A DNA stretch of 64,000 nucleotides from contig JBGAHS010000007.1 of the NCBI GenBank assembly GCA_044226015.1, positions 256,001 to 320,000 of the forward strand, written 5' to 3'. This DNA is from Candidatus Obscuribacteraceae bacterium. Lineage in GTDB: Bacteria; Cyanobacteriota; Vampirovibrionia; Obscuribacterales; Obscuribacteraceae. The translations under genes were made by a program, and so were the position numbers. Position 1 is the first letter of the stretch, and the number at the start of each line of letters is the position of its first letter. Positions 1 through 64,000 of this stretch are shown here, piece by piece. The notes beneath the pieces were generated by a model, which was not told the origin of the DNA, made no database searches, and saw only the letters and a list, made by a program, of their open reading frames with translations.

Positions 1-1547
1 AAAAAGTGAGGACGGAAATGGAATCTAGCCCACGGTGTTGCTTCGTCTCCAGTGCTTACGAAAGACCCACCGAGAATCATCTGGTGTTGTCCGTCATAGC
101 ACGGAGTGCTGAAATCATCATAGTAACGATGCACGCGCGAACCGTTTAGTGGGTTGAAATGGTCTTCACACCATTGCCACACATTGCCAAAGAGGTCGCT
201 GATTTCTTCTTCATTTGTGTGTAATTCTACCGAAGACTCGGACCCATAGGAAAGATTATTGTTGAACTTTCCAGTTGCGATAAGTTGCGTTTGGCTTGTA
301 TTGTCGAATTTGTTTGCGTGACGCAAAGCTTGATGCTCGGCTTCTGTCATCAGTCGATAGTCCAGATTATCTTGTGTCGATTTCCATTTGCAATAAGCCT
401 GAGCCTCATGGAAATTTACCACTGCGGGCCAATCCCACTGCATGGAAATAATCTCAAAGCAAGTTCGTAATTTGAACTGATTGCTTCCGGCAGGACCATC
501 TGGATACCAGAACGATGGCGCTTTTACATTTCGGAATGAGCGCCATTTCCAGCCATCTTCAGACCAGAATTGCTTATCGAGATAGCCGCCCTCTGCGACA
601 AAATTCCAGAATTCTCCATTACTAATGAGTAGTTGTGTTGCTTGAAAACGGCTCAGGCGAGAACTTCTGCTGCCGTATTCGTTGTCCCAACCGTAACAAG
701 GCCAGTCAGCATCTTTGCCGAAATAGACGGTGCTTGCCTGAATCTCTATAAGTTTGTTGCTTGGGTAGTCGCGCTTCAACTGCGGTGCTTGTGCTACATC
801 TTCTTTGTGAGGTGCTAACGCAGGCCACTCAGCAGGAGGTTTCAGCAATTGAATTGGAAGCTCTCTCATCAAAACGGAGGAAGTTTCGAGGTGTATTCTT
901 TCGTGTTCGAAACCCATAAAAAGCGCCCATAGTTTGTTGTCTTGCAAAATGGGAGCGTGGCCATCATTCAAGAGTTCTGAACCTTCGATTAGATGCTTGA
1001 TGATTCCATAAACTTTCGAGCGATAATTCAAACACAAATCAATGCTCGGCCATTCCAGCTCATTTTTGGCCATATCATCCCAGCTCATTTCATCAACGCC
1101 AGTTTCGAAAAGGCTTTCAAAATGTGGATCGACAGGGCTATCTAGAAGTCCTGCCAGACGCAGTTTATTGACGTAAAGAACAGCAGGATGAACATAGTAA
1201 AAAATCAGGGGATGTCGTAATGAATGATAAGGCGGACGATAGAACGGTTCATCGCCTTGAAGGGCGGAGAACAGTAGCTCTGTTAGCGTCCAGCTGTTAT
1301 TGAAATAGTTCAAGACATCTTGTCTGCTACAGCTTGCTAAATTAGGAATTGGCAGAGAATGCAGCTTTCGGCTTTCCCCGCAAAAGCCGGGGCAATTCTC
1401 GGGTGACAGCCCTGTCCACCAACTGTCATGGCGAGGAGTGCCAAGATACAGAGTCGATTGACCAAGGTTAAGCTGCCAGCGTTCGCCGAGAGATTCTTTC
1501 GGTGGTGCCAGGGTTATGCCGAGGTTGGGATTTCTGGAGCTGGTCAT
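1..1547 (-). CDS. ovoA: 5-histidylcysteine sulfoxide synthase (OvoA-like; ovothiol/ergothioneine sulfoxide synthase family), 3' end beyond window edge
   Basis: Not in the ORF track. Manual translation from ATG 1547 (MTSSRNPNLG...) gives LRHPLIFYY, FETGVDEMSWDD, the iron-binding HERIHLETSSVLMRE (HX3HXE), FGWDNEYG, GNVWQW and YYDDFSTPCYDG...GGSF..TGDEA..WARFHFRPHFF, all in one frame. This is a DinB-like plus FGE-sulfatase architecture. Confidence 0.9.
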   Translation of the reverse strand, partial: MTSSRNPNLGITLAPPKESLGERWQLNLGQSTLYLGTPRHDSWWTGLSPENCPGFCGESRKLHSLPIPNLASCSRQDVLNYFNNSWTLTELLFSALQGDEPFYRPPYHSLRHPLIFYYVHPAVLYVNKLRLAGLLDSPVDPHFESLFETGVDEMSWDDMAKNELEWPSIDLCLNYRSKVYGIIKHLIEGSELLNDGHAPILQDNKLWALFMGFEHERIHLETSSVLMRELPIQLLKPPAEWPALAPHKEDVAQAPQLKRDYPSNKLIEIQASTVYFGKDADWPCYGWDNEYGSRSSRLSRFQATQLLISNGEFWNFVAEGGYLDKQFWSEDGWKWRSFRNVKAPSFWYPDGPAGSNQFKLRTCFEIISMQWDWPAVVNFHEAQAYCKWKSTQDNLDYRLMTEAEHQALRHANKFDNTSQTQLIATGKFNNNLSYGSESSVELHTNEEEISDLFGNVWQWCEDHFNPLNGSRVHRYYDDFSTPCYDGQHQMILGGSFVSTGDEATPWARFHFRPHF

Positions 1548-1784
1548 TTTTGTTCCTCTGTGACAACCTGAATCATATATGATGACTACTTTCTTTGCAT
1601 AAATGCATACATTTTCCGAATAATTAAGCTATCTCTGCTGCCCTGTTGGCGCTCTGCTTTTGGGCAGGAATGGCTAGTCATGCGGTTTTAACAAATCACC
1701 ACGCGCTTGATGTTGCCAAGGTAGCATTGCAGGTTGGAACTATGCGTGAACGATATTGAAGGATACTGGGTATCTCTGATGGCA

Positions 1785-3353
1785 CTATCGCCGACGCTCA
1801 TCCTTTATCTCTCGAATGATTCTCTCAACTGTCTCAGTGTCTGAGTACGGAACTCTAATATTGCCGATGGTTCTGAATTTTTCATGACCCAGACCTGCGA
1901 TGAGGACTGTGTCGCCTTTAACCGTCTCTCGAATTGCAACATCAATTGCGCTTTCTCGATTTGCAATATTGTATGCTCTGGGTGCTCCCTCGATTATTTG
2001 TGCGCGAATGTTATCTGGGTCTTCGCTGCGTGGGTGTGCATCTGTCACTATCACCTGGTCTGCGAGTTTGGAAGCTATTATTCCCATGTCGAGTCGTTTC
2101 CCAGAATCTCTTTCTCCGTTGCAACCGAAAACAACTAATAGTTTTCCTGCGGTAAAGCTTCGACAAGCTTCCAGTGCGGCTCTTATGCCATCAGGGGAAT
2201 GCGCATAGTCGACCACGATTTTGCCTCCGCTGGGGCTTTCAGCCACCACATTCAATCTTCCTTCAACGGGAGTTAGTTTCTCCAGAAGCGCTACAGCTTT
2301 GTCAGGGGCGACTCCAGTAGCGATCACTATGCCCAGGGCGCAGATGGCATTGGAAGCTTGAAAGTAGCCGTGTAAGCCAATCTGAACCTCATAATCTTTT
2401 CCAAGAACGTTTAAGTGCAGCTTCTGTCCATCTCTGTTTCTTTCTATTGAAAGCAGTTTTATTGCCCCACCATTTTGTCCGTATGTAATCAAATGGTGCT
2501 TTCGTTGCTTGCATATCTCGATTGCTTTTTCGGACCATGCGCCATCTGCATTTATCACCGCAAAACTGCCCTGAGCAAGAACCTCTGTGAAAAGCAACAT
2601 CTTCACACGGAAGTACTCTTCCATTGTGCCATGGAAATCTAGGTGGTCTCTCGTTAGATTTGAGAATGCGCCCACCGTGGCCGGTAATCCGTGCAGGCGG
2701 AAATCGAACAATGCGTGGCTTGTTGCTTCCATTGCAATGTGATTAATTCCACGTCGTTTTAGCGTGCGCAGCATCTCGTGCATAAATACTGTTTCCGGCA
2801 CAGAAAGAGTTGGGTCTCGCGGCCAAACAATTGATCCATCACTGCACACTCCGCCCAGATTGCCTACAGAACAGCTTTTCCAGTTAACTGCTGCCCACAT
2901 CATGCGAGCGAAATTTACCGTGGAGGTCTTTCCGTTTGTCCCAGTTACAAGCGCAATTTGATCGGGTCGTTCACAATAAAAATTGGAGCATATTTTACCA
3001 AGTATTGATAAAGGTTCTTGATGCCGAAGAAGTAGAATTCGTTTCTTCGTTCCCCGGGGAATTACTGCACCGCTGTTTGTAATTACTGTGCTTGCACCGT
3101 TCTCTGCTGCATTAGCTATGTACTTTCGCCCATCAAGCCTGACTCCATATCTAGTGCTATCGACAGTCTCAGATTCTGCGGCAAGATAAAGAAAGCCCGG
3201 TCGGCACAAATTGGGGTCTGTGCTGATGCCTGTAATTACATTTGCTGACTCAGCCTCTGAAAGAGGGGGGAGTCCTTCAATGTCTTTTAGTAAGTAGTCT
3301 AATCGCATGTAATTTTTGTGGTCGATTAGTGAATATCGACCGGTTGAGGGCAA
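1785..3353 (-). CDS. murE: MurE-family UDP-MurNAc-peptide ligase, orphan paralog with altered specificity motif (start possibly 3308)
   Basis: P-loop VTGTNGKTST, MEATSH, NLTRDHLDFHG, EGRL, VVDYAHSPDG, VFGCNGERD, AGLGHE. Confidence 0.85.
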   Translation of the reverse strand: MPSTGRYSLIDHKNYMRLDYLLKDIEGLPPLSEAESANVITGISTDPNLCRPGFLYLAAESETVDSTRYGVRLDGRKYIANAAENGASTVITNSGAVIPRGTKKRILLLRHQEPLSILGKICSNFYCERPDQIALVTGTNGKTSTVNFARMMWAAVNWKSCSVGNLGGVCSDGSIVWPRDPTLSVPETVFMHEMLRTLKRRGINHIAMEATSHALFDFRLHGLPATVGAFSNLTRDHLDFHGTMEEYFRVKMLLFTEVLAQGSFAVINADGAWSEKAIEICKQRKHHLITYGQNGGAIKLLSIERNRDGQKLHLNVLGKDYEVQIGLHGYFQASNAICALGIVIATGVAPDKAVALLEKLTPVEGRLNVVAESPSGGKIVVDYAHSPDGIRAALEACRSFTAGKLLVVFGCNGERDSGKRLDMGIIASKLADQVIVTDAHPRSEDPDNIRAQIIEGAPRAYNIANRESAIDVAIRETVKGDTVLIAGLGHEKFRTIGNIRVPYSDTETVERIIREIKDERRR

Positions 3354-3379
3354 GACAGTTCGCCTTTACTAATTGTACG

Positions 3380-4333
3380 TTATTTCGCTGAAATCAAACT
3401 CACGCCGGAAATTTTCTCTTTCAGAAGCGGGCTATCTTTGCCTTTCAGGTATTTGTTTAGGAACGCTACGCTGTACTTTTCAATAGGCTCGTCGAGACTA
3501 TTGTTTCGCTTGAAATTTGTCCAGGAAAAATGACTACCGTTTTGAAACTCGACAAAATAAGCGGGCGAATTGGCTTGTTCAAATGCTCCGCCTTTTCGTT
3601 TTATGCTGGGCGTGATGCCCAGGTCTTTGGTTCCTCCCTGAAACATAACTGGCACGCTGACTTTATTCATTGTTTTATGCACCAAGTAGGGAGCACAATA
3701 TGGCGATAATGCCAGCACGGCTTTTACTCCAGGCATCTTCCACTCTGGCCACGCCCCGGCGAGTCCAAGCACTGTGTAACCACCAAGTGAATGTCCAGCC
3801 AGAGCGAACTTCGACCAGTCAATTTTTCCATTCCATTCGGCGCTTGTATGAAGGGCTTTTACTAAGCGTTCGATATCGGTTTTTCTGTCAGCGTAGGTTG
3901 TCGAAGACCATTCGTTCGTTTTTGCAAAACTAGCTTGAGCATCTGCGTAACCTTTGTTGAGAGCATCGCGATGCGAGGGGGCGACGACCAGGTACCCAGC
4001 GGCAGCCAGAGCCTTCATCAAAAAGATACTCTGATTGTCGCTGCCGTGAAAGCCGTGAGAGAAGATGACCAGAGGGTAGGGCGCGCTAGTTTTCGGAAAC
4101 CAGATTGCTGCCGTTATGCCCCCTAATTCTGTTCTTTCAAAACTCTTGTCTTTTGCTCCTTGCCCACCCAATTTGTCTTGAGCTGGAGTCTGAGCTCGCT
4201 CCTGGACCCGCTCCTGAATGCGTTCTTTTATTCTCTCTCTGATATTGCCTGGCGGTTCTGCCAGGGCGATGTTTGGAACAACTGCGTTAATGCTTGCAAT
4301 CGATAGGCATAGTATTAAGCGTAGGTCTTTCAT
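3380..4333 (-). CDS. Secreted alpha/beta hydrolase (PAF-acetylhydrolase/dienelactone hydrolase-like)
   Basis: Signal peptide, PLVIFSHG, nucleophile elbow GHSLGG, GGTKD, GSH. Confidence 0.8.
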   Translation of the reverse strand: MKDLRLILCLSIASINAVVPNIALAEPPGNIRERIKERIQERVQERAQTPAQDKLGGQGAKDKSFERTELGGITAAIWFPKTSAPYPLVIFSHGFHGSDNQSIFLMKALAAAGYLVVAPSHRDALNKGYADAQASFAKTNEWSSTTYADRKTDIERLVKALHTSAEWNGKIDWSKFALAGHSLGGYTVLGLAGAWPEWKMPGVKAVLALSPYCAPYLVHKTMNKVSVPVMFQGGTKDLGITPSIKRKGGAFEQANSPAYFVEFQNGSHFSWTNFKRNNSLDEPIEKYSVAFLNKYLKGKDSPLLKEKISGVSLISAK

Positions 4334-4390
4334 TTACGCACCCTGTTGGCATTGTTTCCGGAACCAGAGAGAGTTGCTCTCAATGAGGAA

Positions 4391-4750
4391 CTATTTTTTG
4401 AGCAATACTTTTACGTTTTCTGTTGGGCGGCCGAGAACAGCTTTGTCACCTTTTTCTACTATAGGACGTTGCATTAGTTCTGGATGCTTGACCATCAAAT
4501 CGACTAATTCATCATCATTGTGTTTTGAATTTGCCAGACCAAGTTCTTTGTATGTAGCTTCCGATGAGCGCAATAGTTCTCTAGCAGTTATTCCCATTTT
4601 TGAGAGCAATTGTTTGATCTTTGTCTTAGACAGAGCTTGTACATAGTAATTTATCTTTTCGTAGTCAACTCCGCTTTCTCTCAAAAGCTTGTCCATTTCT
4701 CTGCATTTTGAGCAGGTCGGTTTTTCATACACAGTAATCTTCTCAGACAT
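4391..4750 (-). CDS. ArsC/Spx family protein
   Basis: YEKPTCSKCR (CxxC), LMQRPIV, GRP. Confidence 0.85.
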   Translation of the reverse strand: MSEKITVYEKPTCSKCREMDKLLRESGVDYEKINYYVQALSKTKIKQLLSKMGITARELLRSSEATYKELGLANSKHNDDELVDLMVKHPELMQRPIVEKGDKAVLGRPTENVKVLLKK

Positions 4751-4858
4751 TTCGAACCTCCGGGAAAGCGCTTATTTTAACACTCCAGTTCTTCATGACA
4801 GTGGAAAATTGTTTGAGGCTTATGTATCGTTATCACAACTTGATGAGGACACCTTGGC

Positions 4859-6418
4859 ATGAATAGAACACAGATGCTAGAACGCTTGCAATCTCGGCAA
4901 ACGCCCTGGGATATGTTGATTATCGGTGGGGGTGCTACTGGTGTTGGCGTAGCTCTGGATGCAGCTTCTCGAGGCTATGAGGTATTGCTGCTAGAGGAAA
5001 ATGATTTTGGTAAAGGAACATCGAGCCGCAGTACAAAGCTGGTGCATGGTGGCGTGCGTTATCTTGAGCAGGGCAATATTCCGCTTGTGATGGAAGCCCT
5101 CAAAGAGCGTGGGCTGTTGAGGCAAAATGCACCGCACCTTGTGCATGACCTTCCATTTGTTGTTCCGAATTATGATTGGTGGGAAGCACCATTCTACGGC
5201 ATGGGGCTGAAGGTCTACGATTTGCTTGCTGGCAAATTTGGTTTTGGCAAATCTAGATTATTGTCTAAAGCAGAAATTCTCGAAGAGATACCCACCATTA
5301 AGCAGGAAGGTCTGCGTGGTGGTGTGCTTTATTACGATGGACAGTTTGATGATTCGCGTTTACTGATAAATCTTGTCAGTACAGCTGCCGAGCAAGGGGC
5401 GACGGTTTTGAACTATGCTCCCGTGATAGGCATCTTAAAAGATGGCGATGGTTTTGTTTCCGGAGTGCTTGCAAAAGATCTTGAATCAGACACAGAGTTT
5501 AAAATCGAAGCTAAGGTAGTAATCAACGCGACTGGTGCTTTTACAGATCGTGTTCGCAGGCTGGCGGATCCTTCTGTACAGAATATGATTTCTCCAAGCC
5601 AGGGTATCCACCTTGTTTTTGAGAGATCTGTTCTGCCCGGAAAATCGGCGATTATGGTTCCTCATACCAGTGATGGAAGAGTCATGTTTGCGATTCCATG
5701 GCATGATCATGTAGTGGTTGGCACCACTGATACCGCCATTGAAGAGGCTAGCTTTGAGCCAATTCCTTTTGAGCATGAAATCGAATTCGTATTGGAAACA
5801 GCAGGGAAATATCTCAGTCGACCACCAGCACGCTCCGACGTCTTAAGTGTGTTTGTGGGAATTCGTCCTCTGGTGAAGGCTGGCGGAGGAAGTACTGCAG
5901 CGCTATCCCGAGACCACACGATTCATATCGATAATAGTGGCTTGCTCACCATATGCGGTGGCAAGTGGACTACTTACAGGCATATGTCTGAAGAGGCAGT
6001 TGATCATGCTATTACCTTAGCAAAGCTTGATGAGCGTGACTGTGTTACGAAAAACTTGCGGATACATGGGTTCCAAGAGTTCTCGCCTCAGTTGGGTCAT
6101 ATGTATGTCTATGGCTCCGATTGCTCCAAAATCGAGGAGCTAAAAGCAAAAGAGAAGTTAGAAGCCGTTTTGCATGAGCGTCTTCCGTTCACAAAAGCGG
6201 AGCTTATCTGGTCGGTAAGGTTCGAGATGTGCCGAACAGTGGAGGACTTTCTCGCACGCCGGACAAGGGCTTTGTTTCTCGATGCCGCAGCGGCGTCTGA
6301 TATGGCAAAGACAGTTGCAGAGCTTATGGCGAAAGAACTCAAAAAAGACAATTCGTGGATCGATATGCAGGTCAAGACCTTCCAAACCATGGCCAATCAG
6401 TACTTAGTCAGTTCGTAA
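4859..6418 (+). CDS. glpD: FAD-dependent glycerol-3-phosphate dehydrogenase/oxidase
   Basis: IIGGGATG, GTSSRSTKLVHGGVRYL, GGKWTTYR, DFLARRTR. Confidence 0.93.
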   Translation: MNRTQMLERLQSRQTPWDMLIIGGGATGVGVALDAASRGYEVLLLEENDFGKGTSSRSTKLVHGGVRYLEQGNIPLVMEALKERGLLRQNAPHLVHDLPFVVPNYDWWEAPFYGMGLKVYDLLAGKFGFGKSRLLSKAEILEEIPTIKQEGLRGGVLYYDGQFDDSRLLINLVSTAAEQGATVLNYAPVIGILKDGDGFVSGVLAKDLESDTEFKIEAKVVINATGAFTDRVRRLADPSVQNMISPSQGIHLVFERSVLPGKSAIMVPHTSDGRVMFAIPWHDHVVVGTTDTAIEEASFEPIPFEHEIEFVLETAGKYLSRPPARSDVLSVFVGIRPLVKAGGGSTAALSRDHTIHIDNSGLLTICGGKWTTYRHMSEEAVDHAITLAKLDERDCVTKNLRIHGFQEFSPQLGHMYVYGSDCSKIEELKAKEKLEAVLHERLPFTKAELIWSVRFEMCRTVEDFLARRTRALFLDAAAASDMAKTVAELMAKELKKDNSWIDMQVKTFQTMANQYLVSS

Positions 6419-6434
6419 GCCGAAGAAGTTCAGG

Positions 6435-7115
6435 TCAGTGATAGATTTTTCCATCGGGCGTTGCGCAGATTTTGGTTTGCGTGAAACCTGCCGAGACCTG
6501 TCCCGTGAGATAGCCGTGTTCTCTTGGTTGAAGATCGACCTTGCTTACCGAGAGCGTAAAGAACCCTGAACTGACTGTGACACCAGATACATTGTCCAAT
6601 TTCACCGCGCCCCCTTGGGGAAGCGATGAAAACGACACTTTCTTTTGAATGTCGATTGTGCCGGAGTCGTCTCCAAAATGCAGAGGGTTTGCTAGCGAAA
6701 TTGAAATCGCCGAGCCCATGCGCGTGATGTCTGTTATTCCTAGCTCTGCCATTTTAGTTGCGACAGCATCGCCATAGACTTTCTCAAACTGGTTCGCTTT
6801 GGTCGTTCCTTTCGGAGTCAGAACTGCCATTTCGTACATTCGATTTAGAATTGAGTCGCCTTCTTTTGTTGCCGCAAGCGAGTCCTTCTGATTTGTGGTA
6901 ACACGATTTGTGTCACACGCGCCAACTGATGATTCATCAAGTTGGAACAGTTTCGAGTTTAGAGAACCTGCTAATTGCGCGTCGAAGACTGGGTCGCCAA
7001 ACAATTCCGCGAAGGACAGTTTTTGCTTGCCTTCCGGATGTGGGTAAGCCTCCGCTGCCCAATCTGGGCTCTTTGCTGAGTCTGTTTGCGGGCCAGACTC
7101 CATCTCAAATCTCAT
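6435..7115 (-). CDS. Hypothetical protein, polar N-terminal leader, beta-rich C-terminal part
   Basis: 226-aa ORF with GGAGG RBS upstream; no family recognised. Confidence 0.65.
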   Translation of the reverse strand: MRFEMESGPQTDSAKSPDWAAEAYPHPEGKQKLSFAELFGDPVFDAQLAGSLNSKLFQLDESSVGACDTNRVTTNQKDSLAATKEGDSILNRMYEMAVLTPKGTTKANQFEKVYGDAVATKMAELGITDITRMGSAISISLANPLHFGDDSGTIDIQKKVSFSSLPQGGAVKLDNVSGVTVSSGFFTLSVSKVDLQPREHGYLTGQVSAGFTQTKICATPDGKIYH

Positions 7116-7255
7116 ATACCAACCTCCGATCTTGCCTCAAATTTATGAGAGCGAGGCGAATTTGTCACTGTGGAAAACCGCAAGAACGTCCGACAGAGCT
7201 AGCTGTTTGGACTTTTGTCTAATAAAGTATTCGTTCGGCAAAGTTTCGAAAGGCC

Positions 7256-7512
7256 GGGATTCGCGTATTGGGATCCGCGTATTGGGATTCGCCTATTGGG
7301 ATTGGGATTCGCGTATTGGGATCCGCGTATTGGGATCCGCGTATTGGGATCCGCGTATGGGATTCGCGTATTGGGATCCGCGTATTGGGATCCGCGTATT
7401 GGGATCCGCGTATTTGGATTCTGGTATTGAGATTCGGGTATTGGGATCCGCGTATTTGGATTCTGGTATTGAGTTTCTCGTATTGGGATTCTCGTATTGG
7501 GATCCGCGTATT
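7256..7512. repeat. Intergenic 14-bp minisatellite GGGATCCGCGTATT, 18 full units plus one partial, degenerating rightwards
   Basis: Units read directly from the sequence. Confidence 0.95.
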
Positions 7513-7560
7513 GGTTTGTGGCTGCTCGTCTTAAGGATTGTTGGAGTTCCTGTAAACATG

Positions 7561-7593
7561 CCTAAATAAGTGATTCTGGATCACTTATTTAGG
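7561..7593. other. Perfect 14-bp inverted repeat CCTAAATAAGTGAT-N5-ATCACTTATTTAGG
   Basis: Seen directly; AT-rich stem with no U-tract. Confidence 0.7.
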
Positions 7594-7774
7594 GAGCGCT
7601 GGGGGAGCCGCCATCCTGGTGGCATCAGCGTTTCAGGACGAGACACCGGTATCCGCCTGCGCGTAACTCATACATTGCTGCTGCGTTGCTCTCCTCACGC
7701 TGGCTGCCAGGCGGTTTGATTCCACAGTCCAAAGGGCATATCGTCGGGGAGATTATGTATTAACGGGGTGTCTA

Positions 7775-8734
7775 GTGAACCAATCTGCTACTGCCAGGCC
7801 GTCCAGCAATTTGAACCTGAGTGCCAAAGCTCAGGCTCTTCTGAAAAACATGAACAGCGTCCTTGTAGGACAAGATCGCGCTGCCAGGCTCGTCGCAATC
7901 TCGCTTCTAGCTGGCGGGCATCTGATTATTGAAGACGTTCCTGGTGTGGGAAAAACGCTCCTGGCAAAAAGTCTTGCAATGTCTATTCATGCAACTTTCA
8001 AGCGTTTGCAATGTACGCCTGATTTGCTCCCCGCTGACGTTTCCGGTGTTAACATCTACGACCAGAAAGAGGGAGTTTTCCGTTTTGTACCGGGTCCGGT
8101 GTTCAGCCACATATTTCTTGCGGATGAAATCAATAGAGCAAGTCCACGAACTCAGTCTAGCTTGCTGGAGTCCATGGAGGAAAGGCAGGTCACCACAGAC
8201 GGTGTCACTCGTGCGCTTCCTGATTTGTTTTTCGTAATTGCAACAGCCAATCCTATTGAACAACTCGGGACATTCCCATTGCCAGAAGCTCAGCTAGATC
8301 GCTTCATGGTTGCACTCAGTTTGGGCTATCCAAATGCTAAAGAAGAAGCCCATATCTTGATGAAAACAATGGAAGCTGATTCTTTCGTATGCCAACCTGT
8401 CTTGAGTGTCGAGGATGTTCTTGAAGCAAGACAGGCTGTCAAAGCTGTGCGCGTACACGAGGCGATCGTCAAATATATTATCGATATTTCCACTGCAACG
8501 AGAGCTCATCATTCCGTGATTCTCGGCGTCAGCCCACGGGGCAGCCAACAACTTCTGAGGGCGGCGCAAGCTCTGGCATTCCTTGAGGGCAGGGACTATG
8601 TTACTCCAGACGATGTGAAACGCTTAGCCCCGCCAGTATTTGGTCATCGCATTATTCCTAAAGTCAAATCGCAGAGAATCAGTTATGCCGACATCATTGA
8701 ACGAGTCCTGGAGACAGTTCCCGTCCCGAAATGA
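7775..8734 (+). CDS. moxR: MoxR family AAA+ ATPase
   Basis: DVPGVGKT, RLQCTPDLLPAD, LADEINRA, FPLPEAQLDRF. Confidence 0.95.
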   Translation: MNQSATARPSSNLNLSAKAQALLKNMNSVLVGQDRAARLVAISLLAGGHLIIEDVPGVGKTLLAKSLAMSIHATFKRLQCTPDLLPADVSGVNIYDQKEGVFRFVPGPVFSHIFLADEINRASPRTQSSLLESMEERQVTTDGVTRALPDLFFVIATANPIEQLGTFPLPEAQLDRFMVALSLGYPNAKEEAHILMKTMEADSFVCQPVLSVEDVLEARQAVKAVRVHEAIVKYIIDISTATRAHHSVILGVSPRGSQQLLRAAQALAFLEGRDYVTPDDVKRLAPPVFGHRIIPKVKSQRISYADIIERVLETVPVPK

Positions 8735-10049
8735 TCGAGGCGGCTTCCGCCAAGAACCAGCCTCAATTTCGAACGAAATTATCGATTCTCGCACTGCAAA
8801 ACCGGGAGGATTGCGCGTTGATTTGCCACCCTTCGGGTTGACATTGCTCATTGAAATGCGTTCATTTGTGCTCTTCCTCCTTGCTGTACCACTCTATGCT
8901 GTTGCCGCATTTGTTGGAAACGACTGGGGGTACATGCTTCCGTCGGCAATGATCGCCACTTTGATTATTGGGTTTACTTTGCCGTTGATAGAAGTATTGA
9001 GTCTCTCTGCGAGCTGTCACGTTTCTTCGCGCGGAGCAAATAACGAACAGGAAATTGTTGTGAGAGCAAAGCGGCTTCCTTTCTTTGGGCTACTTTCTCG
9101 TTGGATTCCGAGTGGATACATGAGTGCGAACCTGCAATTAAAACGAATTGGGTGGTCTAGCTCTCGTAAAGAAACTGCCGTGTTGCCACTACCCATAGTG
9201 CTCGAAGCGTTGATGCAGGGAGTCGAGGTTCGCTTGAAAGCCCCAGCTCTTGGGCGTGGTTGTTATGAAGTCGAGAGTCTGGAAGTTGCTACATGTTTTC
9301 CTTTCTCTATGGCTTGGTGGGTTCGAGATATTAAGTTTGCCGAAAACGTAGAGAATGCAAGAATAATTGTGCATCCATCCGTAAAACAGTTGTCGGGAAA
9401 CTTTCATTCGCGTTTGACCCTCAAACCAAATTCAACTGGAAGGGCTGCAAGTAATCTGTTGATGCAAAAATCTGTCAACCTGAAAGGGCTGCGGGAATTC
9501 ACAGAAAGAGACAGCCTCAACCAGATTCACTGGGCTTCCAGTGCTCGTTCGGGAAAATTTCTGGTAAGAGAATATGAACCCGAATCATTAGCAGATTACG
9601 ACATATTGTTTGACCTCACTCAAGTTTGGTCTAAAGAACAATTCGAGTTAGCTTGCACAACAGCAAATGCCATGGCGCGATATGGATATCGAATGGGGTT
9701 CACTCCGCGTCTGGTTTTGAACCCATCTGTAGATTGGGAGCCGATGGCAATGCTGCTGGAAGACCTGCCTACGGGAATGATTGGTGAAGAGCTGATAAGC
9801 GAACTGCTGGCGCGAATTTCTCCGATGCCTAATGAACTTAGAAATGAGTTCAAGAGTTTCGAAAAGAACCATCAAAGAGATGCTGTAAAAGCACTCAGTA
9901 GCGACGCAATGAGCAGTCAGCGCGTGCTCGTGTCGCTTCGTCCGGGGGCTCGCAGTGGCATAGATGTTTCTGAACTGCAATCTGCTGAGACAAAAGCTAC
10001 TGGCTCAATATCTCACATAGAAAGCGATGTGGAGCTGGGAAGGCTATGA
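8685..10049 (+). CDS. DUF58 domain membrane protein (start uncertain)
   Basis: LREFTERDSLNQIHWASSARSGKFLVREYE motif, N-terminal TM pair, position after moxR. Confidence 0.85.
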   Translation: MPTSLNESWRQFPSRNDRGGFRQEPASISNEIIDSRTAKPGGLRVDLPPFGLTLLIEMRSFVLFLLAVPLYAVAAFVGNDWGYMLPSAMIATLIIGFTLPLIEVLSLSASCHVSSRGANNEQEIVVRAKRLPFFGLLSRWIPSGYMSANLQLKRIGWSSSRKETAVLPLPIVLEALMQGVEVRLKAPALGRGCYEVESLEVATCFPFSMAWWVRDIKFAENVENARIIVHPSVKQLSGNFHSRLTLKPNSTGRAASNLLMQKSVNLKGLREFTERDSLNQIHWASSARSGKFLVREYEPESLADYDILFDLTQVWSKEQFELACTTANAMARYGYRMGFTPRLVLNPSVDWEPMAMLLEDLPTGMIGEELISELLARISPMPNELRNEFKSFEKNHQRDAVKALSSDAMSSQRVLVSLRPGARSGIDVSELQSAETKATGSISHIESDVELGRL

Positions 10050-13000
10050 ATCTTGATTGGTTGAACAATTTGGATTTGATAAAGCGTATTAAAGAACGCG
10101 CTCCAGCAGAGAATTCTCAATTTCTACGTTTTCTCTGGATTGCGCAGACGTTTACTTGTTTCTTCCTTATTGCTCTGGTTGATCCGAATGTTGCAAGTGT
10201 CGATTTTGTCGGTTTGAAAATACCGCTCTTGTTCATTTATTTTTGGACTGCCGTAATCGGGTCGTATTTGAGTTATCACTTCCGTCACGAAACTGTGAAG
10301 TGGCTTGAGTATGTGGGACTCATCACAATAGCCATAACTTGCATGTGGTTTATTGATGTAATGCGTGCCCAATTGATTGGTTACACCGGCGAGATAGACT
10401 TGCTACTTCCAACACTGCATCTTTTTGCAGGACTTTATGTCAGCCACAGTTTTGAGCTGCGCTCTCGCTTTGATTTCAATTTTTCGCAAGGCGTTAGTCT
10501 TCTTATCGTCTGTTTCGCAGGAGCCCTGGGCAAGGGGGGCTTATTTGGTGTTGGACTTTTGCTCTATCTGGTTCTTGCTGCAATCATGCTTTTACTTGAT
10601 TGTGAGTCGCGTACTTTTGGTCAAGTTCAAGCCCGACGAATAGACGGAAGCGGTGCTTATGGTGCCAAATCTGGTGCCCGCGTTTCCGAAAAAACAGCTA
10701 ACTTGATTTTTCCAACATCGGTATTGGTATTACTCAGTATTGGACTCTTCCTTGTAATTCCCCGGGCCGAGTCATTCGTTGATGTTATCACGGCACAGTT
10801 CTATTCACTGCTCAAGCACGACGGTATGAATATGCCTAATGAAAAGAACATGAATATGCCAAAGCGAACTCGCAGTCCATTCCATGTCAAAAAGCCTGGA
10901 GAAGCGCCCAAGAAACATCGTGACCTGACTGCAGATCAAAAAAAGGATGATAACACTGCTTCTGGCAAAGACAAGAACGACAAGAACGATGACGCTCAAA
11001 CTTCGAACTCGGGCAAGGGCACCGGGCGCGGTGCAGGGAAAGCTGTAAAAGCAGGGCAGGGTGCTCCTGAACGTGGTGTTAACTTCTCTCGTACCAATGA
11101 GAAGAAGAAGCAAGAAAAGCAGCGAAAGAGACTAGAGGAAATAAATCGCTTTCTTGACTCAAACCGATCGCATAATCAAGATTCTCAGTCAGGTAAGGGT
11201 GAAGAAGAGCAATCATCTGATGCCTCGCAGAGCAAGTCGCAAAGTCCTGATAAAACAAAAACAGGAAAGAAGATCCCAAAAGACAAATCGCTTCCGGACA
11301 ATAATCAAAAGAATAAAACAGGAGATGAGCAAGGGCAGGGTCAATCTCAACCTGATCTAAATCAGCCTGCTTCAGACCAGACTAATGGTGAAAAGGGCGT
11401 GAGCAAGAATGGTTCTGCCTCTGGATCAGCTGCTGATAAGGATAAGAAGGGTGAAGGTAAAACGGGAGAATCAGGAGATCCGAAATCTGGAGACCCCGCG
11501 GAATCCTCCCGAAAAGGATCTAAAGGAAAGGGCGGTTTGGAATCTGAAAAAGACGCATCGCAAAAGGAGGCGTCCAGCGACCCCTCCGAAAAAGATGCAT
11601 CAGGTGAACCTACCGGAAAAAATGGCGCTGGTGAACCGTCTGGAAAGAATGCAAAAAAATCCAATGCAAAGAAAGGAAAAAAACAGGGCAGAGATCCTTC
11701 ACGTCCACCAGTGTTTTATATGCCTGATACCATGGACTCATCTATGGCTGCTGATCAAGATGACATCGTATTATTCAGAGTCTCTTGTAACCGCACCATG
11801 TTTTTTCGACAGGGTGCTTTTGATCACTTCGACGGGCTTAACTGGTCTATCTCGGATGAGATAAGTAAAGCCAAACTGCAGAGATCGTCTTCAGGAACTT
11901 ACTACTTAAATGAAGTCAATCCGCTTTCACTATCTGCAGAAGTTCCCGCTATCAAAGTTACTCAGAAATTCCATATGATGAAAAATATGGGTTCAAAGCT
12001 AATATTTGCCGGTTATCCCACTGTTATCAATTACCCATGCACCGGGTTGACCCTAGACTCTTGTGGAAATCTAAGAGGAAGCGGCAATCTGATTGAAAAT
12101 TTGGATTATAGCGTTATCTCTGATGATCCACTTTTCGATATCAAGAAAATGATTGCTGAACCCGTTCCGTCAGATGAGCAGGAGAAAAATATTCGCACCA
12201 ATCTGTCTCTATTTCTCCAAATGCCGGATAACCTGTCCGACGAGTTCTTTGAACTCTCCAAGTCAATCGCCGGTCTTGACGACAATTGGTTCTTACAGGC
12301 ACATAGAATCACTAACTATGTCAAAACTAATTACAAATACAGCACAGATCCCAAATATAAGACCAAGAGCAAGAATACGGTTGAGCGATTTTTGTTTGAT
12401 ACCCAAAGTGGTGACTGCAAAGACTTCGCGTCAGCTGTAGTTATGTTGTGCCGCGGCAGCGGCATTCCCGCGCGGCTCGTTGTAGGGTTTACACCAGGAG
12501 ACTTCGACTCACTAACAGGCACGCGCCAGGTCAAGTTGAAAAATGCACATGCCTGGGCTGAAGTATATTGCCCCGGAGTGGGATGGGTTCCCTTCGATGC
12601 GACACCTGTTAGTGAGATGCCAGCTCGAGCTGGCGAGGGAGAGCGAATCTTTTCTTCGCTTACCCAACAGATGACCGCTTCTACCGAATCGGCTGCAGTT
12701 CAAGGTCATGAACCCAACTCTGTGACCATCGAGCTGCCTGTTCCTATCGGAAACACAAAGACGATCACTTTGACATGGTTTGACCTGATCAAGCTTATTC
12801 CGGTGCTCCTGTTCTTGATCATTATTCCAGGACCTCTTGCTTTGATGACAAAATCATTCTTCTCCAAGAAGTTTGATTTCCTTGTGACAATGCACCCCGC
12901 GAGTAAGGTCTATTGCGGTTTGCAGAGAGACTTGAAAAAGCTTGGAATTAGTCAAAGCGAAAGCCAAACGCCAGGTGAGTTTTTGCAAAAGCTTGAAGAC

Positions 13001-13162
13001 ACTGTGTCTGCCTGGGACGACCAGGCAAAATCTCAAGCACTTGTTGATGCAGTCGAAGACTTCGTCGTCAGTTACAATGAAACTTTCTTTGGTGGCATGG
13101 GCAGCGCCAAAGATTTGCAGATAAAAAGACAGCAAATCAAGAATATGCTCAAAAAGAGCTAA
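10046..13162 (+). CDS. Membrane-anchored transglutaminase-like protein (DUF3488/TgpA type) with long low-complexity insertion
   Basis: Multi-TM N-terminus; triad GDCKDFA / AHAWAE / FDAT; ATGA overlap with the DUF58 gene. Confidence 0.9.
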   Translation: MNLDWLNNLDLIKRIKERAPAENSQFLRFLWIAQTFTCFFLIALVDPNVASVDFVGLKIPLLFIYFWTAVIGSYLSYHFRHETVKWLEYVGLITIAITCMWFIDVMRAQLIGYTGEIDLLLPTLHLFAGLYVSHSFELRSRFDFNFSQGVSLLIVCFAGALGKGGLFGVGLLLYLVLAAIMLLLDCESRTFGQVQARRIDGSGAYGAKSGARVSEKTANLIFPTSVLVLLSIGLFLVIPRAESFVDVITAQFYSLLKHDGMNMPNEKNMNMPKRTRSPFHVKKPGEAPKKHRDLTADQKKDDNTASGKDKNDKNDDAQTSNSGKGTGRGAGKAVKAGQGAPERGVNFSRTNEKKKQEKQRKRLEEINRFLDSNRSHNQDSQSGKGEEEQSSDASQSKSQSPDKTKTGKKIPKDKSLPDNNQKNKTGDEQGQGQSQPDLNQPASDQTNGEKGVSKNGSASGSAADKDKKGEGKTGESGDPKSGDPAESSRKGSKGKGGLESEKDASQKEASSDPSEKDASGEPTGKNGAGEPSGKNAKKSNAKKGKKQGRDPSRPPVFYMPDTMDSSMAADQDDIVLFRVSCNRTMFFRQGAFDHFDGLNWSISDEISKAKLQRSSSGTYYLNEVNPLSLSAEVPAIKVTQKFHMMKNMGSKLIFAGYPTVINYPCTGLTLDSCGNLRGSGNLIENLDYSVISDDPLFDIKKMIAEPVPSDEQEKNIRTNLSLFLQMPDNLSDEFFELSKSIAGLDDNWFLQAHRITNYVKTNYKYSTDPKYKTKSKNTVERFLFDTQSGDCKDFASAVVMLCRGSGIPARLVVGFTPGDFDSLTGTRQVKLKNAHAWAEVYCPGVGWVPFDATPVSEMPARAGEGERIFSSLTQQMTASTESAAVQGHEPNSVTIELPVPIGNTKTITLTWFDLIKLIPVLLFLIIIPGPLALMTKSFFSKKFDFLVTMHPASKVYCGLQRDLKKLGISQSESQTPGEFLQKLEDTVSAWDDQAKSQALVDAVEDFVVSYNETFFGGMGSAKDLQIKRQQIKNMLKKS

Positions 13163-13211
13163 GCAACTTCTAAATGCTACAGCAAAGAGTTAGTGCGCTG
13201 ACAAAGAACAC

Positions 13212-13235
13212 GAGAGAGAACTTTCGTTCTCTCTT
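13212..13235. terminator. Hairpin between convergent genes
   Basis: GAGAGAGAAC-TTTC-GTTCTCTCTT. Confidence 0.6.
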
Positions 13236-13258
13236 GCTCTGCTAGTGACTTTGATGGA

Positions 13259-14500
13259 CTATTTTGAGGGCACCAGTTCTTTTTCAAGCGGCCGCAAAAT
13301 GGGACCGTTTCGGTCATCCTGATCTTGTAGTGTGGACGTATCAGCCGGTTTTTTCGGAGTGAGGAAGTCTAGAGCACCTGCTTTCGGCTTAACGCCGACT
13401 GCAGCCCAGGCTTCTTCTAGTTTCTGCACATCCTTGGCGTAACCCAGCCTGCGTGCCGCCTCCACCGTTTGGTGAGCAAATGATGCGAAGCTAGGGAATC
13501 TTCCTATGTTCTGCGTTGCTTCATACCAGATTTTTCCTGGTTCTTCCCATGCGTTTCCGCCTACTGCTTTTGCAAATAGCGCAAAGGCTCGATTGGGAAT
13601 GCCCGAGTTGTAATGCACGCCTCCCATATCTTTCCAGGTTGAAACGTAATCTTTCATATGCCCCGGTTGTGGGTCTTTTCCGATTTTGGGATCGTCAAAC
13701 GCTGTGCCTGGATTCAACATATCGCGAATACCACGCCCGTTAATGCCGTCTTTCCAGATACCGTCTCCAATCACCCAGTCAGCTTTGTCTGCAGTAATTC
13801 CTTGCTGTTTCTGTTGAATCAGCTCGCCAAAAACGTCGGAGATGTGCTCATTGAGCGCTCCTGACTGTCCCCAGTAAAAGACACCACCAGTGTTTTGCGT
13901 GATACCATGCGTGATTTCGTGCCCGGTAACATCTAAAAGCACAAATGTCTTGAACGGACTTTTCTCACTGGGATGACCATAAGTCATTTGTTTTCCGTTC
14001 CAAAAAGCATTTTGATAGTTGTCACCGTAGTTAACGGTTGATAGCATCTTCATGCCTTTTCCATCGATTGAATCTTTGTTGAAAACCTGTTTGTAGAAGT
14101 CTCTGACAGTGCCGGTGTAGTCGTATACTTTATCGACTTCATCGTTATTGGTTGGCTTTTCTCCCTCGAATCTTGCTCTGTCTCCTGGATGAACTTCTTT
14201 GCCTTTTGCGTCGTAGACTTCTCTAGCCCCATTAGCGTTTGAACTTACGCGAGGCTGAAATTTACCCTGTTGCTCGAGGTCTTTGTTGGTCTCAAGCGTG
14301 TCCAAATACATTTTGTCATTGCTGCGTTTTGCAAGTTCTTCCAGAATGTATGGTGGAAGTGCAGAACGCCCTATTTCTGAACCCTGTTGAGCAACCCTGG
14401 GTTGGAACGCTCCCTGCCCCGCTGCTTGAGCCTCTTCGGAGAGCTTGTTGCTTGCGTCCTGTTTAGTTTCTTGCGCCTTGTCTTTCTCGACCTTGTCCAT
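13259..14500 (-). CDS. M4 family metalloprotease, protealysin-like
   Basis: Pro-motif LPPYILEEL, NAFWNG, HEITH, GALNEHISD, GGVHYNSGIPN. Confidence 0.93.
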   Translation of the reverse strand: MDKVEKDKAQETKQDASNKLSEEAQAAGQGAFQPRVAQQGSEIGRSALPPYILEELAKRSNDKMYLDTLETNKDLEQQGKFQPRVSSNANGAREVYDAKGKEVHPGDRARFEGEKPTNNDEVDKVYDYTGTVRDFYKQVFNKDSIDGKGMKMLSTVNYGDNYQNAFWNGKQMTYGHPSEKSPFKTFVLLDVTGHEITHGITQNTGGVFYWGQSGALNEHISDVFGELIQQKQQGITADKADWVIGDGIWKDGINGRGIRDMLNPGTAFDDPKIGKDPQPGHMKDYVSTWKDMGGVHYNSGIPNRAFALFAKAVGGNAWEEPGKIWYEATQNIGRFPSFASFAHQTVEAARRLGYAKDVQKLEEAWAAVGVKPKAGALDFLTPKKPADTSTLQDQDDRNGPILRPLEKELVPSK

Positions 14501-14717
14501 GCGTTAATCCTGCTCGGTGAATTTGCCTCGTCCAATCCCAATCTAATTTTTGTGATCTGCACCGACAATCGTATTTATCCCAATCAGCACGTTGGTTCTT
14601 GCGATGAGCAGGGCTTTTGCCGCTTGCATCATGCTTTTGCGACTGATTAATTGCGCTAAATACAAAGCCTGAAATGGCTCTTTATTAGAGGATTTTGAGG
14701 CTGACCCAATATCGCAG

Positions 14718-15932
14718 TTAATGGAAAAATCGCATCAATTTCTTTTTCTCGTCCACCGTGAAACGCCAGCCCTGGAGAAAATCTTGACCAACGCAGCTTC
14801 CGGCGTGACCGCCTACATAGACTTGAAATTCTCTGTAAACAATTGGTCCCATGCGTAAGTCGACAGTTACTGCTCGATAAGGCGAAGTGCCACCAACTCC
14901 TCCCATCATTGCTACTGGTGCATCTGATGGAATCTCAATATTCGCTGCAGCGGCAGTTTCTGCGTTGATGATAGTGTTGGATGCACCGGTGTCGATGAAG
15001 ACTGGAATTTTCCTTCCTCCAATCTCAAGTGGGACGATTGGCTTGGTGCCTATGATGTTGCATGGAAGGTCATAGAGATTGTTCACAGCTTGCTGCGATT
15101 CGTGTGGCTTTTTCAAGGTCAGGCACTTCGCTTTCTGGTCAACTTCGTACTGAAATCCTTTTACGAAGGCATAGCCAATTAGTGGTGGCATATCGAATTC
15201 TTCTTGTATCGTCGCATTCAAGGTGCGCTCGACGTTGCCTAATTTAACCGTCAATGGCATGTTCCACGCAGGCAGGCGCACTCCGGCCCAGCCTGAAACT
15301 GATGTGGTAGCGGCGCCGCGAGGTGCTGCGATTCCTAACTGTTGTAAGTGATTTTTTCCGAACAATAAGCCGGGGGCACCAGTGTCAAACATGCATTTGC
15401 AAGGACGTCCGTTTATAATCGCATCGACAAGCATGTGTCCGTTAGAGCCTGGCGTGAAATATATTCTTGCCATATCAGGTAACTTATCTATTTCGCTGGT
15501 CTCTGAATCTTCCTCAACGGGCGGTGTGGCCAGTCGCGAACTGCTCACTCTAGATGAGCTAGGCTGGACAGCAGCTGGACTCGTCGAAGCAGGAGTACCC
15601 ATTGTTGGGCTCAATGCAGCCGAGCTGGTCCACGCAGGGTCAAGACGCTTCAAAAAATCAGTGGCTAATTTAGCTTCTGATGACCGGGGGAAATTCTCGG
15701 CTACGTAGGCAAAAAGTTTCTTGGCGTCGGCTTCCCGTTTTAGCTGGTAGTAGCAGTAAGCCTGATAGTAAAAATTGCTGGCATTTTGAGGACAACTGCG
15801 AAGTATCTGAACTGCTTCCTGGTACTTTCCCTGCCGTGCCAGTTGTATGCCTTTTTCTAGAGAATCTGCGGCTGAAGCAGTGAGAAGCGAGCAAAGAAGC
15901 AAAAGAACCGTCGAGGCAATGATTTTTTTCAT
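14718..15932 (-). CDS. Secreted TPR protein with two retropepsin-like aspartyl protease domains
   Basis: Signal peptide MKKIIAST..., TPR, MFDTGA...PLIG and FIDTGA...CVGQDFL. Confidence 0.85.
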   Translation of the reverse strand: MKKIIASTVLLLLCSLLTASAADSLEKGIQLARQGKYQEAVQILRSCPQNASNFYYQAYCYYQLKREADAKKLFAYVAENFPRSSEAKLATDFLKRLDPAWTSSAALSPTMGTPASTSPAAVQPSSSRVSSSRLATPPVEEDSETSEIDKLPDMARIYFTPGSNGHMLVDAIINGRPCKCMFDTGAPGLLFGKNHLQQLGIAAPRGAATTSVSGWAGVRLPAWNMPLTVKLGNVERTLNATIQEEFDMPPLIGYAFVKGFQYEVDQKAKCLTLKKPHESQQAVNNLYDLPCNIIGTKPIVPLEIGGRKIPVFIDTGASNTIINAETAAAANIEIPSDAPVAMMGGVGGTSPYRAVTVDLRMGPIVYREFQVYVGGHAGSCVGQDFLQGWRFTVDEKKKLMRFFH

Positions 15933-16112
15933 TCCGGTAGCCAGCCTCTCGCCTGAGCTCAAAAAATAGATTCCCGAACTGATCATACCTCATTAGAAAT
16001 CAGCAAAAACTTCTTTTGTTGATTTCAATCAGCTCACAAAGTCTTCCCAAATTTTGAAGTACAAATTTCTGCTAGCTTGCTTACATCGGTGACAGCTGTG
16101 GCATCTCAGAAG

Positions 16113-16967
16113 CTATGAAATTGCATTATATTTGCCAAAGGTCTTAATTCCCTGAACCGATGTCTCCATGTCGTTGGCATGTTTTCTGCCTTTCTCATTT
16201 GCGATGCGGAAATCTAGAAAAACTCTAAATTGAAAGGGACGTTCAGGCACTGGAAGTGGCTCGAGCTTTATCAAATCACATCCGTCGCCGAGAAATTGCG
16301 AAAACTCTGTAATTTTGTTCAAATTCTCCTGTCCTTCGAACGCGACAGTAAATTTGAAAGGCGCTGCTACTGTGTCTGATGAAAGCTTCAAATTCTTCTT
16401 TCCCAGTAAGGCAAAACGGGTCTGATTGTGCGCGTAATCTTCAATGTCCGGAGCGATTATTTCCAGTCCATATTCTTCAGCGGCTTGCTTTGCTGCAATG
16501 GCGGCTGCATTTCTCTTCTTCTCGTCCTTGATCATTTTTGCAGATGCACCAGTGTCAAAGTAAATGTGTGGATGCATCCAGCCATGCTCTTTAAAGATTT
16601 TCTTGCATTGATCAAGAGCGACAGGGTGCGAATAAACTTCGATAACGTCCTCCATTCTTGTGCCTGGAAGAGCCATTAACTGATGGTGAATCTGCAATGT
16701 GTATTCAGAGTAGGTATGTAAATTGGTAGCCCAGAGCAATTGATAATTCTGTATTATCGAACCTACAGTTGAATTCTCGAAGGGAATGCAGGACAGAGCA
16801 TTCTCCTCATGCTCTGCAAACTCGAAGGCTTCTTCAAAGCTGCTTTTAGGAACGAACTCTAGCTTGGCTGAGTTCAGAAATGAACTAGCAAATTTCTGAG
16901 CAGCTAGATGGCTAAATGCCCCTGCTGCTCCTTGAAACGCAATTCTGTATGGAGATGATTCAACCAT
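16113..16967 (-). CDS. pheA: Prephenate dehydratase with degenerate ACT domain
   Basis: IAFQGAAGAFSH, PFENST, YSHPVALDQC, NQTRF. Confidence 0.9.
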   Translation of the reverse strand: MVESSPYRIAFQGAAGAFSHLAAQKFASSFLNSAKLEFVPKSSFEEAFEFAEHEENALSCIPFENSTVGSIIQNYQLLWATNLHTYSEYTLQIHHQLMALPGTRMEDVIEVYSHPVALDQCKKIFKEHGWMHPHIYFDTGASAKMIKDEKKRNAAAIAAKQAAEEYGLEIIAPDIEDYAHNQTRFALLGKKNLKLSSDTVAAPFKFTVAFEGQENLNKITEFSQFLGDGCDLIKLEPLPVPERPFQFRVFLDFRIANEKGRKHANDMETSVQGIKTFGKYNAIS

Positions 16968-18120
16968 TTTTTCTAATGAATTCCGCAAGTTCATCTACTG
17001 CAAGTTCTTGATCTATCGAGACCTGGCCAGCCTCTTTTTCGGGCAGCACGTATTTGATGTTTTTGCCCGCGCGTTTCTTATCATAGGCGACGGCTTCGGC
17101 TATTTTGTTTAGATCAAGCTCTGCTGGCACTTTGTAAGGAAGCCCGAGTTTACTGAGCGTTTGTTCAACTTCCAGGAAAATCGAATTATCTATCAGTCCT
17201 CGTGCTGCAGCTAGCTTAAATGCAAAAGCTGTTCCTATGGCAACTGCTTCTCCGTGGCTAACCTGATATTGGCTTACTTTCTCAACGCCGTGTCCCAGTG
17301 TATGTCCCAGGTTGAGGCTTCGTCTCAGTCTGGCTTCGAAAGGGTCTTTCAAAACCACCGCGAGTTTCATTCTGATGCAGAGTGCTATAGCTTGCGGTAG
17401 AAAAGGATTGTCTGCACTGATACCGTTTGCAAAATTCTCGGGTATTGTTTTTCTTAGCGGGCGAGGACCTGCCTTGTATTCTGCATTTGCTGCAACTGTA
17501 TCTTCGATGTAGGCATATTTTATGATTTCACCCATGCCGGACTTGAGTTCACGCTCGGGAAGACTTTGCAAAAATTCGGGGTCGACAATTACAGAGCTTG
17601 GAAAATAGAAACTACCAGCAAGATTTTTACCTGATGAGAGGTTTATTGCGGTCTTTCCACCAATGCTGGCGTCAACCTGTGCCAGAAGTGTCGTCGGCAG
17701 CAATACCAACCTTACGCCGCGCAAATAGGTCGATGCACAAAAGCCTGCCAGGTCAGTAAGCGCACCGCCACCTATAGCTAAGATTGTGTCATTTCGAGTG
17801 AATGATGCCTTCTGCATCGATTCCCAGCAAGACTCAAGTTGGGAGAGTGTCTTTGCGGACTCTCCGTCAGGCAGGCTCATCGCTGTTACTGTGAAACCAT
17901 CCTTCTCGAGTGCTTGCTTTTGCTCCTCTGCGTAATCTGGCGGAAGTGATGCTTGACTGAGCAGCAGCACATTCGTTCCGCACCCTAGCTGCTTGAGAAT
18001 CTGAGCACTGCGTTTGCGAAATCCTACTCCAAAATCAACACGTGATGAAATCGGTATCTCCGAGTTGAGCATGATCGTATAAGCTTCGCCTTTGCGACCA
18101 ACACGAGATGAATTCATCAT
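16960..18120 (-). CDS. aroB: 3-dehydroquinate synthase
   Basis: GGGALTDLAGF, PTTLLAQVDASIGGKT, LNLGHTLGH, HGEAV. Confidence 0.95.
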   Translation of the reverse strand: MMNSSRVGRKGEAYTIMLNSEIPISSRVDFGVGFRKRSAQILKQLGCGTNVLLLSQASLPPDYAEEQKQALEKDGFTVTAMSLPDGESAKTLSQLESCWESMQKASFTRNDTILAIGGGALTDLAGFCASTYLRGVRLVLLPTTLLAQVDASIGGKTAINLSSGKNLAGSFYFPSSVIVDPEFLQSLPERELKSGMGEIIKYAYIEDTVAANAEYKAGPRPLRKTIPENFANGISADNPFLPQAIALCIRMKLAVVLKDPFEARLRRSLNLGHTLGHGVEKVSQYQVSHGEAVAIGTAFAFKLAAARGLIDNSIFLEVEQTLSKLGLPYKVPAELDLNKIAEAVAYDKKRAGKNIKYVLPEKEAGQVSIDQELAVDELAEFIRKNG

Positions 18121-19376
18121 TCCATCTCCATCTCAGGGCTTTCACTCGAATTAGCACTGTGCTTGCTGGCTTTGCTTCCCTGTGCTTTGCACCAGATGCG
18201 ATGCCTGCTAAGTGCTGCTTCTATATCTTCGAAATTGTCTGAACCAAATTTTTCAAGAACAGCTCTAGCCAGAACAAAAGCAGTCATAGCTTTTGCAACA
18301 ATAGATGCGGCTGGAACGGCGCAAACATCAGAACGCTCGTAGTGCGCTGTTTCTGCTTCATATTCAGGAAATGAAAGAGAAGGAAGTCCCTTGCGTAGTG
18401 TGGGAATTGGTTTCATATATGCTCTTATACGAAGGCGAGAACCGTTCGTCATGCCCCCTTCGATGCCGCCAGCATGATTTGTTTTGCGCGTGAATGGCAG
18501 CGCTGCATCAGGCTCAGCTTCGAAAAGAGCATCATGAACTTGTGAGCCCGGACGTGAGGCGCTTTCAAAACCGTCTCCGATTTCGACTGCTTTTATGGCT
18601 TGAATGCTCACTAAAGCTTGCGCCAGTTGCGCATCAATTTTTGCATCCCACTGAGTGTAACTGCCCAATCCGACTGGAAGCCCTTCGGCAATTACTTCTA
18701 CTACACCGCCGACACTGTCGCCGTCTTGCCAGGCTTGTTTAATATAGTCCTTCATTTTTTCTGCAGCATCTTTATCTGCGCAGAACATTTCCGAATTCTG
18801 AATCTGGGCTTCCAATTCTGTAAGCGACTGCGTTTCAGTGTCTAATTGACTTCTGACTGGTCCTACTGAAATTACGTGGCATAACAATCTGACGCCGAGA
18901 TGTTCAAGCAATTGCAAGCAGACCGCACCGGCTGCCACTCGCGAAGCCGTTTCTCTCGCGCTTGCTCGCTCAAGAACATCGCGAATGTCCTTTTGCTTGA
19001 ATTTTACTGAACCCGCCAAATCTGCGTGTCCTGGGCGAAAACGCCCAATCTTCTTTTTGCCTTCTTGTTCGAGAACTTCTGCTGAGCTTTCATCAACTGC
19101 ATGGCTAGACATAACGTGTTGCCAGTTGTCGAAATCGCGATTCTTGATCAGTAAACTTATTGGGGCACCAGTGGTGATACCATGACGGACGCCACCGATA
19201 GGCTCGGCCTTGTCAGTTTCAATTTTTTGACGGTTGCCCCTACCATAGCCCTGTTGCCTGAGCTGCAACTCTTTGTTAAGTAGCTCAATATCTAACTTCA
19301 TTCCTGAGGGGAAACCATCAAGCACAGCCACAAGAGCCTGTCCGTGTGATTCCCCAGTGCTTAGAAAGCGCAGCAT
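18117..19376 (-). CDS. aroC: Chorismate synthase
   Basis: TGESHG, RPGHAD, ERASARETA, GGIEGGMTNG, RSDVCAVP. Confidence 0.97.
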   Translation of the reverse strand: MLRFLSTGESHGQALVAVLDGFPSGMKLDIELLNKELQLRQQGYGRGNRQKIETDKAEPIGGVRHGITTGAPISLLIKNRDFDNWQHVMSSHAVDESSAEVLEQEGKKKIGRFRPGHADLAGSVKFKQKDIRDVLERASARETASRVAAGAVCLQLLEHLGVRLLCHVISVGPVRSQLDTETQSLTELEAQIQNSEMFCADKDAAEKMKDYIKQAWQDGDSVGGVVEVIAEGLPVGLGSYTQWDAKIDAQLAQALVSIQAIKAVEIGDGFESASRPGSQVHDALFEAEPDAALPFTRKTNHAGGIEGGMTNGSRLRIRAYMKPIPTLRKGLPSLSFPEYEAETAHYERSDVCAVPAASIVAKAMTAFVLARAVLEKFGSDNFEDIEAALSRHRIWCKAQGSKASKHSANSSESPEMEME

Positions 19377-19482
19377 TTGTATTATCCAACTACCCTAATG
19401 TGGGGATTAATCTTACAATAAGTCCGCGGTTTGCTTGCGATTTGGGATGCCAAGATTGCGAGCCTGTAATTGTGAGTGAAGA

Positions 19483-20781
19483 ATGAGTGTATTGAAGGGC
19501 GCTTTACAAGTGCCGGGTGACAAGTCCATTTCGCACCGAGCGCTGATTTTTGCGGCGTTGTCAAAGGGGACTAGCAAGGTCTATGGACTTTCACCAGCTT
19601 ACGACTGCCTGAGCAGCGCCGATTGTCTCAAGCAGCTTGGTTTAAAGTTCGAACGACAGACTGCCTCTGGGAACGGCCGGAGGGAAGCCGCGCTGTTGGT
19701 TCACAGCCCTGGAATTGAATCACTTTCGGCTCCAGAAGCGGCTCTGTTTGCTGGAAACTCTGGTACAACAATTCGTCTGATGTCGGGGCTCGTTGCAGGA
19801 AAGAGTTTCAAGACCGAATTCGATGGCGATGAATCGCTCAGAAAGAGACCAATGGCACGTGTGCTTAAACAACTTCAGCTCATGGGGGCTTCGGTAGAGT
19901 ACTTAGATCGCGAAAACTATCCACCCTTTATAGTCCAAGGTGGAGAACTGAAAGGGCGCGAGTTCAAGCTGCAAGAAGCATCGGCTCAGGTTCAAACAGC
20001 ACTTCTTTTGGCCGGATTGCAAGCTGATGGTCGCACTCTTGTTGAATTGCCAAAAGCAGTCAGAGACCACACTGCTCGCATGTTCAAATATATTGGCGTG
20101 CCATTCGAACAGATTGGCGACACGGTAACTGCAGTGAGCCGCCTGCAAGAATCTGTTTCTCCGTACACAATCGATGTGCCTGCCGATATCTCTTCTGCTG
20201 CCTTTTTTATGGTAGCTGCAGCATGTTTGCCTGGCTCAGAACTGCTTCTCACCAATGTTTCTTTGAATCCAGGAAGAGATCTCGTGTACAAAGTTTTGAA
20301 AGAGCTTGGTGCAGATATTTCGATTGAAGATGAGCGTGAACTTTGTGGAGAGCCGATTGCAAATATTCTTGTAAAAGGGAAGAAACTAACTGGCAGCTCA
20401 AGAATTGACGCGGAAACCCTTGCCGCCGGCATTGATGAGATACCAATTCTGGCACTGGCTGCCGCGATGAGCGAAGCGAGTTTGGAAGTCAGCGATGCCA
20501 GTGAATTAAGAGTCAAGGAATCAGATAGGCTTGCAGCAATCGTCACAAATATGAAAGCCGCTGGAGCTGACATAAAAGAATATGATGATGGTTTTGCTAT
20601 TACAGGACGTGGTTTGATCAAAGGCGGGTGCACCTGGCATTCCTATGATGATCACCGAATGGCAATGACAGGACTCATCGCTGGATTGGTCGCGGAACAG
20701 GCTCTGGAAGTTGATAACGAGTCCTGTGTAGCGATTTCGTATCCAGATTTCTTGCAGGATCTTAAACGTCTAACTAAATGA
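19483..20781 (+). CDS. aroA: EPSP synthase (class II)
   Basis: PGDKSISHR, GNSGTTIRL, SAQV, ELRVKESDR, DDHRMAM. Confidence 0.96.
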   Translation: MSVLKGALQVPGDKSISHRALIFAALSKGTSKVYGLSPAYDCLSSADCLKQLGLKFERQTASGNGRREAALLVHSPGIESLSAPEAALFAGNSGTTIRLMSGLVAGKSFKTEFDGDESLRKRPMARVLKQLQLMGASVEYLDRENYPPFIVQGGELKGREFKLQEASAQVQTALLLAGLQADGRTLVELPKAVRDHTARMFKYIGVPFEQIGDTVTAVSRLQESVSPYTIDVPADISSAAFFMVAAACLPGSELLLTNVSLNPGRDLVYKVLKELGADISIEDERELCGEPIANILVKGKKLTGSSRIDAETLAAGIDEIPILALAAAMSEASLEVSDASELRVKESDRLAAIVTNMKAAGADIKEYDDGFAITGRGLIKGGCTWHSYDDHRMAMTGLIAGLVAEQALEVDNESCVAISYPDFLQDLKRLTK

Positions 20782-20788
20782 GATAACC

Positions 20789-21655
20789 ATGAAGTCAGGA
20801 CGAAAATACTGGCTCAGCATACTGTTAGGCATTGTGCTTGCCTCGGCTGGTTTGTATCTTTTCCTGCCCGCACTGATCTCAAACAATACGATGGATTTGT
20901 CTCGCGCTGATGAAATGCCGGACTTTAAACAGACGAATAATGCCTTTGCATTTCCAGGTAAAGGTCTCAAGTACTGCGCACCAGTAGTGGTGCTCGATGC
21001 CTTTGTCTATTTGCAAAGGCATGGATATGCGGCACTCATTGCGTCCCAAGGAAAAGAGTCGCTCGCCGCTCAGTCTGTCACGCGAATTGCAGAATGCATG
21101 GGCACAAGTGACTCCACGGGAACCAGCACCGAACAGTTCCTGGAAGGCGTGCAGACTTACATAAAGAAGTTTACTCCCTATCGTATTGCTTCTTTGAGAT
21201 ACGCGGGCTGGAACCGACATCAGAAGGAGTTTGACGCAAAAAAGCAAGTTCCTGATTTGCAATGGCTCAAGGATGGCATTAAGGGTGATAGAGCTGAGTG
21301 GCTGAATATTGGCTGGTATAAGTTCGACCCAAAGAATAAAGACTATATTCGAGAAGACGGACATTGGGTCGTGCTTGCCGGATATGGAATGAATTTCAGT
21401 GGCGCTGCCGACGAACAAACTCTAATAGTCAAAGATCCGAATCCTGTAGCGGGTAATGTTTCAAGAAAAATCTTTATTGAATTGCAAGCACTGCAGGAAG
21501 GCAGTCTGAAAGGTCCTCATGAAGGTTTACCTCGCGATGCAAGTGGATACCTTTTCATAAAATCACAGAGTGATCCAATGGACACTCAGAAGAGAATCGG
21601 CATCATTGATGGTGCGGTCGTATTGGAGCTGATGCCAGCTTTTGTTAAGCGCTGA
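20789..21655 (+). CDS. Membrane-anchored papain-fold (C39-like) peptidase candidate
   Basis: N-terminal TM; YCAP, GHWVVLAGY and VKDP give Cys-His-Asp order. Confidence 0.55.
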   Translation: MKSGRKYWLSILLGIVLASAGLYLFLPALISNNTMDLSRADEMPDFKQTNNAFAFPGKGLKYCAPVVVLDAFVYLQRHGYAALIASQGKESLAAQSVTRIAECMGTSDSTGTSTEQFLEGVQTYIKKFTPYRIASLRYAGWNRHQKEFDAKKQVPDLQWLKDGIKGDRAEWLNIGWYKFDPKNKDYIREDGHWVVLAGYGMNFSGAADEQTLIVKDPNPVAGNVSRKIFIELQALQEGSLKGPHEGLPRDASGYLFIKSQSDPMDTQKRIGIIDGAVVLELMPAFVKR

Positions 21656-21662
21656 ATCAGTG

Positions 21663-22439
21663 CTAACGCTTCTTCGTTCGACTGGAACTCGGTTTTGATT
21701 TACTCTGTGTGCTGCTTGGTTTCTTTGTGCTGGTCTTTGCCGCCGCGGCTTTAGTTGTTTTTTTCTTGCCATTGCGTTCGCCACTTGTATGAACTATCAC
21801 TCCGTGTGCGCCTTTTCTCAAGGGAACTGTTTTGACAAGTTCGCCATGATCTTTATACTTTGTTGTGCGCCCGAAGTCACTGGCTTTTACTTCGATGATA
21901 TCGAGCGGTTCGCGGCAGTAAATACAAAAATGGCAGGCAGCTTCAAGAGAGAGTCTTACTAATTCTCCCGCATCGTCAACAGTGTCGTAAAGCGCATATA
22001 AGCAGCCAAGCGAGTAATCTGACCCTGCACCTTTGGCTACGTATTGTGGGTATTCAGTGACTGTCATGTTGTTGGAAATGCCATAAATGGCTTTATCCGT
22101 CACTACAAGAAAGACGTTGTAGATGCCAGCGTAGGTGTCTTTTCCAGTATCCGTTAAAGTGTATTGTTTTTTCAGCTCTGTATACAGCTCAAGAAAAAAT
22201 TGGAATACGTCAGAGCGGCTTGCAAATTTATTGTCCATAACCTTGTGATTATTTGCATGCATATGTTCCAAGACATTGTCCAGCAGCGTGTATCCGCTGG
22301 TTGCTAGATAGGCATGCTTCAATTTGATGATCTTGCCGCCATTGACCAGGTTAGTGAAATACTCCTGCCCAAACGTGGTGATTCTGTCAGCTCCCAGAAA
22401 CACCCGTCCATTTTTTTTGACGGCTACGAGAATGGTCAT
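21663..22439 (-). CDS. Proteasome-beta/HslV-superfamily Ntn hydrolase (BPH-like) with Lys-rich tail
   Basis: GGAGG RBS, then M-TILVAVKKNGRVFLGAD (Thr1, Asp17, Lys35); AKGAG; AACHFCIYC. Confidence 0.75.
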   Translation of the reverse strand: MTILVAVKKNGRVFLGADRITTFGQEYFTNLVNGGKIIKLKHAYLATSGYTLLDNVLEHMHANNHKVMDNKFASRSDVFQFFLELYTELKKQYTLTDTGKDTYAGIYNVFLVVTDKAIYGISNNMTVTEYPQYVAKGAGSDYSLGCLYALYDTVDDAGELVRLSLEAACHFCIYCREPLDIIEVKASDFGRTTKYKDHGELVKTVPLRKGAHGVIVHTSGERNGKKKTTKAAAAKTSTKKPSSTQSKSKPSSSRTKKR

Positions 22440-22578
22440 GAAAAAATTGCCTCCGCTGGCGTCTCTCCAAAGTAAATTTTGCCTCGCCATCGCGGGCTGT
22501 TAACACCGTTTCTTCCCTATATTAAAGTAGTAATGCTGTCCTGCATGCATTAATGGGCTAGTCAAAGTAGAATAATAG

Positions 22579-23301
22579 GTGACTGGAGACTTCAAAATGC
22601 AAATGCTTGCGAAATTATCGACCCACCTGATTCTGTTGTTGATCTGCTCTCAAGCGGCGCTGGCACAGCAGCCTCAGTCTAATTTCTCGCAACCCGGCAA
22701 CCCACCGGGCAATGAGTCGCCGTTTCCGCCAGTAGAGGTCGAGGGAAATTATGGTGGTGGTCAGCCCATGATGCCAGTTCAGGGAGCAAATCCGCAGTCT
22801 TACGGCTATGCGCCCCAGCCTTCGATGGCAGCCAAACCTAATCCGCAAGCAGCGGCTAAAGTTTTTCAGTGGTTTCTCAAATATGACGAAATAAGACGAC
22901 GGTCACAGATGAACCCAATAGAGAAACAGCAGGCAGATGCCTTGTTGGCTCGGGGATTTGGACTATTTATGCCAGCTCAGGATAAGGCAGCCGCTCGTCA
23001 ACTTTTAGGTGATCTCATAAATCGTTATAACCTTGCGACCCAATCATTGCGAGCGTTGCCGGCTCTCCCAGAGACTAAGGTTCTGAAAGATGAATACCTG
23101 GGATATTTTGAAAACGCAAAGCAGCTATTCATTGACTATTTGAAAGTGCAAGACAATTTGTTTGCTGTTGATAACAACGGTCAGTCAATTGCAAAGCAGC
23201 TTATTCAAAGAAAAATGTTGCTGGAAAACATTGAACGCAGTAGCAAGGACATTGATTATCAGATGCGACAGGCTTATGGTATAGCGCCTTATCAGTATTA
23301 G
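22579..23301 (+). CDS. Secreted hypothetical helical protein
   Basis: Signal peptide, P/Q-rich linker, helical C-terminal domain. Confidence 0.7.
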   Translation: MTGDFKMQMLAKLSTHLILLLICSQAALAQQPQSNFSQPGNPPGNESPFPPVEVEGNYGGGQPMMPVQGANPQSYGYAPQPSMAAKPNPQAAAKVFQWFLKYDEIRRRSQMNPIEKQQADALLARGFGLFMPAQDKAAARQLLGDLINRYNLATQSLRALPALPETKVLKDEYLGYFENAKQLFIDYLKVQDNLFAVDNNGQSIAKQLIQRKMLLENIERSSKDIDYQMRQAYGIAPYQY

Positions 23302-23571
23302 CCCTCATCAGTATTAGCCTCTTACCGGTATTAACCTCTATTGCCAATCGTATATACGATGCGCCTGTGATGAGCTCGGGCGTAATCGAACTGGCAAATT
23401 TTTTCAAGATAATTTCAGATCTTATCTGTCATTATGAAAGAGTACTGATTGATTTCCAAATAGTTCTTGCTTCCCAGCACGCAGCGCAACTTAATACATA
23501 ACGAGAGAAACAGTTCGTTTTCAGATTTGAAAACGCTGTGTCTATGTATTGCACAAACAGGAGAACACGAG

Positions 23572-23796
23572 ATGGCTGAGAATTTTTCTGCCGACATTTT
23601 CACGCTGAGTAAGCGCGAACTCGAGGTTATAAGACTTCTGGTGAAGGGATACGGCAACAAAGAGATTGCCATGGAACTTGGACTTAGCATTGATACAATC
23701 AAGACTCACCTTAAAAGTATTTTTCTCAAGTTGCAGGTAAAAGGTCGAACACAGGCCGCAGTCAAGGTCGTTGAATCGGGGTTCTTGCTCGGTTAA
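23572..23796 (+). CDS. Stand-alone LuxR-type HTH regulator
   Basis: LSKRELEVIRLLVKGYGNKEIA...TIKTHLKSIFLKL; AGGAG RBS. Confidence 0.9.
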   Translation: MAENFSADIFTLSKRELEVIRLLVKGYGNKEIAMELGLSIDTIKTHLKSIFLKLQVKGRTQAAVKVVESGFLLG

Positions 23797-23835
23797 GAAT
23801 AATCTCGTTGGAAGCGGTCGCGCTTTTACGCACTT

Positions 23836-24498
23836 TTACTGCGCGCCTTCATGATCGCGCTTCCAAATTTGCTCTGAGATTGTGCCCTGCTTTGCCTCAT
23901 CTTCCATAAAATGAAACAACATTCGCTGCTCTTCATCGTGAGCAATCGTCAGACCTGAGTCCGCTGGTAAAGTTTGCAGGTTGCCCGCAGCTCGCCACCA
24001 CAGCTCGTTTGCATCTTGAACTGACTCGTGCGCCCAGAGCACTTTGTATTTGCCTTCTTGCTTGCTAAATTCCGCCGAGTTTTCTTTCCACCAACTAAAA
24101 GCGAAATCTACTCTTTTTGAGTATGGAACATATGATTTGAAGTTGGATACCAGATCTTCATTGAACTGAACCATCCAATTGTGATACGCGATTGCGAAAT
24201 CAGCCTTTTGAGAGGGGCTTATTTTGCGGTAGAACGACTTTAGAATTCTCGGTTCTTGCCCAAAATACCAGCCATCCTCGACGGTGTTGTCGGCAGCCGC
24301 AGCCAGCTTAGCAATTTGCTCGTGATACTTTTCGCTTTCTGCGCCTACCAGTTTGCTGCCGTGTTCAGTAGCAGACGCTTGTTTTGATTCCGTCTTTGTC
24401 TGCGTCTGCGATTTTGTCTGCTCATCAGCCGCTTTCTCGCTGCAAGCAGAGAGGACAAGCGCGCTGACTACAAATATGGAAAGGATGCGAAAGGTCAT
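23836..24498 (-). CDS. Hypothetical lipoprotein
   Basis: Lipobox LSAC. Confidence 0.75.
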   Translation of the reverse strand: MTFRILSIFVVSALVLSACSEKAADEQTKSQTQTKTESKQASATEHGSKLVGAESEKYHEQIAKLAAAADNTVEDGWYFGQEPRILKSFYRKISPSQKADFAIAYHNWMVQFNEDLVSNFKSYVPYSKRVDFAFSWWKENSAEFSKQEGKYKVLWAHESVQDANELWWRAAGNLQTLPADSGLTIAHDEEQRMLFHFMEDEAKQGTISEQIWKRDHEGAQ

Positions 24499-24555
24499 GC
24501 AATAAGTCTCAATCTTCCTCTAAGTTTAGCAGGACTGCATTTAATCTTTTTGACC

Positions 24556-24581
24556 GAAACTTAATTCTTTTGTCTGTGTAA
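24556..24581 (+). promoter_or_regulatory. Putative ECF-sigma (SigW-like) autoregulatory promoter
   Basis: GAAAC-N16-TGTAA upstream of the Spy/ECF/anti-sigma operon. Confidence 0.55.
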
Positions 24582-24649
24582 TGGATATCGTGGACGGAAT
24601 ATTGCCGCTTCACCCAAACAACAACTAATGCAGAAAAGGAGCTTTTGAA

Positions 24650-25183
24650 ATGACATTTACAAAGAAAAAGAAGTGGCTGTTGGCTGTTTCAATGATTGTA
24701 TCCGTACCCCTACTGGTGGGATTCGCAGCGCCGACCCTTGCTGGAAATGCCACAGCGGCGCCGCTAATCGATAAAGACTTTGAAACTGCTTTGCGGAAAT
24801 TTGTTAGCAAGAGATTTTTCAGCAGAATAAATGCAAGCGATGAACAGCGCGACAAATTATCGAAGATCATGACAGAAACAGCGGATGAAACACGACCTGC
24901 TAGAGAAGAGTTGCGCCAGGGACTTTTGTCTCTGAATAACATGATGTCAGACGAAAAGAGCTCTGACGAAATGATTAAAGCAAAGGTTCAGGAATTAAGA
25001 GCTCTTCGAGAAAAAGTGCAAGACAAGAGAATGTCAGCCCTTTTGGAGGCCAGAAAAATACTCAGCTCTGAACAAAAACAGCAAATACATTCTCGCATCA
25101 ACGATTTGCTCACAGGCAATATCAAAGCTCGGAGACTAGGACTTCTCATGCAAGGCGGAGATATGGTTGCTCTCGATCAATAA
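24650..25183 (+). CDS. Spy/CpxP family periplasmic chaperone
   Basis: Signal peptide, ASDEQR and ILSSEQK (LTxxQ-like) motifs. Confidence 0.75.
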   Translation: MTFTKKKKWLLAVSMIVSVPLLVGFAAPTLAGNATAAPLIDKDFETALRKFVSKRFFSRINASDEQRDKLSKIMTETADETRPAREELRQGLLSLNNMMSDEKSSDEMIKAKVQELRALREKVQDKRMSALLEARKILSSEQKQQIHSRINDLLTGNIKARRLGLLMQGGDMVALDQ

Positions 25184-25282
25184 TTTTTGAGTACGACTTC
25201 TGCTTGGAATTTCACTCTTTGTGGGAAATTATTTATGCACGGGCCCGCTAGCATAACAACTTTGCTTAATGGAGAAAAAGGC

Positions 25283-25870
25283 TTGGCCGCCGCTGATATC
25301 GACAAGCTAACTGATAATGATTTGATTGCTCGAACTCTGTCCGGGCAGAAGAAAGCTTTTGAAGTTATTGTTCGCCGTTATCAGAAACTGGTTTACAACG
25401 TAATTTATCAAATGGTTCAGTCTCATGAAAGTACTGCCGACCTGACGCAAGATACCTTCTACAAGGCTTACAAGAATCTAGGCGGCTTTCGAAACAATGC
25501 AAACCTGAAGCCATGGTTGCTGAAAATTGCATCCAACACGACTTTAAACTTTATTCGAGATAGCAAAAGCAGATATTTTGATTCGCTCGAAGAACTACTG
25601 GAGGAAAGTCCACAGGCAGAGCCCTCTAGTAAAGAATCTCTTGAGGAAGAAGTCGAGCAGCGCTTTTCACAGCTCATGCTCACCGAGGCTCTGAACCATC
25701 TATCACCTCGACATCGGCAGATTTTTGTTCTGCGATATCAACATGACCTTTCCTATCAGGATATAGCGTCTGTGGTGGATGAGAGCGAGAGTGCCATAAA
25801 ATCAATTCTGTTTCGAATCAGAGAAAAGTTGCGGAAGATTTTGGTTGATACACAAAAAGTACAGAGTTAG
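25283..25870 (+). CDS. ECF sigma-70 factor (likely TTG start 25283)
   Basis: DLTQDTFYKAY, WLLKIASN, region 4 LSYQDIA...KSILFRIR; GGAG RBS before TTG. Confidence 0.92.
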   Translation: MAAADIDKLTDNDLIARTLSGQKKAFEVIVRRYQKLVYNVIYQMVQSHESTADLTQDTFYKAYKNLGGFRNNANLKPWLLKIASNTTLNFIRDSKSRYFDSLEELLEESPQAEPSSKESLEEEVEQRFSQLMLTEALNHLSPRHRQIFVLRYQHDLSYQDIASVVDESESAIKSILFRIREKLRKILVDTQKVQS

Positions 25871-25876
25871 AATTCG

Positions 25877-26317
25877 GTGAGGGTGGAACTAATGGAAGCC
25901 AATGACAAATTTGATTGCTCTTGTTTTTTAGAGCTATTTGAAAAGCAAGAAATCGGACTGACTCTTAACAGTAGCCAGAAAGCAATGTTCGACCAACACA
26001 GTCAGGAATGTAAGTCTTGCCTGGCTATTTTGACTCAGCACTCGAATATTATAGAAATGGCTTCCTCCCTGCCTCAGTTCGATGTGTCGGAAGGGCTAAC
26101 CCAGAAGATTTTGGAAAAGGTTGAGAAACAATCAACTCCTGGAATTGAAACGTCACTATTGCCAATTGGAGTCTTCGCAGCGTTTCTCTATTTTATTCTT
26201 CTTCCTTTTGATTCTTTGCAAAGCGTATTGGGATGGGGCGCCAGTCTGGTTGGTCTTTTCGGTCTACAAATGCTGATGCAGTCGGCTAATTCACAGGAAA
26301 CGATCAGCTTAAAATGA
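25877..26317 (+). CDS. Zinc-binding anti-sigma factor (ZAS/zf-HC2) with TM helices
   Basis: HSQECKSC (Hx3Cx2C), follows the ECF gene. Confidence 0.8.
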   Translation: MRVELMEANDKFDCSCFLELFEKQEIGLTLNSSQKAMFDQHSQECKSCLAILTQHSNIIEMASSLPQFDVSEGLTQKILEKVEKQSTPGIETSLLPIGVFAAFLYFILLPFDSLQSVLGWGASLVGLFGLQMLMQSANSQETISLK

Positions 26318-27141
26318 GGAAAGACTTGCATCAACTAAGGTTTTTTTTCGTGGCATTTGCACTTCTTAGCTGCCAGTTTTTCTTGACACCTGATATGGTG
26401 CATGCGCAAGGAGCCCCAAGCGAGTTGACGCCAAATACCTCTTCTTCCGATCAGGCTGCTGGGTCAGATCAACAGGGATTATTTTTCGCATTTTTGAGTG
26501 AGGATAAGCAGGTCCTTGATGGACCACTTGTTCAAATCCTGAAAGACAAGCCTGTAATCAGAGACATGATATCTCCACGTGATAAGGTCGCAAGAAAGTA
26601 CAGACCCATGCTTCAGTGGAAACGCTGGGCTGATAAAACGCAAAGGCTAATACCATCCTTATTCTTAATTGGTATAGTGAGCTTTTTTTGCTGGTCTCTT
26701 TTCCCCGTCAAGTTTCTGTCAGCTGTGAGTGAGTCAAAAACTAGTTATTGGCGATGTTTTGGAACTGGCGTACTGATTCTTGCATTCTCTTCTATGTTTG
26801 CTCGCGCTGTATTCATTACTGAGATTGGATGGCCGTTGGGTATTCTAATTACTGGTCTAACTCAGGGGATTTTACTTGCTGGATTGTCGGTTGTTGTGTA
26901 CAACCTTGGGCATTCAACCTTGCTTTTAACTCGACTATCGAAGCTGAGTTTGTTTTCAGAAAATCCCTCCAGAGCAAGGGTTTGTGAGCTTTTACTAGGT
27001 ACCCTGCTGGCAGCCTTGATTCTTAAAATACCTGAACTAGGTCCGCTGCCTCAGTTGGGAACCAGACTGATCTCTTTCTTTGCCCTGCTTGGGGCAGGGG
27101 CTCTTTTTAGAATTTGGAAGAAAGAAACGAGTAAGTCCTGA
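26314..27141 (+). CDS. Multi-pass membrane protein of the ECF operon
   Basis: Signal peptide plus about 5 hydrophobic segments; ATGA overlap. Confidence 0.7.
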   Translation: MRKDLHQLRFFFVAFALLSCQFFLTPDMVHAQGAPSELTPNTSSSDQAAGSDQQGLFFAFLSEDKQVLDGPLVQILKDKPVIRDMISPRDKVARKYRPMLQWKRWADKTQRLIPSLFLIGIVSFFCWSLFPVKFLSAVSESKTSYWRCFGTGVLILAFSSMFARAVFITEIGWPLGILITGLTQGILLAGLSVVVYNLGHSTLLLTRLSKLSLFSENPSRARVCELLLGTLLAALILKIPELGPLPQLGTRLISFFALLGAGALFRIWKKETSKS

Positions 27142-27222
27142 GCAAAATTATTCTTCTCCTGTTGTACGATAGGAGGGTAGACAGATTTCGTTGCCAAGAT
27201 TTTGGTTGGGGGCTTTTCGAAA

Positions 27223-28131
27223 ATGAATCAGAAGAAGTTTTCTGGTCTAAGCAGAATTCTTGCGTCTATTTCCATCAGCGGATTACTTTCTGCTTGTGGG
27301 GGGTCTTCGGAATCGGGAAACAACCTTCTGGATATAGGTTTTAACAGTAAGGCTCCAGAAAAAGTAAGTATTACTGTTAATGGTTTGATGAGCTACAACG
27401 GCAGAACTGTGGATGATTTGAGTTCTCACAGAGTGAAGTTTGTATCTGAGCACCCTGAATTGTTGAAGTCGCCGTACAAGCAGACTGCGGAGGTTTTTTC
27501 CTTTGATGGAAAGAGCCCCTGGTGGGGAATTAAGGGACACATGTTTCAGGGCGCAGGTATAGACAAAACAGAGGGACCATCAAGAGAATCTGTGTATTAC
27601 GGCAATCCACTTCTATTGGTTAGTCCAGAATGGTATGGAAGCAACATGCACTGGTCGGGCAACCGTTTTCCAAATCAGAAAGCATTTGCGGATGTCTTTC
27701 CTACTTATTTGCCACCAGTAAGTGCAACTTTCTATCCGAAGGAAAAGAGAGAAGAAATAGTTTACGACTGTATGAAATACTACAACGATGTCAAAGCCTT
27801 ACTAAACGGAAACTGGCCAATGTCAGAAATCACTTTCGATGTTCGCGCCTACAATGCCCGAGACTTTGGTTACAACTACATTTATGTTGATGCAAATAAA
27901 TGCACAAACCTCGCTAAGCTTCCACCAAACATCATTACTATAAATCAGCAAATCACAACAAAGACAAGAAATACTTGTGGTCCATCCTGCAACGACATGG
28001 ATACGCCGGACGAATTGACAGGATTTAAGCTGAAGGCATTACCTGCAAAATGCAGCTTTGCATTGTGGAAAAAGAAGCCTGATACTTACCTGCAATCACC
28101 AGATCTCAGAGTTGATTTCATCTGTAATTGA
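27223..28131 (+). CDS. Hypothetical lipoprotein
   Basis: Lipobox LSAC. Confidence 0.75.
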   Translation: MNQKKFSGLSRILASISISGLLSACGGSSESGNNLLDIGFNSKAPEKVSITVNGLMSYNGRTVDDLSSHRVKFVSEHPELLKSPYKQTAEVFSFDGKSPWWGIKGHMFQGAGIDKTEGPSRESVYYGNPLLLVSPEWYGSNMHWSGNRFPNQKAFADVFPTYLPPVSATFYPKEKREEIVYDCMKYYNDVKALLNGNWPMSEITFDVRAYNARDFGYNYIYVDANKCTNLAKLPPNIITINQQITTKTRNTCGPSCNDMDTPDELTGFKLKALPAKCSFALWKKKPDTYLQSPDLRVDFICN

Positions 28132-28203
28132 TTATCATATCGAAACTTAGCGACTCTAAGCTCAGCACATCGGGCTTAGCGACTCGGGCTTAGCGACAGT
28201 TTC

Positions 28204-28551
28204 CTATTCCAGGTCGGGCTTCTTAAGAATCTCTCCGGTTCGCTTTTCGCCGGAAGCGATACGCACCGTGTATTCGATGTCTTGCACAAAAATAAGCCCA
28301 TCACCAGGTTTTCCTGTTGAAACGGTTTTTTGAACCAGGCGCACAATTTCGTCGCATTTGTCATCAGTGGAGACAATTTCTACGCGAGTTTTCTCACTGA
28401 GTTCACCGCTGAGGTCCCAGTCTGATTCAGCTGTCTCTGTGCCAAAACCTCTGGCGGCGCATGCTGTTAGACCAGATATTCCTGCACGTCTTATGGCACT
28501 GGCTAAATAGTCCAATTTTCTCGGTTGGATAATGGCAACGATTAATTTCAT
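28204..28551 (-). CDS. PII-family signalling protein with atypical T-loop
   Basis: MKLIVAIIQP, RGFG, TGKPGDGLIFV, VRIASGE. Confidence 0.88.
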   Translation of the reverse strand: MKLIVAIIQPRKLDYLASAIRRAGISGLTACAARGFGTETAESDWDLSGELSEKTRVEIVSTDDKCDEIVRLVQKTVSTGKPGDGLIFVQDIEYTVRIASGEKRTGEILKKPDLE

Positions 28552-28605
28552 CTCTGCAACGCGGATTAAGTAATACTCGTCCGATTATCTCACAAAAAAA
28601 CAAGA

Positions 28606-28932
28606 TTATCGTTTTTGCACCTTGCAGCTCTCGCTGAGTATAGCCGAATATAGCGCTAAAACGTTTTCTAGCAAGGCTGAGTTCGGCAGTTCTCTTCTTA
28701 TTCCTTCAAGAACACGCTTTTCCCTCTCCTCGTCTTTAATTGGAATTCCCATCTCGTGTTTCCAATTACCCAGTGTTTGAGCTAGCTCTAACCTTCTCTC
28801 CAGGAGGAAGCTCAGTTCTCGATCAATCAAATCTATTTCTTTTCTGATGTGTTCGATGCGCTTGAGTGGAAGTGAGGCTGGAACCTGATTTAGCGCTGTC
28901 TTGTTCTGCTCGTTTTTCGGTTTTGGCAGCAT
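28606..28932 (-). CDS. Monofunctional AroQ-type chorismate mutase
   Basis: IRKEIDLIDRELSFLLERR...K...D.ERE...SCKVQ. Confidence 0.88.
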   Translation of the reverse strand: MLPKPKNEQNKTALNQVPASLPLKRIEHIRKEIDLIDRELSFLLERRLELAQTLGNWKHEMGIPIKDEEREKRVLEGIRRELPNSALLENVLALYSAILSESCKVQKR

Positions 28933-28936
28933 TGTT

Positions 28937-29842
28937 TTATCCTCTCGAAACGCAAGAACGTTGAATTCTGTTTGGGTGAATTGAGATTATTTGGGAGTTG
29001 TTCATAGCACTGTATTTTTCGTGCATTGAACGACCCAATGCGGCTGCCAACGGTTTTAGTGATCTGACAAGGGCTTCCATTTCATCCAGCGATAACGCTT
29101 GTCTTGCGTCAGAAACTGACTTGGAAGGTTCTGGATGGCATTCGATTATGAGTCCATCGGCACCGCTGGCGATGGCAGCTTTGGATAAGCCTGCAACCAA
29201 TTCGCTTTTGCCGCATGCATGGCTGGGGTCTACAATAACTGGAAGGTGAGTGATTTGTTTGAGTGCGACGACAGCGCCTAAATCGAGAACATTTCTTGTG
29301 TAATTATCGAAGCTTCTTATACCGCGTTCGCACAAGATTACATCCGGATTGCCGTGGCTTACGATGTATTCTGCCGCGAGAACGAACTCTTCGATGCTGG
29401 CACAAAGTCCGCGTTTCAATAGAACCGGTTTTCCTGCTTGTCCTAAAGCTTTTAGCAAATCGAAGTTTTGCATGTTTCTACTTCCAATTTGCAATATGTC
29501 AGCTGTTTTTACAAGGCTGCTGATTTGATCTTGAGACATGACTTCCGTAATGACAGGAATTCCATAGTCATCTTTGATTTTCTGCAGAATGCTGATGCCT
29601 TCTTCTCCGAGTCCCTGAAAGCTGTAAGGCGAAGTGCGAGGCTTGTACACACCACCACGAATCATCTGCACGGTTTGATGGAGGCGATTTGCCACTGCAT
29701 CCATTTGCTCTTGATTTTCGACGGCACACGGACCCCCGATGATTAGTAATTTATTGGAACCTACGGAAACTTTCTCGGAAATTTTTATTACTGTTGTTTG
29801 CTGCTCTGCAGACTGTTTTCTGACCAATTTTGCATCTAACAT
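28937..29842 (-). CDS. aroF: DAHP synthase, class I-beta, lacking an N-terminal regulatory domain
   Basis: GGPCAVE, KPRTSPYSFQG, QIGSRNMQNF, LCERGIR, DPSH. Confidence 0.95.
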   Translation of the reverse strand: MLDAKLVRKQSAEQQTTVIKISEKVSVGSNKLLIIGGPCAVENQEQMDAVANRLHQTVQMIRGGVYKPRTSPYSFQGLGEEGISILQKIKDDYGIPVITEVMSQDQISSLVKTADILQIGSRNMQNFDLLKALGQAGKPVLLKRGLCASIEEFVLAAEYIVSHGNPDVILCERGIRSFDNYTRNVLDLGAVVALKQITHLPVIVDPSHACGKSELVAGLSKAAIASGADGLIIECHPEPSKSVSDARQALSLDEMEALVRSLKPLAAALGRSMHEKYSAMNNSQIISIHPNRIQRSCVSRG

Positions 29843-29923
29843 GACGACTCCTTAGAACAATGTGAATCTTGCGAGGTCCCTGATACTCATGACCCCGCGT
29901 TGCCGATTTGTGCCTGAAATCAA

Positions 29924-29980
29924 CTAAGCTAGGGGAACCTGGCTAAAGAAAAATTCGAAGCTAAAAAACTGTTTTTGCAT
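29924..29980 (-). CDS. Phe-rich leader peptide 2 (MQKQFFSFEFFFSQVPLA)
   Basis: 6 Phe in 8 codons; AGGGA RBS; ends 81 nt before the aroF start. Confidence 0.8.
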   Translation of the reverse strand: MQKQFFSFEFFFSQVPLA

Positions 29981-29991
29981 AACATCCCTAT

Positions 29992-30025
29992 TAAACGAAA
30001 AGACCGCAGCTAACGACTGCGGTCC
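29992..30025 (-). terminator. Attenuator terminator of leader 1
   Basis: GACCGCAG-tcgttag-CTGCGGTC followed by TTTTCGTTT on the minus strand. Confidence 0.88.
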
Positions 30026-30048
30026 ACCTGGTGCCTTGAGTTGCTAAC

Positions 30049-30102
30049 TCAGTCCAAGTGAACCTCAATAAAGAAAAAGAAAAAAGGAATTGGGCGTTTC
30101 AT
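30049..30102 (-). CDS. Phe-rich leader peptide 1 (MKRPIPFFFFFIEVHLD), pheL-like
   Basis: 5 consecutive Phe codons; overlaps the antiterminator arm; lies between promoter and terminator. Confidence 0.85.
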   Translation of the reverse strand: MKRPIPFFFFFIEVHLD

Positions 30103-30129
30103 TCGTTTTACTGGTGTAGTGATGCAACC

Positions 30130-30158
30130 ATGCTAATTCTAGAATGCCTTATGGTCAA
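30130..30158 (-). promoter_or_regulatory. Sigma-70 promoter of the attenuated aroF operon
   Basis: TTGACC-N17-TAGCAT. Confidence 0.7.
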
Positions 30159-30425
30159 GCAATTGTTAAGGAAAGGTGAACGGGTGCCCGAATGTATTGC
30201 AGGAGAGGCGATATGGGGATCGCTGTCTGGGTGACCAGCCTCTCTGTTCACGCATATAATTGATGAACTCAAATCGCAAATCAATCTTTGCTTACTGAAG
30301 GCTCACTGTTAGTCAATCTTGTCCAAACCAAATCTTGCTACTTCACCTAAGCTGTAGCCTATCTTAAGAGCAAGTTGAATTTTAGGACTTATAATTTGTA
30401 CAGATACTGAAGAAGAGGAAGTTCG

Positions 30426-30884
30426 ATGAAAGTAATGCTTGCCGTCGATGATTCTGACCACTCGGAATATGCGCTTGAATCAGTGTTGAAACGCCCCTGG
30501 AGTCCAGGCACGCAGTTCCTGGTTTTTATGGTCTGCGAACCCTATCATCCCGATTTTGCTGGATGGGACGAGCATGCTGTTGAACAAGCAAAACAATATG
30601 CTAAGCGTTTAGAATCCACAGCAACGTCTTACGTGACAAAGTGCGCCGACCGCATCAAGCAAACGATCACTGATTGCTCGGTTGAGTCAGAGGTGGTTGA
30701 AAGTGGGCGAATCAAAGAGACGATCATTCAAACAGCGAGCAATTGGTCGGCAGATTTGATAGTAATGGGTTCTCACGGACGAACAGGGCTTGAGCGCTTC
30801 CTTTTAGGCAGCGTGTCTCAGGCAGTGGTGTCACATGCACCATGCTCGGTCGAAATAGTTAAGCGGTCTGGCGGGTCTGTCTGA
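30426..30884 (+). CDS. Universal stress protein
   Basis: VMLAVDDS, LIVMGSHGRTG...LGSVS...HAPCSV. Confidence 0.95.
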   Translation: MKVMLAVDDSDHSEYALESVLKRPWSPGTQFLVFMVCEPYHPDFAGWDEHAVEQAKQYAKRLESTATSYVTKCADRIKQTITDCSVESEVVESGRIKETIIQTASNWSADLIVMGSHGRTGLERFLLGSVSQAVVSHAPCSVEIVKRSGGSV

Positions 30885-30886
30885 AC

Positions 30887-31078
30887 CTACTCTTCAAATT
30901 GACTTTGTTGTTCAGCATCAAAGAAAATTGCTTTTGCTCCAAGACCGAGCGAAGCTACAACCCAAATACCCATTACAAATACTAGCCAGTATGGGCTACC
31001 AATCGTTGTTGCGGTTTCGTGCATTTCCTGAGCTCCAAAAAAGACTGCCACCAGGGTTATTCCCTTTATCGACTTCAA
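30887..31078 (-). CDS. Small membrane protein (start uncertain)
   Basis: 63 aa with two hydrophobic segments. Confidence 0.4.
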   Translation of the reverse strand: MKSIKGITLVAVFFGAQEMHETATTIGSPYWLVFVMGIWVVASLGLGAKAIFFDAEQQSQFEE

Positions 31079-31135
31079 TTTATCCTGTATCAGGTTAGCT
31101 AACAGCCATTTGTGAAGTAACGATACGCGGATTCA

Positions 31136-32346
31136 CTACTTTCCAGCTATGGAAAGTTCATGAAATCGCTGTTTGAACTCAGCTACTGTCATTGTAAATC
31201 TGCTGTCATTGACGCCGTCTTTTGGGCGACCGTTTGCTAGTGCTGGCTCAGTTGGGAAGGATTTAGTGATAATGGCATCTCCAACGGGTTTGATTGGGTT
31301 CTCTAAGGGTACTTTGCCAGACTTTTCGTCATAACTTACTGCATATGCATGTTTGTTAACCAGACCATTTTGGGTCGCACCGTAGTACCCAGCTGCCATC
31401 GGAGTGTTCTCTCTGGCGGCGGTTTCCAGCGCTGATTGCAAATCGGAGTCTTTTACTATTGGACCAATGTTTTTGTCTTTGAAGTAGAAAGTTTTGTTTT
31501 CTTTACCTGTCAGCAGATGCATCGCAGATTTGATGAGTCCACCGTCTATTTGGCCCACCTCCAATGATGTGTTTGCGTTTTTGTCTATTTCCATGCCCGT
31601 TAGTTCTGACTTGCGTAGAGCCTTTTCTAGTGTCGCTGCTGTCTCGTTGCCACCAAACATAGCCTTTTCTGATTCAGTTGGTTTGTCCACTTCAATTTTT
31701 CCATTGCCACCAGGGAAGGTGACTGTGCTGGTGCCATTCTCATTCTGGTTGATCATGTTCTTGACCGCATCAGGCTTTGTCTTTTGCAAGCTAATGAGAG
31801 GTGCAAGGAAAAAACAGTCACCGGCATGACCTTGTGATACTTTATTCGATTCCTTGCCTGATTCGTCGAGCTTGTTTTTAGCATGTTCTCTCCTGGCACC
31901 AAGTGCATTCATTGCACCTAGTTCTGGTGAAACCTTGCCTTGAATTTCGCTCAATTTGAGTGAAGCCGCGCATATAGGTTTGCGGCTGCAGTTTTGTCAG
32001 TTGCAGTTTCCTTATCGAGCATTTTACTTTCAATTTCATTTTGAGAAATTTTGCCATCGCCATTGGTATCAATGCTGGAAAAATTCTTTAGTGTCTAGTT
32101 TGCCAATTCCTTTACACCTTGTTGGCGATTAGCGAAACCTCTCTCCATAGTTGTAGTAGACGGAGAAGATTTATAAGGGTCAGTGAATTCAAGCTCTTTG
32201 GGTTCGGGTTCTTTTGACTTCAAAGAAGATTTACTCTGGCTTTCCCCAGTCGAGTGAAATTCGTCCTGGAATTTCTCGCTGGTTTCGCTTGGGGTGTCGG
32301 ACTCCCGAGCCTTGTCGTCCCTAGTTTCTGCATTGTCTGCCATCAT
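31136..32346 (-). pseudogene. Disrupted EF-hand plus calpain-like (C2) cysteine protease
   Basis: In-frame TAG at 32095-32097 followed in frame by DTNGDGKISQNE; frameshift near 31970; then QGHAGDCFFLA, HAYAV and ENP. Confidence 0.8.
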
Positions 32347-32453
32347 CTAAATCCCTCACCTTAGACAATGCTAATAATTCACGCTGGCATTTTCGTAGTT
32401 TCTCTCTGTGCTGGGTAAATCAATAAAAGATCCGCATTCGATAGGGTGGAAAA

Positions 32454-32735
32454 ATGAGAAGCGACAGTGAAGTGAAAGCCAAGATTGTTGAGTTGCTTGA
32501 ACTAAAGGGTGATGAGCGTTCCGAGTTAATTCAGGCTCTCGATTCTCTTGATTTGAAAGCTCTTCGGAGGGTGAAATCTGATGCTCACTCCGTGAGAGGA
32601 ATGCTGTCAGCCCTTTTGTGGGCTGTAGGATATTCTTTTGCCGATATCAGAACCCACGTTGTTGAGCCTTCCCTGACTCGGGAGCTGGCGGCTGTCGAAG
32701 AGACTAAGACTGTGGAAGAATCCACCGAGTCCTGA
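32454..32735 (+). CDS. Small hypothetical helical protein
   Basis: 93-aa ORF with purine-rich RBS. Confidence 0.6.
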   Translation: MRSDSEVKAKIVELLELKGDERSELIQALDSLDLKALRRVKSDAHSVRGMLSALLWAVGYSFADIRTHVVEPSLTRELAAVEETKTVEESTES

Positions 32736-32745
32736 CTATAGTGAG

Positions 32746-33006
32746 TTTCGGACAGATCCGGGATTGGTGTCAAACTTTGCCCGGGGATTTTCTGAGGGAT
32801 CCGGGTTGGTGTCAAACTTTGCCCGGGGATTTTCTGACGGTCCGTGGGCGTGTCAAACTTTGCCCGGGGATTTTCGGACGGATCCGGGTTTGTAGTCAAA
32901 CTTTGCCCGGGGATTTTCGGACGGATCCGGGTTTGTAGTCAAACTTTGCCCGGGGATTTTCTGACGGATCCGGGTTTGTTGTCAAACTTTGCCCGGAGAA
33001 TTTCTG
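32746..33006. repeat. Intergenic tandem repeat, 6 units of 41-43 bp, core GTCAAACTTTGCCCGGGGATTTTC
   Basis: Cores start at 32769, 32811, 32852, 32895, 32938 and 32981. Confidence 0.95.
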
Positions 33007-33243
33007 GCACCCTGCGCTTGACTTCGTGCGCTGATATCCAAAATGACTACAAAGTGAGTCTCTATTTGTATTTCTCGAAGGTTGTCAGTTGCTTATAAAG
33101 ATTTGAAGGTCGCAGTCAAGAACTTCTCGAAGTCCGTCTCCCAACGGTCTTGCCAGGACCTAAAGTGCTGTTCAGACCTGCAAAATGGGGGGATGCATTG
33201 TGCTATAAAGGACATGCTTGATTTCTCTAAAGGGAGTATAAGG

Positions 33244-34557
33244 ATGAAAGTTCTGAACGTCACTCTGCTCGCTGCATCGCTGGTTCTATCCGCGAACAGT
33301 GTTGCTCTGGCACAGTCGATGCTAGATCCTTACGCATACGTCAAAGCTCCGAGCAGCCAGGAGAAAATGCAGCAAGTCGTCAAAAAGCAGAAGAAGATAA
33401 AAGAGCGCAAAGTCGCACGGAATACTGAAAGTGAGCTAGACACTCAGATTCCTAGCGCTAAACCTGCTAAGCCAACTGTGATTATCAGCGAAAATTCGCC
33501 CAAGTTGGAAGAAGATAAGAAAGAAAAGGAGGCTCCGAAAACCGCTAAGAATGACTCTGATGATGGTGGTTTCCTCGGTGGTCTGAAGGAGAGCACTGGT
33601 GGCATAGCGAAAAGCACCAAGGCTGTCGGAAATAGTGTCATAAGCGGTACCAAATCTGTCGGTTCGAAGATCGCTTCAGGTTTCAAGGTCGCAGGCGAAA
33701 AAGTCAAAGACGGCACCGTTGCAGCTGGTGAGAAAATCGGTGAAGGCGCTGGCAAAGTGAAAGATGGTGGCGCAGGTGTCGGCGGGAAGGTTGCGGGCGG
33801 CTTCAAGTCTGCGGGTGGCGCGATCGCCGGTCTACCCAAGGCCGTTGGTGGCAAGCTAGGTGGTAGCGGAGATGGTGCCAAGAAAATCGCTGCTGCACCA
33901 GTTGCTGGAATTGCAGCAATTGGTCACGGCATCGGTAAGATGAATCCGTTCCATAAAGATGAAGCTGGCAAAGCTTCTCCGGAACTAGCCAAAAAGCCTG
34001 AGCCGCAGAAGGAACAAGCAGTTGCTGCTAAGCCTACACAATCATTAGTTCCTGAAACTCAAACCGAAGATCAGGATTTGAAAAATATTGAGCACGAATT
34101 GGCAAAAACCCAAGCTGAAGAGGCTAGCAAGAAAACAGCTGCAGCTCCGAAGAAGGATGAAGCAAAGTCACTAGCTCAAAATGATGCGGTAAAGTCAGCA
34201 CCAAATGCAGTGGCGCCAAAAGATGGAAGAAACTTGAGGCAGAAAATTGCTGGAGCGCCTATGGCTGGGTTGGGTAAGACTAAGCAATTGTTGGGTCATG
34301 GCATGGGAATTGGCAAGCTAAACCCTTTCCATCATGGTAAAGATGATGGAGTGCAGACTGCAGCCAAGCCGAGCATGCAAACTGAAGTAAATAAAGACGA
34401 AACTGCTCCCGCTTCGCAAACCGCAGCAACTCCAGTGCAGGATGAGACGCCAGTTGCGGATCGTGTTACACCTCCCGATGCGGTTCCTGTAGACCCGCAA
34501 GAAGGTATGGACGGAAAAGACAGAATTGCTGCTCCACCAGAAGCGAATCCTCTCTAA
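33244..34557 (+). CDS. Secreted low-complexity protein with Gly/Lys-rich amphipathic repeats
   Basis: Signal peptide MKVLNVTLLAASL...; duplicated KIA.AP.AG...GHG.GK.NPFH motif. Confidence 0.75.
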   Translation: MKVLNVTLLAASLVLSANSVALAQSMLDPYAYVKAPSSQEKMQQVVKKQKKIKERKVARNTESELDTQIPSAKPAKPTVIISENSPKLEEDKKEKEAPKTAKNDSDDGGFLGGLKESTGGIAKSTKAVGNSVISGTKSVGSKIASGFKVAGEKVKDGTVAAGEKIGEGAGKVKDGGAGVGGKVAGGFKSAGGAIAGLPKAVGGKLGGSGDGAKKIAAAPVAGIAAIGHGIGKMNPFHKDEAGKASPELAKKPEPQKEQAVAAKPTQSLVPETQTEDQDLKNIEHELAKTQAEEASKKTAAAPKKDEAKSLAQNDAVKSAPNAVAPKDGRNLRQKIAGAPMAGLGKTKQLLGHGMGIGKLNPFHHGKDDGVQTAAKPSMQTEVNKDETAPASQTAATPVQDETPVADRVTPPDAVPVDPQEGMDGKDRIAAPPEANPL

Positions 34558-34580
34558 ATATCCGCTACTCAATCGTGAAG

Positions 34581-34615
34581 CAAAGAGCCGATGCATTAAC
34601 AGCATCGGCTTTTTG
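34581..34615 (+). terminator. Intrinsic terminator
   Basis: AGCCGATGC-attaaca-GCATCGGCT-TTTT. Confidence 0.8.
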
Positions 34616-34760
34616 AATTCTTGGCTGCCTTTCGACACTGAGATTTTAGCGGACGCCAGCTTCGAATTCCTTCGCTCTACGTGCCCTGTCGAGTCGGTTT
34701 GAAAATCGGTGTCAAGTTACAGAAAAAATTCGGCTGAGGGCAAGCACAGGCGTCTGTGGG

Positions 34761-34793
34761 AAGAAAAAGAAAGGGTGGCATTGCTGCCACCCT
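34761..34793 (-). terminator. Intrinsic terminator of speD
   Basis: AGGGTGGCA-N4-TGCCACCCT plus T-rich tail on the minus strand. Confidence 0.8.
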
Positions 34794-34815
34794 GTATTCT
34801 TTGCGTTGCTATTGC

Positions 34816-35238
34816 TTAAACAGCAGCTACGCGCAAGCGTTCTTGTTCAACAATTTCAGCTGCACGTGGTGCGCTGCGTGGGAATTCACGACCGCGCATG
34901 ATGAGTTGTTGTTCAACTCTTTCTGGCTTGAAGTGTTCGCTGAAGTATGCGATCGCAGCATCTACGTCGAAATCTCTGCAAGAGAAGATATCGAGTGTCA
35001 CAAATCCCTTTTCAGGGAAGGTGTGAATTGAGATGTGTGATTCGGCAATCAGAACTACACCGCTAACGCCCCAATCATCTGGGACAGCTCCTGAGTACCT
35101 GAAAACGTACGGAGGCATAATCTTGGTCATATCGAGTTGAGTTGGATAAGCGTCAAGAACTTCTGCCATTCTTGTCAAATCTCCGAGCAACTCTTTTGGG
35201 CAACCGTAAGCTTCTAGAATTAGATGTGGTCCAAACAT
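34816..35238 (-). CDS. speD: S-adenosylmethionine decarboxylase proenzyme family (class 1)
   Basis: GVSGVVLIAE|SHISIHTFPE cleavage motif, DIFSC; substrate (AdoMet versus Arg/Orn neofunctionalised homolog) cannot be proven from motifs. Confidence 0.88.
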   Translation of the reverse strand: MFGPHLILEAYGCPKELLGDLTRMAEVLDAYPTQLDMTKIMPPYVFRYSGAVPDDWGVSGVVLIAESHISIHTFPEKGFVTLDIFSCRDFDVDAAIAYFSEHFKPERVEQQLIMRGREFPRSAPRAAEIVEQERLRVAAV

Positions 35239-36054
35239 GTTCCTTTCCCCCTTGCTTTGCCTGCACCTGCAGGCTGAGTGAGTCCGATGAAAGAAGTAGG
35301 GGTACACGAAACGCCTTATCTTTAAACCCAGTCTTGGACTGTCTGCCGTTCTCTGGAAGGGGGCGTTGTTGTGTCTCCTGATTTACCTCCTGTTGTTGTA
35401 ATTTTCCGAAGGACGATTATTCTACAAAAAAATCTCCGCCTGTGTTCATTTTGACTTTCTCTGATCACATTTGTTTCCAAAGCGAAAAAAGTCGCGCTTA
35501 GCTGTTAAGAGTGGCTTCTGAAGCTGTTCTTTGGCTGGTGGCATCGCAAAAAAATCCTTGGATGAAATGTTAAGATTTACCGAAATCTTATCGCTGACTT
35601 TTGGCTCGGGCCAAAAACTGCTAGAGGTATTGCTACTGTATGTGCTATTGCACGTGGTGGCATATGTGTGAGGGGCTTTTCTTGCAACTAGCCGCCCGGA
35701 CAGTGATTCCGCTTGTCGGTAGGAGAAGCATGGAATACTGGCAAAAATCTTTCTCTAGTTAGCTGAAACTGGCGTATAGAGCCGCGATAGTTTTTGAAAC
35801 AGCAAATCATCAAAGATGCCTCTCTCGTGCAAGCCGCATGGAAAGCCACTTCTGTAGTGAAGTCAACAGTATGCCGAATCGGGCAAACAGGTTTTTGCTT
35901 GAAATGAGATACAGCTTTTGGACAGATGCTTGCAATGTCTAACGCTCTTCTATCAGCTGATTGGAATTAGGCTGCAAGAGAGTGACATGAGCTTCGTTTG
36001 TGCGGAGATGAGTGCAGAGTCTTTGAGGAAACCTGGAACTTCCAGGAAAGAAAC

Positions 36055-36729
36055 TCACTGCTTCTTCGATTCTGCTTCGAGTTCTTTTCGTGTTTTTGCG
36101 GCTTCCTCGCGAATCTCCCGAGCATACTCTGCTTCTCCCTGAGTCGGTGGATTAGCTTTTTCAAGTTCTGCTTTTGTTCTAGCTGACTCTTCACGTATTT
36201 CTCTTGCATAGTCTAGTTCCCCTTTTGAAGGCGGATAAGCTCGCTGAAGTTCCTCCTTCACTTTAGTGGGATCTTCTTCACTGGCGGTTTTGTTCACTTC
36301 AGGCTCAATTGAGGCTTTTGTATCTCGTTGTTCAGCAGCTTGCTTTGCATAGTTTGGATAGATCTGGTATCCAATTGTTTTACTTCCGTTCCTCTGTAAC
36401 TCAATTGAGTTGCCGTTTTGCAATTTCGCGGCTTCTTTCACAAAAGCAAAAAGCGCCGTTTCCTTTTCGGATTTTGCCAGCTTGGGAGTCTCGTATATTT
36501 TAGTTGTGCACTCAGCAAGCTGCTTACTCCAGTTTGTGTTGGCTGAGTCAATCAGCGAGGCAAAGGATGCCGCATCGCAGGGTTTTTCGAAGTTGACACC
36601 TTTGAGTTCTGAGAGCACACCGAGTAAGTTCAGCTGTGAATGTGCAGCATCTGACCGAGGCTCAACTACATTTTGGGATTTTTCCAAAGACGTCATTCTT
36701 CTGCTCCTATTTCTTTCGGGTTTGATCAT
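36055..36729 (-). CDS. Hypothetical protein with two 29-aa C-terminal repeats
   Basis: EL..A.PP..GE..YAREIREE.A.T..EL occurs twice. Confidence 0.65.
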   Translation of the reverse strand: MIKPERNRSRRMTSLEKSQNVVEPRSDAAHSQLNLLGVLSELKGVNFEKPCDAASFASLIDSANTNWSKQLAECTTKIYETPKLAKSEKETALFAFVKEAAKLQNGNSIELQRNGSKTIGYQIYPNYAKQAAEQRDTKASIEPEVNKTASEEDPTKVKEELQRAYPPSKGELDYAREIREESARTKAELEKANPPTQGEAEYAREIREEAAKTRKELEAESKKQ

Positions 36730-36990
36730 CGATGAAGAGACGTGAAATCAACCCGAGTGCGTCCCTGTTGATTTGTGCAGGGAATTGGACAGATCTTGGC
36801 ATTGAGTGCAGGAAATCGATATCAACAAGACAGCTCTGGAAATCGTATATAAATGAATTCAATTCGTGAAGTTTCGGTTAAAGGATGCTCATTATTGCAT
36901 TTAAATCATGAGAGTTGTTCCATAATGACTTTCAAGTGCAATTGATTGCCGAAGCCAGGTCCCCCCAACTGGACATGGTACGGAGGTAAT

Positions 36991-38490
36991 ATGAATCAGG
37001 GCTCAAAAACTGCTGCCAATCCAGAAGTGTCGATTCTGGATGAGAGCGATCTTGACACCGAGTTGAAGGAAGCTGTAAAGCAACATCCTCAACTACATTC
37101 TCTGGCGGCGCAAAAAGGGGAGTCCCTCGTCATAAAGCGCTCAAAGTTAGACGTTCTCAAAGTTTTACTTGGCGTTGCTGTTGTTGCAAGCGCAGGTTTT
37201 CTCGCCTACAGTGGCTTTCATAACATTCCCTCGGCATCCTCATCATCCTCCAAAAAGAGTTCTGTGGCACCGCCTGTAGTGACTGTCTCGTTGGTTGAAG
37301 CCAGGCGCATGCCGGTTAATGAAACTATCGGCGTAACTGGAACAATCAGCTCCTGGGACGAATTGAAGGTTGGATGCGAAGTCGGCGGATTGCATGTGAG
37401 TGACATTTTCGTGGAAGAGGGCGAGCGTGTCAAGAAAGGACAAGTGCTTGCTACCTTGCATTCAGAGTTACTGGAAGCTCAATTAGAGCAGGCGGAAGCT
37501 CGCTTGAAGTCAGCTCAAGCAACAATGGTTAAATCAGTTCAGCCAAATCGTCCTGAAGATATTGCAGCGCTAAAAGCTGCTGTGGATCAGGCTGAAAGTA
37601 ATATTCTCCAGGAGAAAGCTCATCTTGGACAGGCAAAAGTTAATTTCGACAGCGCAGAATTAAACGTTCCGCGCTATGAGAATTTAGCGAAACTGGGCGC
37701 TGTGAGTGTGGTTGAAGCCGAAACCAAGCGCTTTGCAAGAGACACTGCTAAGCTCGAAATGGAAAGTGCGACTGAAAAAGTTACTGCAGCTCAGCACGCT
37801 GCTGCTCAAGCCAAACATCGTTATGCGCTTGCTGCTAAAGGTGGACGCAATGAAGATGTCCAAATCACAAAAGCCTCCATTGACGAAATCAAAGCCCAAA
37901 TCAGGCATCTAAAAGAACAGCTCAAGCAAACTAAAATTCTTGCGGAAGATGATGGTCTCATTTTGCAGCGCAATGTGCACATCGGAGATACGAGTGAAAT
38001 CTCTAAACCATTTTTCGTGATGAGTCGTCTAAACAGGCTTGAGTTGAAGGCTCAAGTGAATGACACAGATTTGAAGAAATTCAAGCCGGGTCAGGAAGTA
38101 GTAATTTCTTCCACTGAGAAAGATCAGAGCAAAGTTGTTGGCCATGTTCGTCTTGAAAGTCCAATTGTTGACCCGACTTCTCGCATGGGAACTGTTCGCA
38201 TAGAGCTGCCTTCCAACACTGATTTTAAGCCAGGTATGTTTGTTCGTGGAGAGATATGCGTTTCGAAACACGACGGACTGGTGTTGCCTATTTCCTGCCT
38301 GGTGACAAGAGGTGGCGAGTCAGTAGTGTTTACTCTGGACGGCAAGTTAGCTCAAAGCACCACTGTCAGCACAGGTATGGAAACAAAAGACACAGTTGAA
38401 ATAACGAGCGGGTTGAAAGAAGGGCAGCTTGTGATTGACAAAGGTGCTCGCTTCATTTCCGACCGTGACCTCGTAGAAGTGGCAAAATAG
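36991..38490 (+). CDS. RND efflux periplasmic adaptor (MFP)
   Basis: TM anchor, VEEGERVKKGQVLA, long coiled coil, KPGMFV; GGAGG RBS. Confidence 0.93.
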   Translation: MNQGSKTAANPEVSILDESDLDTELKEAVKQHPQLHSLAAQKGESLVIKRSKLDVLKVLLGVAVVASAGFLAYSGFHNIPSASSSSSKKSSVAPPVVTVSLVEARRMPVNETIGVTGTISSWDELKVGCEVGGLHVSDIFVEEGERVKKGQVLATLHSELLEAQLEQAEARLKSAQATMVKSVQPNRPEDIAALKAAVDQAESNILQEKAHLGQAKVNFDSAELNVPRYENLAKLGAVSVVEAETKRFARDTAKLEMESATEKVTAAQHAAAQAKHRYALAAKGGRNEDVQITKASIDEIKAQIRHLKEQLKQTKILAEDDGLILQRNVHIGDTSEISKPFFVMSRLNRLELKAQVNDTDLKKFKPGQEVVISSTEKDQSKVVGHVRLESPIVDPTSRMGTVRIELPSNTDFKPGMFVRGEICVSKHDGLVLPISCLVTRGGESVVFTLDGKLAQSTTVSTGMETKDTVEITSGLKEGQLVIDKGARFISDRDLVEVAK

Positions 38491-38501
38491 GCTCATCTGC
38501 G

Positions 38502-41500
38502 ATGAACTGGAATATTTCAGCCTGGTGCATTCGGAATCCAATTCCTCCAATAGTGCTGTTCTTGCTGCTAACCGTAGCAGGCATCTCGGCGCTCATGAGT
38601 TTGGGAATAGAAAGCAATCCGAACGTGGACATGCCGTCTGTTTCCGTGAATGTTGGACAGAATGGTGCCGCTCCGCTTGAAATAGAAACTCAGATCACCA
38701 GAAAGATCGAAGATGCGGTTGCAGGTATAGCAAATGTCAAACATGTAAATTCGACTATCAATACTGGAATCTCAAGTACTGACATAACCTTCGAATTAGG
38801 AACAAACAGTGACCGTGCTGTCAGCGATGTACGAGAAGCCGTGACGCGCATTCGCGGGCAACTCCCTCGTGGTGTGGATGAGCCTTCCGTAACTCGGCAA
38901 GAGTTCGTGAATGATGGCGGTTTGACTTACACAATTTCTTCTAGCAAGCGAACCGCCATGGAGCTGTGTTCGCTCATTGAAACAACTATAACAAGGTCTA
39001 TGTTAGCAAAGCCGAGCATCGGTCAGGCAAGCCGCTTCGGTGGTGTGTACAGGCAGGTTAATGTAGACCTCGACCCGGTTCGGCTGGAAGCCTTCGGAAT
39101 TACAGCAGATACCGTGAATACGCAGTTAAAAGCTCTGAATGTCAATCTGCCAGGTGGACGCGGTGATGTAGGTGCAGCAGAAGAATCAATAAGAACACTA
39201 GGTAGCGTGTCAACTGTTGAAGAGTTGAAGAAAACACGAATCATCATTCCTGGCAAAAGATGGGTTGAGTTAGGCAGCCTTGGTACCATCACTGATGGAA
39301 CATCTGAAACACGTGCTTTGTTTCTTGTAAATGGAAAACCTCAGATTGGGCTCGATGTTCAGCGTCGCAGGGGCAAAAATGTTGTAGACACCGACAACGA
39401 TGCTGAGACTGTCGTCAAAGACCTGGAAAAGAAATTTCCGGACTTAACCTTTACGAAATTGTGGGGCTCGGCTAAGTACGTCAAAGAGTCATGCTCTGCG
39501 ACTTTTGAAGCAATGATTTTGGGAGCCGTACTTGCAGTAATAGTCATTTTTCTGTTTTTGCGAGACTGGCGGGCTGCACTCATTTCGGCATTCGCGATGC
39601 CATTATCAGTGATACCAACATTCGCCTTTATGCAGGCGATGAATTTTACTTTGAATGATATGTCGCTTCTCGGGCTAGCCCTGGTGATAGGTATTCTTGT
39701 TGATGACGCGATTGTTGAAATCGAGAATATCGTCAGGCACATGAATCTTGGCAAAAAGCCATATGATGCATCCATTGATGCCGCTGACGAGATAGGTCTT
39801 GCGGTCATCGCTACTACTATGGCTGCTGTGGTTGTGTTCTTACCAGTGGCATTCATGGGAGGCATTTCCGGACTGTTCTTCAGGCAGTTTGGATGGACTG
39901 TTTCAGTGGCGGTTTTTTGCTCATTGCTAGTTGCTCGTCTAATCACCCCACTCATGGCGGCTTACATGCTGAAACCGCACAAAGAGCACGACGGTACAGG
40001 TTGGTTTGCTTCTTTCTATGATCGAATTTTGACAATCGCCCTGCGCCATCGATTTGCGACTGTTGTGCTTGGTTCAATCTGCTTTGGTGCCAGTGTCGCT
40101 TTATTTCAAGCCCTACCAACTTCACTTGTTGCAAGAATTGATAACAGTCACTCTTCCGTCAGAGTTGAGCTACCTCCAGGTAGCCAATTGAAGGACACCG
40201 CCAGGGTGATTGAGCACATTTCAGACCTCGCAAGTAAGCGTCCAGAGGTTGAACGTGTCTTCGCCCTTGCTGGGCAGGGAGACACGAGTAAGGGTTTTGT
40301 CAGCATTACGCTTAAGCCAAAGGATAAACGCAAATTGAGCCAGGACGAATTCGAAGATTCGTTTCGTCCTGAAATTGTAAACACGCCCGGAGCCAAAGTG
40401 CTTTTCGGAGGCGGCTGGGGCTCAGGTCGTGTTGAAGTAATGCTGACGAGTTTTGATAGCGGTGCCTTACAGAAAACTGCGCAAGATCTTGAAAATGAAA
40501 TGCGCACATTGCCGCAGCTGACCGATGTAAAATCTAGCGCTCAAACAGCCAAGCCTGAAATCGTAATAGTTCCAGATACCGCAAGAGCCGCAGAGCAGGG
40601 CGTTTCTGTTGAATCAATCGCGCGTACGGCGATTATTGCTACTCTTGGAGATAATGACGCAAACTTACCAAAATTCGATTTGAGCGACCGTCAGATCCCA
40701 ATTGTTGTGCGGTTGGCTCCTGAGTTTCGTGAAAAAATGTCGGTGATCAAAGGCTTGAAAGTCGCTGGAAATGACGGAAAGCTGGTGCCCCTAAGCAGTG
40801 TCGCTGAAGTAAAGCTCGATACTGGAATTTCCTCAATTGAGCGCTATGACAGGGCCCGTCAAATTCACATTAGCGCTAAGTTTGGTGCCAAGACTAGTTT
40901 GAGTGAAGCATTGAACCTCATTCATAACTTGCCTGCTTATAAATTCATGCCTCCTTCCATTTCTGACCATCCAACTGGCGATGTGGAGGAGCAGCAAGAT
41001 ATGTTTGGTGGATTTGGCTATGCCATATTTACAGGCGTTTGCCTGATTTATGGTGTCCTGGTTCTTCTATTTCGTGGCTTTCTGCAGCCTTTCACTATCA
41101 TGATGTCTCTGCCTCTTTCTCTGGGTGGTGCTCTTCTGGGTCTCTGGCTCCTTTCCAAGCCTATTGATATGTATGCCCTCATCGGAATTGTGATGCTTAT
41201 GGGTCTTGTCACCAAAAACGCAATTCTGCTCGTTGAATATTGCCTTGTGCAGATGAATGAAGGACTGAGTAGAAAGGAAGCCATCTACCTGGCCGGACGG
41301 ACTAGAATGCGCCCGATTATTATGACCACAACAGCAATGATTGCAGGTATGATGCCCATCGCTGTTGGCTTTGGTGCTGGAGCTGAAGCACGTGCGCCCA
41401 TGGCGATAGCGGTGGTAGGTGGATTATTTATGTCAACCATTTTGACACTACTTGTAGTGCCAGTTGTTTTCACGTACATGGATGATTTCCAAAATTGGCT

Positions 41501-41573
41501 GAAGTCCTGTGTCAAATCAGGAGAGTCGCAATCTGAAGTCGAAACTCCTGAGAAAGAGCCATCGCTTAAATAG
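38502..41573 (+). CDS. RND efflux permease (AcrB/AcrD/AcrF family)
   Basis: GILVDDAIVEIEN, GLVTKNAILLVE, RMRPIIMTT. Confidence 0.96.
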   Translation: MNWNISAWCIRNPIPPIVLFLLLTVAGISALMSLGIESNPNVDMPSVSVNVGQNGAAPLEIETQITRKIEDAVAGIANVKHVNSTINTGISSTDITFELGTNSDRAVSDVREAVTRIRGQLPRGVDEPSVTRQEFVNDGGLTYTISSSKRTAMELCSLIETTITRSMLAKPSIGQASRFGGVYRQVNVDLDPVRLEAFGITADTVNTQLKALNVNLPGGRGDVGAAEESIRTLGSVSTVEELKKTRIIIPGKRWVELGSLGTITDGTSETRALFLVNGKPQIGLDVQRRRGKNVVDTDNDAETVVKDLEKKFPDLTFTKLWGSAKYVKESCSATFEAMILGAVLAVIVIFLFLRDWRAALISAFAMPLSVIPTFAFMQAMNFTLNDMSLLGLALVIGILVDDAIVEIENIVRHMNLGKKPYDASIDAADEIGLAVIATTMAAVVVFLPVAFMGGISGLFFRQFGWTVSVAVFCSLLVARLITPLMAAYMLKPHKEHDGTGWFASFYDRILTIALRHRFATVVLGSICFGASVALFQALPTSLVARIDNSHSSVRVELPPGSQLKDTARVIEHISDLASKRPEVERVFALAGQGDTSKGFVSITLKPKDKRKLSQDEFEDSFRPEIVNTPGAKVLFGGGWGSGRVEVMLTSFDSGALQKTAQDLENEMRTLPQLTDVKSSAQTAKPEIVIVPDTARAAEQGVSVESIARTAIIATLGDNDANLPKFDLSDRQIPIVVRLAPEFREKMSVIKGLKVAGNDGKLVPLSSVAEVKLDTGISSIERYDRARQIHISAKFGAKTSLSEALNLIHNLPAYKFMPPSISDHPTGDVEEQQDMFGGFGYAIFTGVCLIYGVLVLLFRGFLQPFTIMMSLPLSLGGALLGLWLLSKPIDMYALIGIVMLMGLVTKNAILLVEYCLVQMNEGLSRKEAIYLAGRTRMRPIIMTTTAMIAGMMPIAVGFGAGAEARAPMAIAVVGGLFMSTILTLLVVPVVFTYMDDFQNWLKSCVKSGESQSEVETPEKEPSLK

Positions 41574-41661
41574 AATGCTGATGTATGCGGAAATCCAATT
41601 GTAATGTTGGATTTTTTTGAGGCAGTATGGTTCTATCGTCTGCCTTTGACTTCGGTGCGTT

Positions 41662-42063
41662 ATGCCAATTTCCCTCGCGCAGAAAAAAGTCGTAGCCTTT
41701 TCGGTTGCCGGAGCTAGCTCGGCGCTGGGACTGTCTGCGTTGATTTGGTTTGTTGACCCTATGAATTTGTCACCAATAAAAGTGGCTGCGCTTCTACTTG
41801 TCGTAGTGTCTAGCTGGCTTTGTTTCGACAATGGACGAGATACAGGTTTAAGCGATCGAAGCATAAGTGATGACCGCGGGTTCTTGCTTCTCTTGCCCTT
41901 TGTATTGGCATTCACTGCAAGCGTACTTATCTTCGCCTATATGTTCTGCCTTGCAAAACTTATTTTGCTCTGGATTTCAACGATGGGGCTATTCCTCTAC
42001 GGCTATTATCTTGGTCGCTCAGGTTTTGATTTTTGGACGTTCAAAATCACTCGTAAAATCTAA
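41662..42063 (+). CDS. Small 4-TM membrane protein
   Basis: Four hydrophobic segments. Confidence 0.6.
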   Translation: MPISLAQKKVVAFSVAGASSALGLSALIWFVDPMNLSPIKVAALLLVVVSSWLCFDNGRDTGLSDRSISDDRGFLLLLPFVLAFTASVLIFAYMFCLAKLILLWISTMGLFLYGYYLGRSGFDFWTFKITRKI

Positions 42064-42081
42064 GCTGTCTCGTTTGCACGC

Positions 42082-45000
42082 CTAGACAGCTACCGGATTT
42101 ACCAGAACCTTGGCCGAGTTAACGAAGTTTTTCTGGATGTCGATGCTCAAAGCTTCGCTTGCATTTACCCAGAACTGGCACCCTACGAGAATGGCCTGGC
42201 TTCTCTTTCCTTGAGGGAAATGCAGAAGTACCGGGTCGTCCCCTTTGTGCAAAGTAAGAATATGCTTGAGTTTATGCAGATCAGTAAAGGACTGATCTTG
42301 ATTGAAGAAGATGTTCACCAGGTTTGCGTCCGCTATTCGTCGCACGGAAGTTACTGAGACAGAGGTTGATTCATCGCCCTTGCGAATCTTACCTTTAATA
42401 AGCAAAAGAGATTGTGGCACCAAAATACTGGTGTCGATTTTCTCAAGAATGTCACCGAATGCCACTGCCTCGCAGCGTCCGGTCAAGTCTTCCAGATGGA
42501 TGATAGCAAGCAGCTTGTTGGTCTTTGTGAGTTTGCGTTCGATGCCACCCGCCAAACCACCAATAATTACTGAAGAACCGTCAGATGCCTCTCCGATGTC
42601 TCGGCAGGTATGCGTGGTGAGCCAGCGCAATCGGTTTGCCACGCGTTTTAATGGGTGGCTGGTTACGTAGAATCCCAGCAATTCATGTTCGAGATGCTGT
42701 AGTTCGTGCTCAGAAAATTCCCCGGGGTCTCCTTTGAGAGCAGTAGCTGTTTCAGCCAATGCTTCTGCACCAGCCATACTGAACAGGCTTATTTGGCCGC
42801 TTGCCTGCTGACTTTGTCTGCGGCTGGCTCCTTCAACCATGGAGTCAAGATTGGCAAGTGCCTGCTTTCTCGATACGCCAAGACTTACGCAGGCACCGCA
42901 CTTAATTAGTGCTTCAAGCGCCTTCTTACCAACAACGCGCAAGTCGATTTGTGCAAGCAAATCGGGGAAGGATGCGAACTTACCTTTCAATTCGCGCTTT
43001 GCCACAATTTCTTCAACTGCGGCTTCCCCGCAGTTTCTTACCGCGCCCATTCCGAACCTTATCGAGTTGCCGTCAGCCGTGAAGTCTCTACCAGAAACGT
43101 TAACGTCAGGGGGCAAAATGTCGATGCCCATTTGTTGGCATTCTGCGATATATCCCTGCACCTTATCTTTTTCGCTGGCCACACTTGTAAGCAGTGCAGT
43201 CATGTATTCGACTGGATAGTGTGTTTTTAAGTATGCCGTTTGATAAGTCAGAAAGGCATATGCCTGACTGTGCGACTTGTTGAAGCAGTATTCCGCAAAC
43301 TGTACCATCATGTCAAAGAGTTGGTTTGCAACCTGTTCTTTGATGTTGTTTTTGACGCAGCCTCCCACGAAAATTTCGCGCTGTTTCTCCATTTCGTCGG
43401 GTTTTTTCTTACCCATCGCGCGGCGCAGCAAGTCTGCTTGTCCGAGGCTATACCCTCCGAGGTACTGCGCAATCTGCATAACCTGCTCTTGATACACGAT
43501 TTGACCGTAGGTATCTTTGAGAATCGGAGCGAGCTCAGGAGTCATGTAAGTAATCGGAGTTTTCCCGTTCTTACAGTCGATGAATTTTTCGATCATTCCT
43601 GAATCAAGCGGACCCGGTCTATAGAGCGCGATTAGGGCTGAAAGGTCTTCAATTCCAGTTGGCTTCATGTCTCGAGCCACCTGTTTCATACCTGCGGAAG
43701 TTTCTAACTGGAATATCCCTGCAAGGTCTCCGTTACTGATGGTTCGAAAAGTCGCTTCATCGTCAATTGGTATTTTGAGGGGGTCTATCTCAATGCCGTG
43801 AATATGCTTGATGATTTGAATTGCTCTGTCGATCATCGTCAAGTTACGAAGACCGAGGAAGTCCATTTTCACGAGTCCGACGTATGCGCAATCTTCCATG
43901 TAGAACTGCGCAATGATTGTGCCGTCGTTATTCCTTTGAAGCGGCACTAGTTCTTGCATCGGTACGTCTGAAATGACTACACCAGCTGCGTGCATGCCGA
44001 AGGTTCTGTTGACACCTTCCAGCTTAAGCGCCAGGTCGATTACTTGTCGGGTTTCCTCGTCCGAGTTGTAAGCCTTCTTGAAGTCGGGATGGTCTGTGAC
44101 CATTTCCTCAAGTGGCGTTGGTTTGCCACGAACTACAGGCACCATTTTTGCAAGTTTTGTTGACTCTGAAAGCGGATATTGCAGTACTCTGGCAACGTCT
44201 TTGATAACTGCTTTACTGGTCATACGGTTGAATGTCACAATTTGTGCCACGTGGTCTTCACCGTATTTTTCAGACACGTACTTAATGACGCGGTCGCGCC
44301 GTTCGATACAGAAGTCGGTATCAATATCTGGCATCGACTTTCTTTCGGGATTCAGGAATCTCTCAAAAAGTAGATTGTATTTAATTGGGTCGATATCGGT
44401 AATTCCCAGCGCATATGCAACCAGGCTTCCCGCTGCTGAACCGCGTCCTGGTCCTACTGGAATGCCGTTCTTTCTTGCATAGTTGATGAAATCTTGAACG
44501 ATTAAGAAGTAAGAGCTGAAGTTCAAGTCGATAATAACTTTAAGTTCGATTCGTGCACGCTCTTCAATTTCGGGTGTAAGAACTCCATAACGTTCTTTAA
44601 TTCCCTCGAAGACCAGAAGGTCGAGAAAAGAGTGGTCTGTATGGCCTGCCGGAACTTCGAAAACAGGAAGTCGAGGATCTCCCCCGAGCTTTATGGCTTC
44701 TATTTTATCGGCAATCTCTAATGTGCTTGTGATTGATTCTTCAATGAATTCATCATCAAGGTGGTCTCGGAAAAGCCACCACATTTCATCGCCGTTCTTG
44801 ATGTATTCCCAACCGGTGAATTTCATACGGTTGGTATCCATGACCTGCTTGCCCATCGAGATGCAGAGCATCGCATCGTGCGCCATGGCATCGTCTTTGC
44901 AGGTGAAATGGCTATCGTTGGTGCATGCGAGTTTAATTCCAAGTTCGCGTGCAATTTTGACGAGCGGAATGTTTACTTTGCGATCTTCCCATTGTCCATG

Positions 45001-45531
45001 GTCCTGAATTTCTATGTAGTAGTGTTCGCCAAAGGTCTCTTTGTACCAGCTTGCAATTTTCTTGGCGCCCTCATAATCATCTGCGAGCAAATGTTGGCAA
45101 AGTTCAGCGCCAAGGCAACCAGAGAGAACAATCAAGCCCTCTTTGTGCTCTTCCAGAAGGGCGTGGTTCATTCGTGGCTTATAGTAATAGCCATCAAGAT
45201 GGGCTTGCGAACATAGTTTGATCAGGTTCTTGTAGCCTGCCGGATTCCGGGCAATAAGAGTGATGTGATAGATTGGAACTTTTGTCTTCTTATCTCGGAT
45301 ATCGCCATGGATCATGTATCCTTCCATGCCGAGAATAGGTTTTATGCCACCGATTTCTTTGCAAACCTTGGTCAATTCTATGGCACCATACATGACACCA
45401 TGGTCAGTCATGGCCACGGCAGGCATATTTTCTGCCTTCGCCTTTTTGACCAGGGCTTTCATGGTGGTGGCACCATCTAAAAGGCTGTATTCAGTGTGAA
45501 GATGCAAAGGAACGTATGGACGCGGACTCAT
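42082..45531 (-). CDS. dnaE: DNA polymerase III alpha subunit, intact and intein-free
   Basis: PHP HLHTEYSLLDG, GRGSAAGS, MPDIDTDF, KMDFLGL, FNKSH. Confidence 0.98.
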   Translation of the reverse strand: MSPRPYVPLHLHTEYSLLDGATTMKALVKKAKAENMPAVAMTDHGVMYGAIELTKVCKEIGGIKPILGMEGYMIHGDIRDKKTKVPIYHITLIARNPAGYKNLIKLCSQAHLDGYYYKPRMNHALLEEHKEGLIVLSGCLGAELCQHLLADDYEGAKKIASWYKETFGEHYYIEIQDHGQWEDRKVNIPLVKIARELGIKLACTNDSHFTCKDDAMAHDAMLCISMGKQVMDTNRMKFTGWEYIKNGDEMWWLFRDHLDDEFIEESITSTLEIADKIEAIKLGGDPRLPVFEVPAGHTDHSFLDLLVFEGIKERYGVLTPEIEERARIELKVIIDLNFSSYFLIVQDFINYARKNGIPVGPGRGSAAGSLVAYALGITDIDPIKYNLLFERFLNPERKSMPDIDTDFCIERRDRVIKYVSEKYGEDHVAQIVTFNRMTSKAVIKDVARVLQYPLSESTKLAKMVPVVRGKPTPLEEMVTDHPDFKKAYNSDEETRQVIDLALKLEGVNRTFGMHAAGVVISDVPMQELVPLQRNNDGTIIAQFYMEDCAYVGLVKMDFLGLRNLTMIDRAIQIIKHIHGIEIDPLKIPIDDEATFRTISNGDLAGIFQLETSAGMKQVARDMKPTGIEDLSALIALYRPGPLDSGMIEKFIDCKNGKTPITYMTPELAPILKDTYGQIVYQEQVMQIAQYLGGYSLGQADLLRRAMGKKKPDEMEKQREIFVGGCVKNNIKEQVANQLFDMMVQFAEYCFNKSHSQAYAFLTYQTAYLKTHYPVEYMTALLTSVASEKDKVQGYIAECQQMGIDILPPDVNVSGRDFTADGNSIRFGMGAVRNCGEAAVEEIVAKRELKGKFASFPDLLAQIDLRVVGKKALEALIKCGACVSLGVSRKQALANLDSMVEGASRRQSQQASGQISLFSMAGAEALAETATALKGDPGEFSEHELQHLEHELLGFYVTSHPLKRVANRLRWLTTHTCRDIGEASDGSSVIIGGLAGGIERKLTKTNKLLAIIHLEDLTGRCEAVAFGDILEKIDTSILVPQSLLLIKGKIRKGDESTSVSVTSVRRIADANLVNIFFNQDQSFTDLHKLKHILTLHKGDDPVLLHFPQGKRSQAILVGCQFWVNASEALSIDIQKNFVNSAKVLVNPVAV

Positions 45532-46061
45532 CTCGTACTCCGAATTGCTGCTGACGCTGTCTCGCGCAGGGCGAGATAGCGAGTGTATATATCAGTATGA
45601 CGCTATAGCTATTTTATCGCTCACTAATCTCTATAACGTAAATCGGCAGCAGGAAGTTCAAAATATGCGCATTAATTCTAAATCGATCAGTTTCTAAGTG
45701 GCCGATTTGTCAGATTTCAGCGTCATAAAACGGGTTGTTAAATCTGCTCTGGGGTACCGCAATGGGATGTCAGTTTTTGTGTGGCTGTAAAGGGGCCGAG
45801 TAGTGGTTATCGAACATGACGTGTCGAATGGCACAAAATTTGTATTGATGCTCATGAGGAAAATGAATTCATTGGCATCGTATTTGGTGCCGGCGAGTTT
45901 ATTTGACAGAATTGAGGCGATGACCATCACTTCGTGTGAAGTGCGGTATGGACGCCGCGCGTCGTGCCGGCGCTGGCTGTAGACCCTGCCTGCTGGCGGT
46001 CTCCGGAAGCCTCCTGCGATATTGGGCGAGGTTTTACTCTTGCGGAATTATGCAGTTCTAA

Positions 46062-46127
46062 TACGTAATTACCACATCTGAGGACACAAGAATTTCACGA
46101 ATCGCGCTTAACTTGAACTCATTCAAG
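46062..46127 (+). promoter_or_regulatory. Conserved upstream element, copy 1
   Basis: About 51/66 identical to 48397-48461 by manual alignment; half-sites every 11 bp. Confidence 0.7.
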
Positions 46128-46129
46128 AA

Positions 46130-46425
46130 AACGAAACAGTTTTTTTTGAATTACAGAACTGTTCAAAACACAGTTTCTTCAGAGGATTCGCCCGTTTCAA
46201 AGTTGACCGTTTCTGCTCCCTCCTAAACAGTCAACTTTAAAACAGACGAAAAAAGGAAACGAGACAATTGCGACCATTTGACAGGTCGTCATTGTAAATC
46301 AGCTAATCATGCTGGTTTTGCTCGTGCATGTACGAAGTAAAAACTGCTTCTGCCAGTGCTTCGTGATTAAGATGATTGAGTAGGTCACCATTTGTGATAC
46401 CAGGGGTCTATTCAATTTCATTAGG
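46130..46425. ncRNA. Candidate structured RNA or long leader (multiple hairpins)
   Basis: Six consecutive stem-loops, several with G-U pairs; no credible ORF. Confidence 0.4.
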
Positions 46426-46500
46426 TCTCAAATTACTCAAAATTTGCCTCCTCTCAGCTTCATCAATAGCTCGTTCACCTCACTCATCGAACCAAAAAAG

Positions 46501-46690
46501 AGTCCGTCCACCCCAATTCTGTATCTTTCAAGCGTTCGATGTCGGTTTTTCGATCCACCTGAATAGTCCGTCCACCCCCATGTTCGAACCATTCTAATAG
46601 TCCGTCCACCCCACAACGGTCCACCCATTAGTTCGTCCACCCCCATGTTCGAACTGTCCGTTCACCCTAATGTTCGTTCTTCCACCTAAG
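46501..46690. repeat. Degenerate direct repeats AGTCCGTCCACCCC
   Basis: Copies near 46501, 46566, 46599, 46630 and 46656 plus fragments. Confidence 0.8.
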
Positions 46691-46797
46691 ACTTCATGTT
46701 GGATTCGCAGCACCCCCCAAGGTGAATCCATTCCGCCCAATGGCTCATGTACAGCGATAAGGTTCGCGTGTGCAAGGCAGGAACTGGAGAATACAAA

Positions 46798-48204
46798 ATG
46801 ACTCACGAATTTGAAGAAAGCAAAAACGATAACACGCGCCACGCACTGGTCGATTTCCTAGATCAGAAGCCCGACTACTCGCGCTCTTTTGACCCCTATG
46901 ATATGTACAGAGGTATCCAGGCAGTTTCCCAGATAGTGGGACGCTCGGACTCTGGTCGCTCACCATCAGACCCTGCACGCATTCCCGATAATGTTGAATG
47001 CGTGGGTGGACAATGCGTAGCTCTCTCTTTGGATGATGCGGCTAAGGAGATGGCTAAGATTTCTGAATCTGCCAACAGAGTGAGTGTTACAGATCACTCG
47101 AATCTTCCAGACAATGTTGAGTGTGTCGGTAATGAATGCCGCGTTCTCAGCCCAGAAGAATTGGCGCAGGAGAAAGCGAAGCTGGCGGGATATCCAGCCG
47201 TTGAGATAACGCAGAATCCCACGCTTCCAGACAATGTCAAATGTGTAGGCAATGAGTGCCGAGAAATGTCACCGACGGAAGCTGCAGCCGAGCGAGCCAA
47301 GATGCATGCTGCGGGAAACAACTTCGAAGTTTATATGCCTAAGGGACAGATTCCAGACAATGTTGTTTGTATTGGAGGCGAATGCCGAATTCTCACTCCA
47401 GAGGAAATCGCAGACGAGAGAGCCAGGTACGAAAGTGCATCTCATGCAGCTTGCTCTTGTGTCAACTGTCACATCCCTGAAAACGTTAAGTGTATTGGAA
47501 ACGAATGTGTTCAGCTCACTCCTGAACAAGTCGCAGCCGAAAAAGCCGGTCTTCTTTCAAATGGCGATGGCAACGTACATATCTCAAGCTGTTGCAAGAT
47601 ACCTGATAATGTTGTTTGTATTGGCGGCGAGTGCAGAGTCCTAACTCCTGAGGAATTGTCGCAAGAACGTGCAAAAATGAAAGGCGCAAGTGAACATGTT
47701 TGCTCTTGCTGTCGAGTGCCAGACAATGTTGAATGCATTGGCGACCAATGCCGAGTTCTATCGCCAGAAGAAATGCAAGCAGAGAAAGAAAGGCTTCGTG
47801 CTGCTGGCGGTTCCGTCAGTATCAGTTCTTGCAAAATTCCAGATAATGTTGAGTGTGTTGGAAACGAATGTCGAGTTCTTAGCCCAGAAGAAGTTGCTGC
47901 AGAGCGCGCCAAGATTGCTGCTTCTGAAAACAAGTACAACAAAGATGCCTGTGAGACACAAACCCCATCCAACGTGGAGTGTGTCGGAGATGAGTGCCGA
48001 CCACTTTCTCCAAAAGAGGCAGTTTCCGAGCGCTTACGCTTGCGTTCCCTTGGTGGCAAAAAGGTTCAAGTAAATCATGAAGCCATTCCAGAAAATGTTG
48101 AGTGTGTAGGCAATGAGTGCTATGAGCTGACCCCTCCACAGATGGCTGCAGAGCGGGCACGAGTCCATGCTGCTAAAGAAGTCTCCTGGTGGCTGAAACT
48201 ATAG
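46798..48204 (+). CDS. Protein of ten ~40-aa PDNVxCxGxxC repeats, function unknown
   Basis: GGAG RBS before ATG 46798; repeats counted directly; own terminator. Confidence 0.85.
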   Translation: MTHEFEESKNDNTRHALVDFLDQKPDYSRSFDPYDMYRGIQAVSQIVGRSDSGRSPSDPARIPDNVECVGGQCVALSLDDAAKEMAKISESANRVSVTDHSNLPDNVECVGNECRVLSPEELAQEKAKLAGYPAVEITQNPTLPDNVKCVGNECREMSPTEAAAERAKMHAAGNNFEVYMPKGQIPDNVVCIGGECRILTPEEIADERARYESASHAACSCVNCHIPENVKCIGNECVQLTPEQVAAEKAGLLSNGDGNVHISSCCKIPDNVVCIGGECRVLTPEELSQERAKMKGASEHVCSCCRVPDNVECIGDQCRVLSPEEMQAEKERLRAAGGSVSISSCKIPDNVECVGNECRVLSPEEVAAERAKIAASENKYNKDACETQTPSNVECVGDECRPLSPKEAVSERLRLRSLGGKKVQVNHEAIPENVECVGNECYELTPPQMAAERARVHAAKEVSWWLKL

Positions 48205-48268
48205 ATTCTATGCAAATCCGGAAAGCAGGCTGGCTGCCAGTCAAAACATATCCGGAACGCATTGAAAT

Positions 48269-48310
48269 AAGCGGAGGCAGTTGCTCCCCAGTTCTGCCTC
48301 CGCTTTTTGT
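48269..48310 (+). terminator. Intrinsic terminator
   Basis: AAGCGGAGGCAG-N13-CTGCCTCCGCTT-TTTGT. Confidence 0.85.
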
Positions 48311-48396
48311 TTTCGCAGCTTTGCGTGGCATGTATGTCTATGCACTGCAAACTAAACAATTACGCAGTTTAACCCCACATATTTAAGTGAAACGAG

Positions 48397-48461
48397 TACG
48401 TAATTCCCCCATACGTGTCACAAGAATTCCACAAATAGAACTTAACTTTAACTCATCGAAG
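48397..48461 (+). promoter_or_regulatory. Conserved upstream element, copy 2
   Basis: CACAA/CACAA/CTTAA/CTCAT at 48419/48430/48441/48452. Confidence 0.7.
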
Positions 48462-48555
48462 GTTGATCGGTGTTCTGGGACTGTCGCTGTTGTTGAGTTG
48501 AGCTGCTTTAAGGGCTCGATTCCCGCTCTCATGCCGGCCTGGAGAAACCTAATAA

Positions 48556-49614
48556 ATGCCACCTGAAGTAGAAGAATCTCGTGCTAAGCCAACGACTCAG
48601 AGCGATGCTCCGCCGAGTTTTGATTTTTTCGGCTTTCACCAGCAAGGAAAAACAATGAGCGACAATAACGCTCTGTCTCAAAAAGATAAGCCTCAGAGTT
48701 CTATCGAAATTACTAATCCATTTTCTTTCAATCAAGGTTTAAGCAAGCAAGAGTCCGGAAGCAAGCAGAACGTTGGACGTGCTAGCGACAACGACAAAGG
48801 AGTTTCGTCCAAGCCGGCAGGAAAAGATGATGTTGGTGCATCGAAAAAGCCAGACAACATGATTTGTGTTGACGGAATTTGTCGCCCGATGACTCCGGCA
48901 GAGATGGAGAGAGAGGCGGCTAAAAGAGCAGGAAAGCATGACGCTACCTTTCCAATTCCACCGTTTGATTTTTCCAAGTATGGCACCGTTGACGGTGGCG
49001 TTAAACAAGCTGGGTATGATGCGCCAGCTGATAAGACAAGCAAACCATCTGACAGTTTAAAAGAACTGCCTAATCTCACACCACCAGGTTCTTCAACAGG
49101 CAGAAGTTCAATTATTGATGCCTATGAGCGTCGGCAAGGAGCACGCCAGGCTGGCGGAGGTGCACTTCCTTCAATAGATGCAATACCAAATAATCCTAAC
49201 CAGAACCCAGGCTCTGACCTGAAACCCTGGACACCTCCTCAAGACAGAAACAATAACAACAATGACAGCATTGACCCATCTGCGAGGGAAGTCCTTCATC
49301 TCTCCAGTAAGGAACAGCTAGATAATGAAATAAAGAACTCAAAAGTACCTGTCATTGTTGATTTTTATGCCACCTGGTGCGGTCCTTGCCAGAGGCTTGG
49401 TCCAAAGCTTGAGTCCTTAGCAAGAGACCAGGGCGGCGCCGTTAAAGTCATTAAGGTTGATGGAGATCAGTTCCCTGAGCTTGTTTCGCAGTACGGGGTT
49501 AGTGGGTACCCAACACTAGTTTCCTTCAAGAATGGTTCTGAGTCCGAAAGAACCAGTGGCGATCAGGCAACCAGCACATTGCAATCGCTTGCTAAAAGGC
49601 TTCGTAATCGTTAG
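48556..49614 (+). CDS. Thioredoxin with long disordered N-terminus containing one PDN.xCxxxxC repeat
   Basis: VDFYATWCGPC, GYPT cis-Pro; PDNMICVDGICRPMTPAE. Confidence 0.9.
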   Translation: MPPEVEESRAKPTTQSDAPPSFDFFGFHQQGKTMSDNNALSQKDKPQSSIEITNPFSFNQGLSKQESGSKQNVGRASDNDKGVSSKPAGKDDVGASKKPDNMICVDGICRPMTPAEMEREAAKRAGKHDATFPIPPFDFSKYGTVDGGVKQAGYDAPADKTSKPSDSLKELPNLTPPGSSTGRSSIIDAYERRQGARQAGGGALPSIDAIPNNPNQNPGSDLKPWTPPQDRNNNNNDSIDPSAREVLHLSSKEQLDNEIKNSKVPVIVDFYATWCGPCQRLGPKLESLARDQGGAVKVIKVDGDQFPELVSQYGVSGYPTLVSFKNGSESERTSGDQATSTLQSLAKRLRNR

Positions 49615-49684
49615 TTCTTAGCTAATAGATCCTCATCAACGGCAGATTTATTGATCTTCCGGAATTGCGGATCTCGACTAAAGC

Positions 49685-49712
49685 AAAAGAGGCAAGCTTA
49701 ACACTTGCCTCT
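49685..49712. terminator. Terminator between convergent genes
   Basis: AGAGGCAAG-N7-CTTGCCTCT with flanking A/T runs. Confidence 0.7.
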
Positions 49713-49736
49713 CACGTCTTTTTTTGACTGTTGAAA

Positions 49737-49952
49737 CTATACTGTTTCAAGCTGTCCTTGTATGATTTCGGCCAGACGACTGCGGCGCGGGCGACGGGCT
49801 GCGAACTTTTGATGCGAGCCTGTTTTGTTATTCAGAGCCTGCTCTGCAAGCATTGCACGAGTGGCTTCCTGCACTTCGACTTGAGCTATGGCTTGTCTCA
49901 TCCACATCTTGAGACAGTCCATCTCTTCGTTAGTCAAATTCAATTCGTCCAT
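49737..49952 (-). CDS. Small hypothetical protein
   Basis: GGAGG 5 nt before ATG 49952; terminator downstream. Confidence 0.65.
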   Translation of the reverse strand: MDELNLTNEEMDCLKMWMRQAIAQVEVQEATRAMLAEQALNNKTGSHQKFAARRPRRSRLAEIIQGQLETV

Positions 49953-50467
49953 GTGAACCTCCATTAGTTCATTGACCCCGCGCATTCTTGGGGAGTCCTC
50001 GGAGAAGTAGGATTGGAAGTCCTCTCCCCGCCCTGCCAGACTTACCAGGCTTATGTGTCAGCCTCTGACATTTGTGACATGAGAGCGTGACGCATCTGTC
50101 GCGTATCCGAGCTGTTCATTCACTTCTCTAGTATTTGCCGGACTAGCCAAGATGTAAATGACTTGACAACTAATAGTTAAATTAGGAAACGCTTATGGGC
50201 AGCGCTTTACAGCGTTTAATCTTTTTCTCGATATAAGCAGAATAGGCTTGAACGTCAGGTTTGAACAATGCAACTTAGATCTAATTTAGAGTTCTAGGCT
50301 TCAAAGAGGGCAGAAGAAGCCCCTTGCGAAAGGCTTTTCACATTTCAAATCTGTTTAAAGATAGTGTCATCGCTGCTGGGGAATTGGTGTTCACAATGAG
50401 TTCTGGATGAGACACCACTTATAGTGCCAGCCACAAACTAAAAGCGCGCCTTCAATAAAGCCCGCAT

Positions 50468-51415
50468 TCAATATACATATGGAATAAGGAGCCAAGAGCG
50501 TTGTTGGTATTCAATGTAAGCTTGGGACAAAGCCTTAATTCGTTGCGTTTCTATTTCTGTAAGTTCCCATTTAAACAGAATAAGCAGTCCAGGAATTGTA
50601 AGCAGAGGCATCCAGGCTGATAGAGCTATTGAAATGCCTATTAGCTCAACTAGAATGGCAAAACGTTCTGGATAGCGCAGCGAGTCCCAAATTCCTGAAG
50701 TTTTGATTGAGGAGCATATCGTATTCTTGTCACGTTCTGTTGAGATTGTGCTGCCACCAGATATGGTGCCTTCCATTTCCGGTTTCTCTGACTCAGCATC
50801 TGGAACGTTTTTGCCAGATGAAGGTTCTAATTCCGTTGGACTCTCCAGGCTGTGCTCTTGCTCAATGTTCTCGCCTACTGATTGTGAATCAGAATTTGCC
50901 GTTTCCTGTTTGCTCTTATTTTTTTCACTCGTATTATCTTCTTGCGCAGAGCTTGCAGCCATCAAAGCGTCCAGAAGTTCTCTGGGTTTTGTCTTTTGTG
51001 CAGACCACGAAAGGTAAATGCCGGCTGCGAGAACTAGAAGACCAGCATCTCGCCACAATTCCGACCTGATGCAAGCTGTGTTCAATTTGTCGCAGAGGGA
51101 AGAACAAGCTACAAAAAGGAAAAATACAAACGGCAAAAAGAACTTCATGAATCGCGTTCGACGCTTATCAGCAAGTTCGTGCACGAATGGATAAGTGTGT
51201 GCTCCTCGAATTAGTCCGTCTGCAAAAAGCAATATCAACATGGCGTATTCTTGCCAGTGCAAGAGCATTTCCTGGAACTGACCAGAAAGATAAACTTGCC
51301 TTCTAACGAACACCAATCCTATTATTGCAATTGTGAGTTCGACAATTCCAAATCTCAAGGCTGCAGCAGTCGAACTCTTTGTCTTTTCCACTTCAGTGAT
51401 CGCCTGCGCCACCAA
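50468..51415 (-). CDS. ICMT/PEMT-like membrane protein, degenerate, with acidic insertion
   Basis: TSGIWDSLRYP and AYIEYQQRSWLLIPYVY resemble the family's G.Y...RHP and Y..Y...T.RLIP.IY motifs. Confidence 0.6.
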   Translation of the reverse strand: MVAQAITEVEKTKSSTAAALRFGIVELTIAIIGLVFVRRQVYLSGQFQEMLLHWQEYAMLILLFADGLIRGAHTYPFVHELADKRRTRFMKFFLPFVFFLFVACSSLCDKLNTACIRSELWRDAGLLVLAAGIYLSWSAQKTKPRELLDALMAASSAQEDNTSEKNKSKQETANSDSQSVGENIEQEHSLESPTELEPSSGKNVPDAESEKPEMEGTISGGSTISTERDKNTICSSIKTSGIWDSLRYPERFAILVELIGISIALSAWMPLLTIPGLLILFKWELTEIETQRIKALSQAYIEYQQRSWLLIPYVY

Positions 51416-52019
51416 GCATTTTTAAGCTCTGTCGAATCAATTGCTCAACATCATCTTTCGGTACGTCGTCGCCCATTCTCTTAAATGCTTGATTGATTTC
51501 TGTAAGTGTATAGCCGAGCCCTTCAAGAATCTGTCTAGCTTCATCAAGAGCCATCGATTTACTAACCGGCGCGCTTGCTGTTCCACGTCGCAATTGCCAG
51601 TCTTCTGTTTTTGATTTTAATTCAAGTATGATTCGCTGCGCAACTTTTGGGCCAACGCCTGGTGCCTGGCTGAGTGTTTTCTGATCGTCGCTTGCAATTG
51701 CATCGGCGATTCGATCTGGACCCAGCGTACCCACTAATGAAAGCGCCATCTTCGGTCCCACGCCGCTCACTGTTTGAAGTATATTGAATATTTCCTTTTC
51801 CTCAGAGCTTGCAAATCCAAAAATCTGCCACTCATTTTCGCGAATGGAAAGAGATGTGTATATGCTGACCTCTTCGCCTGGCTGACCTACTTGCGTGCTT
51901 GTTACTTTAGATACAAGCGCTTCAAAACCTACTCCACCAACGTCAATAATAAGCTTGTCGGCTGGTCCGCCGGAAATTTCGCGTGAATGCAGTGTCCCTC
52001 GGAGAAAAGCAATTACCAT
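51393..52019 (-). CDS. ruvA: Holliday junction branch migration protein RuvA
   Basis: IAFLRG, DVGGVGF, VSGVGPKMAL, PGVGPKVAQRIILELK. Confidence 0.96.
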   Translation of the reverse strand: MVIAFLRGTLHSREISGGPADKLIIDVGGVGFEALVSKVTSTQVGQPGEEVSIYTSLSIRENEWQIFGFASSEEKEIFNILQTVSGVGPKMALSLVGTLGPDRIADAIASDDQKTLSQAPGVGPKVAQRIILELKSKTEDWQLRRGTASAPVSKSMALDEARQILEGLGYTLTEINQAFKRMGDDVPKDDVEQLIRQSLKMLGGAGDH

Positions 52020-52100
52020 AGCAATGTTCCTAAAAAGGAAATGACAGGTTGTGGCTAGTCTTGCACAACCTATTGATACCATTAGGTGCTGAAATGGAAA

Positions 52101-52174
52101 TCGGGGCGAGAGGATTTGAACCTCCGGCCTTCCGCACCCGAAACGGACACGCTACCAAGCTGCGCTACGCCCCG
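52101..52174 (-). tRNA. tRNA-Pro(CGG), CCA not encoded
   Basis: CGGGGCG acceptor stem, D-loop TGGTA, anticodon arm TCCGT-TTCGGGT-GCGGA, T-arm GGTTCAAATCC. Confidence 0.97.
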
Positions 52175-52239
52175 ACAGCTTTATGTTAGCATGCTCATCC
52201 CCTTGAAAATTGCCAAATTTTCAAGGATTTTATATTCCG

Positions 52240-53151
52240 TTATTCAGCCATGAATGTCTGGTTTCCGCCCGCATCCTTGGCTTGAGCAAGGGCGGCTCTG
52301 GCATATGAAAGAAGCATGGTTCCTTCAGTGTCCATATCAGAGCGATACTGGCAAACACCAATACTTACCGTAGCTTGACCGGTTTTGTCGCCAAAAGTGA
52401 AGGTGCTAGATGCCACGTTACTTCGGATTCTTTCTGCTACTTCGACGGCTCCATCTGCATTAGTGAACGGAAGCGCCAGCACGAATTCATAGGGGGCCGT
52501 CCGTGCCAGCAAATCAGCCTTTCTCAGTCCTCTTGCCAGAACCACTGCTAGTTGGGAAAGAAGGGAGTCAACGCCCTTGGCCCCGAACTGTTTGACCAGA
52601 TCCTTCGGATTGTCAACTTCAATGCTCAAAGTAGATAACTTGTTTTGATAGCGTGAGCATTGGCTCAGCTCAGTATGGAGAAATTCAAAGAGGTAGCGAG
52701 CGTTTCTCAGAGAGGTAAGCGTATCGGTCAATGAAAGCTCCCTTACCTGAGAGTCTTTCTTTCTGAGTTCGTCCTTAAGCGCTTTTTCGCGTAGCGCAGT
52801 TTTCACCGTCGACAAAACATCTTGCGGCTCAAGGGGTTTCACGAGAATGGGGCTGTCTTCGGCATCATTTAAGGCGGGAAGAGGCTGTTCTTGTGAGCGC
52901 AAGAAAATAATTGGTATAAATTTGGTCTTCTCGTCTGAAGCCAAGCGGTTGAATACATCGATACCGCTCATTAGTGGCATATGGAGGTCTAGCAAAATCA
53001 CGTCTGGTGAGCGGACTTTGCAGGCTGCCAGAGCTTTGAATCCGTCAGTAGCAGTCGTCACAGTAAAACCTGAATTCTTCAAGAATTCAGAGACGAGTGT
53101 TAGCTCTGCCTGTTGGTCATCAACTATGAGCACGCACTGGCTTTCTTTCAC
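52240..53151 (-). CDS. Receiver plus degenerate GGDEF protein
   Basis: LIVDD, LLDLHMP, KP; DTLTSLRN; RKADLLARTAPYEF. Confidence 0.9.
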   Translation of the reverse strand: MKESQCVLIVDDQQAELTLVSEFLKNSGFTVTTATDGFKALAACKVRSPDVILLDLHMPLMSGIDVFNRLASDEKTKFIPIIFLRSQEQPLPALNDAEDSPILVKPLEPQDVLSTVKTALREKALKDELRKKDSQVRELSLTDTLTSLRNARYLFEFLHTELSQCSRYQNKLSTLSIEVDNPKDLVKQFGAKGVDSLLSQLAVVLARGLRKADLLARTAPYEFVLALPFTNADGAVEVAERIRSNVASSTFTFGDKTGQATVSIGVCQYRSDMDTEGTMLLSYARAALAQAKDAGGNQTFMAE

Positions 53152-53273
53152 TTGGCCACCGCTTTCAAATTTGGATAGTAAGAAGGCTGGAATTCCTATT
53201 CTATCTCATTTTGCCCAGATGGCGGGTTCGCGCTAACTCAAGAAATTGATCAGTAAACTAAATTATTACCTTG

Positions 53274-54014
53274 CTAACTATTCTTGGTTTTTGCCTTCTC
53301 TTCTTTCTTGATTATCTTGTATGCGTTGCGACGCAATTTATCGAGAGTGAACGCGTCCTGCTGAATGTTTTTGCAAACTCCGGCAATGGCTACGTTGTCA
53401 TAGCTAGGACCTTTTGTTAGCGGTTCGAGCTTGGCGAGGTTTCCGGCAATGTTGTCGGCAGATTCGACCCACGATTTGACTATGGGACGCAACTTTTCTC
53501 TAGAGTCATCAGAGACGTCTAAAACCTTGTGCTGTGCAACGAAGTCATCGGCATTTTGCTTTAAGGTCGTAATGATTGGGCGCATGATATTCATCGCCTG
53601 TTCAACTCGGCGTGGGTTGGGCGGTGCCGGCGGACCGGCAGGTGAAGTACTTACCGGAATGTAAATGATGGTTCCGCGTCCTACAACTTCCGGCATTGTG
53701 TTTAACGAAACTGGCTGAATACTGACCTCATCGAATAAATGTCTGGCTGAGGTCGAGACTTGCTTGAGGTCGAGCCCCAGATCGCGCAGCTTCTCCAGAG
53801 AAAGGTCAACCTTTTCTACTCCAGCTTGAAGTGCTGTTCCGCTTGATGCTGGCGTAGATGGCGCCGGCGTGCTGACTTTTGAATCTGTGTCTGCTGCAGA
53901 TACAGAACTTATGAATTTGTTTGCCGATTTAGAACTGAAGAGCTCGTCAATTGAATAGATACCACCTGTGATGGCACCAGCGCATAGGAGCGCAATCATT
54001 TTATTGTTCTTCAT
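53274..54014 (-). CDS. Exported hypothetical helical protein
   Basis: N-terminal hydrophobic segment, AAAGGA RBS. Confidence 0.7.
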   Translation of the reverse strand: MKNNKMIALLCAGAITGGIYSIDELFSSKSANKFISSVSAADTDSKVSTPAPSTPASSGTALQAGVEKVDLSLEKLRDLGLDLKQVSTSARHLFDEVSIQPVSLNTMPEVVGRGTIIYIPVSTSPAGPPAPPNPRRVEQAMNIMRPIITTLKQNADDFVAQHKVLDVSDDSREKLRPIVKSWVESADNIAGNLAKLEPLTKGPSYDNVAIAGVCKNIQQDAFTLDKLRRNAYKIIKKEEKAKTKNS

Positions 54015-54350
54015 TTGGCAAATTCCTTTCTGGTATTCGGTGACTTATTATCCTACTGATTAATACTTGACTTTCTCTTTGCTGGGACTGTTTGAGAATA
54101 ATTCACTCCCCTATAGAAGGTTTATCGGTCCTTAGTCCCAGGATTAAGTTCTGCAAAGCATTACAGCCAATGGAAAGAGCACGTCTTTATCGGAAGGGCC
54201 ATTATTGGCGCCTTGCTTGGTCGACTGGTTCCCGCATATTTTGAGCTCGACTTGCAGTTTTAATGTCTTTTTTCAAAAAAGATCTGACATTTTGTGTATA
54301 TGGTCGACGTGTTTGGGCATCCTCCATTTGTGGGGGCGCGGATTTAATCC

Positions 54351-55931
54351 TTGGTCGGAAAAGAAGAACAACCCAGTAAATTCAGGTGGGTGAGCGGTAA
54401 GTTTTTAGAAACCGCTTTCTATGTTTTGTTGCTTTTCTCTTCCCTGGCCTTTTTTGGTCAGACAATTGCAGATAACGATTTATGGGGTCACATCAAGTTT
54501 GGATCTGATTTCATCAAAGCGGGCGCCATCCTTAAGGAAGATCCCTATTCGTATCTGACCATTGGCACCCCGTGGATTGATCATGAATGGCTCAGTGAAA
54601 TTATTTTTGCCTACGCCTACCAGTTTGGTGGTGTTCAAGGTATCTCGCTGTTACGGGTTTGCATTGTTTCACTAATACTTCTGATAATTATTTTGGCGTT
54701 TAAGCGAAATAAGCTTCCTATCGTGTTGCAAGGTTCGTTTCTTGCTGTGGTTCTTTTGCAGCTTTCAGCCGGGCTAGGAACTTTGCGTCCCCAGCTCTTC
54801 ACCTATCTGATCTTCGCAATTGAACTTGTATTGCTTCAAGCTGCCACACTAAATGAAAAACGAGCCCTACTTTGGTTTTTGCCCCTCTTGTTTATGCTTT
54901 GGATAAACCTTCATGGTGGCATTCTGGCTGGGTTGATTATTTTGCTCTTCTGGGCGGGGCTGCAAATTCTCAACAAAACGGAATTTAAGGACGGGCGCCT
55001 TCTATTTGACTATAAGAAGTATTGGATATGGCTGCTAGTCCCTATTTTATGCTTACTTGCCACTTGTGTAACTCCCTATGGAGCCTCAATGTTGCCCTTT
55101 CTGTTAATGACGGCAACCGTACCGCGACCAGAAATAATGGAATGGCATTCCATTGCTGGTCAGCTAACAAATGTTGATGGCATTTGTTATGTAGCCAGTG
55201 CATTATTCGCTGGTTTTATATCCTGGCGAATGATGTGGAAACGAGAACCTGTGCCCATGCTGGTAATGCTTGTTTGTACAACTCTGCCATTACTGGCCAC
55301 AAGGCATTTGCCACTATGCGTGATGGCTATATCAATTTTGTCGTTGCCATCACTTTCGGCTCTGGTGACACCAAAGTGGAGCGAGTGGAGACAGTTCTGG
55401 GTTAATCACGAACTCGCTATTTTGCGCATAGCCCTGGCTTCTCTCATCTTTTTCGGCACCGCTTCTATGATTGCAGCCTCAGCCCCCAAGCAAAGTCGTA
55501 TACCAGCCGGTGAGTTTATGCCCGTTCGAGCTGTAACTTTGCTGAAACTCAGCGGAGTGAAGGCGAATCTTGCTTGCTTTTTTGACTGGGGTGAATACTG
55601 TATTTGGCACCTGGATCCCGATATTAAAGTGTCAATCGACGGACGCAGAGAAACCGTCTATAACGAGAGTGCCTATCGGAAAAATGTCGAATTCACAAAT
55701 GGGCATCCTCAGAACTGGCATAAATTGGTTTCGACTGAACGCACCGACCTGGTTCTTGCTCATAAGCAAACTAACTGCTACCAAATTTTAAAGAATGATC
55801 CACATGTTGAGTTGATATTTGAGGACGACGGCTCTGCTCTGTTTGCGCCATGCGGTTCACCTTACAGCGCAAAAATAATAGAAGCCGCAAAACAGATGCC
55901 ACCACCGGTGAAGGAGCAAATCTTTCCCTAG
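54351..55931 (+). CDS. Polytopic membrane protein, probable GT-C fold glycosyltransferase (start uncertain)
   Basis: DNDLWGH...DPYSY...WIDHEWLSE, RPQLFT, WINLHGG, WGEY, IDGR; more than 10 TM segments. Confidence 0.65.
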   Translation: MVGKEEQPSKFRWVSGKFLETAFYVLLLFSSLAFFGQTIADNDLWGHIKFGSDFIKAGAILKEDPYSYLTIGTPWIDHEWLSEIIFAYAYQFGGVQGISLLRVCIVSLILLIIILAFKRNKLPIVLQGSFLAVVLLQLSAGLGTLRPQLFTYLIFAIELVLLQAATLNEKRALLWFLPLLFMLWINLHGGILAGLIILLFWAGLQILNKTEFKDGRLLFDYKKYWIWLLVPILCLLATCVTPYGASMLPFLLMTATVPRPEIMEWHSIAGQLTNVDGICYVASALFAGFISWRMMWKREPVPMLVMLVCTTLPLLATRHLPLCVMAISILSLPSLSALVTPKWSEWRQFWVNHELAILRIALASLIFFGTASMIAASAPKQSRIPAGEFMPVRAVTLLKLSGVKANLACFFDWGEYCIWHLDPDIKVSIDGRRETVYNESAYRKNVEFTNGHPQNWHKLVSTERTDLVLAHKQTNCYQILKNDPHVELIFEDDGSALFAPCGSPYSAKIIEAAKQMPPPVKEQIFP

Positions 55932-55959
55932 CCCTGATCGAGTAGTTCATTTTGCTCAT

Positions 55960-56805
55960 CTAGAGGGCGAGCATTTTATAACCATCTACTGGTGGCAGGG
56001 GCGGTCTCTCGGGAATCAGCTCGTCCATTTTATTTTGCTTCAGGTATTTATCAAATGATGCTCTGAGATCAATCAATGTAGGTTGAGAGCCAGGCACCGG
56101 CAGATATGGAGTCTCTCTGTATCCACCTTTCCGCTTAGTTTGGCTGAGAACATTGCTTTCATACCGAGCATAGCCGTTATCATCGTAAAACTTCATTGAT
56201 GCTTGAACTAGAACCTTGCCTCGGTCTATGGGGCGGTAGGTTTGAAGCGATTCTCTCTGTGTTACACTGCGAATTTTGTTCGTATTGCTGTCAACCATCA
56301 GAGTGGTTGCAAGAAATCTGATTAGCACTTCGTTTTCACTTACTATCTCAGCTTTCACATTGTGAATTATGCTTAGATTTACGAAGTTTGACTGCAAGGT
56401 TCTACCAACGTAGGGGACTGGAACGCAGGTCCAGACTGACTCAGCGCGATCCTTTTGGTAACCGATGATTTCAAGATCTGGATAATTGATGTCTACAGCA
56501 CCAAAGCCTTGTTGTACAGAACCTTCTGCATCTTTAAGGCTTAGTCTCTTCACTTTGCCTTCTGTGCGCCAGGTTCCAACCAACCATTCGGGGACTTTCC
56601 ACCAGGTTAAATAGCCTGTACCAGTAGCGGGCAGCAAGCGAGGGTCAAATATTGTTCCAGGTTTCCACTGCGGTGCCACTGGCGGCAGTGAGCCCGAATG
56701 TTCTATTTTTCCTTCCAAAATGAAAGGCTCACTAGCATTCGCTGGTATCGAATATAGTGCAAGGGTCGAGAACACTATGCTCAATCCAAAGCGAACAAAT
56801 TTCAT
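55960..56805 (-). CDS. Secreted hypothetical protein
   Basis: Signal peptide MKFVRFG...ANA; ATGA overlap with the kinase gene. Confidence 0.7.
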   Translation of the reverse strand: MKFVRFGLSIVFSTLALYSIPANASEPFILEGKIEHSGSLPPVAPQWKPGTIFDPRLLPATGTGYLTWWKVPEWLVGTWRTEGKVKRLSLKDAEGSVQQGFGAVDINYPDLEIIGYQKDRAESVWTCVPVPYVGRTLQSNFVNLSIIHNVKAEIVSENEVLIRFLATTLMVDSNTNKIRSVTQRESLQTYRPIDRGKVLVQASMKFYDDNGYARYESNVLSQTKRKGGYRETPYLPVPGSQPTLIDLRASFDKYLKQNKMDELIPERPPLPPVDGYKMLAL

Positions 56806-58295
56806 GCCGTCTCGCTTACAGTCTTGATGCGGAACCAGAAGCAACTACCAGCGCTCTTATTGTTTTTCACGCCTATAGTTCCACCGTGACCCTCAATGAT
56901 GGCTTTGCAGATGGCCAGACCTAAACCTGTACCTTCCTTTGCTTTTTCGCTCGTTGAAGGTGCCTGGTGAAACCTTTCGAATACAAGATTCTGGTGGTCT
57001 TCGGGAATTCCAGGACCCTGGTCCATAACTTTTACCATCAAGAATCCACTTTCCGTTTGATCGAGCCCAATATTAACCTCACTGGAAGGCGGCGCAAACT
57101 TTATAGCATTTCCTAGCAGATTGATAAGAACCTGTGTCAACCTAAATTCATCCGCTTCTATCGCCACATCCTCTTCTTCAATTACAAATACATCAATCGA
57201 TTTCTTTTCGGCGAGCTGAAAAATAGCATCAATAGCGCGTTGAAGGAGTTTCTGTATATGGGTATTTTGCAACTCTAAAACCAGTGTACCTGACTCCATC
57301 TTTTCCAGGTCGAGTAAATTGTTGATGAGTTGCATCGAATGTCGCAAGCTTGTTTCCGCCATTCTAACCTTGGCTTGCCCGGTGTCGTTCAGCTGTCCCC
57401 AGGCATTAACTCCTAGAAGTTCCAGGGTGGATGTCACTGAGCTGATGGGGGTTCTCAAATCGTGGCTGATCATCGCTACGAATTGCTTTTTGATTTTCTC
57501 AAGTTCGGCTCTCTTCAGGGCTGCTTGTTCCAACGCATCTGCAGCGTCGTGGAATGTTCTGTCGATTCTTGCAATTTCATCCTGCCCTTCAAGAAGTGGC
57601 TTTAGCTCTCGCCCCTGCCCCAGTCGAACACTGTTTGCCATAAGTGCTTGCAGGCGCTTTGTTGTGCTCTGGTGAAACACAATCACCAGTAGCAGAGCAA
57701 TCCCGATGCTCATAGGTATTCCCGAGATGAGTACTAATTTCAATACATTTTTCAAGTTTTCAGCGGCTTGTGGATTTTTCCGCTGTTCACGTTTCTCGTC
57801 TTTGATAATTACGCCTAGTTCGTCAACAATATTGTCTAATCGGCGCCGCATAGTAAAAGCTTCGGTGATATTCAGTTTTTCCCCGGCTTTAGATTTTTCA
57901 GCCGCCTGTCTGATCCACACAAAAGCACTTTGTGTGTCTATAGATACGCGCCTGACTATCTCTAAGTGTTTTGGATCGTCTTTGACCATCTCTTTCAGCT
58001 TTTCCATGTTTGCTGGAGTTTTGTCGAGTAGCTCATCCAGTCGTTTCTCGAAAAATCCCAAGTTTTTTGCATCAAAAGCCAAAAAGGTAAAACTCACATC
58101 AAAAAGCAGTTGAATAGTGGAGGTAGTTCCAGCGATGATGTTTTTTGCCCGCTCTTCAGCTTTTGTCTGCACTTCTGATTCATAAAGCAACCATGCGAGA
58201 GTTCCAAGCAATGCGAGTTCAAAAGCAAGAGGAACAGCGATCAATACCAGAGCCTTTTGCATCAAAGAGAGGTGAATTCGTTTTTTCGCGCTAAT
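56802..58295 (-). CDS. Membrane sensor histidine kinase (sensor-HAMP-HisKA-HATPase); start possibly ATT 58295
   Basis: SHDLRTP, NLLGNAIKF, DQGPGI, GTGLGL. Confidence 0.95.
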   Translation of the reverse strand: MSAKKRIHLSLMQKALVLIAVPLAFELALLGTLAWLLYESEVQTKAEERAKNIIAGTTSTIQLLFDVSFTFLAFDAKNLGFFEKRLDELLDKTPANMEKLKEMVKDDPKHLEIVRRVSIDTQSAFVWIRQAAEKSKAGEKLNITEAFTMRRRLDNIVDELGVIIKDEKREQRKNPQAAENLKNVLKLVLISGIPMSIGIALLLVIVFHQSTTKRLQALMANSVRLGQGRELKPLLEGQDEIARIDRTFHDAADALEQAALKRAELEKIKKQFVAMISHDLRTPISSVTSTLELLGVNAWGQLNDTGQAKVRMAETSLRHSMQLINNLLDLEKMESGTLVLELQNTHIQKLLQRAIDAIFQLAEKKSIDVFVIEEEDVAIEADEFRLTQVLINLLGNAIKFAPPSSEVNIGLDQTESGFLMVKVMDQGPGIPEDHQNLVFERFHQAPSTSEKAKEGTGLGLAICKAIIEGHGGTIGVKNNKSAGSCFWFRIKTVSETA

Positions 58296-58403
58296 GAGCT
58301 ATACCTCTGTAAGGTGGGACAGATTTCCGTGATTGCTGGTAAACTACAACTCGGCTTATTGTAAGCGCTTTAAATCCCCAATACTTTATATCCCATAAAA
58401 CTT

Positions 58404-59084
58404 ATGGCAAAGATTCTAGTCGTCGACGACAACATCGACCTCGCTGACAACGTTAAGACATGGCTTCAGATGGAGCAACATACTGTCGATGTATGCAACG
58501 ACGGGCTGGCTGGTCTCGAGTATCTTCGCACCTATCAATATGATGTGATCATTTTAGACTGGGCGATGCCGAAAATGACTGGTATTGAGGTGCTTAAGCA
58601 GTATCGCTCGTTGAAAGGTGTTACTCCCGTTTTGATGCTGACCGGTAGGCGTAGCATCGACGACAAAGAGGAAGGACTCGATGCCGGAGCCGATGACTAC
58701 CTGACAAAACCATTTGAAATGCGCGAAGTGTCTGCACGTGTCAGAGCATTGCTCCGTCGTCCGCAAGCTCAGCCTAGCAATACTTTGACAGTCGCCAACG
58801 TCACTCTGGACAAAGAGATTCGTAAAGTCAGCAAAAATGGCAGCGAATTGAGGCTAATGCCCAAAGATTTTGCAATTCTTGAACTCTTAATGACCTATCC
58901 GAACAAGGTGTTTTCGGCGGAGAGCTTGATAGAGCGAATCTGGTCCAGCGATACTGATGCGTCCCCCGAGGTAGTGCGCAAGCACATTAATAGAATTCGG
59001 ACTCAAATCGACACAGAAGGCAAGCCCTCGCTGATACGCACAGTTCATGGCGTTGGCTATGCTCTTGAACCTCCCCAATCCTAG
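58404..59084 (+). CDS. OmpR/PhoB family response regulator
   Basis: LVVDD, ILDWAMP, GADDYLTKPF, IRTVHGVGY. Confidence 0.96.
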   Translation: MAKILVVDDNIDLADNVKTWLQMEQHTVDVCNDGLAGLEYLRTYQYDVIILDWAMPKMTGIEVLKQYRSLKGVTPVLMLTGRRSIDDKEEGLDAGADDYLTKPFEMREVSARVRALLRRPQAQPSNTLTVANVTLDKEIRKVSKNGSELRLMPKDFAILELLMTYPNKVFSAESLIERIWSSDTDASPEVVRKHINRIRTQIDTEGKPSLIRTVHGVGYALEPPQS

Positions 59085-59177
59085 CTCTAGAGACATCCAG
59101 ACCTGCGATCGCATGATTCTGCGCTTAACTTGATAGAAAAGCCTTCCTAACTTTTCTGTCATTTCAGTGCTTTCTAT

Positions 59178-59232
59178 GGAGACAATTCGGGGACAAATTC
59201 AGGACAGAACTGAGACGCTTTCAAAATATCAT
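59178..59232 (+). promoter_or_regulatory. Four direct repeats with 11-bp period plus -10 box
   Basis: RRGAC with GAC at 59181, 59192, 59203 and 59214; TATCAT at 59227. Confidence 0.55.
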
Positions 59233-59261
59233 GATTGCATGGTTGATGAACAAGAGAGCGA

Positions 59262-59675
59262 TTGAGGTCGAGAGTAATGAACAAGTCAGGCAAGAAGTGT
59301 TCGGAAATGAAGAGAGTTTTCAGCAAAAGAGAAGCCAGTTCTATATTAATCGCGCTTATGATGATGCCAGCAGCGATGGCGCAGTCTGAAGTGAATACAG
59401 ACAGTCAGCGCATAACTGCAGCTACTGTTATGGGTCAAGAAATAAGAATAATCGCTTCAAGCATCATTAGCTGCATGGCTGAAAATCCTCGCAAACTAAA
59501 TGCTCCAGTCCCTACAGTGAAAGTTCCTTCGAAATCATATGTACTTGTTCTGCAGGAAATGCAAAATCAGCATGCTCGCTTCTTGCTTCCTGGCAGTCCC
59601 ATTCCGCTTAACGCCAGAGTTGTGTTTCAACTTGAATCTGAAGATGGCTTGAGCCAAACTGTTTACTTCATTTAG
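59262..59675 (+). CDS. Small secreted hypothetical protein (start likely downstream)
   Basis: Signal peptide ending AMA-Q. Confidence 0.55.
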   Translation: MRSRVMNKSGKKCSEMKRVFSKREASSILIALMMMPAAMAQSEVNTDSQRITAATVMGQEIRIIASSIISCMAENPRKLNAPVPTVKVPSKSYVLVLQEMQNQHARFLLPGSPIPLNARVVFQLESEDGLSQTVYFI

Positions 59676-59685
59676 TTGCTGAGCC

Positions 59686-59822
59686 AGTTTTCATAGCTCC
59701 CGCTTTCATTGAACCACCAGTTTTATGGCTCCAGCTTATCTCCAGCGTTAGTAGCTCCAGCTTTTATAGATCCTGCTTTCATAGCTCCGCCTTTTTTATC
59801 TCCAGCTTTCATCGCTCCGGCT
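59686..59822. repeat. Degenerate ~15-bp tandem repeat, consensus CTTTCATAGCTCCAG, about 9 units
   Basis: Read directly; lies between convergent genes. Confidence 0.7.
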
Positions 59823-59838
59823 GAGGCAGCTATTCGAA

Positions 59839-60780
59839 CTAGTTGCAAATTTTCTTGAGCGCAGTATACGCCTCTACCGTCAGATGTTCCGGTACATCAT
59901 TATGTCCGCAATCATCAAGTAACGCTAGCGTTTTATTGTTTCCACTCGCCGCTTCGAAGAGGTCTTTGGCATTGTGCGGAGGAATGAGGGCGTCATTTTT
60001 GCCATGGAGAATAAGTAGTTTTGGATGTTCTCCCTTCACGTAGCTGAGAGTGTCGAGATTGTTGAATGGATAGAACGAGTTGGGATATACGGAAAAGAGC
60101 GGAAATTTTTCTTTTGCAAATAGCGGTATGGAAAGGAATGCTGACTGCAAGATAACGCCGGCACATTTGCGCTTGCTCGATATCTGCCCACTGATTCCAG
60201 TTCCAAGTGATTCGCCATACAGGACGATCGAACTTGCCGGAATTCTCAACTCTTTAACCAGGTAATCAAAAGCAGCTATTCCATCTTCGCAACTGCCGTT
60301 AACATCGACAGCCCCGCGGCTTAAGCCAAAGCCTCTATAGTCATAAATAAATACCGATGCACCTGTAGCCAGTAGCATTTTGATGACGCCCTTTCTCTGG
60401 GTCAGGTTTCCTGCATTTCCGTGGCTGAGCAGAACTGTTTTTTTTGAGTTCGCTTGTGGAAAATACCAGCCATGTAACCTCGTGCCATCAGCACTTTTGA
60501 AGAAAGTATTTTTTCCAATAATGCCATCAACATCGGTGTCATTAAAGCTGCCCAGGACACAAGGGTGAAAAATGGCAGTGTTGTAGAATGGCATCGAGAC
60601 TAGTGGACAGAAAAAAATATAGTACAGCGCCAATTTCGACAAAATCTGAAGCGAAATTTGCTTCTTGCTCTGTTTGACCTTTGGCTCTGCTACCTTCCAG
60701 CTGGAAGGGAGAAAAGTTGAAGTGAGGAAGTGCATGAATCCTGCTTTTTGATTCGTTGCTATTGCAGCTTGTGTGCTCAT
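59839..60780 (-). CDS. Alpha/beta hydrolase (Bem46/ABHD17-like)
   Basis: HGNAGN, DYRGFG, GESLG, HGKND, GHND. Confidence 0.9.
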   Translation of the reverse strand: MSTQAAIATNQKAGFMHFLTSTFLPSSWKVAEPKVKQSKKQISLQILSKLALYYIFFCPLVSMPFYNTAIFHPCVLGSFNDTDVDGIIGKNTFFKSADGTRLHGWYFPQANSKKTVLLSHGNAGNLTQRKGVIKMLLATGASVFIYDYRGFGLSRGAVDVNGSCEDGIAAFDYLVKELRIPASSIVLYGESLGTGISGQISSKRKCAGVILQSAFLSIPLFAKEKFPLFSVYPNSFYPFNNLDTLSYVKGEHPKLLILHGKNDALIPPHNAKDLFEAASGNNKTLALLDDCGHNDVPEHLTVEAYTALKKICN

Positions 60781-61078
60781 GCTTGTATCTCCGCTTTCTA
60801 GAGGTGTTTTTCGATTCTATTGGTCTGCCATATGTTCCAGCATTTTTCAAAACAGTTCAGAAACTGATCGCTTGTTTTTTTAGAGCTTAAAGTGACCGTA
60901 AACAGTTGGAACCAGAACATAATGGGATTAATAGATGACTCCATTAAAGCTCGGGATGATTGTCTGAGCTATGCCGTTTAATCTCGCGCGTATGAGGACG
61001 AACCCTGAATGCAATTAGGTATTCACCTATTTCAGGAAATCAAAAGATGCGATAGCGGATTGTTGTTCTGTTAGACTT

Positions 61079-61642
61079 ATGAGCATGAATAGGATCAAGA
61101 AATTAGAGCATTTGAGCAAATTCCTTTCTTTTGTTCTGAGGCATGACCCCGCTTCAATAGACCTTTCTTTAGATGAGGCAGGCTGGGCTAACATAGAACA
61201 ACTTCTTAAATCTGCTGGAGCTCACGGCACGGAAATCTCAAGGGAAGACTTGTTTGAGATCGTGGAGACGAGCGATAAGCAGCGATTCTCTTTAAGCGCA
61301 GACAACTGTTCAATTCGTGCCAATCAAGGACATAGCATAAAAGTCTCGTTGGGTTATGAAGCTTGTTTGCCTCCACAATTCTTGTTGCATGGAACAGCGA
61401 AGAGATTTTGCGCCGCAATAATGAATGAGGGACTCAAAAAGATGGACCGCCATCATGTCCATTTGACTGAGTCGGTTCAAACTGCAAAAGCTGTTGGAAC
61501 GAGATATGGTGAATTGCGGTTATTGAGAGTGCGAAGCCGCGACATGTATGATCGAGGGTACAAGTTTTTCCTCAGCGATAACAATGTCTGGCTTACTGAC
61601 CATGTGCCTGCGGAATTTCTAGAGTATTTTGAGGGCGATTGA
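61079..61642 (+). CDS. kptA: RNA 2'-phosphotransferase (Tpt1/KptA)
   Basis: LRH, DKQRF, IRANQGHS, HGT, RHHVHL, NNVWL. Confidence 0.95.
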   Translation: MSMNRIKKLEHLSKFLSFVLRHDPASIDLSLDEAGWANIEQLLKSAGAHGTEISREDLFEIVETSDKQRFSLSADNCSIRANQGHSIKVSLGYEACLPPQFLLHGTAKRFCAAIMNEGLKKMDRHHVHLTESVQTAKAVGTRYGELRLLRVRSRDMYDRGYKFFLSDNNVWLTDHVPAEFLEYFEGD

Positions 61643-61690
61643 GCCGATTTATTGCTTGCTGCAATACCTTGTGAGTGCTAGAGTAAGAAT

Positions 61691-61945
61691 ATGAGATTAA
61701 GAGAATTCCTTAATAAGAAAGTTCGCATACGCAACTGGTACCTTTCGCTTCTGAAGTGGTCCTGCTTCTTGTTTGGGATTATTTTTGGTTCTTTGTTTGG
61801 ATGGCTACTGGCTCCTTTTATGCTGCACATCTTAGTGGCGGCAATTGTTCTAAGCCTGGCTTTCATGTATGTATGGATTAGAGCACTCAAAAGAGCATGT
61901 GCAGAAGACAAAGTCGCTGAGATGAATGACTCCGACTTCTTTTAA
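61691..61945 (+). CDS. Small 2-TM membrane protein
   Basis: 84 aa with two hydrophobic helices. Confidence 0.6.
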   Translation: MRLREFLNKKVRIRNWYLSLLKWSCFLFGIIFGSLFGWLLAPFMLHILVAAIVLSLAFMYVWIRALKRACAEDKVAEMNDSDFF

Positions 61946-61996
61946 TTGACCTTGCCACCACCCATAGTGTCTTGGCATGTCACAGGATTGTTGCTG

Positions 61997-62494
61997 TTAC
62001 CGTCTGTATTTTGGAACAAATTTGCGGGGATCAGGCGCTTCCGCTGGAGTGTTTCTGACCAGCCTCATCAGCTTTGTGACCTCTTGTGGATCCATCCAGC
62101 TTTCAGTCGTCATCAAGCTGTTCTTGATGTTTTCTTTTGAAAGGCGCAAGCTGTGTTCGTTTTCGGCGTGACTGAGTGCCGCCTCGATGAGAAGATTGAA
62201 TTTTGCATCAAGCTGCTGTAACTGTTCTGGGCTTGCTGCTTCCATGTCCAGGAGTAAATTGCGATTATCGCTAACTACTCTGATGAAGGTGGCTTTTTTC
62301 TCTTCTAATCCGAGAACACTTTGTTTGGTTTGAATAGTGAAAAACTTTGAGTCGAGATATTTGTTTTGATCGAACTTCCCAGATTTGAGAACCACATCAC
62401 TACCGTTCCAAAGGTAGCTAGCAGGTTTTCGGATGCTTCCAAGCACCCGATTCAATCCGCTGAAGCCTGGTGGACGTACCGAGAAGTCGGACAT
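61997..62494 (-). CDS. Hypothetical protein
   Basis: 165-aa ORF with GAGGA RBS. Confidence 0.7.
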   Translation of the reverse strand: MSDFSVRPPGFSGLNRVLGSIRKPASYLWNGSDVVLKSGKFDQNKYLDSKFFTIQTKQSVLGLEEKKATFIRVVSDNRNLLLDMEAASPEQLQQLDAKFNLLIEAALSHAENEHSLRLSKENIKNSLMTTESWMDPQEVTKLMRLVRNTPAEAPDPRKFVPKYRR

Positions 62495-62694
62495 AAGCCA
62501 ATCCTCAAAATTGCCAACTATCCGTTACTAACTATATATTGATGTACAACTAAGCACAAGCAAGCTCAAAACTTGCTAATGCTTGTGCATCAGGGAGTTT
62601 CAATTGGTCTCTTAGCTTTAGCTGCTTGTCCGTCAAAGAGTTTCGAGATTGTGCCGCTGCAGTCTCGACTCTGCTTTACAACAAATTTATGGAC

Positions 62695-63465
62695 CTACTT
62701 CTTCTCTTCGTCGGCCGACTTAACTTCCTCGACGTCGACGATCATAGGGAGGTTCGCATCAACCTGGGTTTTTGCCGGTGCTTCGCTTGCGGCGATTAGC
62801 CGAGGACCAGAGCTACCTGCCACATTAGCCTTCAATTTCAATAACTCGTCTTCTAGACCTGCTTGCTTATCCCATTCTTTGAAGTCTGTTTCTGTTTTAG
62901 ACATTCCTGACATTTCTCTGACAGCCTGGCTCATGGCTTCTTTCTCGGCAATCTTCTGTTCAAGCTTGTCCATGCTGGACATACCTGCGCTACCGCCAGT
63001 TCCAAGCAACTTGTTTGCTTCGGTGATGGTGTCACTGGCCTTCGCTCTTGCCAGTATCTCGCTCTTCTTTGACCTGAATTCTTGCAGCTTCTTTTGAATC
63101 TCAGCGAAGCGCTCTTTGGTCATTGCAATGGTGTTTCTTTGTTCAGTTAGCTGCGCTTCAAGCGAACTCAGCGTCTGGGCTAATTCCTGTTTCTTGCTCA
63201 GGCATTGGCGTGCAATCTCATCATTGTTTTGTTGAACTGCTTGCATTGCACGCTTTTCCCAGAGAGCAAGTTCTTCCTGGGCCTTTTGTACTTTCTTATC
63301 CAGCATTTTTTCATTAGCCATGCTGGTTGTTAGCGATTCGCTGATTTTTTTGAAATTCGATTCCAACTCCATTTCCGCTTGCTCTGCAAGAACTTCTGGC
63401 GTCTCCATCTTAGCCATGCCTTTGTTAAACATGGACTTGAAAATACTCATTAGGCGCTCGAACAT
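62695..63465 (-). CDS. pspA: PspA/IM30 family protein
   Basis: MFERLMSIFKS...ETPE, WEKRAMQAV, ARQCL, ARAKA, DELLKLK; AGGAG RBS. Confidence 0.92.
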   Translation of the reverse strand: MFERLMSIFKSMFNKGMAKMETPEVLAEQAEMELESNFKKISESLTTSMANEKMLDKKVQKAQEELALWEKRAMQAVQQNNDEIARQCLSKKQELAQTLSSLEAQLTEQRNTIAMTKERFAEIQKKLQEFRSKKSEILARAKASDTITEANKLLGTGGSAGMSSMDKLEQKIAEKEAMSQAVREMSGMSKTETDFKEWDKQAGLEDELLKLKANVAGSSGPRLIAASEAPAKTQVDANLPMIVDVEEVKSADEEKK

Positions 63466-63527
63466 CTGCAATCTCCTGGCAAGGGAATCGGTCGACAACT
63501 GTCTCTATAATAATAGCAATTTCACAC

Positions 63528-63568
63528 AGAAACAAATAGGAGCAGGGCGCTTGGCCTACTGCTCCTAG
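63528..63568 (-). terminator. Terminator after the second M4 protease
   Basis: TAGGAGCAG...CTGCTCCTA stem followed by TTTGTTTCT on the minus strand. Confidence 0.65.
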
Positions 63569-63591
63569 AAAATAGCTGTGACCGGAATCAA

Positions 63592-64000
63592 CTATGCTGC
63601 CGGCTTTTTCGGTTTTACCTCTTGTTTATCGGTTTCAGTTTGGGGCACTGGATGTGTTGTTCTTGGCTTGAACGGTGTTGAGCTATCAGTTCCGTTTAGA
63701 GCTGGTTTTACTCCAACTGTATCCCAGGCTTTTTCTAGCTTCGCGACTACATCTGCTCCATAGCCCAGTTTCTTTGCCTGGTCAATGGTGTGGTAGGCAA
63801 AAGAGGCAAAGCTTGGCTCATTGCCACAAACCTTTCTAGCCGCATACCAGATTTTTGCTGGTGTTTCCCAAGCGTTGCCTTCAACATCAATTGCAAATGT
63901 TGCGAACGCTCTGTTCGGAATTCCAGAGTTATAGTGCACACCACCATTGTCACCGCTCATGACCTTGTAGCTATTCATGTGGTCAGGTTGTGGATCCTTT
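63592..64000 (-). CDS. Second protealysin-like M4 protease, C-terminal part (5' end outside window)
   Basis: DPQPDHM, GGVHYNSGIPNRAF, AWDTVGV; paralog of 13259-14500. Confidence 0.9.
   Translation of the reverse strand, partial: KDPQPDHMNSYKVMSGDNGGVHYNSGIPNRAFATFAIDVEGNAWETPAKIWYAARKVCGNEPSFASFAYHTIDQAKKLGYGADVVAKLEKAWDTVGVKPALNGTDSSTPFKPRTTHPVPQTETDKQEVKPKKPAA

Follow-up and report, generated by a model that had tools for sequence, protein, structure and literature searches.

A predicted phenylalanine-responsive tandem-leader attenuator upstream of aroF in Obscuribacteraceae, and the likely division of aromatic amino acid sensing between gene copies

We analysed a 64,000-nucleotide stretch of DNA (the window) from a Candidatus Obscuribacteraceae bacterium. 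The leader of its aroF operon is very probably a ribosome-dependent transcription attenuator, which would allow read-through into aroF-chorismate mutase when charged tRNA-Phe is low; within a conserved family with two leaders it is the Phe-rich member, and its second stage is likely decayed in this genome. Judged by leader codons, the family is pan-aromatic, and the window copy is Phe-specialised beside a Tyr-specialised paralog.

Results

Layout of the leader and operon

All elements lie on the minus strand, where the positions given in an initial annotation for the promoter, both leader ORFs, the terminator and aroF were borne out. A sigma-70-type promoter-like site (TTGACC-N17-TAGCAT, 30130–30158), identified by sequence match, has counterparts upstream of 83 of the 86 homologous leaders, against 1.9 expected. 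The first leader ORF, uORF1 (MKRPIPFFFFFIEVHLD; 30049–30102), contains five Phe codons (30084–30070) and has no Shine-Dalgarno sequence (duplex energy, +0.6 kcal/mol). Its 3′ end holds the 5′ strand of a putative antiterminator (30054–30064), which is followed by a 6-bp hairpin in the antiterminator loop (30037–30051), the 3′ strand (30021–30031), whose final five nucleotides form the base of the terminator 5′ arm, and the intrinsic terminator of unit 1 (29992–30025), a 10-bp stem (30025–30001) with a U-rich tail. The second leader ORF, uORF2 (MQKQFFSFEFFFSQVPLA; 29924–29980), has six Phe codons and, as annotated, a ribosome-binding site of its own, the moderate Shine-Dalgarno-like AGGGA (29985–29989; duplex energy, −5.7 kcal/mol). 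Downstream of it are the unit 2 hairpin (29871–29898), which lacks a U-tract and is likely a decayed second terminator, and the aroF Shine-Dalgarno sequence AAGGAG (29848–29853).

The aroF gene (28937–29842), the first in aromatic amino acid biosynthesis, encodes a type I-beta DAHP synthase that has PF00793 and lacks the N-terminal ferredoxin-like regulatory domain (PF18152). It is followed by a gene for a monofunctional chorismate mutase (AroQ, 28606–28932) without a prephenate dehydrogenase domain, and by a P-II-family protein gene (28204–28551) that is likely the third gene of the operon. P-II-family genes lie 3′ of the Phe-type copies L001, L002, L004 and L198, and none was seen behind the others; the protein might act as a regulatory partner of the DAHP synthase. 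A divergent universal stress protein gene (30426–30884) has equivalents upstream of aroF in several family loci. The leader matched none of the curated Rfam covariance models, and the sole Rfam match within the window was a tRNA gene (52101–52174).

Unit 1 as a switch

At the level of sequence, unit 1 combines clustered cognate codons, an intrinsic terminator and a mutually exclusive predicted antiterminator. We aligned 68 distinct unit-1 sequences, 44 rows of which were retrieved by a pattern spanning the helix cores; such retrieval inflates conservation in the cores, and the strongest covariation is that in columns outside the pattern. In this alignment, 91.2% of antiterminator cells were paired, with two-sided changes in nine of 12 pairs, and none of 500 shuffles reached as high. 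For the unit 1 terminator, 97.1% of cells were paired and six of nine pairs had changed on both sides. No shuffle or slide of the alignment matched the covariation values of the antiterminator and terminator.

The window antiterminator comprises 11 bp (30064–30054 with 30031–30021), including two G-U pairs. This much had been annotated correctly; the further claim that it includes the 5′ arm of the terminator holds for the bottom five nucleotides (GGACC) and not for the whole arm. The 6-bp hairpin described in its loop is present, and the sequence of that hairpin is not conserved in the alignment. In 93 distinct loci, the control codons are concentrated in the interval between 26 and 8 nt 5′ of the antiterminator; the leader stop codon falls 13 nt inside the antiterminator in 90 of these loci. 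An aromatic-rich ORF with an in-frame start was found in all 95 loci that have both the unit-1 motif and aroF. Read in the leader frame, the sequences contain 262 Tyr and Trp codons and no in-frame stop, compared with counts of 4 and 31 for such codons when the other frames are read; since these codons are frame-specific, the leader signal is not mere U-richness.

The unit-1 region folds with a z-score of −3.9 (one of 200 shuffles was as good). In constrained folding of the nascent window RNA, the probability of the antiterminator was 1.0 with the ribosome at codons 7–9 and 0 when it sat on the stop codon; it was also 1.0 on nascent transcripts without a ribosome, a folding result for the window sequence only. 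On the finished transcript the two folds were nearly equal in energy (−27.4 versus −26.8 kcal/mol), so the switch would have to be kinetic, set by the order of synthesis. There, the base of the terminator had a probability of 0.74–0.8 even when the antiterminator strand was free. The protector (1:2) hairpin was absent from folds of the window sequence, and an untranslated leader is therefore predicted to read through. Covariation, spacing and constrained folding all agree with the mutual exclusion of antiterminator and terminator that had been annotated and, taken with the codons, support a Phe-sensing leader-peptide attenuator. The case for reading unit 1 as an attenuator, as far as sequence can make it, is strong.

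Distribution in the family and phylum

Our same-family sample comprised 104 genomes, 74 of which contained the aroF clade at E ≤ 1e-95; these matches plus L021 gave 103 family loci. Leader 1 was identified in 86 of them and leader 2 in 76; 72 loci had the two together and 13 had none. The leader counts are lower bounds, because the rules missed leaders in L020, L264, L266 and L235. Of the 13 loci without a leader, 11 group in a clade of their own; in another the upstream region is just 41 nt long, and the last lies directly 3′ of another gene. The members of that clade (L248–L251, L253 and L258–L263) are short DAHP synthases found alongside attenuated copies, and a conserved block containing short ORFs lies upstream of several of them.

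Among 150 genomes sampled evenly across the phylum, 20 belonging to other classes contained the aroF clade (62–73% identity). Every one of these 20 loci, located protein-first, had at least one leader (18 both, one unit 1 only, one unit 2 only). The unit-1 covariance model gave a match beside aroF in 19 of the 20, and also found one broken copy and three weak matches. The broken copy (L185; G088:C49:74017–74154), in a genome from another class, has unit 1 joined to an aroF fragment by an apparent deletion. A pattern scan of GTDB genomes returned at least 119 stretches; among the 80 matches listed, aroF was downstream in 71, three ended too soon and six were chance. Most of the listed matches bear titles of oxygenic cyanobacteria, among them Nostoc, Calothrix and Leptolyngbyaceae. 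The tandem layout first described from the window thus recurs in 72 of 103 family loci and 18 of 20 other-class loci, and comparison of these sequences supports its being conserved, not accidental.

The N-terminal ferredoxin-like domain of DAHP synthase mediates feedback. It was present in the leaderless paralog L037 and absent from the four attenuated enzymes scanned. The distant DAHP synthases L022–L030 and L037 (46–51% identity) had no such leader. No trp genes were found within about 10 kb downstream in eight other-class loci (by ORF starts and two Pfam scans), and a link to the Nostoc trp/aro supraoperon was rejected on that basis.

Unit 2 in the family and in the window

In the family, unit 2 is a second switch of different sequence with its own antiterminator and terminator. 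Across 50 sequences, 84.2% of terminator cells were paired and all 10 pairs had changed on both sides; 81% of antiterminator cells were paired, and two of the five antiterminator measures were not above shuffles (333 and 305 of 500). A U-tract of at least five T followed unit 2 in 61 of 62 cyanobacterial pattern loci by a rough method, and in 43 of 75 family loci by another rough method that differs from the cyanobacterial count. On a similarly rough measure, 32 of the 75 family loci had no more than four T among the 8 nt that follow the hairpin.

A working switch with an intrinsic terminator, found in most relatives, was not found in unit 2 of the window, which aligns poorly with the family switch. 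The U-tract reported as missing is indeed missing, with 2 T in the 8 nt 3′ of the hairpin. Two competing helices had been proposed here. One of them, the rival hairpin (−13.5 kcal/mol), stands and forms at any ribosome position in full-length folds, whereas the other, AGGUUCC/GGGACCU, is weak (−6.5 kcal/mol) and has a probability of at most 0.01 in full-length models. This helix does form when a 116-nt nascent transcript is folded and the ribosome is placed at codon 8, and is gone once the hairpin is complete. The sister Phe copies L005 and L198 have an intact unit 2 terminator. Because unit 2 of the relatives is usually an intrinsic attenuator, the simplest reading of the window sequence is that its unit 2 is likely a decayed one. 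Both window leaders are still rich in Phe codons, and decay alone does not explain this.

The initial annotation had the second stage acting through Rho or translational control, and neither route withstood analysis. There was no Rho domain in the window's own genome (92% complete), and none of the 104 family genomes exceeded the PF07497 cut-off, with controls positive in nine of 14; Rho was rejected for these reasons. Occlusion of the ribosome-binding site was rejected because the modelled opening energy at aroF (7.8–8.6 kcal/mol) did not change with ribosome position. Nor could the annotated origin of unit 2 by duplication, suggested by shared AGGTTC and AGGCAC, be upheld: these hexamers are not family features, and the unit-1 model scores unit 2 at 16–18 bits, like an unrelated trpE leader (19 bits), so that unit 2 is not a detectable duplicate of unit 1. 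By eye, a GUUC..CGGG core is common to both consensus switches. Locus L014 (genome G008) has a tandem of two unit-1-type attenuators in place of one unit of each type.

Division of Phe, Tyr and Trp among paralogs

The paralog in the window genome (L036, contig G000:C9) has leaders ending RAYYYYWQMEVHLS and VRNWYYSYVYATRGSPG, both Tyr-rich and both with terminators, and its downstream gene is a chorismate mutase-prephenate dehydrogenase fusion (CM-TyrA). Lone leader-bearing copies, sampled in 56 genomes, have Phe, Tyr and Trp codons all present in 51 of 56, compared with four of the 34 duplicated copies in 17 two-copy genomes. The paralog pairs jointly cover Phe, Tyr and Trp in all 17, which represent five genera and are not independent. 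Alignment of aroF upstream regions had been proposed as a check for conserved Phe codons and helix covariation: the covariation was found, and the in-frame codons are conserved as aromatic and not as Phe alone, lone copies being mixed.

In genera g1 and g120, one copy has Phe codons and the other Tyr codons, alone or together with Trp; the division is Phe and Trp versus Tyr in g114, and Phe and Tyr versus Trp in g3. The CM-TyrA-linked copy was the more Tyr-rich one in all seven genomes that have such a copy; five Tyr-type copies precede a chorismate mutase without TyrA. Two copies in g1 are partly mixed; the Tyr-side copy of G006 is mixed, and the Phe-side copy of G007 keeps three Tyr codons. 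Lone copies were skewed in eight of 56, four of these from genera that also have two-copy genomes. Amino acid sensing is likely, on this codon evidence, to be divided between gene copies by way of their mRNA leaders.

At L020, L264 and L266, Trp-type tandem leaders stand before a divergent aroF paralog, and the sister copy has Phe/Tyr leaders without Trp. The history of the split was examined with quick SH-aLRT trees. A single Phe-only clade, a group named after inspection of the tree, was rejected (p-AU = 0.0001); neither Phe copies with nested mixed copies as a clade (P = 0.28) nor a single Tyr clade (P = 0.37) was rejected.

Other leaders in the same genome

A structure-first scan of the window's genome gave 509 candidate leader terminators, 21 of which came with a short ORF and an antiterminator. 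The four strongest of the 21 were a Met leader (cystathionine gamma-synthase), an Arg leader (argJ), the window aroF leader and its Tyr paralog. A composition-based leader scan gave 77 matches, mostly noise. The Arg-rich leader MKSVSYIANTNRRSRRVRMKDSGQ (L272; G000:C1:405537, minus strand) lies upstream of argJ and has a strong antiterminator and terminator; Arg-rich leaders were found in eight of 10 argJ loci, and to our knowledge an Arg-sensing attenuator would be unusual. The Met-rich leader (L273; G000:C7:258406, minus strand) lies upstream of cystathionine gamma-synthase (metB), and Met leaders were found in the four closest of 21 metB-like loci. A Ser-run leader, MDKFAHLQFSSSSSK (L274; G000:C8:646542, minus strand), precedes one serS paralog; all eight loci at ≥50% identity, of 19, had Ser leaders, and no run preceded the distant serS paralog. 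A Trp-rich leader, MNCQSLQFNWWSWSN (L275; G000:C7:767278, minus strand), lies upstream of a trpE-like gene, and the stem of its terminator is similar to the unit-1 stem.

The initial annotation knew of no peptide attenuation in this lineage; the conserved aroF family and the Arg, Met and Ser leaders suggest that it occurs there. In the same genome, only 16 of the 209 terminators have a stop codon no more than 12 nt away, which is consistent with coupled translation by the stop-to-terminator distance criterion given in the relevant passages of PMC7858274.

Discussion

We propose that when Phe is short, the ribosome would stall at uORF1 codons 7–10 and leave the 3′ end of uORF1 free. Before the 3′ arm of the terminator is made, this free end would pair with the base of the 5′ arm, and transcription would continue. 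When Phe is plentiful, a ribosome at the stop codon would cover the antiterminator strand and the terminator would form at about 30000. As the family default, two stages in series would multiply read-through and lower basal output, for an enzyme without a feedback domain of its own. After gene duplication, the control codons would have drifted towards Phe, towards Tyr with or without Trp, or towards Trp, giving each copy its own input.

It is improbable, though the likeliest of the alternatives we considered, that both stages work in the window, with unit 2 acting through pausing, weak U-less termination, RNA stability or hand-over of the ribosome to aroF. The six Phe codons and Shine-Dalgarno sequence of uORF2 are retained, as this reading would have it, weak tails are common enough in family unit 2 (the 32 of 75 loci counted above by a rough measure) that they may be tolerated, and the AGGUUCC helix does appear on the 116-nt nascent transcript with the ribosome at codon 8. 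However, that helix is lost after completion of the hairpin, the opening energy of the ribosome-binding site is unchanged and Rho was not found; moreover, unit 2 of the window does not align well with the family switch, and the terminator is intact in the sister Phe copies L005 and L198. Decay of the second stage is the reading we prefer.

There is a slim chance that the leaders sense general translation speed, or work by nascent-peptide arrest at the conserved EVHL end, and not through charged tRNA-Phe. A C-terminal VH(L/R) motif does recur across the phylum, but it follows the RNA helix, with His/Arg swaps accompanied by compensatory A-U/G-C pairs; in L035 the helix falls in a different reading frame, and in L005 the residues are changed while the pairing is kept. 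With these compensatory changes and frame shifts, peptide residues conserved apart from RNA pairing, of the TnaC type, were not found, and the control codons switch with paralog and pathway. Slimmer still is the chance that the U-rich stretches serve to pause the polymerase or to end transcription, the ORFs being by-products and a leaky terminator setting expression. Of 564 control codons, 244 are UUU, more than any other codon, yet the frame-specific Tyr and Trp codons, the fixed stop position and the in-frame start in 95 of 95 loci speak against U-richness as such, and the Arg, Met and Ser leaders have the same layout without being U-rich. Attenuation governed by charged tRNA-Phe remains the mechanism we favour.

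The E. coli pheL and trpL attenuators have a four-segment structure with a protector hairpin, which the window lacks in our folds. Unit 1 of the window has three segments in our models and, unlike pheL and trpL, its antiterminator is predicted to form without a ribosome. According to the relevant passages of PMC11802643, pheL-pheA and trpL share with the window a short ORF with clustered cognate codons and an antiterminator exclusive of an intrinsic terminator, and differ from it in having a single leader and controlling branch enzymes. The same source summarises the work of Neshat et al. (2014) on Corynebacterium glutamicum aroR-aroF, where a DAHP synthase operon is likewise under Phe-responsive leader-peptide attenuation; there, unlike in the window, one leader with Phe-Tyr-Phe is used, the enzyme keeps feedback inhibition, and no paralog split is described in those passages of PMC11802643. 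A predicted Phe-containing uORF and terminator also precede aroF in the Acholeplasma uORFC-13-1 motif, in the part of PMC8632094 that treats it; this is a single unit in another phylum, a prediction only, and is likened here by layout. An aroF attenuator of Shewanella is listed in a passage of PMC2659441.

Two short ORFs in one leader, each with alternative hairpins, are described for Salmonella mgtCBR in the pertinent section of PMC3641672, where the ORFs respond to two signals (ATP and proline), there are no intrinsic terminators, and Rho-dependent leader control is proposed. In the window family, by contrast, the two units have codons for the same amino acids, and intrinsic terminators are present in most of the family; dual signals of the mgtCBR type were not found, both leaders being Phe-rich in the window and both Tyr-rich in L036. 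Within the open literature, we found no report of leader-peptide attenuation in cyanobacteria or Melainabacteria. Nor, within the same literature, did we find tandem leader peptides that sense one and the same signal, or DAHP synthase paralogs specialised by their leader codons. A term search of the main texts of PMC4734099, PMC2965389 and PMC5314783 returned no relevant passage.

The E. coli enzymes AroF, AroG and AroH are, as in the window family, DAHP synthase copies assigned to Tyr, Phe or Trp, and they are assigned by allosteric inhibition and repressors, as PMC11802643 outlines in the passages concerned. In the window family, unlike in E. coli, the assignment appears in the leader codons, and the enzymes lack the N-terminal regulatory domain. 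Regulator-less DAHP synthase copies, each behind a tandem attenuator recoded for Phe, Tyr or Trp, probably rebuild the three-isozyme logic of E. coli wholly in mRNA, within a lineage-wide use of Arg, Met, Ser and Trp attenuation that is common to oxygenic cyanobacteria.

The underlying mechanism is itself textbook; the chief point of interest is that gene copies likely share out the sensing of Phe, Tyr and Trp. If true, classical amino acid attenuation would extend to the cyanobacterial phylum, and translation there would be coupled to transcription tightly enough to control termination. Since single, double, Phe-only, Tyr-only and Trp-type versions of the switch occur in nature, it can be tested what is gained from a second serial attenuator and in what way a pan-aromatic sensor comes to be re-tuned once its gene has been duplicated. 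The tandem would mark a likely control point for shikimate flux in cultured cyanobacteria.

Follow-up and report, generated by a model that had tools for sequence, protein, structure and literature searches.

Ten Cx4C units in one protein and a single unit on the adjacent thioredoxin: a possible thioredoxin-recharged thiol buffer in an uncultured Obscuribacteraceae bacterium

The window analysed here, a stretch of 64,000 nucleotides from an uncultured, non-photosynthetic relative of cyanobacteria, carries two neighbouring genes built on the same Cx4C unit, ten copies in gene 1 and one copy on the N-terminal arm of a thioredoxin in gene 2 (Table 1). Because a closely similar module begins an algal nucleoredoxin, the pair is likely a thioredoxin-recharged thiol store. 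That the unit is a thioredoxin-recycled dithiol is suggested by its presence on three thioredoxin folds, by its survival of a swap of the thioredoxin domain, and by one replacement with another Cx4C. The reading preferred here, to which a probability of about one half is given, is that such a dithiol shuttle was multiplied into a thiol buffer. In the proposed mechanism, the 27-residue module likely switches between its dithiol and disulfide states, with thioredoxin as the likely recharging partner; a flexible arm of gene 2 would hold one unit, and gene 1 would be its co-regulated, ten-copy multi-thiol buffer. NADPH would supply the electrons, TrxB and then the gene 2 thioredoxin would carry them to the units (as many as 20 for each gene 1 chain), and the units would pass them on to oxidants or oxidised proteins. 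The Cys and His residues of the linkers may add metal binding in some copies.

Table 1. Coordinates, within the window, of the features of the two-gene module.
Feature	Position	Strand	Remarks
Regulatory-like element upstream of gene 1	46062..46127	+	core CACRARAATTYCAC at 46085; 27.8 bits
RBS of gene 1	46784..46791	+	sequence CTGGAGAA
Gene 1: leader, ten Cx4C units, C-terminal WW tail	46798..48204	+	468 aa, net charge -26
Gene 1 N-terminal hydrophilic leader	46798..46977	+	~60 residues; same family as gene 2 leader (reciprocal leader profiles across homologues); this genome's copy diverged
Gene 1 array of ten Cx4C units	46984..48168	+	each a predicted beta-hairpin plus helix; extra Cys/His in linkers before units 5-9
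Gene 1 C-terminal Trp-containing tail	48184..48201	+	conserved among repeat proteins
Intergenic terminator-like hairpin with T run	48266..48314	+	inverted repeat I4 (48266-48308), 93% complementary; not in consensus scan
Regulatory-like element upstream of gene 2	48397..48461	+	40.6 bits, the genome's top site
RBS of gene 2	48539..48546	+	sequence CTGGAGAA
Gene 2: leader, one Cx4C unit, disordered-type low-complexity linker, thioredoxin domain	48556..49614	+	352 aa
Single Cx4C unit of gene 2	48850..48930	+	starts at residue 99; unit profile E 7e-14
Conserved linker block AYERRQGAR..G..LP.IDAIP, gene 2	49105..49190	+	invariant columns in 10 orthologues
TrxA-like thioredoxin domain of gene 2	49303..49593	+	WCGPC at 49375-49389; PF00085; groups with canonical TrxA
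Terminator-like hairpin 3' of gene 2	49688..49712	+	consensus terminator scan

A reading made from the sequence only had described ten Cx4C units of about 40 residues in gene 1, and a profile of the 11 units of the pair bore this out, with a deviating end in unit 1 (LSLDD instead of [LM][ST]PEE). The units, with the consensus PDNVECVGNECRxLTPEExAAEKA, start at residues 63, 104, 144, 186, 227, 269, 308, 348, 390 and 431, a spacing of 39-42 residues. Ten of the 30 Cys residues lie in linkers, and the extra Cys and His that had been noticed in the middle linkers were seen there. Among the units 0.61 of third codon positions differ, compared with 0.28 of first and second positions; this roughly two-fold excess indicates that the constraint acts on the protein. 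The longest open reading frame begins at 46747, and the start was taken as 46798 because homologues and the RBS support it. A WW or W near the C-terminus was found in eight of nine complete repeat proteins, the one of contig L047 being without it. The locus lies in one contig with open frames in two runs, each of which may be the source of this DNA, and no RNA run holding the gene 1/gene 2 locus was found.

Gene 2 had been described as one unit in a disordered arm followed by a WCGPC thioredoxin, and both parts were recovered by profile. Its domain (residues 250-346) matches PF00085 with 92.7 bits against a curated cut-off of 23.5 (E 1.7e-26) and stays below the TIGR01068 equivalog cut-off (91.3 vs 96.8 bits). 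Consistent with the claim that neither protein has a Sec signal, no hydrophobic stretch was found at either N-terminus, the best 11-residue hydropathy being -0.23 in gene 1 and 0.17 in gene 2.

Among 151,213 six-frame open reading frames of the 8.19-Mb genome, the 11-unit profile matches only genes 1 and 2, the next-best match having an E of 0.56. The repeat had been thought to belong to no named family, and indeed no family was named for the unit by Pfam, NCBIfam, PDB sequence, Foldseek or VIA fold searches. Matches to WCX, Maf_N and the TAL repeat were dropped, as they cover the helix N-cap only. Against PDB sequences at E up to 10, the 47 matches included no chain of ribonucleotide reductase (RNR) or FrnE, tails of that kind being short and often missing from solved structures. 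The ESM Atlas gave no usable feature match, the unit was not found in viral contigs, and neither a signal peptide nor a family match places it among the Sec-secreted structural-disulfide repeat families. A literature search of non-subscription papers returned no description of the repeat or of the N-terminal extension of algal nucleoredoxin 1 (NRX1).

AlphaFold2 predicted two short strands and a helix for every unit of the whole gene 1 chain (mean pLDDT 60.5, pTM 0.29) and likewise for the unit alone (pLDDT 79.9). By the predicted strand register, the two cysteines of a unit would lie opposite one another on the two strands of the hairpin. This predicted secondary structure fits the beta-beta-alpha order of a C2H2 zinc finger. 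Zinc fingers of that class carry two His ligands in the helix, and in the 35-unit alignment no conserved His is present. The VIA fold search gave a best Z of 2.2, with the zinc finger absent among the matches listed. The invariance of Cys in the 35-unit alignment is a result of how the units were selected and aligned, and degenerate units missing a Cys occur in P0003, P0004 and P0006.

Two Cx4C systems offer a comparison. In E. coli NrdA, residues 754-761, which hold the C-terminal CX4C of class Ia RNR, exchange with a redoxin pair (PMC11067019). The likeness lies in this exchange; the RNR dithiol, unlike the unit, sits on a tail that is disordered and serves the enzyme's own active site, and the accessible text of that paper describes no following helix and no repeats. 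In FrnE (D. radiodurans DR_0659), the active site enters a mixed disulfide with a CXXXXC tail (PMC8945050). This Cx4C, too, stands on the flexible arm of a cytoplasmic thioredoxin-fold reductase and is missing from some homologues; it differs in being C-terminal, single and borne by a DsbA fold, and the PDB search at E up to 10 gave no sequence match between it and the unit. Gene 2 and its orthologues share with RNR and FrnE a Cx4C on the flexible arm of a thiol-redox enzyme, but on the N-terminal side. By analogy, the unit would work like the RNR and FrnE shuttles, a likeness of action short of demonstrated membership of their family. Metallothioneins and CP12-like proteins are also Cys-rich, flexible, acidic and plausibly thioredoxin-controlled; gene 1 differs by its much greater length and its modular build, has 6.4% Cys and matches neither of them in Pfam. 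Metallothioneins are small and have a very high Cys share, and gene 1, with its 468 aa, that Cys content and no Pfam or NCBIfam match, falls outside that description.

The closest likeness outside the bacteria was found in green algae. The first 32 residues of P0018, a nucleoredoxin-like protein of Edaphochlamys, match the whole unit with an E of 9.5e-5 among 1.84 billion representatives, and of the 13 matches obtained there it is the only one beyond this bacterial family that spans both Cys. Three more algal copies were identified among 43 candidates, in a cluster that includes nucleoredoxin 1 of C. reinhardtii (Cre02.g094100); singly, these three miss the E 0.001 threshold (E 0.011-0.33). 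A profile-profile comparison of the unit with the algal module gave a probability of 95.6% over 26 columns, covering both Cys and the helix, and 17 of 27 residues are identical between the algal unit and that of G004. The match spans 27 residues and no intermediate was found; the likeness may be convergent rather than a sign of common descent. Chlorophyte NRX1 resembles the bacterial proteins in having a closely similar Cx4C-helix unit of 27 residues on the N-terminal side of thioredoxin domains, and differs in having it as a single copy on a eukaryotic multi-domain nucleoredoxin, a stand-alone array not being seen. The unit cysteines of Chlamydomonas NRX1 are C10 and C15, and both appear in reversibly oxidised peptides in two supplementary tables (Table S2 of PMC7355495; Table S3 of PMC6829209), which appear to stem from one method. 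The list is broad, with 9,295 sites on 3,395 proteins including ferredoxin cluster ligands (PMC7355495), and its breadth means that the entry shows reversible modification or protection of C10-C15, not a shuttle role. The pair was unchanged with nitrogen loss (p 0.62). A literature search found no function for the N-terminal extension of NRX1.

Within the bacteria, strong matches to the unit profile were obtained in five of 401 genomes of the class, all from one Obscuribacteraceae genus, namely this genome and G002, G004, G006 and G007, or four of the seven other genus members. Four marginal partial genome matches (E 0.008-0.01) were dropped. The 13 proteins that pass E 0.001 among the 1.84 billion representatives comprise five repeat proteins or pieces, four N-termini of thioredoxin genes (one a fragment), the algal protein and three Cys-free helix matches; the last (P0017, P0019, P0020) were dropped as unit matches for their lack of Cys. 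Complete repeat proteins hold 5-10 regular units. Of two scans of genome contigs, the first found no unit and the second found it only in G002 and G006. The pairing of the repeat gene with a unit-bearing thioredoxin is loose, not obligate. G004 has the thioredoxin gene with its one unit and no repeat gene, the thioredoxin of G006 lacks the unit, the repeat gene of G007 is broken across two frames, and in G002 the two genes lie 6 kb apart. The repeat gene in L047 has about 950 nt downstream of it to the contig end and therefore cannot show absence of a thioredoxin gene. As all bacterial evidence comes from one genus, these cases are not independent.

The arm-plus-thioredoxin gene predates the unit. 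Orthologues or homologues with the arm and thioredoxin and without the unit were found in G003, G005, G032, G308, G154, G230 and G310, and five unit-free homologues outside the genus hold no Cx4C unit by profile. The unit-free gene adjoins dnaE in G003, G005 and G032, and in G003 and G005 the corresponding arm of the gene 2 orthologue has a Cx4C of another sequence, CPRPRC. The unit itself sits on three thioredoxin-fold domains: a TrxA-like domain (gene 2, P0008-P0011), a Thioredoxin_7-like domain (G002, G004, G007, P0014) and the chlorophyte nucleoredoxin. The relatives' thioredoxin type forms a separate clade, and a tree that unites the thioredoxin domains of all ten module genes in a single clade is rejected (p-AU 8.3e-7; 21 rows, quick tree). 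The N-terminal arms of the same ten genes are still alignable, at 32-89% identity. The trees and alignments indicate that the thioredoxin domain was replaced by another type while the unit was kept.

Gene 1, in turn, is likely a duplicate of the 5' end of gene 2, with its upstream motif, RBS, leader and unit, that was subsequently expanded, to judge from the resemblance of these parts. Among 4,940 N-termini, a leader profile of the thioredoxin genes recovers six of seven repeat-protein leaders with E values no higher than 2e-4, and a profile made from the repeat-protein leaders recovers eight of ten thioredoxin leaders with E values no higher than 2e-7. Between the leaders of gene 1 and gene 2 themselves the cross-match is weak (E 1.6 and 0.29). 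Three further genes without a thioredoxin carry the module's leader.

The sequence-only reading had inferred a dedicated redox relay. The link between unit and thioredoxin stands, with three thioredoxin-fold domains and an algal Cys pair among reversibly oxidised sites, but "dedicated" is too strong given G004, G006 and G007. TrxB is present in the genome, and GshB and BshC reach their cut-offs in none of the eight genus genomes; weak GCS2-like and EgtB-like matches leave room for other small thiols. Modelling of the repeat with the thioredoxin, which had been proposed, gave a weak pass for the unit and the gene 2 thioredoxin domain, with a score of 0.47 vs 0.02 for the best control. The docking runs agree in 100% of contacts and the partner pLDDT is at least 75. 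In the docking benchmark, a passing score no higher than 0.60 was obtained for 18 of 157 solved complexes and for both of the mismatched pairs that passed at all, and the weak pass may echo known thioredoxin-peptide complexes.

The terminator-like hairpin between the genes suggests two transcription units. An identical RBS before both genes had been noted and is present at each, and a 65-bp upstream element had been taken as common to them. Such an element does precede both, but the two copies are 79% identical over 61 nt, lie at unequal distances (about 715 nt 5' of gene 1 and about 140 nt 5' of gene 2) and are not private to the pair. The motif precedes nine of nine module genes examined, and both gene types also have a GGAG-type RBS. 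A matrix trained on eight module sites taken from other genomes finds five sites in this genome that score above 20 bits, against a maximum of 18.7 bits in the reversed genome as control; two precede the module genes, and the other three precede genes for hydrophilic-leader proteins of 716, 1102 and 1318 aa, which have no Pfam family over the cut-off. Acidic hydrophilic N-termini were found in 198 of 4,923 called genes, many of the longest among them. The core pattern has 28 matches in five genus genomes vs one in the control. These sites precede six module genes (by construction), about five leader proteins, three members of a signal-peptide family, one gene that we take to be TadE-like and four others, and nine have no open reading frame under the rule applied. 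The core has the look of a direct repeat whose period is 11 bases, an arrangement also known from OmpR-type regulators. The long 5' region of gene 1 is unalignable with relatives outside the motif, and Rfam gave only two chance matches to miRNA-type hairpins. The motif leads to giant leader proteins rather than to stress genes, an observation that counts against the buffer reading. Three findings go beyond what had been read from the sequence at first: the N-terminal leader common to both proteins, the likely origin by duplication and this wider gene set.

The same gene set underlies an alternative in which the two proteins would be exported as cargo by a non-Sec route that the giant acidic-leader proteins also use, the unit mimicking the nucleoredoxin N-terminus so as to drain or rewire the thiol redox of eukaryotic prey or host. 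It is favoured by the three long proteins behind the strong motif sites, the three thioredoxin-free genes with the module's leader, a 1171-aa leader protein containing the relatives' thioredoxin type, the likeness to the algal protein and the presence of Tad and pilus ATPase genes. It is nevertheless quite improbable, as the 92% complete genome has no match to FlhA/SctV or tail sheath (type III, contractile) or to VirB4 and has one full SecA only, a literature search found no host for this group, in five relatives leader proteins follow only about five of the 22 motif sites outside the module, and gene 2 falls outside the simple acidic-leader rule.

It is also unlikely that gene 1 is mainly a sponge for Zn, Cu or Cd, in which each Cx4C and an upstream C[CH] dyad would form a four-ligand site and the thioredoxin would keep the thiolates reduced or free the metal. 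Two Cys/His directly upstream are found in 17 of 54 units from nine repeat proteins or pieces, none of them in the first four units of a full chain, and differently worded Cys clusters recur in the linkers of P0003, P0004, G002 and G007; the predicted unit fold may also resemble a classical zinc finger. However, only two candidate ligands are present in each of the other 37 units, in every unit borne by a thioredoxin and in the algal units, the Cys content is 4-7.5%, and no metal-resistance gene was recognised by eye among the neighbouring open reading frames. A decidedly doubtful reading makes the Cx4C a stable structural disulfide or binding hairpin, with gene 1 as a multivalent scaffold and the thioredoxin merely docked on it or folding it. 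The regular 39-42 residue spacing, the conserved Trp tail and the low-pTM (0.29) beads-on-a-string model are compatible with this, and the shared unit could serve self-association. Against it, the lack of a Sec signal on either protein leaves no evident oxidising compartment, the CPRPRC substitution in G003 and G005 keeps the Cys spacing and not the surface, and no structural-disulfide family matches.

If the thiol buffer reading is correct, it would extend what is described for Cx4C shuttles, which consist of one tail each in RNR and in FrnE; a folded and portable Cx4C repeated up to ten times as a protein of its own would represent a thiol buffer of new design, in a lineage in which no glutathione synthetase was found among the genus genomes. 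A wider scheme, speculative and unlikely as a whole, would have a portable Cx4C hairpin-helix redox module common to algal nucleoredoxin and one bacterial genus, multiplied there into a thiol capacitor replacing glutathione and, with its own thioredoxin, sent by the common leader to wherever the giant leader proteins go, which might be an algal or protist cell. For the C10-C15 pair of Chlamydomonas NRX1, the unit suggests a role that can be tested in a tractable organism, and the leader and upstream motif are an entry point to the unexplained giant leader proteins of the Obscuribacteraceae.

The upstream motif of the module, the ~60-nt element before its Cx4C-unit genes, was found to be common also to three giant hydrophilic-leader proteins of the window's own genome (G000), which contain beta-rich repeats and for which Pfam returned no family above cut-off. 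The same motif occurs three times inside 550 bases in the genus member G003, where a long ORF directly behind the copies is absent, and as two tandem copies in the genus member G005. Gene 1, the ten-unit repeat gene, has a long 5' region in which a 13-base GTCCGTCCACCCC-like motif is observed five times, with 0.37 copies expected; this motif was not found in the relatives' leaders, which are shorter. A 26-bp inverted repeat directly 3' of gene 1's upstream motif has no match in Rfam.

Features and their coordinates
Feature	Genome	Location
Giant hydrophilic-leader proteins (three)	G000	C11:499762-505713 (L013); C11:1031422-1035387 (L014)
Upstream motif, three copies	G003	C179:21856-22406 (L058)
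GTCCGTCCACCCC-like motif, five copies	G000	window 46502-46668 (+)
Inverted repeat	G000	window 46187-46250
Repeat gene	G007	L011:8382-9400
Arm-thioredoxin orthologues with CPRPRC	G003 and G005	L076:4927-6231 and L077:6421-7764
Thioredoxin-less gene with module leader words	G000	C10:571918-573048
Thioredoxin-less gene with module leader words	G000	C9:307626-308474
Thioredoxin-less gene with module leader words	G000	C1:167186-168352
CGNC leader protein	G000	C9:74580-78098

As assembled, the repeat gene of the genus member G007 reads in two frames, with the break at a TGC-rich run. In G003 and G005 the orthologues of the arm-thioredoxin gene have a CPRPRC motif in place of the unit.

Genome-wide, 198 of the 4,923 G000 genes have products with an acidic, hydrophilic N-terminus, among them proteins 3,000-5,850 aa long, and these N-termini are enriched in the word LPxhxh (19/198 vs 2.7 in shuffles). 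Type III, contractile and VirB4 systems were looked for across G000 and none was found. The module's leader words, DxF.FHQ and DPY.YHQ, are also present in three thioredoxin-less G000 genes. Another G000 leader protein, of 1171 aa, carries a CGNC thioredoxin-like domain that is kin to the relatives' Thioredoxin_7-like type.
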